A DNA stretch of 55,303 nt from Neolecta irregularis DAH-3 (lineage: Eukaryota). This document shows positions 1 through 55,303 of the stretch, one piece after another. The stretch covers positions 1-55,303 of the forward strand of contig LXFE01003037.1 of NCBI GenBank assembly GCA_001929475.1, read 5' to 3'. A program made the position numbers and the translations under genes. Position 1 is the stretch's first letter. Each line of letters begins with the position of its first letter. The notes under the pieces were generated by a model. The model was not told where the DNA came from. It worked only from the letters and a program-made list of their open reading frames with translations, and did no database searches.

Positions 1-66
1 TCACGATAAGAAAAGATTGCTGGAGCCAAGGATTTTTGAATTGACGAAAAGGAGTTTTTGAGAGTG
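1..66. repeat. 66-nt terminal direct repeat, copy 1 (identical to 55238-55303)
   Basis: tcacgataagaaaagattgc...ggagtttttgagagtg is present at both ends of the window. Confidence 0.97.
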
Positions 67-849
67 GAGGCCTTGGAAATAGTTTTTAATAGCCGTTTCT
101 TCAACTGACGTTTAGCAGTGAGTGATATAGACGGGGACCTTGATCTTTTGGAAATCGGAGGGGCTGCTCAGAGATGGCAGAGTAGCCGGGGGAGTGTCTG
201 ATGCAAAGGAAGAAAGAACACAGCCGAGCTCGGTATCTTGATGGTTCGATACAGCCCACTGGCCGGCGGATATGCGCTGAACAGCTGTGCGGGCAGCCTC
301 TGCATCTGCTGGGCTGAAATGGGAGCTAAACATATCGCAGCCTGCACGTTACCTACAGTCCGGGACAGCCATACAATCGTGACTATGGCTCTCACTGTCG
401 GTACCACGACTATGGCTCTCACTGTCCATACCGCGACTATGGCTCTCACTGTCCATACCGCGACTATGGCTCTCACTGCCGGAATCATCGCTCACCACAT
501 TGCGCACTTCTGGAGCCTCCGCCGAGTGCTCTGAGCAGCCGGCACCCGGGTCTTGTGCCGCGAGGAGCGCGACCAAAGCCTGGCAGGCCTCGCGGGCGGT
601 GGAGGCGGAGTCGTCCATGGGCGTCCTGCGGCCCCGGCACCCGGCGATATGGCGTATATGCGCTGCCGCGGGCGTATACAGCAGGCGCTGCGTATATGCT
701 GTGTATATGCACTGCGAGCACTTTGCGATTATCTGCCGCAGCAGCGCAGGGCGGCTGCTGCCCGTGGCGCCCGCCCGCCGCCTCCCTTTGTCGCCCGCTC
801 TCCCTCCCTTGCTCCCTCTCCCGCCCCAATCGCCCGCCCCCGCCCTCCC
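1..849 (-). CDS. UTP25: 5' part of U3 snoRNA-associated protein 25; continues into the 3' part at the other window end
   Basis: Minus-strand reading ...KIK|intron|[35 protein letters not shown] runs through the 66-nt overlap into the UTP25 exons at 53754-55303. Acidic/Ser-rich N-terminus. First ATG at 618, but the frame stays open (Gly/Arg-rich) up to the N gap, so the start is uncertain. Confidence 0.75.
381..478. repeat. 27-nt coding tandem repeat, about 3.6 copies
   Basis: Unit gactatggctctcactgtccataccgc starts at 381, 408, 435 and 462; encodes DSESHSRG(M/T) on the minus strand. Confidence 0.95.
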
Positions 850-859
850 NNNNNNNNNN

Positions 860-1114
860 AAGGCCTTGTAAATAGTTTTTAATAGCCGTTTCTTCAACTG
901 ACGTTTAGCAGTGAGTGATATAGATGGGGACCTTGATCTTTTGGAAATCGGAGGGGCTGCTCAGAGATGGCAGAGTAGCCGGGGGAGTGTCCGGTGCAAA
1001 GGAAGAAAGAACACAGCCGAGCTCGGTATCTTGATGGTTCGATAGAGTCCACTGGCCGGCGGATATGCGCTGAACAGCTGTGCGGGCAGCCTCTGCATCT
1101 GCTGGGCTGAAATG
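860..1114 (-). repeat. Second, slightly diverged copy of UTP25 segment 67-321, lying between two N gaps
   Basis: Aligns ungapped to 67-321 (offset 793) with about 7 substitutions. Confidence 0.92.
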
Positions 1115-1124
1115 NNNNNNNNNN

Positions 1125-1331
1125 GTCGACTGAGAAGCATTTTCCCGCACACTGTTCTGTTGCTGTATATTCATCTACACCATGTGTGAATACCGAACTG
1201 CTGTGTATATGGCCTTCAAGAGAAAAATTGACTTGCTCAAAAAGCTCTGGGATTTCGCTGAAATTCTCGAGATATTTTGCAGAGCAGACAAGAGGATAAA
1301 GTGCAATCAAACACAGGAGCTTAGAGAACAT
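1125..1331 (-). CDS. 5' fragment of a putative secreted protein, truncated by an assembly gap
   Basis: ATG followed by signal-peptide-like MFSKLLCLIALYPLVCSA; frame open to the N gap at 1124. Confidence 0.4.
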
Positions 1332-1371
1332 GTTTTGGAATAAATCTTTGTGGAGAGATGATTGATTTTAT

Positions 1372-1758
1372 AGAAAATCTGGATAAGCATGAAAGGGGCG
1401 AATTATGTTTTTGATCCAGTCGATTTTAAGTGGTTTGCATCTGGCAGGGACTCAGACAAGCCCTCCCCACAGCGCCCAAGTCAATCACAAGGGACAACAG
1501 TACATAGGAAGCGCAGGAGTCAGCTTGGCAAGATCGAGGGGCCACAAGTATTGATCCCAGAGGAAAGTAATGGGATCAAATATACCAATAAATTGGTCTT
1601 GATTGTTGATACACAAAGATACTTACACCAACTATTGAGTGATAATATCAACCGTATCCAGGATTCGCGCCTTTTGTATGCATCAATTTGCAGAGCGGTG
1701 GACTCGACAGAAAATCTGGATGATCATGAAAGAGGCGAATTATATTTTTGATCCAGTC
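1372..1758. repeat. 50-nt imperfect direct repeat pair (1372-1421 and 1709-1758)
   Basis: agaaaatctggat...catgaaag.ggcgaattat.tttttgatccagtc, 46/50 identical. Confidence 0.9.
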
Positions 1759-2195
1759 CGGTCTCTCGCCAGGCTCGCTATACACGATGACGACCACCTT
1801 TATTGCAAATATCAAACAATCAACCCTAAACCGTCTCATCTCGCTCCTCACCCTCCAGGATGCGCGTCTGCTACCAAGAATCGCTAGATGACTTTGTTAC
1901 CCAGGTTTCATTATGGCAGTCTTACAATTTCAACCTCTCGCCCAAAGTCATCCCCTCTTAAAACCAGCAGACGTAATCAAAAATGTTTCCGTCGTGTTCT
2001 GCGCCATCGTGGCTCTCGTCGAGCCGTCCCCAGATGGACAACAAAAATTTATGGTTCTCATTTTATTCAGCGAGCCCTGAAAACTATGGTATCAAATCAT
2101 GTCCAAGACCTTCCATGGAGGCAGGGGGTTCTCTGCTGCCCAATATTTGAGTAACCGGTTCATGTTCAGTTGAGGAAATCTCGCAAGTCCTCGAG

Positions 2196-2645
2196 GTTAG
2201 GATTAGGGTTAGGCGGGAAAGGCGCGTGAGACAGGCAAGGCAATCAAATCAGGCGAATGGGAGAGGCGGGCGAGACGGGTGGGAGATGCGAGAGAGGCGT
2301 GTAAGACTGGCCGGCAAAGCACGTGAGGCAGGCGAGGCGGGCGGGACGGGAGAGCGAGACGGGAGCGGGGGGGACGGGATAGACAGGCGGGAGAGACAGA
2401 AAAGGCAGGAGAGACGGACGGGCAGGTCGTGTAAGGCGAGCTGGACGGGCGGGATGGGAAGGCTGGCACGAGCGGGACAGGAGGGCGGGCAGGACAAGCT
2501 GGGGAGAGACGGGTGGGAGAGGCGGGTGAGGCTGGCAGGTAGGACAGCCTGGGGCGGAATAGGCGGGTGGGAGAGGCAGGAGACGACCGGCAGGAGATGA
2601 CCGGCAAGGTGCGTGGGGCGCGCGGGACGGGCAGGTGAGGCGTGC
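2196..2645 (+). repeat. G/A-rich low-complexity tract starting with telomere-like units
   Basis: ttagga-ttaggg-ttaggc at 2197-2214, then recurring gagacgggtgggaga / ggcggg / ggcagg motifs with strong G strand skew. Confidence 0.8.
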
Positions 2646-2910
2646 AATCAACCAAGGGCCTTGGATTGGGATTGATTGATTGATGGACGCACTGTTGAGG
2701 TTTCTGAGAGGTGGGTTATCGAATACCCCATATCGATTTAAAAGCTTATCAGCCCATTCTTTATAGTTCACAGTATCTGTAACAGAATTACTAGCCACGA
2801 CACTTTAAACGACATGGATATTGACCCAATTGTATTTAGTTAATATCGCCCAAACGAACCATTTAATTTTTCAACCTTGAATTTGCAATCATACGTCAAG
2901 TATTCACGCC

Positions 2911-4425
2911 ATGAATGCAGTTATTTCTGAACCCCGTCTGCTTTCCTTTTCACGAGCAGTGACATGTTTATCTAAATTGGGCGATGAATTGGCTTTCGAA
3001 GCGAAGAGGGGCAAGGTCAGATCTCGCGATCTTCCCCATCGCCAGGTCTAAACCGTTCTGACAGCATTAAAAGCTCGTCTTGTCAGCACTCAATTCCTCT
3101 AAATCTGCATTTGGAAAAATCGTACTGCAATCGGATAAATATTTTGAAAAGTATGAGGTAACAAAACGGGACACTACGGCCAGTAATTCAGATCCTTCAT
3201 TTCGATGCAAATTATTTGTCAAAGCAAATTCCCATCCCCCTCCACTCATTCTCACTGAAATAGCCTCTGGTCTCTATATTTAGGGCCAAGAATATTGAAA
3301 GTCGTGAAAAGAAGGATACGTCTGTTGAAAAATGCGAAATAATTATCGAAACCGAAAGTGAGAATGCTTTAGAAAGTAGACTTATCGTTCGGTTAATTTG
3401 TAGACATGGTATTGACACCATTTCTGCTAATCTTTTGGTTAAATAGCAGGTGTTGTCAAGACTTATAAACTCGCATATGAAGTATGTCAAACAATGCACG
3501 CGATCTGCGATAAAAATGTCTGCAATAACACATGCACGATCAACGCAAAAGCTCTCAAAGAATACGTGGACCATTTTGCATTAAAAGCCGAAGAACTCAA
3601 TATCTGCGTCACTGGTTCAAAAGTCGTCTTCACTAGTTTCACAGAACAAATCCAGAGTGATAAAGGTAGTCTATCTATTTGATGTATTTTTACATTAACA
3701 GAGGTTATAAAGCAGCCGTTACATACTGTAATTTCACTAGACACGTCTGAATTTGAAACCTTTTCGATTCAAGATAACGCTCAAATTACTTTTGTCCTCA
3801 AAGAATTTCGGGTAACTCTCAACTGATTACAACTAACCAACCAAGGCAATCGTTCAACTCGCAGAACTGCTGAACGTCAATTTAGATTGTTATTTTACAA
3901 AGGGGGGAAAACCTGTTCTCTTTGAATTTAATAATAATGGACTTTTCGCAGAATTCATACTGGCTACGATATCTGATCAGAATAATCCAACTCAAACTAC
4001 AACAAGTAATACTGCAATGTCAAATATTCAGGAAGGAACACAATCGATGGGATCTGTGCTTTCTTCAAACCGAGAAGAACGCCAACGAGTGATGTCGGAC
4101 GTGCAAGACATAGATAGGCAAGAGAAACACGATTACCAAATGGAGCCTAGAGAGATGGACGTAATTCCTGAATACGGCCCAGAAGATCATACCAACGGCG
4201 ATCTAGGATGGGATCTAGATAATCAGGCATGAATCAGTCTTAGATTCGTAGTTAATGGTATAAGAATCCTGGCACAGAGCCCGTAAAATTCGGAGAAGAA
4301 GTCCAGAGAATTGATGAAGACGAAGATATGGAGCAAGATGAAGTTGGACCGACTCAGCTTTCTCAGGTTTCAACGACAATTAGATCCTGTCTGACAATTT
4401 CCAGGCTCGCGGATTGTTTGACTAG
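2911..4425 (+). CDS. rad9: 9-1-1 checkpoint clamp subunit Rad9 (multi-exon)
   Basis: MNAVISEPRLLSFSRAVTCLSKLGDELAFE..., LSALNSSKSAF, ITFVLKEFRAIVQLAE, acidic tail ending GPTQ...RGLFD*. Confidence 0.9.
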
Positions 4426-4568
4426 TTTTTTTTTACATTATTATCCATTGGAAGTGCAAAGGAAAAGGAGTCCTTGAGGACAGACCCACAAATATGTGAG
4501 GGGTTGATAGTGGTGTAGCGAATAAATCTTGCCTTGACCGTGGTTCTCCATTCCATCTTCACTACACT

Positions 4569-4886
4569 ATGTCGAGAGTATATTCTTTTCTCTCCGGCGT
4601 ACTCGTCTCGTCAGCACTAGCATATACTTCTATCACATCTATAGGGTTATCAACAACAAACCTCTCAAAGGATCTGTACCGGCAAATATCACTCCTAGAC
4701 CAGATCGATTCGGAATCACCAACATCACAGTCGTCGCCTAAATTTGAGGAGCGCATTTTTTCAGATACTGTTAAAGATCTATGGAATACAGAGTTTGAGA
4801 AAGGCGTTCGGTGGTTTTATGAAGCCGATTTTTCGGGCAAGACATTCGATGCTGCACGGACAGTCAGTGATTGGTTTTCTCGATAG
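4569..4886 (+). CDS. MIC12: MICOS subunit Mic12/Aim5-like protein
   Basis: N-terminal TM segment and DTVKDLWNTEFEKGVRW motif; 105 aa. Confidence 0.7.
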   Translation: MSRVYSFLSGVLVSSALAYTSITSIGLSTTNLSKDLYRQISLLDQIDSESPTSQSSPKFEERIFSDTVKDLWNTEFEKGVRWFYEADFSGKTFDAARTVSDWFSR

Positions 4887-5222
4887 ACAAGCTTGGAATA
4901 GTGTATGTACGGGATAGGAGGAAACTGTGCTAATGCTGTTGATCGTATCTAATCGAATTTTTTACATCTCAGATTTCACGGTGTAGAAATCCGAAACAAC
5001 TCGTTGCGTTATATTAGACTGGACCTGATAGAAAAGCCTCATCGTGCTTTTTTTCTTGTCTAATACAATCCTTGATTGAAATAACGCTTAAATGACATTA
5101 TTAACAGGAACAACAAAGAACGAGAACAATTTCCTATATACAATGTCTCACATCCCTTCCATTATCTCAAAGGCTTGAAAAGATATAAGCTAGGGTCATC
5201 CAAGGATAAATATATTCTATAA

Positions 5223-6026
5223 ATGCCTTATATCACTGTTCATGCGGCTCCGAAGAAAAGATATGTTCGTAGGTCAACTGGTATTCCGCCACTGGAGAGT
5301 ATTGTCGAAGAAATAGCACCATCACCGAAACCCTCTCCACTATTACTTATATTAAATGAATTACAAGCCCTCCGTCAAGAACAGAAACGAGCCAATGAAG
5401 AGATTAAAATGTTACGAGAAGCAGCGGAAAGTCAACCAATTCCAACAGTCATTGTTTCTCGCGCAATGCTTCGTCAGCCACGGGTTTTTAGTGGCTCTCG
5501 GAACGTTATCGCAGTGTACGAATGGGTACATTCAGTCAATGACTACATCAGACTCTCCCAAATGGAGGAGGCCGATCAGTTGTTATTCGCTTCGACATAT
5601 TTGGATGGACCCGCTCGGATTTGGTTCGACCTCAATTATCGAGAGCTAGCTTTGAGAAATACCATCGCCTGGGAGGAGTTTAAAACAGCGTTTGTGAATG
5701 CATGGAAACCTATTAATTACAAATGGGATCTGTGGATTCAGTGGGAAGATATCAATCTGATAGGGAGTGTTCGCGAATTTGGAAACTCTCTCAATAATAT
5801 CCGTAACATGAACAATCTTTTCAACCCATCTGGAAAGATAGACCAACTCGAGCTTCTTGGTCGTCTAAGACATGGGATAAAAAGCCGTTATGGCCACTTT
5901 GATGACTCCAAATATAATACATTCGACGAAATCGTTGCAGCCGCTGATAATCTGGAAAGACAGGAAAGGAATATAGATGCACTAAAGGAAAATCCCAAAG
6001 TCCTTCGAAAGTCAGGGCGAAAGTAA
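5223..6026 (+). CDS. Stand-alone Ty3/gypsy retrotransposon Gag (capsid)-domain protein
   Basis: PRVFSG...VYEWVHSVNDY...ASTYLDGPARIWF...WEEFKTAFVNAW...GSVREF...RHGIK...TFDEIVAAA match Retrotrans_gag capsid hallmarks; uninterrupted 267 aa ORF. Confidence 0.85.
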   Translation: MPYITVHAAPKKRYVRRSTGIPPLESIVEEIAPSPKPSPLLLILNELQALRQEQKRANEEIKMLREAAESQPIPTVIVSRAMLRQPRVFSGSRNVIAVYEWVHSVNDYIRLSQMEEADQLLFASTYLDGPARIWFDLNYRELALRNTIAWEEFKTAFVNAWKPINYKWDLWIQWEDINLIGSVREFGNSLNNIRNMNNLFNPSGKIDQLELLGRLRHGIKSRYGHFDDSKYNTFDEIVAAADNLERQERNIDALKENPKVLRKSGRK

Positions 6027-6143
6027 AGCACATTTTGTTATATATAAAGCGCGTTATCACAGAATCTTTGGAGGTTTTTTTCGACCTAGACTTGACCCCA
6101 AAATATTGTAACAAAATGACATCCCTGACGTTCAGTTGAGCCC

Positions 6144-8507
6144 ATGTCCCTTGAATTTGTTGTCTGCGGCCCACCAGTGCTTCCTAAACCAACAAAGCCC
6201 AGTCCAGTAGTGGATATCACCTTTACACTGAGGAAGATCTTTAGAAAAGAACACTTTCGAGGCTGCCAGCAGAAAATTATTGAAGCTGCACTTCTCGGTA
6301 TCAAGTTCACAACCACGCCGCAAGAGATATTCTGACCTTTCCAGGACATGATGTGTTTGTCATTGCCCCGACAGGGATGGGAAAAAGTCTGTGCTACCAG
6401 CTTCCTGCAGCAGCATCGGCTCAGGGCGTATGCCTAAGCGCCCAAAACACGCTTACTTAACTAAAAAGATAACAATTGTTGTGAGTCCATTGCTCTCTTT
6501 GATGGGTAATCAAGTGGATCTATTACGGAAGTCGAACATCAAAGCAGCAACACTGAACTCGTCAATCACGTTTCAAGAGCGTAAAGCGGTATATATTACC
6601 AGACAAACCCAACTAAATGCTTAGATTTTGGACGATCTTGCTTGTGGCCGTCCTCAAAATCGGCTGCTTTATGGTAATTTATCGTTTCACACTTTTCTTA
6701 TCGTCTAGTTACCCCAGAATTATGCGCAACCCAACCTTTCCGAAGATCTGTTTCTGTTATCCATTCTCAGGGCGAACTCAATCGATTCGTAATCGACGAA
6801 GCACATTGTATATCAGAGTGGGGACATGATTTTCGTAAAGATTTTAAATTGCTCTATTATTTCAAGCAGGTTTTCGAATAGATGATCTTGATTTTCTAAG
6901 CTTCAGACTTACCCAGACATTCCAGTTATGGCGTTGACCGCTACAGCTACGGATCGCGTGATACAAGATGTCATTTCAATCCTTCGATTACCCAAACCGC
7001 CAAAGTTGAAACTATTTACACAGTCTTTCAATCGACAAAATCTATATTATGAAGTTCGATTCAAGAATGACAATTACGATCAATATCAAGACTTTCGCAA
7101 CTTTATCCTTTCTGTTTATGATCGTCGCAAAGTCAGACTGTCACAGCCTGAGAGTCAGCTACAATCTACAGATAGAATTAGTGGAATTATATACTGTGGA
7201 AAACGACAAACTTGCGAAGAGGTTGCGAAACGCCTTTGTACCGATGGCCTTCAAGCTATGCCATATCACGCAGGCCTTCCACCTAAAACCCGTGAATCAA
7301 CAATGAACAAATGGGTTGAAGGAGGTCATGGAGTTGATATTATAGTCGCTACGATTGCGTTTGGAATGGGTATAGACAAGGCTGATGTAAAAGTTGTATT
7401 TTCAACGTCATTCACGCATACAGGTACGATTTGTGGTTCATTGGGAAATGTCAAAAAGTGTTGAGGGTACCTTGTTGAATTCAAAGTTGGTCCAATATTT
7501 TAGCATACTACCAGGAATCTGGTCGGGCCGGTCGGGATGGCAAGGCGGCTCGTTGTATCTTGTATTACTCGAGGTATTATTCGTTATTTTTATACATTTA
7601 AACATTCAGGGATGATAAAGATCGCATCGAATATCTTCTCGGACAGGATGGTAACAACAAAATAGGACAAGTCTCTGGATTAAAGCAAGGCTCGGAAAGA
7701 TTTGCTGCGGTAAAAATATTGCTGCGTCGACACTAATTTCCAGCTCACCAAATACTGCGAAAATCTAACTGAGTGCCGACATGTCATTATATGTAAATAT
7801 TTCGGAGAGATTGTACCTCAAGAAAAATTAAGTTCATATTGCGATCGTGCTTGCGATATTTGGTCAGTTCACTTCATTGTATCTCATAGAGCTAATCCTG
7901 CAACAGCCGAAATCCAGATAAAGTTAGGAATCTCAAGGCGTGTGGTTTATTCCAGAGAACTACGACAAATCCAATAAAACTGGTTTCTAAAGAGGGAAAT
8001 GCAGATCGACTTGTTGCGAGAGACGGTAACGAATATCGAGAAGCCGGTGATTCAAACGGTCGCATCACGTTGAAACGTCCGACAATCGTGAGCGAAGACA
8101 CTTTACGAAGCGAAGCTGCTGAACGACGGCGATATCTCTTCGGTAAATCCACTCTGTCCAATGACCCACCTACGACAGAACACTCATTAAATAAGGCGGG
8201 TCTAAAATTGAGGGAAGCTATTCGTGTTCAATATAACAAGTCCTTACGCAATGCTCCGTTAACTACATGGATAAAACTTGGGCTTTCAGAAGCCCAAGCT
8301 AATGATCATGACGCAGTTGCCTTTCTTCTTGTGGATATCTCTCAAGCATTAGAGGAAGATGTTTTCCGAAGGGATGTCACCGCCCACGTATACAGAAATG
8401 CCGCATCTGCTAGGCTGCTTTCACTGAAAAAACTTGCTGCTGGGTTAAGTTTTGCAACAGAGATTGTAGAAGTGATTACAGGCGTGATAGGTAACTTGAA
8501 GAGCTGA
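6144..8507 (+). CDS. RecQ-family DNA helicase, RecQ5-like architecture (multi-exon)
   Basis: [62 protein letters not shown] Zn motif CRH..YFGE..C..CDI. Confidence 0.9.
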
Positions 8508-8650
8508 CTCGACGTTTATTGGTCCTTAGGGCATAACTACAGAAATAGTCGCGAGCATGATAGGAAACTTGAAAAATACTCCAGATTTGTTCTTGCTAGT
8601 AATATATGATAACCTAGGAGGCAGTCGAGTGTTCATTCCCTTTATGGGTC

Positions 8651-9767
8651 TTATAATTTACCTTTATTGATAACGAAATGCTCCAAAGCAGCAATCGTAG
8701 TCCACAAGCGATTCTGCGCTTCTTGAAATACCAAAGAGCGCGGGGAATAGAATACCTGAATCATCAATGAAATGTGTAAATCATGGTGTGCTCACTTCAT
8801 CTGTCACTTCCTCTTGTTTTCGCGGAAGGCAGTGCATAAACTTCCAATTTTTGCTTGCTCCAGCTTTTTCAGCAAGCTCGAGCGTCACTTGAAATCCAGC
8901 AAACTCTTTCAGTCTCTTTTCTTTTTCCATCTCTTGGCCCATTGATATCCTAGTAGTTAGGCGAGTGAGAGGAAAAAAAGAGTGATGCCAGGTATCGGTT
9001 ACCAAAACGTCCGCAGCGGCAGCTGCAATGAGCGGATCATGACTGACTTGGATTTTTGATCCGCTATCAATTGCGCTATCTTGCGCGATTTTGAGGATCT
9101 CTGGGTTTAAAGGATAATTCACAGGTGTGGCAACGCCCATATGGATGCCGCTCATGGCACATGCAATCACCAAGTCATGGAGAACATTGTTAGCATCTCC
9201 AATCCAAGCGAGTTTTCGGCCTTTAACATCGCCAAAATGTTCCTTCATTGTCATAATGTCAGCCAATGCCTGCAACGGGTGCCAAAGATCACTGAGAGCA
9301 TTTATAACAGGTACGGACGAAAATTTTGCTTAGCGATTATTTAGAGAAGCCGGGAAACGATTGTACCAAGATTCTTGATATCGCTGTGTCTGTTGACTCG
9401 AGCGATAATCGCAGAAGTCATGGAAGATATCACAACGGATGTGTCGTGAAGAGATTCATTGGTCTGGCAGTTTGGTAGAGAATCAGGTGAGTCATACTCC
9501 AAGCTGGATATCTTCTTTCCCAAGAAACATTGGATGTCCGCCGAAAAAGGATACAGCACCTTCTGTGGAAACTCTGGTGCGAGTACTGCGCTTGGAAAAA
9601 AGCATTGCAACCGTTTTTCCCCGCAGGGCCAAACGGAGCGCAACATTTGAATCGAGGGCACTAGCCTTGAAATCAATTGCACGGCTGATAATGCGGTTGA
9701 GTTCTTTGGGGGCAAGATCAGCGAACGACAGGAAATGGCGCGGGATGTATCCGGATTTGCATAACAT
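8651..9767 (-). CDS. ARG3: Ornithine carbamoyltransferase
   Basis: KRSTRTR, HPLQALAD, WIGDANNV, TDTW.SMG, FMHCLPR, EAQNRLW. Confidence 0.96.
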
Positions 9768-9886
9768 AGACGAATCGACGCTGGTGGTGAGAGCCGTCGC
9801 TATCGATAAGAGTGCGCCACACCCGTCCGGAATCACACCAGGTGGTCATAACCTCCATCTCATCTCTATTTCCATCCCCTAAGGCC

Positions 9887-12426
9887 ATGTCGACAGACAT
9901 CGAGGCAACGGACAGCGATACCGAGCAGCATCATGAATCATCCCCACTACTGCCCCAGAGCAGTCCGCAGGCACCCGCACCCGCCCTCCACTGGAACTCG
10001 CTGGCCGCTGCTGCAGTGCTGCTTGTCCTAGCAATCCTGCTTATGGTGGGGTTTGTGGCACCAGTTGTCGCGCACATTTATGCCTCAGAGGCGCTGGATC
10101 TTGATATCTGCAACGTGGCAGTCAAGTCCATCAATGAACACGGTATTGTTCTGGCCATCCGATCCCGTATATATGTCGATACGGCCAAGGTCCATAGCAC
10201 TCTCATACGAGTTCTTGGAAGCCTTGCTACAGCCACATTTGTGCGGTCTGCTTCGATAAAACCTACTACGCTTTCGGTGCACTTACACACCAACGACTCC
10301 TTCCTGGGCTCGGTTACTGTGCCTGCGCTGTCCCTCAAAACAAAGAATCGCTACGAGCAGTTCATCCAATTCGAGAGTGTGGTTTCACTCGGCGATGGTC
10401 ATAGTACTCGTTCTCTGGCCATAGATGTTTTGGAGGGCCGCACCAAAAAGCTTGACGTTGATATCTTTGCCGATGTGCATATCAAAGCAGGGATCCTGCC
10501 ATATCGCCGGTTTGCACTGTCAAACCATTTTGTGACTAGAAGTAGCTACAATATTTGTCATCCTATTCTAATTATCAAGATTCTAATCTTCCCCGCATTC
10601 CAGAACATCACGTAGAACGCATATCAATTACCGATAGCTCCAAACATGCAGGCGAAATCGAGTTCGCTGCCTGGGCCTCCATAGAAAATCCTCTTCCTCT
10701 AACCATCGCAGTACCCTTACTAACTTTCAATACCTTAATCCCCGAATGCGATCCTGACAAGACCATAAAGGTAGCAAATGCTTTCATTCATCCTCTCCAA
10801 GTCTCGAGTGAATCTAAAGTTCATCTTAAAATCCAGGGGCAGATTAACGACCTGCCCGAAGTACTAACATTTCCTTGTAAGGGTACAGGCATATCGCCAA
10901 TCGATCATTATTTATCGTCATACCTCTCGGGCGAGTCAATCAGCTGGCTTGTCCAATTGGAAAAGAATGGAGATCTCCCGTTGTGGTTAAATACAATTCT
11001 TCAGGATCTGGTTGTACCTATTCCAATCCCGGGAAAGAAGATGGAAGATTTGATTCATTCAATTAGTCTTACTGGAGTCAAAATTCGTCTCCCGTCACTG
11101 ACCCTACCGGGAGATGCTCAACCTCCATTGTTGAGCGGGGTGGTTGAAGCTATTATAAATACTCCGGAGGGAGTGAATCTCGCTTTGGACATAGATCGTG
11201 TGAGGCCGGATGTATTGCTGTACGATCAGCAAACGGCATTTGCTCGAATCTCCTGTGAGGAGTGGTCGCATGCAACAATGAAGCCTGGAAAGCGCGGTTA
11301 TCGCCGCCTCGTAGCAGATATGAGTGATATCCCCATCGAGATACTCGATAAACCGACTTTCGAACGCTTTCTTCGCCGAATACTTTTTGAACCAACTGAT
11401 CGGTTTGAGACCTTTATCCAAGGAACTGCCGATGTGCATATAGTGACTGGGCTGGCGGATTTCCTCGTTCGAAAGATTCCTTTCCAGGGGATGGCTGGTA
11501 TCAAAGGTATACTAGATAGCATAAGTGACATTTTTTTGATGCAAAAGGATTCGCTTCATTCTTTCGCGATCTAGACGCTGGGGTTAAAAGTCTTCGTATT
11601 GTTGATTCCTCGGGAGATTCCCTCGCGATTGATGCACTTGTTGCCATAAAAAATCCGACAGATTATTCGTTCAGTATTTCATATCTTGATGTTCATTTCG
11701 TAACCAAGGGCGCAGTTATAGGAAATGGAACTTTAATGGATGTTGAAGTGAGGCCTGGAAGAAACGTTTATTCCGTAAAAGCACAATGGGCACCTCACGC
11801 GCACGGCGGGCCCGATGCCGTCCATAAAAGCTTAGAACTACTTTCCTCATACATATCAGGTGAATTGTTCCTGTCATGATGTTAGCTGAAAAGTAACAGG
11901 TCACAACGAATCAATCGCCCTCAGGTTTCATCGCGATAGCATCCCTTTGATGCCGAATCTCAGCAATGCTATATCCAGTTACGAGATTAGTGTTCCCATG
12001 CCCAAATTACTTAATCAGGACGAGCCTTTTGTTGATTCTGCAACTTTTCATCTTTTAACCTCATCAGCGACATTTGGATTTCACAACCCGTTTCAGACGA
12101 CGCCGATTATGATCAAAGAGATTGATGGAACAGCTTATTATAATGGTTCGATCACAGGAACCATGCAGTATGATCTGCCTTTTGCCATAGACCCAGGTAC
12201 TATCTCCGAGTCACCTAAACTCCCCGTGAAATGGGCTTCTGATAGGTATACATCTCACTATGATTTATGCTGAATTTTGAGTATTGGGTATCGAGCAATT
12301 AGAGATGCGCTCGGTGGGACTTTGAAGCTTGATGGACAAGCAGTGGTCAATATTTCCATCGGGAAGTTTAGTCTTCAATTGAATATCACTGCAGCCAGTA
12401 TTGATTCGCATATCCGAATCTTTTAA
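9887..12426 (+). CDS. Type II membrane protein with LEA2/DUF3712-like repeats (Tag1-like)
   Basis: ESSPLL dileucine-like motif, single N-terminal TM, repeated beta-rich modules (IENPLP, IKNPTD, FHNPF); multi-exon. Confidence 0.65.
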
Positions 12427-12480
12427 AAGAGTTGTTTTTATCGATCTCTGGGTTTATGTAGTGTATTATTTGGATATATA

Positions 12481-13461
12481 TTATCCAGGCGGGAGCATGC
12501 TAGCATCAACTATGTCTTCCGCATCTTTCTCAATGATATCAGCTTCATTGTGATCTAATGGGGCCCGAGGCAATGCCATCATTCCTGTATATCAGTGTAG
12601 CTCCTGTGAATTGGTATACCGCTTCTCGCAGCTTCTAGAATCCCGAATGGCTTCAAAAGATGCATCAGGGCGTCCACTCGAGAGGGTTTAGCACTGAGCT
12701 CGACAATACAAGTGTCAGTGGATATATCGACCACTTTCCCACCAAATTGTCTTGCGAGTGAAGTTACTGCTTGGAGATGTGCGTGCCGATGTCTGAGAGC
12801 TTCCGACGGTGCAAGGTTGACTGGGTGAAAAGCTGCTTTAGACTACTGTGAGCTGAAGTAGAAATCGATATACCTCTACCGGCTCTACCTCTGGAGACGC
12901 GTTTCCTTCGACAACTTCAGCTCTATGATGAGCCAGGAGATCATCAAAATGTTCTGGTCCAAGAATGGAGACTTTACAAAGAAAAAGTTCGCGTTCAACA
13001 ATCCGAGTCTTGGTGTAATCAAGAACGGCCCATACAGGCACGAGATCTTCCAGTTGTCTTCTCGCTTGTTCGATGACCCCATCCGGACCTTTAAGGGCAA
13101 TCGCCATTCGGCTGAGATCCTTGACTTCTGTCGTGCACACGACCAGTGAGTCAATATTAAATCCTCTCGCAGCCAAAATTCCAGACACACGAGAAAGAAC
13201 ACCAGGCTCGTTCTGTACAAGACAGTTCAATACATGGCGCTTGACGGGCGATTCAGCTGAAGTGTTTGGGGTGTTGTAAAGAATGTTTGTAACAGCATCA
13301 GCTGGAGACCACGACGGGGGGTCTATTTTCGGCAGCAGGAGAGGTCTACGGCGATGAATCGCCTTATAAACAAGAGCAGAAGTACTGCTTGAATTGCAGC
13401 GTCGGAAAAAAAGAGTTGCAATTTTGCGCGCGGGAGCCCATGGAGGTGCCGGTGAACGCAT
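12481..13461 (-). CDS. ILV6: Acetolactate synthase regulatory small subunit, mitochondrial
   Basis: HVLNCLVQNEPGVLSRVSGILAARGFNIDSLVVC; C-terminus ...DASMLPPG*. Confidence 0.95.
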
Positions 13462-13667
13462 GCTGTGGATTAGAAAAGGAAGTTCCTCGAGCACAAATTA
13501 GGCCAAGTCTGCTGCTCGAATATACAATGCAGCTATCGGGTTCTCCTCAATTTTCTATTATACAGAGTTTCTCTTTGAGAGACAATATACACAAGTGTTG
13601 TTTGGGCGACGGGAATCTCACCCGCTGGTGGGAAATGTGGGGTTGTCTGGCTTTCATCCACCAAACA

Positions 13668-14219
13668 ATGGATGCTCCCCATAAAGAACCTCGCAGACGG
13701 GAAAGAATGTCAATGACTCCAGTGTCAATGTTCGAGGGTCTTCCAACACCGCCAAAATACTATTCTACACCCGCAACTCCGGGTGTTCTCACACCTCCTC
13801 TTTCTCGTAAACCCAGCGTGTTTTTTAATCCAACGCACGAGTCTGCGGTCGAGAATCAATGGTTCTATCGAAGTGCTGCCAAAGTCGCATCAGAAGGCAT
13901 GGAAGAAAGAGGCGAAAGTTGGATTATACAAGCTGAAGATGATTCTGGAACAGTATATCATTCTGAATCGGATGGACCTAAAAAGAAACATTGGATCGAG
14001 AAGAAAGATGGACGATGGGGGAAATTTGTCGGCAATATCTTGGCCTGGTGGGAAGATGATGATAACGATGTATTAGACGAATTTGCGTATGATAGTGCAC
14101 AAATTGGAAGTCCTGAGAAACGACAAGAGGACGGGGATTGGACGGCAGTCATTGAACCATTTTCAGTTGCAGCATTTATGATAGTGGCCAGTACGAGATT
14201 GGGCAAGTGGTTCCTGTAG
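13668..14219 (+). CDS. Conserved fungal hypothetical protein, possibly DUF3984-like
   Basis: PATPGVL and WFYRSAAKVASEGMEERGESWI resemble motifs I recall for DUF3984; start codon uncertain. Confidence 0.5.
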   Translation: MDAPHKEPRRRERMSMTPVSMFEGLPTPPKYYSTPATPGVLTPPLSRKPSVFFNPTHESAVENQWFYRSAAKVASEGMEERGESWIIQAEDDSGTVYHSESDGPKKKHWIEKKDGRWGKFVGNILAWWEDDDNDVLDEFAYDSAQIGSPEKRQEDGDWTAVIEPFSVAAFMIVASTRLGKWFL

Positions 14220-14394
14220 TTAGCAATATCAGTGGTCATCATTTCCTACTAGCTGAATAGACCATGACATACGCATATCATCATTGCTAAATAACCACAG
14301 ACGCTACTAGCACCGGACCAAAAACGAACCAATGACAACCCTTTAAGCACCACATACAATGATCTAAATGCAGAAACCAGTCCATCTGGCGAAA

Positions 14395-15323
14395 TCAAGC
14401 CCGCATACCCGTGTCAAACCCAAAAGTTCTATACTGAACCTCGAATGTATGATCCAACCCTGAATCATGCAAGATCTTGATAGCTCCTACAAGTTTATGG
14501 CCTGTGGATTTATGATGGTTTTCGATTTTAGCTGGCCATCCTGCTGACATGAACGAAATACCCCCGCTATGCTTTAGGGCTTCTGTAATGCACAAAACCC
14601 ACGCATTGTCTAGTTCGGCATACGCTTGGGATTTCTGAATGTTGTGGAGTTTATTGTGAAAGTCTGGAATGCGTTGAACGATTGACGTGATTCCTTCCAC
14701 AAATACAAGTGAGTTGTTGATATGCTTTTCATTGGGGGGTAGGAAATGAGGAGTATAGTCGCTCAACGCTGACATTAGGTTCAGTAGAGTTCCCCGTACA
14801 CGGTTGTATGAGTAATCATTGGCTGGATCTCCACCATAAGGGAAAGCCTGACGAAAGTCATTCTCTAGTCGTTGGATGGATGATAACGCTGAAGAAACAG
14901 TAATTGGCGGAATAATTGAGATGACTTCTTGCTGCAGAGATAGATTTCGTTCGCATAGTTCTTTGAGTAATGAGCGAAGAGTGCTTGTATCCAAATGTTC
15001 TATGAGACGTGACAACGGAAGGGACGAGCCAGCTGCTTGACATCGATGACGTTTGTAGCTAGTTGGGGAAGATGATAATGATCTGGCAGTGAAAAGAGGA
15101 GAAGACATCTCAGAATCGTCTTGAGAAGCTTTTCGTTTCTTGCCTATGGATTCAATGGGAGATCTGAGTGCAGGGCAATACCTTTTGGCTGGACTGAAGA
15201 CTGTTGAGACTGAATACTGTGCAGAGAAATTGCATTGAAAGCAGGAGAGCCAGCTCGTAAAGCGTATGAAGAATTCAAAGCAGAGAAAGGATTCGATACA
15301 GGCGAAGGCTGGATGTCGCTCAT
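14395..15323 (-). CDS. STS1: Nuclear proteasome tether Sts1/Cut8
   Basis: KKRKA NLS, LPLSRLIEHLD, FPYGGDPANDYSYNRVR, DYTPHFLPPNE; one intron near 15144-15181. Confidence 0.9.
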
Positions 15324-16153
15324 AAGAGGCAAGGAAGCGTTGATGGTGGTGAACGAAGTGGTATCTGTAAATAGTAGGGCCACGAGCAAGATCTTATTCA
15401 AAATACATAGTTTGATCGTATCTTTGATAAAACTTCACTCCAAGAATATTCTGAAAAACAATATGCCCAGAAGAGCCTTAGCCGCCTATGAGGTGCAACA
15501 AGATTTTTTTAACGAGTTTATTGACGTGGGTGGAAACACCAAATAATAATCATTGTCTTGCATTCGAATACAACAGTCTTGCTTTGAAGAGCCAGAAGAA
15601 AAACACGCCACTATTTCTCAAATACATCAAACTTGGCAAAAACAACCAGCGATATCGAACAACCTTTGTCCATTCCAGGTGGACAGAAAGTCTTTCTGCT
15701 AGTTATCATCCTGCTCGCCCTCTTTGCATTTTTCCCGGGGTTCCCTTCCTTGCCTTCGCTTAGTTTGCCTGCCAGTTCTGCCGACCTGCTCCGTAGCGCA
15801 GATATCCAGGGCCAATATATGCGCAGCGCTTGGTCGAGCGCGAGACTTGAGTGTTTAAGACCACCGCCATCATATTTAATTTGGAGCTGCGTCATCTCCC
15901 TCCCCTAACCTCAAGGAAGCTGTCATATCATATTCATTTGCCGTCGCATAGCTGAGCAGATAACGCGAGACGTTGCTTCTTTTCGCGGGCAATTCTTTTG
16001 TGTTTCTCGTACGTTTCGCTTCCATCGCTTGATTTGATGTCTCTTAAATTTAGCTGACTTCGATAGCTCCCTTTAATTTGTGTCTGCGATACTTATAAAA
16101 CCCTCTCATTCTCCTCTCTTCGAGCAGCCCCCTCGATCTCGCCCTTCCTGCTC

Positions 16154-17996
16154 ATGAATCATTTTACCAACTATGACCTCCCCGACTCCGTTTCGGATGA
16201 AATTGTCAACTCGGACACTGGAGAACAGTATCAAGTGTATGACAAAATCCACCACGGCGCAGAGAGTACAGTCTTTGCTGTTAAGAACTCGAAAGGTCGC
16301 GAGCTTGCTGTCAAGCGCCTGGATAAGAATGTTGAAGGCACAGATCGCTCGAAGATTTGTCAGAACGAGGTATCGTCGTCATGATGTCAAAGTATCACGT
16401 TGAACTTATTTAGGCTAAAATTCACGCTTCGCTTCCCGCTCATCCTGGGATCTGCAAGGTCTTCTCAACGTGGTCTGATAGTAATTACGTTTACATTGCC
16501 CTTGAAAGGCTGCATGGACCAAATTTGTATCAATGGCGCTGGAGCAGTCACCAGGTGTCGACATCTCGATCATCTTCAACCCAAGCAGAGATGATTAAGG
16601 ATATCTTTCTACAAATTCTTGATGTTGTCGGCGTAGTACACGCTGCTGGAGTTGCACATCGGGATCTTCAGCCATCAAATTTCATCATCACCATGGATAC
16701 CAAGGGAAACCCCGTTGTGAAGCTTGTCGATTTCGGAAATGCCACTCGTGATACAGTGTCCAGAAACTTTGACGTTGGATCGTTGGCTTTCATGCCATAT
16801 GGTGAAGTTCTCTTGTTCTTTTGTAGACTCACGTCATAGAATGTCGTTCCAAGAACTTTTTCACATATCAGACGACAGTTGCCGACATCTGGACTCTGGG
16901 AATCGTATTCCTTTTCCTAACATTCGGAAAGTATCCCTGGGACGATCCCCATATCTCCGATGATCACTTCGCTGCCTACATCTACGATTCAAAACTTTTT
17001 TTCAGAAGGATGTATCCTGAGCTTACCCCGAAAGCTGCTGGTTATCTCGTCGAAAACATTTTTACCTGGAAGCCGACACAAAGAGCACCTCTCTACGAGT
17101 TTCGATCATGGGCAGTGCGTTTAGATGACACTGTCTACGGCGCTACTAATCCTGCGAATAAACCCTCGGCCTCGATACTTTTGCAAGATTCGCCAACGCT
17201 CAACTCCAGTCACAAAGCTTCAATAGATTACTCTGATTCTGGCTTGTCGTCCATGGAGGTGGATTCTATATCAAGTCGACCAGCTGTAACGGTCCCATCA
17301 ACTTTTTCATGGTCTGTTAAGGATTCTATCCGTTCGTCTGTGCCCTCTATATCTCACTCACCTACCTTGTCTTATCTTACATCTAATGATTCTCCATCGC
17401 CGATTACTGGTAGACGTCTCCACACTAACCGTCAGTCGATCATCTCCTCACATCCCAGTGAATATACGGTAGGCACGAACGAATCTTTTCGATCGGAGGG
17501 TTCATCACAAGTAGGTCGCGAAATACCTTGTCCAGAAGGTCATCGCAATATCAATATGACTCTATCTCAAAAATATCAAGCTCCTACCCGTCGTGGTCAG
17601 TTCGAGCCAGATCTCGCCCTTGTGTCTGATATGATCAGCACGAGCTGGGCACAAAATTATGCGAAGCCTAAGACCAGCAGCTCTAGGTTACGCCAAACGC
17701 CTAACATCCCTGCGGCCGTTGAAGAGGAATCTTCTGAAGCTTCTGATAAGACAGGTCCGAAACGGAAAAAACAACGGTCAAAGCGATGGAAGGCCTTAAG
17801 TCCTGAGCTTCGCAAGCTTAAAAGCCTGGGGTTACCGTTACCTCCAAAGGGCGAGACGGAACCAGAACCCGAGGCGAAGAAGAAGGAACCTTCTCGTCTG
17901 AAAAAGACTCTTTCAATTCTCTCTTCCTCAAGCACAGAATCGAAAGGTCTCTGGAAAAGTATGAGAGAAAAGATCGGACGAAAGAAAGACGATTAG
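16154..17996 (+). CDS. Divergent Ran1/Pat1-like Ser/Thr protein kinase with long Ser-rich tail
   Basis: LAVK, HRDLQPSN, VKLVDFG, DVGSLAFMPYEC, ADIWTLG, GKYPW; two short introns. Confidence 0.8.
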
Positions 17997-18266
17997 AAAA
18001 AAGGTTTATCAGTTAACACTACGACCGCTCATTCATCTATCATTTTGGAGTTGTACTTTTGACATCTTGGGTCCTTTAGTTTGCCTATTATTACTTTTAG
18101 GTTTCTCAACGGGTTTAGGGACGGATAGGAGTTTGAGACATTCTATAGCGAGCATATCTGTAGGGTTGATGGAATAGCATCACCATATTTTTGTTCATAA
18201 GTGGCCCCTCGCTAGGAAGATGTATTGAGTTTGTAAAACAAGCGTGAACTAGAATGCACTTAGTAT

Positions 18267-19494
18267 TTAGTTTAATAAAAGCGCGGCTGATGGAAGGAGC
18301 CCTATATGTTTAGTAGACTAATTGTAATGTAAGAGTCAAAAACCTAATTCTCTTAAAGTTTTGTTCCTCTCACTCTCAGTGAAAACCTTTTTCGGGAATG
18401 TTAGAGTAAACGTGGCATGCTGCGCAGGAACTCCACTCTGCGGCTCGATCTTTTGAGCGACCTCCAATAACGTCTCAGTCGCATCGTATGTACCAGAAAA
18501 TGTCTTCCCATTCATACGGAATTGTAAACGCGCCGTAGTTCCGAAGCCAGATTTCATAGCTGAGATAGGTTCTTTAATTACAGCTGAGGTTGTTGAATAC
18601 GGAATTCCACTACGAGCAAGTTTCTCTTTTTCGATCTATGTTTTAAGTGATAATATGACGAGATATGCATACCTTTTCCCTCCTGATGATTTTATCTGCT
18701 TCAATTTGCTCTTTGATTCTCTTCTTCGCGAGAATTTCTTGCTCGCGTTCCCTCTTCTTCTTCTCAACCTCTTTAAGAGCAGCAATCTTCTTTTGCTCTT
18801 CAATCAGAGCCGCACTTTCTGCATCTTTTTTTCGCCGAATTGTCTTGATAAATCAGTGATTGAAATTCTGGCAAATACCTCATTGCGCTTCTCAGCTTCC
18901 CTATCTTGTAGGGCCTGAGTTGTCAATGTGTTCATTCATTCAAATCGAGAGTAGTACCTCAAAAGCACGCTTCTGGGCGAGCTTCTGTCTCAAATCTTCG
19001 AGTTTTAATTTCTTCTCTTCCTCAGTGAGCGGATTGATCTTGTGGATAAGCTATTTGTCTTCAGTTCGGGCGTGCACCTCCTCAGTACTCTCTGCGAACT
19101 TCTCATGTCCACTTTTTGACGCATGGAATTCTGCTTGGGCAGTTCCTTTGAACCGCTTCCCGCATTCAGAACATTGGAGACTTTTGGCTTCAGCGCTTCC
19201 AAGCATATTCATTTCTGTATCGTTCGATGCGTCATCGGCCTCAATGTCCTTTACATCATCCCTGTTGTCACCGCTTTCTAAGTGAAAGATATGTTCTTTT
19301 GCAGGATCTGTAAGCAATGTAATTGCATCCTGGAGACTACTTGTCTTCCTAGTGAAGTAAGCGGAGTCCGATCCTGGTGTGGCAACTTGAGAGCAACCTC
19401 GACTCGATTGACCGGGAAACCCTTGTTTATTAGTATATGGAGATGTTTATAGACACACCATGTCAATCAATGCCTCCTTATCGCTCATACCCAT
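18267..19494 (-). CDS. UBA / C2H2 / coiled-coil / UBX domain protein (UBXN1-like Cdc48 adaptor)
   Basis: LIDMGFPVNRVEVAL (UBA), CSECGKRF...HASKSGH, ARLQFR...TFPKKVF...TLRELGLLPSAALL (UBX). Confidence 0.88.
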
Positions 19495-19584
19495 GGTTAA
19501 ATTACTGGCGATGCCTTGTTGGGGTTGCTTGATTGGTGTTTCATCCCGGACGTCACTCCTTCCGGTTTATCTTGCCATTATCGC

Positions 19585-20478
19585 ATGCCATCTCGTTCAT
19601 CTCCAAGAATGGTAACCAGAGGGCACCGGCACCGCTCAACCGCTTCAATGTCCAAAATTCCTGTATATATTAATTGGTATCTATAACCCTATCGATTTGT
19701 CTGCTTACTACTCTAGTTACGATCTTCTACCACCCTCGTTCTTTGTGAACCTTGGCTATCGTTTGGGTACGCAAACACTGCGGAACAACACAATTTTACA
19801 CAAAGGACTTGGAATTTGGCATACAGGTCTGGAAATTGATGGTAGAGGTACACACTTTCATCCCGAGGGCTGTGATTGAATACAGAATACGCATTTGGTG
19901 GACACGACTTGCCTGGGACTGGGGTCTTCAAAACCAAACCTAGGAGTAGGTTTCTTGAGTGTTTCTGTTTCCTAACGTTTAAAGCTCCTCCGCCTGGGAC
20001 ATATTATCGAGCAACAATACTTCATGGCTTCACAGTATAAAATCGCTGATATGGCAATCTCACTCATGCCATAGTTTGCCACAAAAGAGGATATTCAAAA
20101 GTTAGTATCAAGCGTGTCGGAGGACTTTCCTGGTCGATCTTATAATCTTCTTACAAGGTAATAATCTATTCTGAACATAAGAGTTGATGATTCTCAAAGA
20201 AATTGCGTTCATTTCACCTCAGCCTTGGCTCAGCGTAGGTTTCAACATAGCCAGGGTCTAATAGTATAGGCTTATGTAGCAAGCCAACGCCCGGCTGGAT
20301 GAATTTCGCCGCTCGCCTTGGTTCAGCCATACCGTGCGTGGTGCCGAGTTGGATTTTACCTGATTTTGCTTCTGATGATGAAGCCGAAAATGAGAGGGAA
20401 GCGATGATAAGACAGCTTCCGCCCTCTGAATTGGCACCTATGCAGCCTGTACAGGATGGAAGATCTGCAGAAGTTTGA
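19585..20478 (+). CDS. PPPDE/DeSI-family deubiquitinase or desumoylase
   Basis: YDLLPP, GIWHTGLEIDGREYAFGGH, YNLLTRNCVHF catalytic His/Cys motifs. Confidence 0.9.
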
Positions 20479-20709
20479 AGTGCTAGGTTCCTATTTTTTT
20501 AAGGAGGAAATCGGGTACTGGATGGGCATTCTTTGAGGAATATAATATTGGATATTTTGCAGCCTTCCTGTTTTGATTATTATATATGGCATAAGCGAAA
20601 TACATGTTTCGATGGCAATGTAGTACTACTATTCGTCAGCGCTTGTTTGGGTGCGACATTCACGAGTCAACCACTTTTATATTTCGCCTTGCCCACATTC
20701 GTATCTACT

Positions 20710-21766
20710 ATGTCGGTTGAATTGAATCCATCTTCCCAGCTCGAGTTCCATCGTGATTCTGCTTGAAGATGCTACGTAAATGCTTATCTTAAAGGACCCT
20801 TTACGCAGATCGTTAAGGAGACTTTGACAATCAAAAATCCCCATAGCTCACCGGTTGCCTTCAAGGTCAAGACCACCGCTCCGAAGTATCTGAAATGTTG
20901 CCCGGATGTACTGATGGCCAGGCAATACTGTGTTCGCCCAAATTCTGGCCGGATTGAAGCCGGACAGGATATCCAGGTTCAAGGCACGTCATACCTCTTC
21001 CGAATATTTTCATATCTAACGCTCGCAGTCATTCTTCAAGCCATGCGCGAGGAGCCACCGGCTGACTTCAAATGTCGCGACAAGTTTCTTATTCAATCTG
21101 CAATCATTACTGCGGATCAAGAAAGCGCGAATCTTTCTGACTTTGTAATGACCTGTCTTAAGAATTGATTAACCTCTCTTAGTGGACCCATATTGAAAAG
21201 ACCGCGAAGGAAAGTATTGCCGAACGTAAGATCCGATGTCATTATCTTTCCTCAGACGAGGGCTCGAATCCCACCAATAGCACCACGGTCGAGAGCGGTG
21301 ATGGTGATGTACCAACCACTTTACGAATAATACAAACTACTTAGGAATCTCGAACTACTAATGCCCCGTCTTCGCCGCCTCCATATACGCCGGCTCGTAA
21401 CTCGACTATCTCAAGATCTCAACGGACTTTGGAATCTCCTACGACGCAGGATACTACAGAACCTGCTGACGTCCAGCCAGACCCAAGAGCTGACGATTCT
21501 TTACAAACTGCACTAGACCAGGCCAATGCCGAAATTTCTCATCTAAGAACACTATTGATAGATGCTCGGAAAAAGCTGAAAGCTGCAGAGAAGAAAGCAG
21601 AAGACAGAAAAAATCGTCTTTCCACCGGTCTAGTTAGCCAAAAGATACATGCTGCTCCAGAGGGTGTGCCCGTCCAGTTGGCAGCCGCGTTGTGTTTGCT
21701 TGTATGTTTTCTATGCCTTTTCAGACTGATGAATAGGCATTTTTCCTATCGTATTTCTTCTTCTGA
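20710..21766 (+). CDS. SCS2: VAMP-associated protein (MSP domain, tail-anchored)
   Basis: VAFKVKTTAPKQYCVRPNSG, CRDKFLIQS, coiled coil, C-terminal TM. Confidence 0.93.
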
Positions 21767-22470
21767 GTTCCCAGCATTGATATTTTGGCAATTCATTAAG
21801 CTTGGGTCTATTTGATTTGACATTTCTCTTCGGCAACGATCTTATAACACACCCCATCCGTATTTTGCTTCTTTAAGTTTGCAAGCAGGTTTTTTATCAA
21901 TTTCCATCCTTCCAATAATGAAGACAAGTTAGACAAGTTTGGAATACTTCAATCTCTCTTGATACAAAGCCACTTCCCAATATATGTCTGGCACCGCCTT
22001 TGGGAGGAACACAGTGATAACCATCCTTCTCCATGCATGCCGGGTATCAAGAAAACAAGGTTCTTTCAAAGATTAGGCCGTTTGTCTTTCTTAGAAAATA
22101 GACTTGGAGGTCGTGAAAGTTAGCGACAATGTCTGACAAATTATTCGATTTTCCCCAGCTCCAACATTGTGAGTGGATATAAATTTATCAAGCGCTTAAA
22201 CGTTGTGAAATAAGTTTGTTCTCAGTAAATAACAATGAAAGCCATATGTTCTGATGAAGCTACTTTGAGTTCATTTGAAAGCCCATGTGGAGGAGACAAA
22301 AGCTAGGCAGGTATTTTGCATTGCATGCACACTGAACGTGAGGAGTATGAACTCTGTACAATGTTTCTCCCTGAGAGGGAAACAACCAACTATGAAATCT
22401 ACATCAAATGGTGATATCCTTGAAGTCTACAACATCTGTGCTTCAATCCAGGGGGTTCAATTGAAGAAGT

Positions 22471-24056
<1,586 letters not shown>

Positions 24057-24160
24057 TGTGGATCGTATATCTGGCGGTTGATGCAAGAGGAATAAAGAGT
24101 GTACACGTGACCGGCATGAGACGCCTTGGCTCTGGTGATTGTTGTTGGATAGAACGATCG

Positions 24161-24841
24161 ATGGCAAAGAGACAATTCGTCCGCTGTCTCCCAGTGCGCA
24201 GGCTGCATATATCAAGGGTACTAGCAAGGAGCGAATGCTATATTCCCAAAGATTCCCACTACGATACCCTCGGTCTTCCATATTCTGCATCGACCAGGTC
24301 GATCAAGGCCAGATTCTACGAACTGTCCAAGAAATACCATCCGGACCGGAACAAAGAACCATCTGCCAGCGAGAAGTTCCTCCAAGTTAGCGAAGCATAT
24401 GGAGTAATCGGAAACACATCCAAGCGGAAAGACTACGATGTGTCGATACGATCAAAAGACCAGGGCTACTCGAGGAATCCTCAAGATCATCGCAATCAGG
24501 CTGGTGGAAGGCCTGCCAGTGGATTAAGTCGTCGAAAAATGAGAGTATATAGGTCTCCGCTGGACTTTTCTACTGCACCAGAGTCCAAATATACACAAGT
24601 ATCGCCGAATCACTTCAACTACGACAGGCATTACATGATGCATTATAAACATGAGCAGCTTCAGAAACAAAGGAGATATTCTCGTCAGAATCATCAGAAA
24701 ATGCATGATACGGAGACACAAAATGCAAGGGAAGAGCTAAACAGGGTTTTCGGCGTTTCAATCATCATTCTTTCTGTCATTGGGATTACTGGTTTCGTCT
24801 CGTATATAACCTCGACGAAGAAACATCAAGTGAAAAGCTGA
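24161..24841 (+). CDS. J-domain protein, probably mitochondrial, with C-terminal TM
   Basis: Arg-rich presequence, HYDTLGL...KYHPDRN, C-terminal hydrophobic segment. Confidence 0.85.
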   Translation: MAKRQFVRCLPVRRLHISRVLARSECYIPKDSHYDTLGLPYSASTRSIKARFYELSKKYHPDRNKEPSASEKFLQVSEAYGVIGNTSKRKDYDVSIRSKDQGYSRNPQDHRNQAGGRPASGLSRRKMRVYRSPLDFSTAPESKYTQVSPNHFNYDRHYMMHYKHEQLQKQRRYSRQNHQKMHDTETQNAREELNRVFGVSIIILSVIGITGFVSYITSTKKHQVKS

Positions 24842-24929
24842 CAGGTTCACCGAAAAATGCTGTACTCTACCGGATTCTCTTTCCTACAGCTCAATTAAAC
24901 ACATTCAATATCCGATGTATGTCATTCTA

Positions 24930-25922
24930 TCAACCCTCAAAAGTAAAAGACATTCCAACCTTATGGGATGGACCCTGGGGATTTTGCGTATCGATTTTGG
25001 CACCAACACCGACTTTGACACCAGGACGAAGGACTTGATTATATGAAATAGCGGCAATCCCAGAATTGTTGATTTTTCCCTGGTTGGGTTAGACTTTGCT
25101 GTCGAGAGGAAAGTACTTTGAGGAAGGTAGTAGGATCGAGGAGGTATTTTGAACCAACTTCAAGCGCCACACCTGGCGAAGCAGCCTTGCTGTCGTAGAT
25201 AGCTTTCGCTGCTGCCTCACTATCAAGTTAACTAGCGTGGTTGAGGACAAACGCATACACTTGATGACCAACTCTGTGGTAGTATGAGGCAGTGAAAACC
25301 TTTAAATTGTTTGAGGCTTGAACAGAGAGACTGTAAAGAGGAGAGATATAACCAACAGATCCACCATAGCCAGTTATTCGTCCATCGCCAAGATTATAGG
25401 CAATTTCGCCTCCAGCAACAAACCCATCGCTTCCAATGACAACATCTGCATTGATAACGGGACCTTTTAAAGCATTGACAAAGGCCCGAGCATGGCAAGG
25501 TGCTTGCTTGTGGAACACCGAAAATTTAGCGCAATCGAGAGCATTTTTATTTGGATTGTAAGTGGTAACCCCCTCTAGTTTGAGTCCTTTGGCGAGCTTA
25601 TCGTCGTATTCGACCTTGCTGTTGAGGATACCAGCGGTGTTCCAAATTGTAGTAAAGGAAAGTCCTTTTTGCTTGTCGGTATATTTTGTTTCAAGATCTC
25701 CAGCAATACTCCCGATTTTTGAATCTTGAGTCCCACGAACTGTAAATGCCTACAAACGAAGGTTATAACCGTTAAATACCAAATGGAGATACATACCACG
25801 CCATTGGGAGCAACAGTCTTTATTTCGAGTTTTGTATCCTGGACAGGAAAATCCTTGCTCAAAAGGTCGGAAGCAGCCTTAGCTATGTCCTTGTAGTTAG
25901 GAGGCACAGTGGTGAAACTCAT
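24930..25922 (-). CDS. POR1: Mitochondrial porin (VDAC)
   Basis: PPNYKDIAKAASDLLSKDFP, KINNSGIAAISYNQVLRPGVKVGVG, HKVGMSFTFEG*. Confidence 0.95.
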
Positions 25923-26786
25923 ATTTTCTAGAAGCTCGATCAGCGGTAGGACAAGGCTGCGAAAGCAGACATACGCCTGAGAAGTTTGGTGGAGGAGACG
26001 GAGCACTTTGCCAGAAGACTACTAGTATGTTTTTTCCGGTTTCCACCTAAGACCATCTTAAAGCTCTGCGTGAAACACTACACGAACTTCTCATATTCCA
26101 ATTAGACATGGAGATTAATTCCCACACAGGAGTCAAGGACAAAAACATGCTTGCTGAAAATGGAAAACATCTAGTAGCATCTTGACAGCTCGAAATATAC
26201 GTATTCGCCATATATTCTCAGTAGAGATAGAAGATTAAGGGAAACCAGCACCGACATACTAGTACGATATCTGAACAGTTTGTCGGCACTGCGATCCTTT
26301 CAGGCTAAGTGCATACTAATAACTGTAGCGAAGAGTCATTAGATAGCAAGGCACTCATGATGAAATCAGCCACGCTTTTGGAGGGGACGGTCATCAAATA
26401 TATAATAAGCATGTAAGCCCGCAGTATGATGCGCATCGTGTCAATGGTACTGTTGACTATTATTCTCGCTAATGACTGTATTTCAATTTGTTAATCAAGC
26501 TCTGTCCCTTATTTGAGGATTATTTGGACCCAAGATGATTTATTGGTTGTTTCGCGTGGAACTGGGAATAACTCATCTGATATGATGCAGGGATTTCCAT
26601 CTAGTGAGGGATCACACAGGGAAGGATATAAATGACCACTCGACATTCGACATTCGCCATGCAATTTCGATTACTCAATTCTTGAAATCCTGAGAGAAAA
26701 ACGACAGACAAATATTGAGTCAAGGCGATGCCCAAGTAGAATTGCCAGAGATATGATATGAAACTCCTGAGAATCTTGCAAATCGC

Positions 26787-27238
26787 CTAGACCAACAAAG
26801 AGGCCCAACCTCCTAGGATTAGTAACCCGCCTATCGGGGTTATTGGTCCAAGGACTTTCTTGAACTGTGGCAATGTTGTCAAAGCAAATATACTTCCACT
26901 AAAGAGAGCTGTTCCGATAGAAAATAGACCAATTGTAGCGGCGCTTTTACCAAACCGCGGATGCGCAGATAATGCAACAATGGTGATCCCATGCAACAGC
27001 ATATACTGAGATCCAGTAACAAATGCCTTGTATGGACAGTCAGTCTACATCCTTTCAAGGACTATCACCGGTAGATACCTTGATAATGTTTTGGTCGGTT
27101 ATCCGTTTCTGAAGACCATGTGCTCCGAAGGCGCCAGAAGCCACTCCGATAAAGCCTGTTGGACATAGTCAATTGAGGTTACATACAGGGCACACAACCA
27201 TATGCTGCGCCAATCTTGAATGCTGTAGAAGAGAGCAT
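26787..27238 (-). CDS. DUF423/TMEM256 small membrane protein
   Basis: GAFGAHGL, QYMLLHG, LFSGSIFAL, LGPITPIGG. Confidence 0.88.
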
Positions 27239-27376
27239 CTGTTGCGTTGGTGATATCAGTGTCTGTTTGGATGACGAATAGTGCCGCAGTTCATATTTAA
27301 ATATCTTGTTTCCCGACTTCTATTTTTCTTTACCCACCATCTACCCTTGTCCTCAGTTCCGTCTATTCTGTTCAAT

Positions 27377-29907
27377 ATGGTCAAATCTGCAGTCCTCGGA
27401 TTTCCCAGAATGGGTAAGTCTTTCATTCTGGTAATTGATACTAACACACAGGTCCTAACCGAGAGCTCAAAAAAGCTCTTGAAGCCCATTGGGCGGGAAA
27501 GTTCTCCGAAGCTGAGCTTCAGCAAGCTGCAAAGGATCTCAGACTTCAAAACTGGCAGTTGCAAAAATCGCAGGGTGTTGATATCATCCCGAGCAATGAT
27601 TTCAGTTTCTACGATCAAGTTTTAGATCATTCAGTCTTGTTTAACGTTATCCCCAAACGATATCAAGACGAAAAATTGAGTTTCATGCAAAGATATTTCG
27701 CTATGGCTCGTGGTAACTCCACACTCCCTAGTCAAGAAATGGTCAAATGGTTTGGTACACTTTCTCCAATTACTGGAAAAACAACATTCTTATAGATTGT
27801 AGATTCAAACTATCACTTTATGCGACCGGAATTCAGTAACTCGACTGAATTTAAGTTAGTCGGCACTAAACCAATTGATGAATTCCTGGAAGCCAAAGAA
27901 GCTCATATTTTGACGCGGCCAGTTGTCATTGGCCCTGTCTCTTTCCTCTATCTCGGCAAAGCTGAGAAGGGTTCACAAGGTCTCGATCCAATCTCTCTTA
28001 TTAACAAACTCTTGCCCGTTTACGAGGACCTTTTCAGAAAACTCGCTGCAGCTGGCGCCGATTGGATTCAGGTAGACGAGGCTATTCTTGTTTATGATCT
28101 CCCAGAAAAAGTACGAGCTGCCTTCAAGCCCGCTTATGAACGACTCTCAAAAGCCGCCAATGTCAAGATACTCTTCACCACTTACTTCGGGGATCTAGGA
28201 AACAACGTGGATATTATCAATGGACTACCAGTTGCTGGTGTCCACCTGGATCTCGTCCGAGCTCCGGGTCAATTGGGATCTATTTTGTCCTTGCTGAACG
28301 ACAGCCAAATACTTTCAGCTGGTGTTGTAGATGGTCGAAATATCTGGAAGACAAACTTCAAGTCTGCAATTGAGATAGTCGAGACAGCAATTAAAAAATT
28401 TGGCAAAGATCGAATCATTGTTGCATCTTCTTCATCTCTTCTTCACACTCCTCATACCCTTGATAGCGAAAAGAAGATCTCTGAGGAAATCAAGGACTGG
28501 TTCTCCTTTGCTGTAGAAAAGGCCAAAGAGCTTTCCATTATTGCAAAAGCTGTGACCAACGGCCCAGATTCCGTTCGATCGGAGCTGAACAACAATACAA
28601 AATCAATCGAAGCTCGAAAATGCTCCAAAATTACAAATGATCCGGCAGTTAGAGAGCGACAATCCAGCGTTACCCAAGATATGCATCAACGAAAATCGGA
28701 ATTCTCTGCGCGAAATAAAGAACAGAAACAACGTCTCCAGTTGCCGCTGTTTCCGACAACTACCATCGGCTCTTTTCCTCAAACCAAAGAGATTCGATTG
28801 GCTCGAAATAAGTTTAGGAAAGGTGAAATTACGGAGCAAGAATACGACTCGTTTATTGAGAAGGAGATCCAAGCTGTTGTAAAGTTTCAAGAAGAAATTG
28901 GTCTTGATGTCCTCGTTCATGGAGAACCCGAAGTATAGCAGCTGCATTCAATCTATAGATTACTAATTTGTTAGCGAAATGACATGGTTCAGTATTTTGG
29001 AGAAAAACTGAATGGGTTCGTGTTCACGCAAAACGCCTGGGTTCAGAGCTACGGATCCCGATGTGTACAGCCACCACTGATCGTTGGAGATATCAGCCGT
29101 CCAAAAGAAATGACTGTCAAAGAATCCAAATATGCTCAATCAATTACCAACAAGCCAAGTAAGTACATTGCGATTCCTTGGAAAATGCTTACAATACCAG
29201 TGAAAGCCATGCTTACTGGACCTGTCACTATTCTTGCTTGGTCTTTCCCTCGTGATGACATTCCCAGAAGCGTTCAATGCCAACAGCTTGCTTTGGCTTT
29301 ACGAGATGAGATCCTCGACCTAGAGAAAGCTGGTCTCAAGGTAATCCAAGTCGATGAACCTGCTCTACGGGAGACTTGTCCGCTCAGGAAGAAAGATTTC
29401 CCAGCCTACCTCGAATGGGCTGTCAATGCATTCCGTCTTGCAACTGCCGGTGTCGAGAATGACACCCAAATTCACAGTCATTTCTGTTACGTACGAGTAG
29501 CATCAATCTCTTAGCTGATATTACAAGTCCGATTTTAACGAGATATTTGATGCTATTCGATGTCTTGATGCTGACGTCGTTTCTATTGAAAACTCAAAAT
29601 CTGATCTCAAACTTCTAAGCGTCTTCGATTCGCAAAACTATCCTGCATGTATCGGACCAGGCATATGGGATGTTCATTCTCCTCGAGTTGCTCTACTGGA
29701 GGAAATTCAAGATAGAGTTAGAGAAATCCTTAAACGAGTTCCGGCGGAAAGTTTATGGATTAACCCTGATTGCGGTAATATCGATAATCACAGGAGACTG
29801 CTGATTATGACTTAGGTCTCAAAACTCGCAACTGGGAAGAGACTGAAGCTTCGCTCAAAAATATGGTCGCAGCCGCACGTAGCGCTCGAGAAGAATATAA
29901 AGCTTGA
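27377..29907 (+). CDS. MET6: Cobalamin-independent methionine synthase
   Basis: [59 protein letters not shown]. Confidence 0.97.
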
Positions 29908-30174
29908 TTAGTTTTCTTCACTTGTACATCCTGCGTTTCTCACTGCAATGCTGACAATCTAGGATTCAACATCTTGAAATCGTGCATATAAATTTGTTTA
30001 CTTGTTCAACCAAAATTGGAGTAGATTGTCTGCAACGTAAAACTGGAGTTCGCTATATTAATATCACGAGACCTCTTCAAGCAAGTCTCATGACTGATCG
30101 TGATGTTAGTAGAACGCGGTGAATACTTCATCTGATTTATTTATAAGTTCAATTTATGTTCACCCAGAGAGTGG

Positions 30175-30820
30175 ATGACTTCACAACCTCCATTTCAAAA
30201 TCTTTATCACCTGCGACACGCCGCTCACGAGAAGCCATGTTATGTATGTATGAAAGGGTAAATATTTTCTGTCTCAAAGGTCGCTGTAAACTTAGAACAA
30301 CTATAGTCTTGATTACCCCAGATTCGAAAGACTGGTTTTATGCTGTACGTCATGGAAGCAGCCTCAATTGATCATGCCAGTGTAAAGGCCATCTGGTCGA
30401 TCGCAATTTTGCATTACCGGTAGTCGACAGAGAAGAAGAAGAACGGATCGCCAAAGAGAAGGAAATTGCTAGAGTAAAGATAGAATGGGAGGAGAAGAAA
30501 GCGAAGAAAGCCAAAACTAAAGTTGAAAAATCCAAAGACACAGCAGAAAATTCGTTGAATAAGAGCGACTCTGAAGAAAAGACTGAAGGAAGACTTGGAG
30601 GAAAACTCGATGAAACACCTGCAGAGGATAAACCCAAAGAAAACAGAATCTACATACTCAATCGAGAAGTGCCAATATGGAAGAGACGAGTACTAATATT
30701 CAGGTTTACGGGATGAGAACGAATCGAATCAGGCAAGCACAGAATGCAAAAAAAGTCCACGAAGCATACAAATCTCTCGATAGTCTACCAAGTGCACCAA
30801 AACATAAACCTGGGGAATGA
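30175..30820 (+). CDS. VFA1: Vps4-associated protein 1 (DUF1742) family
   Basis: FQNLYHLR..KPCYVC, TTIVLITPDSKDWFYA, C..HLVDRNFA, Lys/Glu-rich middle region. Confidence 0.75.
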
Positions 30821-30862
30821 TGTTTACTATTACATACAACACGATCTCAATATATGCTTCCG

Positions 30863-32032
30863 TCACCTCCGTTCAATCTCGTCGACCTTTGCCCTCTGAA
30901 GTGTAATTGCCGGAGTAACCCATTCTGAACAACTACACTTCATGCCCTGCCACCCGTAATAACCAACTTTCGAATTACATTTGGGGCAGTCCAAACGCCC
31001 GCCAAGCTTACCCTTTTCCAGCTCTGTTTGCATCCACTTGAGTGGCTCCAGAAAGTAATGCGTGCATTTCGAAGATAGGAGCGATCCTTTCAACACATTG
31101 GGAACTTCTGGTGTATTGTCGTTTTTGGGCTTGTGAGTGAAAATGTGGGATTCAAATGCCAACAGTCGACTATACATAAGATCATGGAACAAACCTGAGG
31201 ATATTACCGACACTTCTTGCATTTCAGCTCATTGCCACCTCCAGCCGTAGCAGTTATGTCAGCGTACGACTTTAAAATAGGCGGTCGAACTTTTGGTAAA
31301 TTTTACACCAACGGAAAATATTCTTACAATTCGGGTTGAACGCATCATTTCTGAATTTCCATTGCCGATAGATAGGATTCTCCGGACGAGGATGATAGTG
31401 ACATTTCTCATATATCTCGAGCTGTTGCATGAAACCTAAAACCATGAGAAAGTATCACAATTAATAGATACCCTCGTTGGGATGAATTTGTGGCCGTGCG
31501 CTACGAATCATGGATAAGGCTTTTTCTGAAGAAATAGAATTGCGCTGCATGAGATATGCCGCTAAAACTGTGGCACTCCTATGAAATAGTCAGCGTCGAT
31601 CCTTGATGATAAGGATACCTTGAGACTCCTGCAAAGCAATGAATCAGAACCCTTCCATTGGAGTCCAGTACGTCTTGTATATAATCGTTACACTGCTCGA
31701 AATGATCTATCAAATTGAACCCAACAGTGTCTTCTGCCGCGATAATGAGATTCTTTCGTTTAACCTTCCAGAATAAGCTGAAAAAATTCGGTTGAATGCA
31801 GACCAATTGATTTCCAGCCAATAGCGAATCCTTTACAGTGTTTAGAACCGAAAGTACATGCGTGATCCCAACCTCATCTAGAGCCTCTCTGTCTGTTATG
31901 AGAACCTCGACAGATTGAGGATGAGGAGAACCAACATTCCTTTTAGAGCCAAGAGCCTACAAATCATGAGATTGGTGAAATCCACCAAAAGGAGTACCCT
32001 CCAATATAGATTCCGTCTACAACCTTTTGCAT
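30863..32032 (-). CDS. YVH1: Dual-specificity phosphatase with C-terminal Zn-binding domain
   Basis: VLIHCFAGVSRSAT, CTHYFLEPLKWM, CPKCNSKVGYYGWQGMKCSCSEWVTPA. Confidence 0.92.
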
Positions 32033-32197
32033 TTCTGAGTCGACAAGTGTAGACAAGGAACCTTTGCAGAGACGAAACTGGTAGAACAGTTGGGTAGAGA
32101 GGCCTATTTCTGAAGGAGACGTCCGACGTCAACTGCTCTGTCGTCTCCCTTCAAAACCACACTAGATACGGCGACTTTACGATACATCATTTGCACA

Positions 32198-33582
32198 ATG
32201 GCTGTAAACAAAGATGAAGCGCTGAGGTTCTCAATGGCCCATTTATTCTCGCTAAGCACTCTTTAGATGTCTTGAAATTGCAAGAAATAAACTATCCATG
32301 GGAGAACGCGATGCTTCTATCAGATTTACTCGGAAATCTCTCAATCTACATTCCACAACAGAAGCAGAAGATTTTCTACAATATCTATTGTCCCATGCAG
32401 AAGGACATGCTGCGACGTCGTCTACAGAACCTTTCGATAAATCCTCGTCGAAACATCGGTCGGTGCCAGCGACAAAGGGGGCAAAACCAGAACCCCAAAT
32501 AAGGTATCCCTGTAAAATTTGACCCGGTTGTCCTCTCCGCTGACATGATTCTAAATAGGGAATTCACAGTGGAACAAGAGAGACTTGTGGGGCGTATTCG
32601 GAAATGCAAAAAAGACAAGTTCTACGATATTATGGATCTTAAACCCGAAGCAACTGAAGTCGAAATCAAAAAAGCATATAAGAAGCTCGCGTTACAGCTG
32701 CATCCTGATAAAAACGCCGCGCCAAGAGCCGACGAAGCGTTCAAGAGTTTGTTTGTACTGCGCGGAAATAGTATTGACGAGTAGTGGTTTCGCATGCTTT
32801 TCAAGTACTGAACAATCCGGATAAACGGGCTATATATGATCGAAGCGGAATGGACCCAGGTGCAAGAGGGGCTAGTGGTTCACCATCTGGATTTTCGAAT
32901 GCGTTTGCGAATGCGAGGAGAAATGGAGGAAGCCCCATGTTTACCGAAGAATTATCTCCAGAGGATCTGTTCAACATGTTTTTTGGAAGCGGTACAGTGT
33001 TATTCATATAGCTTTGTTAATATCACAGGTATGGGTGCATTTGGTTCTGGGTTCGGAGGAGGTGCCTTTGGGACTCCGGGGATTCGTATACAGACATTTG
33101 GCAGGGCACCACGCAGACAACATACTGCTACTCAAAATCAAACACAAAACCAAGAAAACGGCACAATCTCTCAAGTATTGCCACTGTTGATAGTATTGCT
33201 TTTTTCCCTCCTCTCGTCGTTATTTTCAGGAGAATGGTCGTTCGGTGGTAGCGGTCCTTCTCAACCTGCCTTTGCTTTTCACCCTCGTTCGCCATATACT
33301 CAAATGCGCACAACGCCTCGGCATAGCATTCATTTTTATGTCGATCCTAAAGAAATAAATTCATTATCCGAGTTTAAACTATCACAGCTAGACAAAACGG
33401 CGGAACTAGCATACATTAACGGTCTGAAACATGACTGCGAATTGGAATATACTCGCAAAAGGAGAGTTTTAGAGGAGGCAGAAGGATGGTTCTCGAGGGA
33501 TGAAGAAATGTATCGGAAAGCAAAGAGTATGAAGACGCCTAATTGCCAAAGACTGGATGAATTGGGATACTCTCTTCAATAG
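32198..33582 (+). CDS. HLJ1: ER membrane J-protein (DNAJB12/Hlj1 type, DUF1977)
   Basis: MAVNKDEALRC, LQLHPDKN, SPEDLFNMFFG, TM segment, C-terminal Cys-containing DUF1977. Confidence 0.85.
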
Positions 33583-33778
33583 TAGGTCGGAGTTTCTGAG
33601 TTTGGACTAGAATATCTACATATACAATATTTGGTTTCGAAGAGCCCCACCATTGCAAGAGAAACTTGTGCAATGACCTCATGCTCCTTATTATTAATGG
33701 TGTATAATGTGTGTTAGTAGTTTTAAATGCGTAAATGTACAACTATATATCCCAAGAAAGAAAAAATGCATAATTAGT

Positions 33779-35831
33779 TTAAAATCGTCGAGGTTGCCCT
33801 TGTTCACTATCCCTACGATCCACATCGAATATTGGCGAATCGGAAACGAATTCATCTAGTTCATTGATCTCGTCGTCTTCATTCATCAAGCCAGAACGAT
33901 CCCTTTTATGTTGCCATAAACCTCGTTCTCGTTTCGCTTGGCGCCAGATATACCAGCCTAGAAGCCCGACTGCCATGATCACGACGACCAAGGCAATACT
34001 CCCGGCTCTGGAATATGCCTTTTGAGTGACTGTTTCGAGTTTTGTGGAATTCTTAGAGTCTGCCGGAGCGGGAGAGGTATTTAGGGATAGGGGATTGAGG
34101 TTGCTTCCAACTGTACTTTCTTTAATGTGATCAGATAAAGAAGTAACATTGACGCCCATAAATCTGTTGATCATATCAAGAGCACGATCAGGGTAGTCGA
34201 ATGCAACCATGTGGCTTGCATTGAAGAACAAGATGTTTGTTAGGTTTTTCGAGTATTGCCAGTATCCGACTTCTTCTGTGTCAATAAACCATCGTTCTCG
34301 GGGTGCCCAAACTCCCGCTGAATCCTGGAGCCCTTTCGAACTTCCCCATTCCATATTATGAATCATATTTTCGATCCCAATATGGTTGCAAATTATATCT
34401 TTGTCACCGCTGTTCATTTAGTATGCAAATAATACATGGTATCATACTTGAACAACACAATGGGTATCTGCTGGAGTAGTTCGGGGAATAATTCGGAAGA
34501 TGGTCTAGAATTGGACGCTTTAAATGTCGAGGTAACTCCACCGGCACATTCAACCCATCCGGTCTTTTTGTCGGCATTGATATGTAAAGCACTCTTCACA
34601 TCATCTTTCTAAAAAGATCAATCAGCTTTGCAAAATCTACACACCCTAAGATAAGGGACAAGATTTGCCAAATCAGGAGGCCAATTATTTCCGCAAGCAG
34701 GAAAATCATCTTTTAACCGATGATCGTAAAAATTAGTACACATAGACTTCCCGTTTTCGCTATGGTATGAGCGGAAAAGTACAGCGAAGCAGCCACATAC
34801 TCTGTTTTGGTAGCATCCAGAATCATGGTGAGAATAGCCTCACATGTAGGCGAGGAAATAGAAAAGTTGTTCTCGAGAGAGAGGGCACATTGCGTAGATT
34901 TATCGTTGATGGCAGCGAAACCTTCAGTGCTGTTGTCGATGATTCCATTTTGAAGCGAATATGAGAGATACGCTGGGTACTGTGTTTTCGGATCCATCCA
35001 CCCGTTTCCAATTAACAGACCTTTTATATTGAACTTCTAAACAAGTTAATCGACCATTATTACAGCGAGTGGAAAAACAAACTCTATGTGAAGAAGTGCT
35101 TTCGTTTCTATGAAGAAGAGCTTTAGCGAAATGAGGGATATATTGCCCAGCGTAGCTTTCTCCGCTAATATAAATCTATGATCGTTGGACGAGTAATGAT
35201 CAGGGGAAACATACATCGTCATCTTCAAAATGGGGAAAAAGATCCATGAATTTATCAAGAAAGTCCACGAAGGCAGAAGCAGCCTGTCATCAGCAAACAT
35301 GCCCAAGTTCAGATAGAATAATCAACCTCGTCAAGATCATGCAAATAGCTATCGGTATTGATATAACTGAACCCCGTCCCGTAGGGCTGATCCACAAACA
35401 GCAAATGGGCGAACTGATGCCATGAGTATTTGTTTTCACGTAATTCGTCAGCAGACGTTGTTCGAAACGGGCCGATTTCCATGAGCGCACCGTCCATACT
35501 AGAACAACCTGGTCCGCCGTTAAGCCAAATAATGGTCCGTGGTCGATCTGCCAAATGGCGATTTTCGATACTCCAAAAAAACAGATTTGCGTTTTTTGTT
35601 GCATCTAGCTCGATATGGCTTTCCTTGTATGAGCTGTCACTTATCCTGAGTAGTTGGGATACCCTGCGTGCATTTTCGGGTGAAAATCTGGGGGTTGACC
35701 GGGTATTGATTTAACATGGTATTCTGAAGCTGCGAGTGTGAGATCAAACGTCCATAGACCTTGATACCTGTTTTAGAGAACGAAAAAGACAACGATGATA
35801 GCAGTAAAAGAACTAAGGGGGGAAATCTCAT
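33779..35831 (-). CDS. KEX1: Pheromone-processing serine carboxypeptidase
   Basis: Signal peptide, [37 protein letters not shown] and acidic cytosolic tail. Confidence 0.92.
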
Positions 35832-35985
35832 CTGTGTGAGTGTCAAAAAGGGGTGATACGAAGTCGAAGACGAGTCACTAAAATGCCGATGTGGTTCAAG
35901 GTTTGAGGTCTACTTGAGAATATTTCAAAGGTAATTCTAAACACTAAAATACAAACTCCAAGGCAATCAAGATCCACAAATGGGG

Positions 35986-37300
35986 TCAACGTTTATTCCC
36001 ATTCTTTTTCTTAACCTTGAGGATTAGTTGGCACAAGGGATTCTCTTATACCTCTTCGTCTTTTGTAGGGTGGAGCATGACTTTGTTTGGAAGACTGGGA
36101 CTATTCTTTTGGTATCCCTTGGATAATGAGCAAAGAAAAGAAATGCATCAAACCTGACTCCAATCGTAGCTGATAGCATAGGCATATATAGTACCATTCC
36201 TGTTGAAAGTGGTTGCAGAAATAGGTCCCCCGACAGACTGATTATAGCCCTTTAATCTATGCTTGGAATCTTTATCCCTGCATGTCTCAGGCGACTGCTA
36301 ACAGAAGAGAGTACCAAAAGTTTATTGTTCCATCAGAGCCTGCGGTTGCAAATGTGCCATGCTGGGGATGAAAGGAGATAGCGTTAACGCTCCAAACCTT
36401 GAGGGTCTGTTTCGAAGTGGAATATCCGGCTGGACTGCTATCTCGATGACATTTGAATGAAAAGTTCCCTCTATCCAAGTTCAACGTGGTTCATGAAAGG
36501 GTAGTGCATACGAGGCCTTGCTATCTTCGATATACTGAATACCACACCTGCCTTCGATACTGCCCACTGCAAAGCCGGAGGCATCAGGGAAACACGTGAC
36601 GACTCTGGTCTGCCATTTCAACGGGCTGTCCATGGTCTTGTGGATCTGGACGCTCCGCAGGTCGACGACCACTATTTTCTTTTCTGCAGTGCCGACGACG
36701 AGCAATTGATTTGCGGCATCCATGGCATAGCAGCGCTCGGGCAGCTGGAGAGTTGCAGCAGGCTGGGACTGGCGGAGGTCCCAGAATTTCAGGGTCTTGT
36801 CCCAGGAACCGGTGGCTAGACACTGGCCGGACGGAGTGTTTACGAAGCGCACGTTCCTAATGGGGGCATCGTGCGCGGCTACCTGTTGGGCCTGGCCGGA
36901 CTGCAGATCGAAGAGGCGAGCGGCCTTGTCTGCACCGCCAGAGGCAACTTTTGTGCCGTCCTTGGAAGGTCAGGACAGGAGCAAATGCAGACGAGGGTCG
37001 TACAAAAGACCAGTGGGTGGAGAAGACGGCAGCCTCGTGCGAATAGAGGGCCTTGCCTGAGCTCTGGCCTGTAGGCTGGATGTCGTAGATGCGGGTGTTG
37101 TTGTCCCAGGAGGAAACTGCGAGGAAATCTGCGTGAGGGGAGAAGGCGAGGTCTGTGATTCCATCTCCGGGCGGGTCAGCGAGCTGTATGCGTCAGATTG
37201 CAACAGGGCAGCAGGATACGGCAAAGTCTGAGGCCAGCTCTGGAGATGCGGTGGTTGTGGCCGATGCTGCGGGTGTAGTAGACGACCCAAACAGCGACAT
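35986..37300 (-). CDS. RAE1: mRNA export factor Rae1/Gle2 (WD40)
   Basis: ATGSWDKTLKFWDLR, SPLKWQTR, GSIEGRC, FSFKCHR, YAISYDWS. Confidence 0.93.
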
Positions 37301-37346
37301 GGTGGAGAGTTTTGGGAGTAGCAGAGAACAGTCGACTCCCAATTCT

Positions 37347-37394
37347 GCCTTGCACCTACCTGCACTCAAATCCGGCCTTGCACCTACCTGCACT
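37347..37394. promoter_or_regulatory. 20-nt direct repeat in the divergent promoter between RAE1 and the adjacent gene
   Basis: gccttgcacctacctgcact at 37347-37366 and 37375-37394; regulatory role is inferred from position only. Confidence 0.55.
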
Positions 37395-37474
37395 GCGCTT
37401 CACTTGCAGTATCTACACTCGCCCTCGTACTACTCGAATTGCGCCTGTACTTGCCCTACGCTACTCTCACCGCC

Positions 37475-38126
37475 ATGCTCGCCCATAATGCCCGTCCATT
37501 GCTGGCCCCCTCAATAACCCGTCGTCTCATCGCCTCGTTCTCTCCCGCAGGCTCCACCAAGCCCAAACAAGCTCCGCGAGCCAAGCGACCTGCTCCCGCC
37601 CGTCTGCGCTCTGCCCAGGCGGCATCCGGCACCAAGCACGTCGACGACATCGCCCTCCCACCCGCCCATCTGCCCTCAAAGGACACAGACAGCAGTGCCG
37701 TATCCTTCCTTCCCTCTTGCCTTCTCTTCTTACTCCCAGTCCTTCATCACTAACGGTAGTATACAGTCGGAGGAGTTGCTTTCCTTCCACAGGCCCCAGA
37801 TCATTACCGCTACTGCCGCTGATGCCCTTCCTGGTGCGTCACAACCCTCCAGGGAATCAACATTCAGCAACGATCAAGACGGTACTGTCGAAGACGTCGT
37901 CGGCTCGTTCGTCAATGCCGACGGCAATATTAAATTTGAGGACGACGGAATTTTCAGCGACCCGCCTAAGCGAACCACCAATTCCAGCAATGAGAGTCAT
38001 TCAGAGTATCAATGGGAAGACGGTGAGATTCCAGAAAGGGACAGAAAGGTTCTTTGGACAATTCTTGGTGCAGGCACCATTTGGAGTCTACTGGGTCCAC
38101 GTAATACCAACAGAAACCAGAAGTGA
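37475..38126 (+). CDS. Hypothetical protein, probably mitochondrial and membrane anchored (2 exons)
   Basis: Arg-rich presequence-like start; intron 37700-37766 (GTATCC, ACTAAC branch, CAG) joins the two ORFs; C-terminal hydrophobic stretch. Confidence 0.6.
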
Positions 38127-38416
38127 CCAAAAAATGCCTTTGATTTATCTGTCCTCCTACAGGTTATTTTTATGACATGTGATGATATGCTCAATGTTAT
38201 AGTAGCATAAATGTATGGCAGCAAAAGAACAATCAATCAATCATTCAGTCAAAGAAGAAAGATGCATAAAACCACTGCTGATATTTTATCCTATCCCAAA
38301 ACTTTTTCATCCACCACTTAATCGGCCATTAGTTGATATCCCACTGGCACTACGTCCACTAGATGACATAGAAGTCCCGTCCTCTCTGCGAGGCACATTC
38401 CATGACGGACATTCTA

Positions 38417-39764
38417 CTAGGTCAGCCAAGAAATAAGCCATGTTGTACGGCTAAATGGCCGGAATACGCCAGTCGTGCTGGGCGGTCCCCAGACATCTTT
38501 TTGAGGTGGTGCGAGGCCTCGTTGGTGTGGAGGAGGAAGCGGCATCGCAGGGCCAGGGAACATGATTCGAGTTTCTTCTTTTGGTATGTAGTTTACCGGC
38601 CCTGGCGGTGGGCCGAGATATGTATTTTGAAAGGCGCTGTAAGGAACCGGAGGACCAGATGGTATGAATTCTTGAGCGTACGGGTTGATATGGTTGTGAG
38701 GAGAAGGATATATATATTGCTCTGACGGCGATGGACTGTATGGAAGACCACCAGGTGGAAATAAAGGCGGGGGAGGATACTGGTTAAAGTATGTCGGTTG
38801 AGATGGTGCATTGTAGACTGGTCTTAAAAGCAAATCTTCATCTCGTTGTCGAGGGTTATTATTCAGTTTATATTTTGGTTTTGTTGTTGGTAGTGGTTCT
38901 AGATTATTGATGCTCGAGTCTGAAAAGGACAAGCTACCTTCAACGACCTCGCTTTCTTCGAAATCCTTGAATATACGAGCGCGAGCAGCCTTGTAAGCTT
39001 CTTCCTTGGCAAGTCTAATTTGTTCTTTGGTCTTTGGAACATCGGACCCGTCATCGGAGCCGAGGAGCGAGGAATACGTTTCTGAAGGTGTAGCGGTATC
39101 TCTTCTCATGATCTTCATCTTCTTTGGAGCGACTGTCTGCACAGACGGGTCTTCTGTAACCGCATCCCGCAATCGGACCGTCGGACTAGATCATCAATTT
39201 TCCGACTGTTTCTTGCGAGAAAATACATCTTTGACCAATGCGACCGGAAGAATATTACAGACTTTCCATTTTCATCGACGACATGTGTTAATCTCCAATA
39301 ATCTCCCAACCGATGGGCCAGTAGACGCTGGTACGAATTCATCATTCCGAGTTCAAGAGTATCGGTTCTACAAAATAATCAACCCAGTGCAAGAATCAAA
39401 GAATCGGCTATACGTATTTGCTTTCATAAACTCTTCGATACTCCTCTCCAGACCTAATAAAAACAACCGATCTTTGCCATTGCTCAAGGCAGCTATTAGT
39501 GAATCATCGAGTTTCTCAGTATTAGTGGCTGTCGTAGAATCAGAATTCGTCGTATCTGCCCCAGCTGATTCTGGTCGCTTGAGGAAATTTTGAGAAATGC
39601 GTTCGTCAAGGTTTGACGGAGAGGAAGGACGCTGTAGGAATTTTATGTGAATGCTTCGTCGTTGAATGTGCTCTTTATCGAGAGAAAGTGCAGAGAGATC
39701 CTGCGGGGTTGTGTAAGACTGGTGGAGCGGCTACTAGACGTACCACGGATAAGGAATCAGACAT
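38417..39764 (-). CDS. R3H and SUZ domain RNA-binding protein (Rbs1/encore-like)
   Basis: KDRLFLLGLE, MNSYQRLLAHRLGDYW (R3H), KMKIMRR...KEEAYKAARARIF (SUZ), Pro-rich tail. Confidence 0.88.
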
Positions 39765-40009
39765 TTACAGCAGCACGCAGAAACAGAATATCAAAGAGAC
39801 TTTGCAGCAGGGCGAATATGCTCCATCGGGCACTTCCGCTATCCTTTTGTAGTGGGGGGGGCAGCCTGCGTGGGGGCGAACAACAGTGGGTGACGGCTTG
39901 GAAGAATGAGGTTGGCTTTAGACCTGCCAGACTGCCTCTGCGTCAATAGCTAGCGCCCAGAGACTACGAATACATCGATTTGCCTGCATATACACAGACC
40001 AGACACGTC

Positions 40010-40559
40010 ATGTGGGGGCAGCGCAGACCACGGGCCAGCCATGACAAGGCCCGGTGTGCGCGGTGTGAGCAGTTTGGCCATTATACATATGAATGCACAA
40101 ACACCGAGAGAATCTACAAGACAAGACCGTCACGCACACAGCAGCTGCAGGAACAGCCCAGATGCCGTTCATACTGATACCCGTAGAATCCGAAATTGCT
40201 AGTAAAACTCGCTGACACCAAACTCGAAGACACCGATGGCGTGTCAACCACCAGTGCTGCCGCGGTTCTAGCCGCAAAAGAGCGGTCCGAGATTATAGCG
40301 AAAGAGCGCGGCGACCCAGCGGTGCAGAGAGCACGGAGCAGGAGGTACGTGTCCTTGTGCATGTGGGTTTACACATTGACACCTCAGTCGTTCGGTGTCC
40401 ACTGCACCGTCCACAGACGATGAATCAAGATCCTCTAGTCGATCGGACTCGAGGGGTGTAGATGGCGATGATGAGAGGCGGCGGGACCCTGTAGGAAAGC
40501 GTCATTGCAAGGATTCGCCGCAGAACAGACGAAGTGCATCGCCGGGAAGACGGGATTGA
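40010..40559 (+). CDS. Small zinc-knuckle protein (ZCCHC10/SREK1IP1-like) with RS-rich tail
   Basis: CARCEQFGHYTYEC, RPSRTQQL.NPKL, Arg/Ser-rich C-terminus. Confidence 0.78.
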
Positions 40560-40613
40560 TTGCGGCAAGTAGATGTACAATTGCAATATAGCGGCCCGTG
40601 ACAGGGACTCTCT

Positions 40614-41117
40614 CTACTCCAGTTCTGCGTTCTCTGCAGCCAGATCCTCTCTATTCCTCCGCTCTTGCTCTTTGACTACCTCCACCAGATCTCCTTGGCC
40701 GTGGTTGTTCTCGCCCTTGACCCTGTCTCTCACAATTCTGGCAATCGCGGCGTCCGTAACGCCCTTGAGTCTCTCCAGTTTGATGTCCATGTCTCTTTTC
40801 AGATCCCAGTTATCTGTCTTGGGGGCAAGATTGACCAGGTCTACAGTAGAATCATGTGCAGTCTTGTCCGCCTCGACAGCGAGCTGCTCTGAAATCTTCA
40901 AGGCCTCTGCCTCGACGGTAGTCTCTGCACTGAGGTTGGGCAGGTCGAGGAAGCCGAGACGCGGGGCATTTGTTTCTGGATCGAGGTTTCTGTACGAGAG
41001 ATTGAGATTTGGCTGGAGAGCGTTCTCGGATGGTGTATCTGCTTCTCCTGGACGGGTGCGCTTGCGGATATTTGCGAGACGCTCTTTGCGCTTCCGCAGC
41101 TGCTCGTCCAGCGACAT
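40614..41117 (-). CDS. cwf18: Spliceosome factor Cwf18/CCDC12
   Basis: RKERLANIR, LSYRNLDPET, DLVNLAPKTDNWDLKRD, TDAAIARIVRDRV. Confidence 0.9.
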   Translation of the reverse strand: MSLDEQLRKRKERLANIRKRTRPGEADTPSENALQPNLNLSYRNLDPETNAPRLGFLDLPNLSAETTVEAEALKISEQLAVEADKTAHDSTVDLVNLAPKTDNWDLKRDMDIKLERLKGVTDAAIARIVRDRVKGENNHGQGDLVEVVKEQERRNREDLAAENAELE

Positions 41118-41364
41118 GCAGTTTGCCAGAGGAGGACAGCGGGAGTAGTACACGTGAGGTGGCGGACCACCATCAGATTGCAGATGGCAAAACAGCCTCT
41201 CTGATGGAGAGATACTCGTAGCGAGATACAACCACCGTGCAGTCTGCAAAAGACGGATCCTGCGAGCTGGTGGCAAAACGTCATCTAAAGATTGGGCTAC
41301 ATCACCACCGAGAACTTGGGCCCGGACACCGCGAACAAAACCAGCTGCGATCAGGACTCTAGCT

Positions 41365-43587
41365 ATGGTTGTTGCTGCCGCTGCCGCTGCAGGTTCCTGT
41401 AAGCGCTGCTTTGTGCGCCCGCTGTCTTCAACGTCGGCAGAACATCTTTCTACTCCCCATCCCCGCGACCTGAAACGCCGTCTGTATACATATTTATCTT
41501 TTTACTTGCAACGGCTAACCTTGTCCAGCTGGATGGCAAAACACTACATGCACCCAGTTCATGATCCAGTACATCATCCAGGGGCCCAGCACTCTCCACA
41601 GCCAGTCATCCAACCGGAGAGGCCCACGCACCAGATGAGACCTCTGAACGTCATCTGCAATTCTCACTATCAAATGTTTGAACCCCGCTTAGAATCAGCT
41701 GTCACAAAGTTTCTCGATGCAGGGCAACCCTTGCAAGCTTTTAATTACTGGAACACCGTTGACTGCTCTACCGACGACAATACTCACCTCGAACGACTCA
41801 TTCTCAAGCTCGTTGAAGAGGGCAAGGTCAACGAGGCTGAAAGCATATGGGCCCGATTGGTTAAAGATCATCCCTATTCTACTACCTATCCGGAGATCCT
41901 CCTCGCCGTGTATAACCTTCGCTCTCCCGAAAATCCCATCATATCCTACTGGTGTCATCTCAACGATCTTCAGAAACGCAATTATGTACACTTCCTCTGG
42001 CGCGCCTTCCTCTCGGCCCCAGATATCAATGGGATAAAGTTGCTATGTACTGAACTTAAACTTCTTCGACATTGCGATTCAGAAACAATGTTTGAGAAAT
42101 GGGTTACAGCTCATGATGTTCTTGGCTCCAAAGTCAGTTTGGAAAACTGGTTCAAGGATTCCATATTCACCTTCCCAATGAAAAAAAACTCAATGAGACG
42201 CTATCGACAAGTTATCTGTCGTTTGGCAGATCTCAATGATGTTGATCGAATTGTAAAGTTACACACTCTTGTTTCGAAAAAGAACTGTTTAACGAAGTTG
42301 TTTCATATATCGACATTTAAAGCTCTCATTCAAGCTGGCGGTTCGCAAGAGAATGTTTTTACAGTTTATAAATCAGCGATACAGCACAGTATGGCCGATT
42401 ATAGTAGTGACCGTAACTGGATCTATATGTATCTGTGTCTACAGACATTCAAACAGAACAATCCTAAATTGCTAGAATTACTCGTGGGACACCTTAAGTC
42501 AGAGAGAATTACCTTACCAACTCGAATCATCGTTGCTATTATTCAATTCTTTGTCGGGAAACAGAAACTTCGTAATGCTAAAAGATTCGCTGCGTGTAAA
42601 AAAGGCCGCCTAGTACCACTACACTTGTCAGGCTACGAATATATCCTTAAAGCCTGCGTCAAGGACGGAGACGACACCGTATCAGACAACATGTTTCACA
42701 AACTGCTCAATATGCGCAGTTACTCGGATACAGGGATATACAATTTAATTCTCAAACTATGCACGCAAGGGGAAACAATAGATTTTGCCTCTCAAGTCTT
42801 TCAAATGATGCAAGACAAGGGAATTGCCAGAAATGAAGAGACCTACGAGATTATGATGCGCGGATACGGAAACCATTCATATTTTGATGGCGCGTTGCAG
42901 GTGTTCAACCTGATGAGAAAAGATGGCATTGGCTCAGGAAATCAAGCAATGATTCTATTGAACATTGGAATGCAGACAAAACGATACGATATGGTCTTAC
43001 AACACATCTTTGCATTATTCGACACAACTCCTCTACAAAAATTAGGAATTACGAATCCGATACTCTCGATTACCCCAGCAAAGGACAGGTTGGCGCTAGA
43101 CGAGATAGTATTATCAATATTCATAGACGCATTATGTTTTTCCCGCAACAACGAAGAACTGATACGTCTATACAACTCGCTTCTCTGTTTAAAAGATGAA
43201 CAACCACAGTGGATCAACAAATTCATCTGCACTCGCTTCGTCCGCGAATTCAGTCGCTCAAGAGAAACTCTTCATCATGCTATTTTTATATTCCAAGAGA
43301 CAGTCAAGCGCAATGCGGATGTTTGGCTTTACAGCGCCCTGTTGAATGGGTTCACAAAGTATAATAGGATGAAAGACGCCGAACTGTTGGTAGCGCAGAT
43401 GAACGCCCGCGGCATTCAAAGCAATTTGACAATATATAATCAGTTGATGTGGGGATATATTCGGCAGGGGAATCGGGAAACCGCCTTGCGGCTATATGCG
43501 GATATGCGAGCCACGGGAATTAACCCGGATGAGAAGACACTGAGAATTTTACAAGAGAACGCAGAGGATACTTTTGAAGTAGATTAG
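41365..43587 (+). CDS. Pentatricopeptide repeat protein
   Basis: 740 aa ORF with PPR motifs (TYEIMMRGY, YSALLNGF, IYNQLMWGY...GINPDEKT). Confidence 0.88.
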   Translation: MVVAAAAAAGSCKRCFVRPLSSTSAEHLSTPHPRDLKRRLYTYLSFYLQRLTLSSWMAKHYMHPVHDPVHHPGAQHSPQPVIQPERPTHQMRPLNVICNSHYQMFEPRLESAVTKFLDAGQPLQAFNYWNTVDCSTDDNTHLERLILKLVEEGKVNEAESIWARLVKDHPYSTTYPEILLAVYNLRSPENPIISYWCHLNDLQKRNYVHFLWRAFLSAPDINGIKLLCTELKLLRHCDSETMFEKWVTAHDVLGSKVSLENWFKDSIFTFPMKKNSMRRYRQVICRLADLNDVDRIVKLHTLVSKKNCLTKLFHISTFKALIQAGGSQENVFTVYKSAIQHSMADYSSDRNWIYMYLCLQTFKQNNPKLLELLVGHLKSERITLPTRIIVAIIQFFVGKQKLRNAKRFAACKKGRLVPLHLSGYEYILKACVKDGDDTVSDNMFHKLLNMRSYSDTGIYNLILKLCTQGETIDFASQVFQMMQDKGIARNEETYEIMMRGYGNHSYFDGALQVFNLMRKDGIGSGNQAMILLNIGMQTKRYDMVLQHIFALFDTTPLQKLGITNPILSITPAKDRLALDEIVLSIFIDALCFSRNNEELIRLYNSLLCLKDEQPQWINKFICTRFVREFSRSRETLHHAIFIFQETVKRNADVWLYSALLNGFTKYNRMKDAELLVAQMNARGIQSNLTIYNQLMWGYIRQGNRETALRLYADMRATGINPDEKTLRILQENAEDTFEVD

Positions 43588-43842
43588 GCTTTGGCTTCAT
43601 GCATAGTGTAATTTAGCATTTATACTTTAGTTTTTGCGCTTAGTCATATAGAATTATCTAATCCAATTTCTTTCGCAGCTATAGGCGGGAGGTATGATCG
43701 CTGAAAGGAATTCAAAGGGGATCAGGCAACACGTGAGGCCAGCCATCCCCGCTTGCCCACCCTTTTCACGATCCCGCTTCCGACAGCCACGCTCAGATAC
43801 TCTACCCTCTAGATCCAACCAACGAATCTCCAAATTATCACT

Positions 43843-44580
43843 ATGGGACTACCAGTATGGCGCTCTCCTTCTCCTCAGCCCGCTCAGAAATCCCTTAAAT
43901 CAACCCGCAATAGAACAATAGCGAGAGATCGCCCACCCGCTTCGCGAAGGAGCTACTCAACTTACAGCGAAGCTGTCCGCCAACACGTCTTGCGGCCTCA
44001 AGAATCTTCTAGTTCAACTATACCCCAAGACCACAGGAATTTCTACAACCGCACAAGGGAAGTTCAACGAAGATTAGATCGTCTGGAGGCGTTTCAGGCT
44101 CTTGGAGAAGAAGGATACGAAAGCGACGATACTAGGAGACTTGCTGGTGTCTTAAGAAGAGGCCGCGATAACTGGGAAGCGTTGGGGAGGACTGGTAATG
44201 CCGCCCGAGCAAGGAGACGAGATGGGTACGGGTATACAGAAGGCCCCTTTGCTCGTCGAGAAGTGATCAATATCGCACCATTCGCTACAGCAGAAGAGTC
44301 CTCCTCTCTTCTCGACTCAGTTCAGGAGACCTTTGGACATCCTCTGGGACGATCAGCCGCCAGATCTCAGGGAACCAGTCGCAGAAACACTGATTGGATA
44401 TCATTCCTCAACGGCCTAGGCGATAGGGACCGTAGTCCGGAAAATGATGGAGAGGACGAACGTATTGCAAGCCGTTTTGCCCAGGAGATCGAAGAGGCGG
44501 ACTTTGAAAATGGACCGCCGATTCCCTGCGACTTTGACGAAGAAATCGCCGACGGACGGCAAATGTTTCAACACGTATAA
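43843..44580 (+). CDS. Hypothetical protein (Arg-rich, acidic C-terminus)
   Basis: 245 aa intronless ORF starting MGLPVWRSPSP, occupying its own intergenic slot. Confidence 0.6.
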   Translation: MGLPVWRSPSPQPAQKSLKSTRNRTIARDRPPASRRSYSTYSEAVRQHVLRPQESSSSTIPQDHRNFYNRTREVQRRLDRLEAFQALGEEGYESDDTRRLAGVLRRGRDNWEALGRTGNAARARRRDGYGYTEGPFARREVINIAPFATAEESSSLLDSVQETFGHPLGRSAARSQGTSRRNTDWISFLNGLGDRDRSPENDGEDERIASRFAQEIEEADFENGPPIPCDFDEEIADGRQMFQHV

Positions 44581-45117
44581 CAAAAGAATCCCTCTCTTGA
44601 TTCCGTATTTCTGTCGAAAATACTCCCCATCCTCTAGAATGAGGAACGGGATATGACATACGGCGCCACTGATTATTTGTACTTTGGATCTGCAAGTGAT
44701 AATATTTGGGGAAGGAAAAGCCTGATGAGCTCAGGGTCGTAGTTGCATATATACTTTGAATAAACGCAGAAATGCGATTGTATATAAAGGCCTTCTAGTT
44801 CGCTATACATGTAAATAGTACCGAGGTGCTTGAATTTCACAAGAGCACGGGATTATTGGGAATAGCTCGCTTGCAACAATGGCCGGCATATTCTATTTCC
44901 ATTGTTAGATCACTGAACTTGTTCATTCTAGATCGATGTTTGATATTCTTTCACCAATCAACACGATCTAACTTTCAGGATCTACGTTAGCTCCGGTTCG
45001 TGTGTACTGATTTTTTAGTATTTAAATGAGGAAGTAGGATCGATAAAGAACAAGCCACACGCCCAAATTTCTAATTTTTTCAGTTACAAGTTTTCATACC
45101 TAAAACCCTAAAGCAAA

Positions 45118-45792
45118 ATGCTTTCGCAACCTCTGAATATCCCAGAATGGCTTGCAGAGAATTCGCATCTCTTGCAACCGCCGATAATGAATGCCTGCGT
45201 AATTCGCGGCGAAGATTCGGTCATGGTATCCGGAACCCCGGCAACTTTGTCCGAGTGACCGTTTTTCAGATCGTCGGGGGACCAAACTCTCGAACAGATT
45301 ATCATCTCAATCCAACCCCAGTAAATATGTGGCTGAGAAGAATCCTTGATAGGTAGGAATTCTTTTATCAGTACAAGGGAAATATGATACTCAAAGTCGT
45401 TGACGACAACAAGTTCAGAGATATTCCAATAAATGAAGGCGATATGTTCTTGTTGCCTTGTTTGTCTATCTATATCCTGGTGTTTATTGTTTTAGCCAAC
45501 ACTCCGCATAGTCCAGTTCGCTATGCAAATACCGTTGGAATCGTCGTCGAACAAACACGTCCTCAAGGTGAAAACGGTACTCTATGGCTTATTTGTAAAG
45601 ATTTATTAAAAAATAGATCATTTACTTTGGTACTGTTCGAATCCCAATTGTCAAAAGATTGTTCACGACGAACAATTCTATTTGGTCGATCTCGGAACTC
45701 AAATAAAAGCTGGTGTAGAAAGGTTTGCAGCAAGTGAAAGCCTAAGGAAATGCAAGGCCTGCGAAACCATGGTGAGCGTTCTACCAGATTAG
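45118..45792 (+). CDS. BNA1: 3-hydroxyanthranilate 3,4-dioxygenase
   Basis: [47 protein letters not shown]-terminal Cys pairs. Confidence 0.93.
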
Positions 45793-46116
45793 CTGATTGG
45801 GATTAATTATTGTCCATCTTTTTCGTATGCAGGGTTGTTTTTGGAGCTGGTTGAATTGTTGATACGCTATAAACATAAGGTTTCATACTTCTTCTATTAA
45901 TGCACTATGCTCTTTGGGGGGCGCATATTTTACTGTCTGGCGATGTATTCGCCGATCTGATATTGTAAATATTGCAATAAATATGAAACGCCTATCGTGA
46001 ACTAAGGCCAAACTCACCTCCTTAACCAACCATTCTGACTCGATTTACCCCCTTCAGATTACATTCTCTCAATTCTACTAGTTCTCATGCTTATGAAACA
46101 AAAGACTCCGAATTAA

Positions 46117-49100
46117 ATGAAAATTCCAACCAGCCATGCTCCCCTACACAATTTCGTATTTACTCGGGGGATTTCAGGAGACTGACCAAGTTAGACCCTT
46201 GGAGATTGTCTCGGTAAAGGTGCATTCGCAAGCGTCTACAGAGCACTCAACTTCTCGACTGGAGAAGTTGTTGCAATCAAGCAAATCAAACTAGCCAGCA
46301 TTCCGAAAAGCGAATTGAAGGTTATCATGGTACGTTTTGCATTTGCGTTGTTTCAAACTTACAGTTAGATGGAAATTGATCTGTTGAAGAACTTGAACGT
46401 ATTCATCAATTGGAAATAATAAAGATGATTGAGAATGATAGCATCAAAATATTGTCAAATATCTTGGATTCGTAAAAGATCCGAATTACTTAAATATCAT
46501 TCTTGAGTAAGGCTTCTCAAATGCATCACTCTGATTGGTATTTAGATTCTGCGAGAATGGTTCTCTTTACAGCATTTGCAAGAATTTCGGAAAATTCCCA
46601 GAGAACCTTGTGGCTTTGTATATTAATCAGGTTCTTCAAGGTTTAGTGTATCTACACGAGCAGGGAGTCATTCATCGAGATATTAAAGGAGCCAACATCC
46701 TCACAACAAAAGATGGCGCGGTGAAACTGGCTGATTTTGGAGTTGCAACGAGAGCGACTGGATTGAACGACTTTTCTGTTGTTGGAAGTCCCTATTGGAG
46801 TGCGTGCACAATCTTTGTTTGATAGGGTGGGATTTGACAGGACTAGTGGCTCCAGAGGTTATTGAGCTGTCAGGTGCGACTGCTGCTTCGGATATATGGT
46901 ATCCCTTAATATCTGTGAAAAGTTAACTGATGGAACAGGAGCTTGGGTTGTACAGTCATCGAGCTTCTGGAAGGACAGCCTCCATATCACGAATACGACC
47001 CGATGCCCGCTCTATTTCATATCGTCAATGATGACCATCCGCCGATCCCCGAGAGCGCATCTCCTGTAAATCCTACTCGACGTTCTTTTTGATTTTCTAA
47101 TATACAGGCTGTTCGAGACTTCCTCATGCAATGTTTTCAGAAGGATCCGAATTTTCGAGTCTCCGCGAGGAAATTACTGAAGCATTCTTGGATTCAAGCA
47201 TTTCAGTCGAGTGGAAATAGGGATAAATTGTTTTCAAAGACGACGACGAAGTATGATGATGCTGTCAAGAGCGTCCAGCAATGGAATGAAGCGCTCAAAG
47301 GACCACCAGAAGCGGAAGCTTTATATATCCCGAGGAGAGCACTTGAACAAAGAAACGTACTACTGGATGGCCGAAGACCGTCGTTAGCTCGGCCGGGTGT
47401 CACAGATGTGACTAGGGGATTTCGGTCCCCTGATATGTCAGGTGTCTCCTTATTACTTCTCAAAAAATAACTGAAGCGGTTGGAAATGTCTGGGATGACG
47501 ATTTTGAGGTGGACGCATCCCTTGATCTGAAGAACTTCAATTCAAGGATTTCACCACAAAGAAATAAAATTATGAAGAAGATGGCTCTTGGGTTAAAGAA
47601 TCCTAGGTTAACGCAGATTGCACATGCGGAAGACGGTGGAACGAATTGGGATGACGACTTTGAGGGTGGTTTAACTTTTCAAACTATTTCTGGTACGAAT
47701 TTATCATTTTATATTTCAGTGACAGTTAGGGTCAAAGACAATCGACAATTCACTTGATGAGCGACTTAGAACTATTAAATTATCCTCATCGAACGACAGT
47801 AGAAACAGCAGTATCAGCAGCAGATCCTCACCGACGAGACGTAATATACATGATATAGCGTCTGGGTTTGGATCGGGAGAATCAACAGTCAAGGCATCAA
47901 AACTATCCTACCCGATGCGATCAAGTTCGAAGCGCGGTTCCGATGATTATTCGGACTTGATAGATGAAGAAGATGCTTCATTTACTGAGAAGATTCAGAC
48001 TTTCAAGGTACATATTGCATTCTCTGTCGTGTACTCATATGTAGCAAAAGGGAGCGTCTTCCGGAAAGCTCTTTCATCCCTCAGACCTTCGAAATATCTC
48101 ACGGAGATCTTCTCCTGCTCCTTCGAAATCATATGGTAATCTTCGTCGTTACCATTCAACGAAAAGTGACGCGTCTAATATTGAGCTTAAGCGCTCAAGG
48201 TCATGGCTTGAAATTCAGCGTTACGCAGAAATTGAAGGCGAGGAAGATTATTCCGATGTCTTTGGGAAAGATGATGGGAATGGAAGTAATGGAACTGGCG
48301 ATCAATCCTCGGAGGTTAGTTCACTAATGTTGAATACGAAACTATCAAGTAATTCCTGGGTATATCACTCCATTCCCTTGGTTTCTGATCTCGCCAGTTG
48401 GGTGCGGAGGGAAGCGACGAAGAAGATCCTTTTGCCGATATTGACGAAGGGTTCGATGAAATGGATCTTGATGCAAATATTGCTAGAGATAAACACGCTC
48501 GAGTTTTAGCTCAAATCAACCAGATTGTGTCAAAGCTTCAAAGTCGCAAGAACGAGTTAGGGTTGTTGGATTCTTCAAATGAGCTGGTATAAAATGTGCG
48601 GTATCCTTGGCATTAATTATTAGCTCGAGCTCTTGATAGAGAACCGGCACATGAAAGATCACTTTCGTAAGGCCATGTTGCCAATAATTGAAATCCTCGA
48701 AGTATGTCTGAAACGAGATGTTCAACTGGTCCTTCTTAAAATTGTCAATCTGGTATCAATCCTTCTCTTAGGTAGTTGTTTCTGACTTGCGAGATTATCG
48801 CCGACGACATTGAAACACTAGAAAACTTGTGTTCGACAGGCGTCATTCCAACTATTATTTGTCTCGCAACCAAGAAGAGCGCCGTAGAAGTGCGAAGAGA
48901 AGCTGCAGTCTTTGTCCGTGAATTATGCCAGACATCGCTTCTTGCCTTGCAAATGTTTATGTGTTGTGCCGGTCTTGACATACTCGTCGAGTTTGTGGGA
49001 GAAGATTATGAGCAACAAACCGATTTGGTACAAATCGGTATCAATGGCATATCCAGCGTTCTTGATCCCCAGGTAGATATTCACTGCCAAAAGAGCTGAC

Positions 49101-50423
49101 GTCAAGACGCCTCTTCGATATGACTTTTGCAGAGTTCTCGTAAAGAAAGGCGTTCTTGATCCATTAACGATGACCCTGGAACAATTGATCAACAACCCCA
49201 ATGAAATAAATTCTATGTATACGACAAAAATCGTCGATATCATTTATTTATTCTCACAAGCAGACGAATACGTCAAATCTCTAGTGGCTTCGCGATCAGT
49301 GACTAGACGTAATACTCGGTTCATTTTACAAGTTAATATATACAGGGTTACTTAAAGATATCACACGTTTAGAACCGCCCTTACAGATAATTCTTCTCAA
49401 ATTTATCAAGAATTTATCAATGGTTCCAACTACGCTCGACAATCTACAGAATGCCAATGTCATTGATATTCTTGTGCAAATTCTGGCCTTTGCCAAACCA
49501 GGTCCATATCATGTGGTACGTCTATGGCTTTATTGTATACCCTTACCTGGAACAGGAGATGTCGAATCATATCCTTGCGACAATGTTCAACCTCTGTCGT
49601 TTAGATCTGGGGCGACAAGAAGAAGCAGCTCTTGCAGGAGTCATCCCCGTTCTCCAACGGATCGTCAGAACGGATCGCCCACTAAAGGAATTTGCATTGC
49701 CTATTCTATGTGATTTTGCACATGCGGGTAAAACCTGTCGGAAGATTCTCTGGCAAAACAATGGCTTGGAATTTTATATTGTTTTACTGGCGGATCCGTA
49801 TTGGCAAGTAAACGCGTTGGATGCCGTGTTGGCATGGTATACTTATTCCTTTTCTCTCATCCTAACTGCTCAGGTATCAAGAAGAGACGGCGAGAGTTGA
49901 AGATCATCTTGTTCGACCAGCTTCCACTGCTGCCATTTCAAAGGCATTCGCCACGTCAAAAAACATCTCTTTTGAAGGGCTGCTAGATCCATTACACAAG
50001 CTACTTCGTCTCAGCGCACCGCTTGCGAGATCGTTTGCGAGATCAGAGGTTTTCCAGAGGATTTCAGAACGGTTGGGGCATCCCAAAGCTGTCATTCGCC
50101 TCAATCTTCTAAGAATCCTGTGCAGTATATGTGATTCACATCCATCCGGATACGCGTTATTGCAGGAATACAATCTTTCCGAATTGATCCATCGGCTCAA
50201 TGAAAACGAGAGCACAATACTGGTTAGAGGGCTATCCCAGAAAATTCTCGCGGAAATCACAGGCTCGGGAAGTGTTAACGGTTCAACGATCTTCGTCAAT
50301 GCCTCCGATTTTGGGCCACCACGGCAACCAAACTTCAGTCGAAGAACATCTAAAAGTTCTAGGAGTATAGGGGATAATCAAATCACTGTTGTTAGAAGAA
50401 GACCAGTCAATGGAAAAAGGTAG
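46117..50423 (+). CDS. cdc7: Septation initiation kinase Cdc7/SepH/Cdc15 type
   Basis: [41 protein letters not shown] motifs, [18 protein letters not shown]-like C-terminus with RQEEAA and [10 protein letters not shown]. Confidence 0.92.
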
Positions 50424-50821
50424 AGTGTTTGTTGTTGTTCATTGGAGTTGGGCCATTCCTATTTGGAACTCGTTCATTTGTTTGTCTTGCATCGATATCT
50501 GCTTAGCATTTTGTATCCATGGGAGAATTGGAGTCACGTGTATTCATTATAAGTCTGTAAAAAGTTTTTCATCCCCAACATAATACATAACACCATCCAG
50601 TTAACCAAATCGACGGCAAGTTTCTCCACCATCTGGTTTAAATGGATTGGATCAGACTAAAGATTCAACACTCTAAATCCTCTTGTTTAGCTTCTTCATT
50701 CTCCTTGTGGGATTCGCTGTGTTGCAACAATTTCAATGGATATAGTTATATCAAACCTTTCAAACCAATTTTAATCATGATATATACATTAGTTCAGATC
50801 AAATACAAAGCCTACAAACTC

Positions 50822-51625
50822 CTAAGTGGAATCAGATTTATTTTCTGTATCATTCTCGGAAGCTTCCTCTGTGTTTGAGTTATCTTCGACTCCCACTTTA
50901 ACCAGCTCCTCCTCAGTATTTTCCGTAGTCACATCCAAACTCTCAAGTTCCGTCGGTGCAACTACAGCTGTCTTGCGCTGCGCCATAATGGCAGTTTCTC
51001 TGGATGCTCTTTCTCTCCATCTTTCAATTGCTTCGGTCTGTAGTTTCATTCCGATTTCAATGTAGCTGGTGAATGACGTTCCGTAGGCCCTAGCTTCGTC
51101 TTCTGCTATCCGGCTTTCGATCTCTTCATGAGCTCTGACTGCGTAAAATTCCTGACAGGCATATTCATAGGCTTGCTGTTCTGATAAAGGATCTGTCTGG
51201 TTCATTAACCATACAGCTCTCTGCACTACGCTATACTTGATCAATAAAATTTCCGCATAAACGACAAACCTTTCCCCGTCTGTTTGGCGGCCATTCTGAA
51301 CCAATGTATTCCAGTTGTACCGCAGAAAGTCCATTGCATCGTTTTCAATGATAATTTTTGGCCTTGCCAATTCCCACGGATGGTTGCGATAGAACCTGGA
51401 CCGCAAGCGGTCTTCAGGATATACGATCTTTTGGGGCTTGAACAAATGCTTCCTCGAGATTTTTGTAGTCGGTTGGAACTGCAGGCAAGGCATTTTTGCC
51501 AAGTGCCATGTAGGGGCCCGGTTCAAAACTGGTCTGTACCACGCCGGCTGCTTCAACTCGAGGAAATCCGACTGGAGGAGCCGTGACATGCGATGTGGGA
51601 CATTTGTAGCTTTGGCAGCCGCCAT
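50822..51625 (-). CDS. RSM25: Mitochondrial ribosomal protein mS23
   Basis: PAWYRPV, KPQKIVYPEDRLRSRFYRNHPWELARP, AYEYACQEFYAVR. Confidence 0.92.
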   Translation of the reverse strand: MAAAKATNVPHRMSRLLQSDFLELKQPAWYRPVLNRAPTWHLAKMPCLQFQPTTKISRKHLFKPQKIVYPEDRLRSRFYRNHPWELARPKIIIENDAMDFLRYNWNTLVQNGRQTDGERFVVYAEILLIKYSVVQRAVWLMNQTDPLSEQQAYEYACQEFYAVRAHEEIESRIAEDEARAYGTSFTSYIEIGMKLQTEAIERWRERASRETAIMAQRKTAVVAPTELESLDVTTENTEEELVKVGVEDNSNTEEASENDTENKSDST

Positions 51626-51802
51626 TTTGTCTGCCAATCGAGTAGCTGCTGGAGTGGATTTGGGCTTTTGTTTTTTATGTGGGAGGCTGAAGGCTACGAT
51701 CTAAACGGGAAAAGTTTTAGATTTCCTTCCACAAGCAACAAATGTTCCACCCGCTTCATGTCTTCTCTATGACACATTACTCCGACTAAATGATGGTGCG
51801 AC

Positions 51803-53548
51803 ATGCCGTTTCGCCGCCGCCTTATCCAGGGCATTTCTTCCAAGTCGCTCGTGCTAGAAGATTTATTTATTTCCGTCCTCGTTCAGGCTTGTTGCGGTCG
51901 TCACTCTGCTCAAAAGCTGCAGCTTCCAAGATTTTTGTCCTCGTCTTCTTCTCAAAAGGATATTCATCCCAAGCCCAGCAAATTCACTCAAGAAGAGGAC
52001 CAACGCGTACTTCCCAAGACAGCTATCAAAGAAATTCCTACGAAATCTGCAATTAATATACCGCGCCCCTCGAAGAAAATGAATCAAATAGAAGGCTACC
52101 TTGAAGCTATGTTGTCTCATAGGCTGAACCCTAAAAGATTTTTGAAATCTCAGCCGATTAGGTCGAATATAGTGGGAGAATATGAAAATCGTGATATACC
52201 ACCACAAGATCCCATTTCTGCGGACATCATGTTAGAAGATGATCATGCCAACGACTTATCCCCTCAGTTGAAGGAATATTACAGGAAATATCACGAGCTT
52301 GCACCAATTCGAATGAAACTGATCGATTTAACAAAATCATGGCATTCTTCCGTTCACGAAATATGGGATGTATATCAACATCTTCCTTATCCTCGAGCGC
52401 AATTTCTCGAACGATGGTTGATTAGAAGGATGGTAATTCGACTACTACGAATGTCCAAGGGCCAGGCCAAATTATCAAGATTTATGTCCATAATGGGAGA
52501 TCTCCGAGTTTCTTCAATCCCGATTCGTGTTTCTGAATGGACAGGTTTCATTACGATACTAGGAACATCTTTTGAACCTGTTGGAAAAACTGAATTAGAT
52601 GCAGCATTACAGATTTGGAAGCAGATGGAGTCTACCGGAATTAAAGCTGATATATCAACGTTCAATGCACTGATATCGGTTGCGACAAAAGCCAAGAGTT
52701 GGTATGTCGTGAACACCATATTAAGTGAAATTAGAACTCGTGGACTTGTTTACGATCGCTATACATGGTGCAGTTGCTTCGTTTTAAAGACATTACAAAA
52801 AGATCTACCAGCACTCATATCCGTTTTTAGAAATTTTCAACAAACTGGAGATATAGTCGACACAGTAATCCTTAATGCAATAATTTCTGGACTTATTTAT
52901 TGCGGAGATCCGAGTGATGTCCATCGTTTTTATCGACGAATGTTTCTGGCGGCTACCACAAACTCTAAAACACCACGGCCCCGAACGGTAGAAGAGAAAA
53001 GGGTCCAGACGAAAATGCTCATTGCGTCGAGAGCCGGCCATCCACTTGATCTTTTACTTCGTATAAGTCCCACTTATCAAATACACAAAGGGGAAATCGA
53101 ACCTGTGGCACCAGATATCGTTACGTACAGTATTTTACTTCATTATTATTGCATTCGTACTGGGGATTTTCAAGCAGTTGGCGCCTTATTACAGGACATG
53201 GAAACTCTTGATATATCACCCAACGAATCAATTTTCTCTCCTTTATTTCGTGGATTTTCTTTACGAGGATCACCTATCCAACTTTCTAGTTCTCCTTCAG
53301 AATGGAGTCGAATTCGACTCGAATATTGCTTCGATATTCTAATTTCGCAGAAATCTAGAGAGACGGTGCGGTTGAATAAAATGCTTGTTATATGGATAAT
53401 AAGGTCATTCAAGAAAATTCAATCAGATAAAATAGAGACTGTTTGGAAAGCGGTGGATGCTATGTGGGAAGAACAGGGCGCGGATATAGAAACTAGACGT
53501 CCAGTGGCTTTGGTTTGTGCATTGAAAGAAATCGGGATTGCCGTGTAA
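51803..53548 (+). CDS. Pentatricopeptide repeat protein
   Basis: 581 aa ORF with PPR motifs (GIKADISTFNALI, DTVILNAIISGL, PDIVTYSILL). Confidence 0.85.
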   Translation: MPFRRRLIQGISSKSLVLEDLFISVLVQACCGRHSAQKLQLPRFLSSSSSQKDIHPKPSKFTQEEDQRVLPKTAIKEIPTKSAINIPRPSKKMNQIEGYLEAMLSHRLNPKRFLKSQPIRSNIVGEYENRDIPPQDPISADIMLEDDHANDLSPQLKEYYRKYHELAPIRMKLIDLTKSWHSSVHEIWDVYQHLPYPRAQFLERWLIRRMVIRLLRMSKGQAKLSRFMSIMGDLRVSSIPIRVSEWTGFITILGTSFEPVGKTELDAALQIWKQMESTGIKADISTFNALISVATKAKSWYVVNTILSEIRTRGLVYDRYTWCSCFVLKTLQKDLPALISVFRNFQQTGDIVDTVILNAIISGLIYCGDPSDVHRFYRRMFLAATTNSKTPRPRTVEEKRVQTKMLIASRAGHPLDLLLRISPTYQIHKGEIEPVAPDIVTYSILLHYYCIRTGDFQAVGALLQDMETLDISPNESIFSPLFRGFSLRGSPIQLSSSPSEWSRIRLEYCFDILISQKSRETVRLNKMLVIWIIRSFKKIQSDKIETVWKAVDAMWEEQGADIETRRPVALVCALKEIGIAV

Positions 53549-53753
53549 TCGGAATTTTGCTTTTTGTTTTATTTTTTGGAGTTTCCTCTGTCCGAGTTTG
53601 CTTGCATATAATTATTTGTTGCAATAATTGAAGTCATTATGGATCTGTCAATGTTGTGTTGCTATTTACAACTGATGATTACTCCCTAAATGCTATGGTG
53701 AGAAGTAAAGAGTTGGGAAAATTAAGATGAAATATAAACCCATGTATTCCTTT

Positions 53754-55303
53754 TCATCTAAATTCAAAAGTATCTCCTTTTGAACTATCGCACATCATTC
53801 TAATTCTCCTTGACCCAACGATCCTTTCTAATTTTATAGCATCCCATTTATTGAACAAAATTTTACATTTTCCTTCACTGACACCCAAAAATCTCACAAT
53901 CTCTGGATAGAAATTCGGGTGATCAGGTAGACCATACATAGCAATATTTTTCACCCCGCGAATTTGTAATCTACGAAAATGATGTGATCGTTCAGTGTAT
54001 AGCATGATTGATTTTTGTCCAGTTTGAAAATATGATCTAGCTCGGGAGATTTCTTTGGGAGCGGTATATTCGTTGATCGAACAGAAGGACGCGTCGAGGG
54101 ATTCGAGATGATTTTGAAGACGAATAAAGTCAAAGTATGAAGGAATGAAAATGAGAGTTCCGGTATGATCGGAAGATTGGAGAAATGGTTTTAAAATCAC
54201 GTTTTCAAAGTGCCCGAATCTGATATCAGCTTCGTCCTGAGAAGATGGTGCCGTAAAACGGAGGAAAATCTAGAATGATGAGCTTGATTGAATTGATAGA
54301 AGCAAAACCTGAACTAGTGGTAACCCAACATCCTCTATGGATCCGTCATAGAGAACTTTGTTCTTGATTTTGCCTTCATAGTTGAGCATATGTAAATTGT
54401 ACAATGAGTTGAGTTCGGGGGTTAAGTAGCTTGAATAGACGATCGTTTGTCGCATATACTTTGCGTTTCCGTCGAGATACCATTCCTTGATCCTTGAAAA
54501 ATCGCAACCTCGAGATTGACTTGGTATTTTATTAATATGTTCGAGAATTGTTTCCATGTGAGCCCAGTTCTGTATTATCAAGGCATCTGCATGATCGATC
54601 ACAAGTAGTTCGATTGATGATAAAAAGTCATAGTCCTCCTTCTTTTTGCTAATCGTGAGCTGAGGCTATATCACAAGAGATTACTGAGCGCCGTGAATAG
54701 CCAAGCTGAGACCCAATGGACTGGCAAGGATCATGTCAGAGCTATAGAAATCGGAAAAGAATTTCATTGTCTTTCTCGTGAATTTGATACCCACGCGAAA
54801 TGAGTCGTCGTCATTTCCACCAAACAAATCACGGAAATCGGCGGGTTTCTCCGCAGAGATGACCTCACTCTCTATTGAGAAGCTTTCCGTGAATCTCTTT
54901 CTGTTTTCCTAAGCTTTCAGGACGAGTCCTGAATATAACTGTACCTGTTGCTCGGTATCAGAAAGGAGAATTAAATCTTGAACATATTGAAGACATGAGT
55001 TTCGTGTAGGAAGGATGATGAGAACTTTGGGCCTTGTGAACCCCTGATCTTTGAAATCAAATGTCTGCTCATCTGCTCTTGATAGTTTGGCATTATTTTT
55101 AATTATGACATCACGAGTCCTAGATGTTAGAGATTTTGTGATCCCAAATTTACTTGTAGATGTGATTTAGTGAATGTAGAACAGTCATAATTCTAATATC
55201 CGTAGCATTAGTGTGGGTTCTTGACGTGAGAAGAATGTCACGATAAGAAAAGATTGCTGGAGCCAAGGATTTTTGAATTGACGAAAAGGAGTTTTTGAGA
55301 GTG
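53754..55303 (-). CDS. UTP25: 3' part of U3 snoRNA-associated protein 25
   Basis: [62 protein letters not shown]. Confidence 0.95.
55238..55303. repeat. 66-nt terminal direct repeat, copy 2 (identical to 1-66)
   Basis: Exact match to the window start. Confidence 0.97.

What the first reader, a model, noticed from the sequence alone, without database searches (positions are those of the whole stretch)
5223..6026. Candidate domesticated retrotransposon capsid (Arc/PEG10-like) gene in a fungus
Seen: an intact, intronless 267-aa ORF with a basic N-terminus, a predicted coiled coil (LNELQALRQEQKRANEEIKMLRE), a complete Ty3/gypsy capsid region and a short basic tail. It has no CCHC knuckle and no protease/RT/integrase; the RecQ gene starts about 118 nt after the stop. 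I see no LTRs, and the AT-rich upstream region has TATA-like motifs. Established: solo gag genes of this type were co-opted in animals (Arc, PEG10, RTL/PNMA) and form RNA-carrying capsids, and Gag-derived proteins restrict Ty1 in yeast. Inference: a host-maintained capsid acting in RNA packaging or transfer, or as a retrotransposon restriction factor.
Basis: partly seen in the sequence, partly recalled or inferred. Interest (0 to 1): 0.75.

Follow-up and report, generated by a model that had tools for sequence, protein, structure and literature searches.

The report
Solo retrotransposon capsid gene in Neolecta
A fungal gene-sized remnant of a jumping gene's shell protein sits intact between two housekeeping genes; it may have been kept by the host, but this could not be proven, and the public annotation probably joins it wrongly to the neighbouring helicase.

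Summary
Window 5223-6026(+) is an intact, intronless 267-aa ORF encoding a Ty3/gypsy-type Gag reduced to a coiled-coil helix plus both capsid lobes. It has no cysteine, so no zinc knuckle, and the 55-kb contig has no LTR, protease, RT or integrase. Gag ancestry is solid.

The window is a whole contig of Neolecta irregularis.

New facts:
- The deposited model OLL22550.1 fuses this ORF to the downstream RecQ5-type helicase, through two predicted introns that remove the stop codon. This is probably an artefact.
- The only close relative among 1.84 billion representatives is a same-genome paralogue, NEOLI_003469 (41-44% identity). It is also intact and knuckle-less.
- No orthologue, no source element and no RNA data could be obtained.

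Domestication is therefore plausible, about 50%. The support is an intact frame, clean loss of everything else, and shared derived changes with the paralogue. It remains unproven: synteny, dN/dS and expression were all untestable here. This is a candidate new member of a known kind, of moderate interest.

The parts
5223..6026 (+). Intact intronless ORF of 267 aa plus TAA: a solo Ty3/gypsy-type Gag (capsid only)
5223..5327 (+). Residues 1-35: basic N-terminus predicted to be disordered (5 K/R in the first 20). Poorly conserved with the paralogue (18% identity)
5328..5432 (+). Residues 36-70: long amphipathic helix, a putative coiled coil. 47% identical to the paralogue
5466..5711 (+). Residues 82-163: capsid N-terminal lobe (CA-NTD). 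The Pfam Ty3_capsid and Retrotrans_gag matches lie here. 55% identical to the paralogue. Keeps the family hallmark residues P86, G91, W101, Y108, A131, W134, W150 and P163
5712..5972 (+). Residues 164-250: capsid C-terminal lobe (CA-CTD). 40% identical to the paralogue. Both paralogues share changes at conserved family columns (R171W, L174W, L177I, Q179L/V, Y186F, F190L)
5973..6026 (+). Residues 251-267: short basic tail (6 K/R of 17) and the TAA stop. There is no zinc knuckle
4887..5222 (+). Upstream intergenic region, 336 nt, 35% GC, with TATAWA at 5135 (-88) and 5218. Putative promoter (inference). No LTR or PBS relic
6023..6135 (+). Bridge of the deposited fusion model: intron 6023-6062 (40 nt, removes the stop), 11-nt mini-exon 6063-6073, intron 6074-6135 (62 nt). 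Probably a prediction artefact. TATATA at 6039
4569..4886 (+). Upstream neighbour: AIM5/MIC12 (105 aa)
6144..8507 (+). Downstream neighbour: RecQ5-type helicase, 11 coding exons and 10 introns of 34-47 nt. It is complete from its own ATG at 6144

Best explanation
This is a stand-alone gene derived from the gag of a Ty3/gypsy (Metaviridae) LTR retrotransposon. It is separate from the RecQ5-type helicase downstream and is retained in the Neolecta irregularis genome after loss of the nucleocapsid knuckle, pol and both LTRs.

The product is a coiled-coil helix followed by a complete two-lobed capsid fold with basic termini. It belongs to a two-member, Neolecta-specific lineage whose common ancestor had already lost the knuckle and remodelled the start of the CA-CTD.

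Shown: ancestry, architecture, solitude on the contig, and the existence of the paralogue.

Inferred: it is kept by selection and acts through capsid-type self-association or hetero-association. My preferred mechanism is a Gag decoy that interferes with particle assembly of a related element, as Drt2, p22 and Fv1 do. The alternative is a capsid-like oligomeric scaffold. RNA packaging through a knuckle is excluded; only unspecific binding by the basic ends remains possible.
For: Gag ancestry
- Pfam Ty3_capsid E 3.1e-6 and Retrotrans_gag E 2.4e-3.
- 198 proteins at E<=1e-3 among 1.84e9 representatives. Of the 43 I scanned, 42 carry these gag families, 15 a zf-CCHC and 6 pol domains.
- Atlas features point to Retrotrans_gag, top score 0.94.

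Fold
- AF2 with a 74-row alignment gives pLDDT 88.
- Best structural matches: dArc1/2 capsid Z 11.1-11.7 with 156-159 residues aligned; Ty3 capsid Z 10.6 with 151 aligned. The first 44 rows are all retroelement or retroviral capsids.

Solo status
- No LTR, pol or paralogue in the 55 kb.
- Only 336 nt and 117 nt separate it from housekeeping neighbours.

Separate from RecQ
- Human RECQL5 residue 15 aligns 24 residues after the internal Met.
- 44% of 500 shuffled spacers allow a stop-free GT..AG bridge.
- The bridge needs an 11-nt exon and a 62-nt intron, against 34-47 nt for the 10 RecQ introns.

Retention
- If neutral, the frame would survive with P>=0.05 only to K of about 0.02-0.04, yet everything else of the element is gone.
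- The paralogue NEOLI_003469 (256 aa, 41% over 238 aa, E 5e-64) is also intact, with the same architecture.
- The two share seven departures from strongly conserved family columns and form a clade (SH-aLRT 99) whose sister group carries CCHC in 5 of 6 members.
- There is no rate excess in this copy: 0 of 13 Tajima tests significant.
- Codon use (0.774) lies within the host range 0.756-0.796 and above a uniform-synonymous null of 0.722+-0.013.
- A decayed relic for contrast: S. japonicus SJAG_05143 keeps homology only in residues 28-143.
Against: - No orthologue was found in any other organism, so conservation across species and synteny are unshown.
- The paralogue's genomic context was not seen. 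It could be the gag ORF of a full element.
- Fission-yeast Tf1/sushi Gags natively lack CCHC and some are separate ORFs ending in a stop (passages of PMC10085805). The shared knuckle loss could therefore belong to a transposon lineage and not to a host gene.
- The N. irregularis assembly is fragmented (N50 16 kb) and could not be searched, so unannotated source elements are not excluded.
- For the decoy mechanism: Drt2 is 91.5% identical to its target (passages of PMC13709905). Here the nearest known Gag is 41-44% identical.
- The long stem (2.47 changes per site, quick tree) shows fast evolution, which could also mean relaxed constraint.
- The Pfam scores of this ORF are below the curated cut-offs.
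Confidence: 0.5

Rival explanations
1. Recently orphaned relic. This would be the gag of a Ty3/gypsy element whose LTRs and pol were deleted a short time ago. The frame is still open only because too little time has passed, and it has no host function.
For: - No orthologue, no expression data and no selection test are available.
- Compact genomes delete DNA fast (14.5 Mb).
- Gag relics are annotated as proteins in related fungi, for example SJAG_05143.
- The assembly could hide the source family.
Against: - A neutral frame survives with P>=0.05 only to K of about 0.02-0.04. In that same time two clean deletions must have removed at least 4 kb and both LTRs, leaving no relic in flanks of 336 and 117 nt.
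- No gag above 44% identity is present among about 15 billion proteins, which include this genome's annotated proteome.
- Both lobes and 23 of 38 family-conserved columns are kept, as many as in the paralogue with 21 of 38.
- There is no rate excess.
Confidence: 0.28
2. The deposited model is right. Two short introns splice out the stop codon, and the cell makes a 932-aa capsid-RecQ5 fusion helicase.
For: - The deposited protein OLL22550.1 has exactly this structure.
- The authors had RNA from fruiting bodies, so the model might rest on transcripts.
- Both bridging introns have GT..AG ends. Intron 2 has a CTGAC branch-like motif, and intron 1 is 40 nt, within the local range.
- The spacer to the RecQ ATG is only 117 nt.
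Against: - RECQL5 homology begins 24 residues after the internal Met, and solved RecQ5 has no N-terminal domain.
- The path needs an 11-nt exon, and its 62-nt intron is longer than all 10 RecQ introns.
- 44% of shuffled spacers offer such a path by chance.
- The paralogue is a 256-aa stand-alone protein.
- No other gag-helicase fusion appeared: only P0002 itself among 8000 scored longer candidates, and none of the 8 long hits I scanned has a helicase domain.
- The annotation methods are in a supplement I could not read.
Confidence: 0.08
3. Part of a still-mobile or non-canonical element, for example a gag-only non-autonomous retroelement mobilised in trans, whose ends I did not recognise.
For: - Two diverged copies exist in one genome.
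- The ORF is intronless in an intron-rich genome.
Against: - There are no terminal repeats of any kind around it, and no shared word longer than 9 nt between the flanks.
- No tRNA or PBS-like site was found.
- Only two copies are known, at 41-44% identity, not a family of similar copies.
- The flanks are filled by the neighbours' own sequences.
Confidence: 0.05

Closest known systems
Ty3/gypsy (Metaviridae) Gag capsid, Pfam PF19259 Ty3_capsid / PF03732 Retrotrans_gag; Ty3 capsid structure 6R24
   Same: Sequence homology. Two-lobed CA fold, Z 10.6 with 151 residues aligned to 6R24. N-terminal helix before the capsid lobes.
   Different: No CCHC nucleocapsid (0 Cys). No pol, no LTRs, single copy on the contig. 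Several strongly conserved CA-CTD columns are replaced. Pfam scores are below the cut-offs.
Drt2 (endogenised Ty1' Gag) and p22/p18 of S. cerevisiae; Fv1 of mouse (Gag-derived restriction factors)
   Same: A gag-only ORF at a fixed chromosomal site in a fungus, without pol. The CA-CTD fold matches 9RXY and 7NLI at Z about 8 with 84-86 residues aligned. The lattice-poisoning mechanism is the model for my preferred reading (passages of PMC13709905).
   Different: Drt2 derives from Ty1/copia, keeps only the CA-CTD (169 aa), lies among Ty relics, is 91.5% identical to its target, and has shown purifying selection and knockout effects. Here the origin is Ty3/gypsy, both lobes are kept, no relics surround it, no target is known, and nothing has been tested.
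Arc/dArc1, PNMA2 and PEG10/RTL (animal domesticated Ty3/gypsy Gag genes)
   Same: Same superfamily of origin and the same bilobar capsid fold: dArc1/2 Z 11.1-11.7, PNMA2 Z 9.3-9.9, PEG10 CTD Z 9.4. An N-terminal helical or coiled-coil region precedes CA, as in Arc (recalled).
   Different: An independent event in a fungus, with no orthology. Identity is only 12-23% in the structural alignments. Capsid formation, RNA binding and expression are all untested.
Crtg12-14, the three fungal co-opted gag genes of Wang and Han 2021 (PMC8321522)
   Same: Single-copy, gag-only genes in fungal genomes (passages).
   Different: Those derive from Ty1/copia (two) and Bel-Pao (one), are shared across at least two fungal families with synteny, and show selection and expression. 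This one is Ty3/gypsy-type, known from one species, and meets neither criterion as yet.
Gag of fission-yeast Tf1/sushi elements (Tf1, Tj1, Tcry1, Tosmo1-3)
   Same: Taphrinomycotina host, Ty3/gypsy superfamily, Gag without a CCHC motif, and in several elements a separate ORF ending in a stop (passages of PMC10085805).
   Different: Those are parts of full elements with pol and LTRs. Direct sequence comparison could not be run here, because none of these sequences was at hand. The one S. japonicus hit (SJAG_05143, 25-26% identity) is a decayed fragment.

Membership tests
Ty3/gypsy-type retrotransposon Gag (PF19259 / PF03732) | Profile match at or above Pfam's curated cut-off | tested here: not met
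   Ty3_capsid scores 27.2 bits against 29.1, and Retrotrans_gag 18.5 against 24.1. The paralogue P0003 passes Retrotrans_gag, 29.7 against 24.1.
Ty3/gypsy-type retrotransposon Gag (PF19259 / PF03732) | Significant sequence homology to proteins that are members | tested here: met
   198 hits at E<=1e-3. Of the 43 hits scanned, 42 carry the gag families above threshold or nearly so, and 6 also carry pol domains of Ty3/gypsy type.
Ty3/gypsy-type retrotransposon Gag (PF19259 / PF03732) | Two-lobed all-helical capsid fold (CA-NTD plus CA-CTD) | tested here: met
   AF2 pLDDT 88. Ty3 capsid Z 10.6 with 151 aligned; dArc Z 11.1-11.7. Caveat: the model was built from an alignment of gag proteins.
Autonomous LTR retrotransposon | Linked pol (PR, RT, RNase H, IN) and flanking LTRs | tested here: not met
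   Gag-pol queries hit only 5316-5957. No flanking direct repeats. Housekeeping genes lie 336 and 117 nt away.
Autonomous LTR retrotransposon | CCHC nucleocapsid knuckle in Gag | tested here: not met
   0 cysteines in 267 residues. Some Taphrinomycotina elements natively lack it.
Co-opted gag gene (criteria of Wang and Han 2021) | Shared synteny across species of at least two families, or a gene tree that follows the host tree | tested here: not met
   No orthologue in any other organism among 1.84e9 representatives or 5.8e9 clusters, and 0 of 596 metagenome candidates confirmed. Criteria read. No other Neolecta genome was available.
Co-opted gag gene (criteria of Wang and Han 2021) | Evidence of natural selection (dN/dS below 1) | not testable with these tools
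   The paralogue's coding DNA and any orthologue are unavailable. There are only indirect hints: an intact frame, domain-wise conservation and no rate excess.
Co-opted gag gene (criteria of Wang and Han 2021) | Expression | not testable with these tools
   No RNA run was listed.
Gag-derived restriction factor (Drt2 / p22 / Fv1 type) | Gag-only ORF at a fixed host locus | tested here: met
Gag-derived restriction factor (Drt2 / p22 / Fv1 type) | A co-resident target element whose Gag shares the interaction surface | tested here: inconclusive
   The only relative above 32% identity is the paralogue at 41-44%. The genome itself could not be searched.
Gag-derived restriction factor (Drt2 / p22 / Fv1 type) | Restriction of retromobility | not testable with these tools
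   This needs an experiment.
RecQ5-type helicase (as the deposited model files this ORF) | The ORF is part of the helicase's conserved architecture | tested here: not met
   RECQL5 homology covers fusion residues 297-742 only. Human residue 15 aligns 24 residues after the internal Met274. The precomputed Pfam domains of P0002 are helicase-only.

The most novel reading that the evidence does not exclude
The deposited gene model is correct. Neolecta splices the gag stop codon out and makes a capsid-RecQ5 fusion, in which a retrotransposon capsid domain oligomerises a DNA helicase or targets it, for example to retroelement particles or cDNA. This architecture has no counterpart among the proteins searched.
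Probability: 0.08. Interest if true: 0.8.

Novelty: new member of a known kind. Interest (0 to 1): 0.4.

Why it matters
If the gene is host-maintained, it would be a Ty3/gypsy-derived capsid gene retained in a fungus.

- The 2021 eukaryote-wide survey found fungal gag co-options only from Ty1/copia and Bel-Pao (passages of PMC8321522).
- The best-studied fungal case, Drt2, is also copia-derived.
- My two literature searches listed no later Ty3-type fungal case. One search listed 20 of 57 papers and one search listed 14 of 14; I saw only the listings and abstract starts.

Neolecta is an isolated, early-diverging, multicellular ascomycete with a compact genome. A two-member capsid gene family there would be a useful independent replicate of the Arc, PNMA and Drt2 stories.

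On the practical side, the public protein "ATP-dependent DNA helicase Q5" OLL22550.1 probably carries 273 foreign N-terminal residues. These can mislead orthology and domain analyses.

Tried and rejected
- Whole-genome search: no genome is held.
- First word-indexed protein search with the ORF alone: 1099 candidates, none at E<=1e-3. It missed even the paralogue that the exhaustive search found.
- PDB search by sequence with the ORF: only a chance hit, MIF2, E 0.38.
- AF2 on the single sequence: pLDDT 51, unusable.
- RNA evidence: no RNA holder was listed for window 4500-6900.
- Metagenome contigs: 596 pattern matches, 0 confirmed relatives.
- Homodimer prediction (residues 36-267, two copies): 'no answer', score 0.01 against a mark of 0.32, controls not run. 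This is neither support nor evidence against self-association.
- Branch-length asymmetry in the quick tree (1.26 against 0.37), read as a sign of decay of this copy: rejected, because 0 of 13 relative-rate tests were significant. The careful tree did not finish, so only the quick tree (SH-aLRT) is reported.
- Splice-signal inspection could not separate the bridging introns from real ones. One accepted RecQ intron has an equally weak branch region.
- Chance ORF: rejected.
- The genome paper's annotation methods and any repeat census are in supplements that are closed. They may say whether the fusion model had transcript support, and how many retrotransposons the genome holds.
- Literature on Neolecta retrotransposons: 7 papers hold both words. 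I read passages of one, PMC7940399, which says nothing on Neolecta transposons.
Full report
**1. The observation**

Window 5223-6026(+) is an ATG-to-TAA frame of 267 codons. An in-frame TAA directly precedes the ATG, and the stop-to-stop frame has the same coordinates, so it cannot be extended upstream in frame.

The product has these features:
- A basic N-terminus, with 5 K/R and no acidic residue in the first 20.
It is residues 44-66, inside a predicted helix at 39-70 with pLDDT 96-98. The best heptad register has 8 of 10 hydrophobic a/d positions.
- A basic tail, with 6 K/R in the last 17 residues.
- No cysteine at all, so no zinc knuckle.

114 of 2403 possible single-base changes would create a stop, so the frame is not a chance ORF.

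**2. What it is derived from**

- Pfam gives two concordant but sub-threshold matches: Ty3_capsid (E 3.1e-6, 27.2 bits against 29.1, residues 76-167) and Retrotrans_gag (E 2.4e-3, 18.5 against 24.1).
- An exhaustive HMMER search of 1.84 billion representatives found 198 proteins at E<=1e-3.
- I scanned 43 of these, the best 39 plus 4 further long ones. 42 carry the two gag families, 15 a zf-CCHC knuckle, and 6 pol domains of Ty3/gypsy type such as RVP_2, RVT_1, RT_RNaseH and Integrase_H2C2.
- Language-model features point the same way, top score 0.94.
- With a 74-row alignment, AlphaFold2 gives a confident model: mean pLDDT 88, with 198 of 267 residues at 90 or above.
- Foldseek's best matches are the dArc1/dArc2 capsids (TM 0.70-0.72 by target length), PNMA2 and Ty3.
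- VIA-align gives dArc Z 11.1-11.7 (156-159 aligned), Ty3 capsid Z 10.6 (151 aligned), copia 10.0, PNMA2 9.3-9.9 and PEG10 CTD 9.4. The Ty1 p22 and Drt2 CTDs score about 8. All first 44 rows are retroelement or retroviral capsids.

Z values of this size are common for helical proteins, and the model was built from gag alignments. The fold match therefore confirms the sequence homology and does not add independent evidence.

The lobes fall at about residues 82-163 (NTD) and 164-250 (CTD).

**3. Context**

A cluster look-up shows that the window is a complete 55,303-bp contig of Neolecta irregularis DAH-3. This is an early-diverging ascomycete with a 14.5-Mb genome, 5,546 predicted genes and N50 16 kb (passages of PMC5309816).

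- The contig is filled with housekeeping genes. The upstream neighbour is AIM5/MIC12 (stop at 4886) and the downstream neighbour is a RecQ5-type helicase (ATG at 6144). Further genes include Cut8, methionine synthase, PPR proteins, porin, OTCase and Utp25.
- None of the 39 other long ORFs scanned has a transposon domain.
- Eight gag-pol proteins used as tblastn queries hit only 5316-5957, apart from two 12-residue chance matches near 21995.
- No direct repeat flanks the ORF.
- Its flanks match nothing else on the contig and share no word longer than 9 nt with each other.
- There is no tRNA gene on the contig.
- The ORF has 336 nt upstream (35% GC; TATAWA at -88 and -5) and 117 nt downstream (TATATA 13 nt after the stop).

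So it is a truly solo gag.

**4. The deposited annotation fuses it to the helicase**

The best database hit (P0002 = OLL22550.1, "ATP-dependent DNA helicase Q5", 932 aa) is 100% identical to the ORF over residues 1-267. It continues ...[15 protein letters not shown]... into the helicase.

Mapping it back shows that the model uses three pieces:
- an intron at 6023-6062 (40 nt), which removes the stop;
- an 11-nt exon at 6063-6073;
- an intron at 6074-6135 (62 nt).

The ten introns of the helicase proper are 34-47 nt.

I think the fusion is an artefact, for four reasons:
- Full-length human RECQL5 aligns from its residue 15 to fusion residue 297. That is 24 residues after the internal Met274, so the helicase is complete from its own ATG.
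- 44% of 500 shuffled spacers also allow a stop-free GT..AG bridge, so the existence of such a path means little.
- The paralogue is a stand-alone protein of 256 aa.
- No other gag-helicase fusion was found. Only P0002 itself appeared among 8000 scored longer candidates, and none of the 8 long hits I scanned has a helicase domain.

I cannot exclude the fusion. The splice signals are acceptable, and the authors had RNA, but their annotation methods are in a supplement that is closed. No RNA run was listed for me to check.

**5. Relatives**

- The only close relative anywhere is P0003 = NEOLI_003469 of the same genome. It is 256 aa, on a 13.7-kb contig, with E 5.9e-52. BLASTP gives 41% identity over 238 residues, E 5e-64.
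- The next hit drops to E 3.4e-12 and 32% identity.
- Profile searches with both paralogues found no further member. Only P0003 appeared among 7601 near-length candidates, and only P0002 among 8000 longer ones.
- A metagenome scan confirmed 0 of 596 pattern matches.
- Named neighbours further out are plant elements (Tanacetum, Selaginella, Punica) and unnamed metagenome proteins.

In a quick ML tree of the capsid region, with all 74 of 74 rows kept, the two Neolecta proteins form a clade (SH-aLRT 99) on a very long stem of 2.47 changes per site. The sister group has six members. Five carry a CCHC knuckle. The sixth, S. japonicus SJAG_05143, is a decayed fragment whose homology stops at residue 143.

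Knuckle loss is therefore shared and derived in the Neolecta pair.

The two paralogues also share seven departures from strongly conserved family columns around the start of the CTD: F161W, R171W, L174W, L177I, Q179L/V, Y186F and F190L. At the same time they keep the NTD hallmarks.

Identity between them follows the domains: NTD 55%, helix 47%, CTD 40%, N-terminus 18%, tail 12%.

The tree's unequal end branches (1.26 against 0.37) are not backed by relative-rate tests, 0 of 13 significant.

**6. Is it kept by the host?**

Arguments for retention:
- A neutral frame of this length would stay open with P>=0.05 only up to about 0.02-0.04 substitutions per site, assuming an indel:substitution ratio of 0.05-0.2. 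Within that time, at least 4 kb of pol and both LTRs would have had to disappear without trace from very tight flanks.
- A second, equally intact copy with the same reduced architecture exists at 41-44% identity.
- Codon use and GC3 are host-like: 0.774 within 0.756-0.796, against a null of 0.722+-0.013; GC3 0.39.
- No source element is seen in the annotated proteome or elsewhere.

Arguments against, or gaps:
- No orthologue is available, so synteny and dN/dS are untested.
- The paralogue's context is unknown.
- The fragmented assembly could hide elements, and I could not search it.
- Expression is unknown.
- Gags of fission-yeast Tf1/sushi elements natively lack CCHC and can be separate ORFs (passages of PMC10085805). 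The shared features may therefore belong to a transposon lineage.

I put host retention at about 0.5, a recent neutral relic at about 0.28, the fusion at about 0.08, and an unrecognised mobile element at about 0.05.

**7. Mechanism (inference)**

With both capsid lobes and a coiled coil but no knuckle, the protein can plausibly only self-associate or bind a related Gag.

The best-documented fungal precedent is lattice poisoning by Drt2 and p22. There, a Gag fragment caps the CA-CTD dimer surface of the element's Gag (passages of PMC13709905). That is my preferred reading.

It is weakened because Drt2 is 91.5% identical to its target, whereas no Gag above 44% identity is known here.

An Arc-like capsid that carries RNA is less likely without a nucleocapsid. 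Only the basic ends could bind RNA.

A homodimer prediction gave no verdict and counts for nothing either way.

**8. Comparison and novelty**

Gag-derived host genes are a known kind:
- In animals: Arc, dArc, PNMA, RTL/PEG10 and SCAN.
- In fungi: Crtg12-14.
- In yeast: Drt2.

The 2021 survey found fungal cases only from copia and Bel-Pao, and it required synteny across families plus selection. This locus meets neither criterion yet.

My literature searches listed no later Ty3-type fungal case. One search listed 20 of 57 papers and one search listed 14 of 14; I saw only the listings and abstract starts.

The locus is therefore a candidate new member of a known kind. It comes with a probable annotation error that is worth correcting.

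Noticed in passing
window 1-1500: The contig start looks like an assembly or scaffolding oddity. A 254-nt direct repeat (68-321 and 861-1114, 98% identical) is bordered by two 10-N runs (850-859, 1115-1124). Between the copies lies a 27-nt tandem repeat at 378-505.
   Followed up: no
window 1372-1421 and 1709-1758: A 50-nt direct repeat, 92% identical, 337 nt apart. Its meaning is unknown.
   Followed up: no
window 6116-6139: A 7-codon upstream ORF (ATG...TGA) ends 4 nt before the RecQ5 ATG at 6144. It lies inside the second predicted bridging intron, so splicing of a 5'-UTR intron would remove it (read).
   Followed up: no
P0140 (S. japonicus SJAG_05143, 268 aa): This protein is annotated as a retrotransposon gag domain protein. 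Its gag homology ends at about residue 143, and the rest is low-complexity, frameshift-like sequence. It is probably a decayed Tj-type gag relic called as a gene.
   Followed up: partly
window 6144-8507: The RecQ5-type helicase gene is very intron-dense. It has 10 introns of 34-47 nt in 2.4 kb, with exons as short as 39 nt, mostly GTA donors and YTRAY-like branch motifs 5-12 nt before the AG.
   Followed up: partly
window 13293-14219(+) and 16827-17996(+): Two long open frames (308 and 389 aa) have no Pfam family at E<=1e-3. They may be lineage-specific genes.
   Followed up: no
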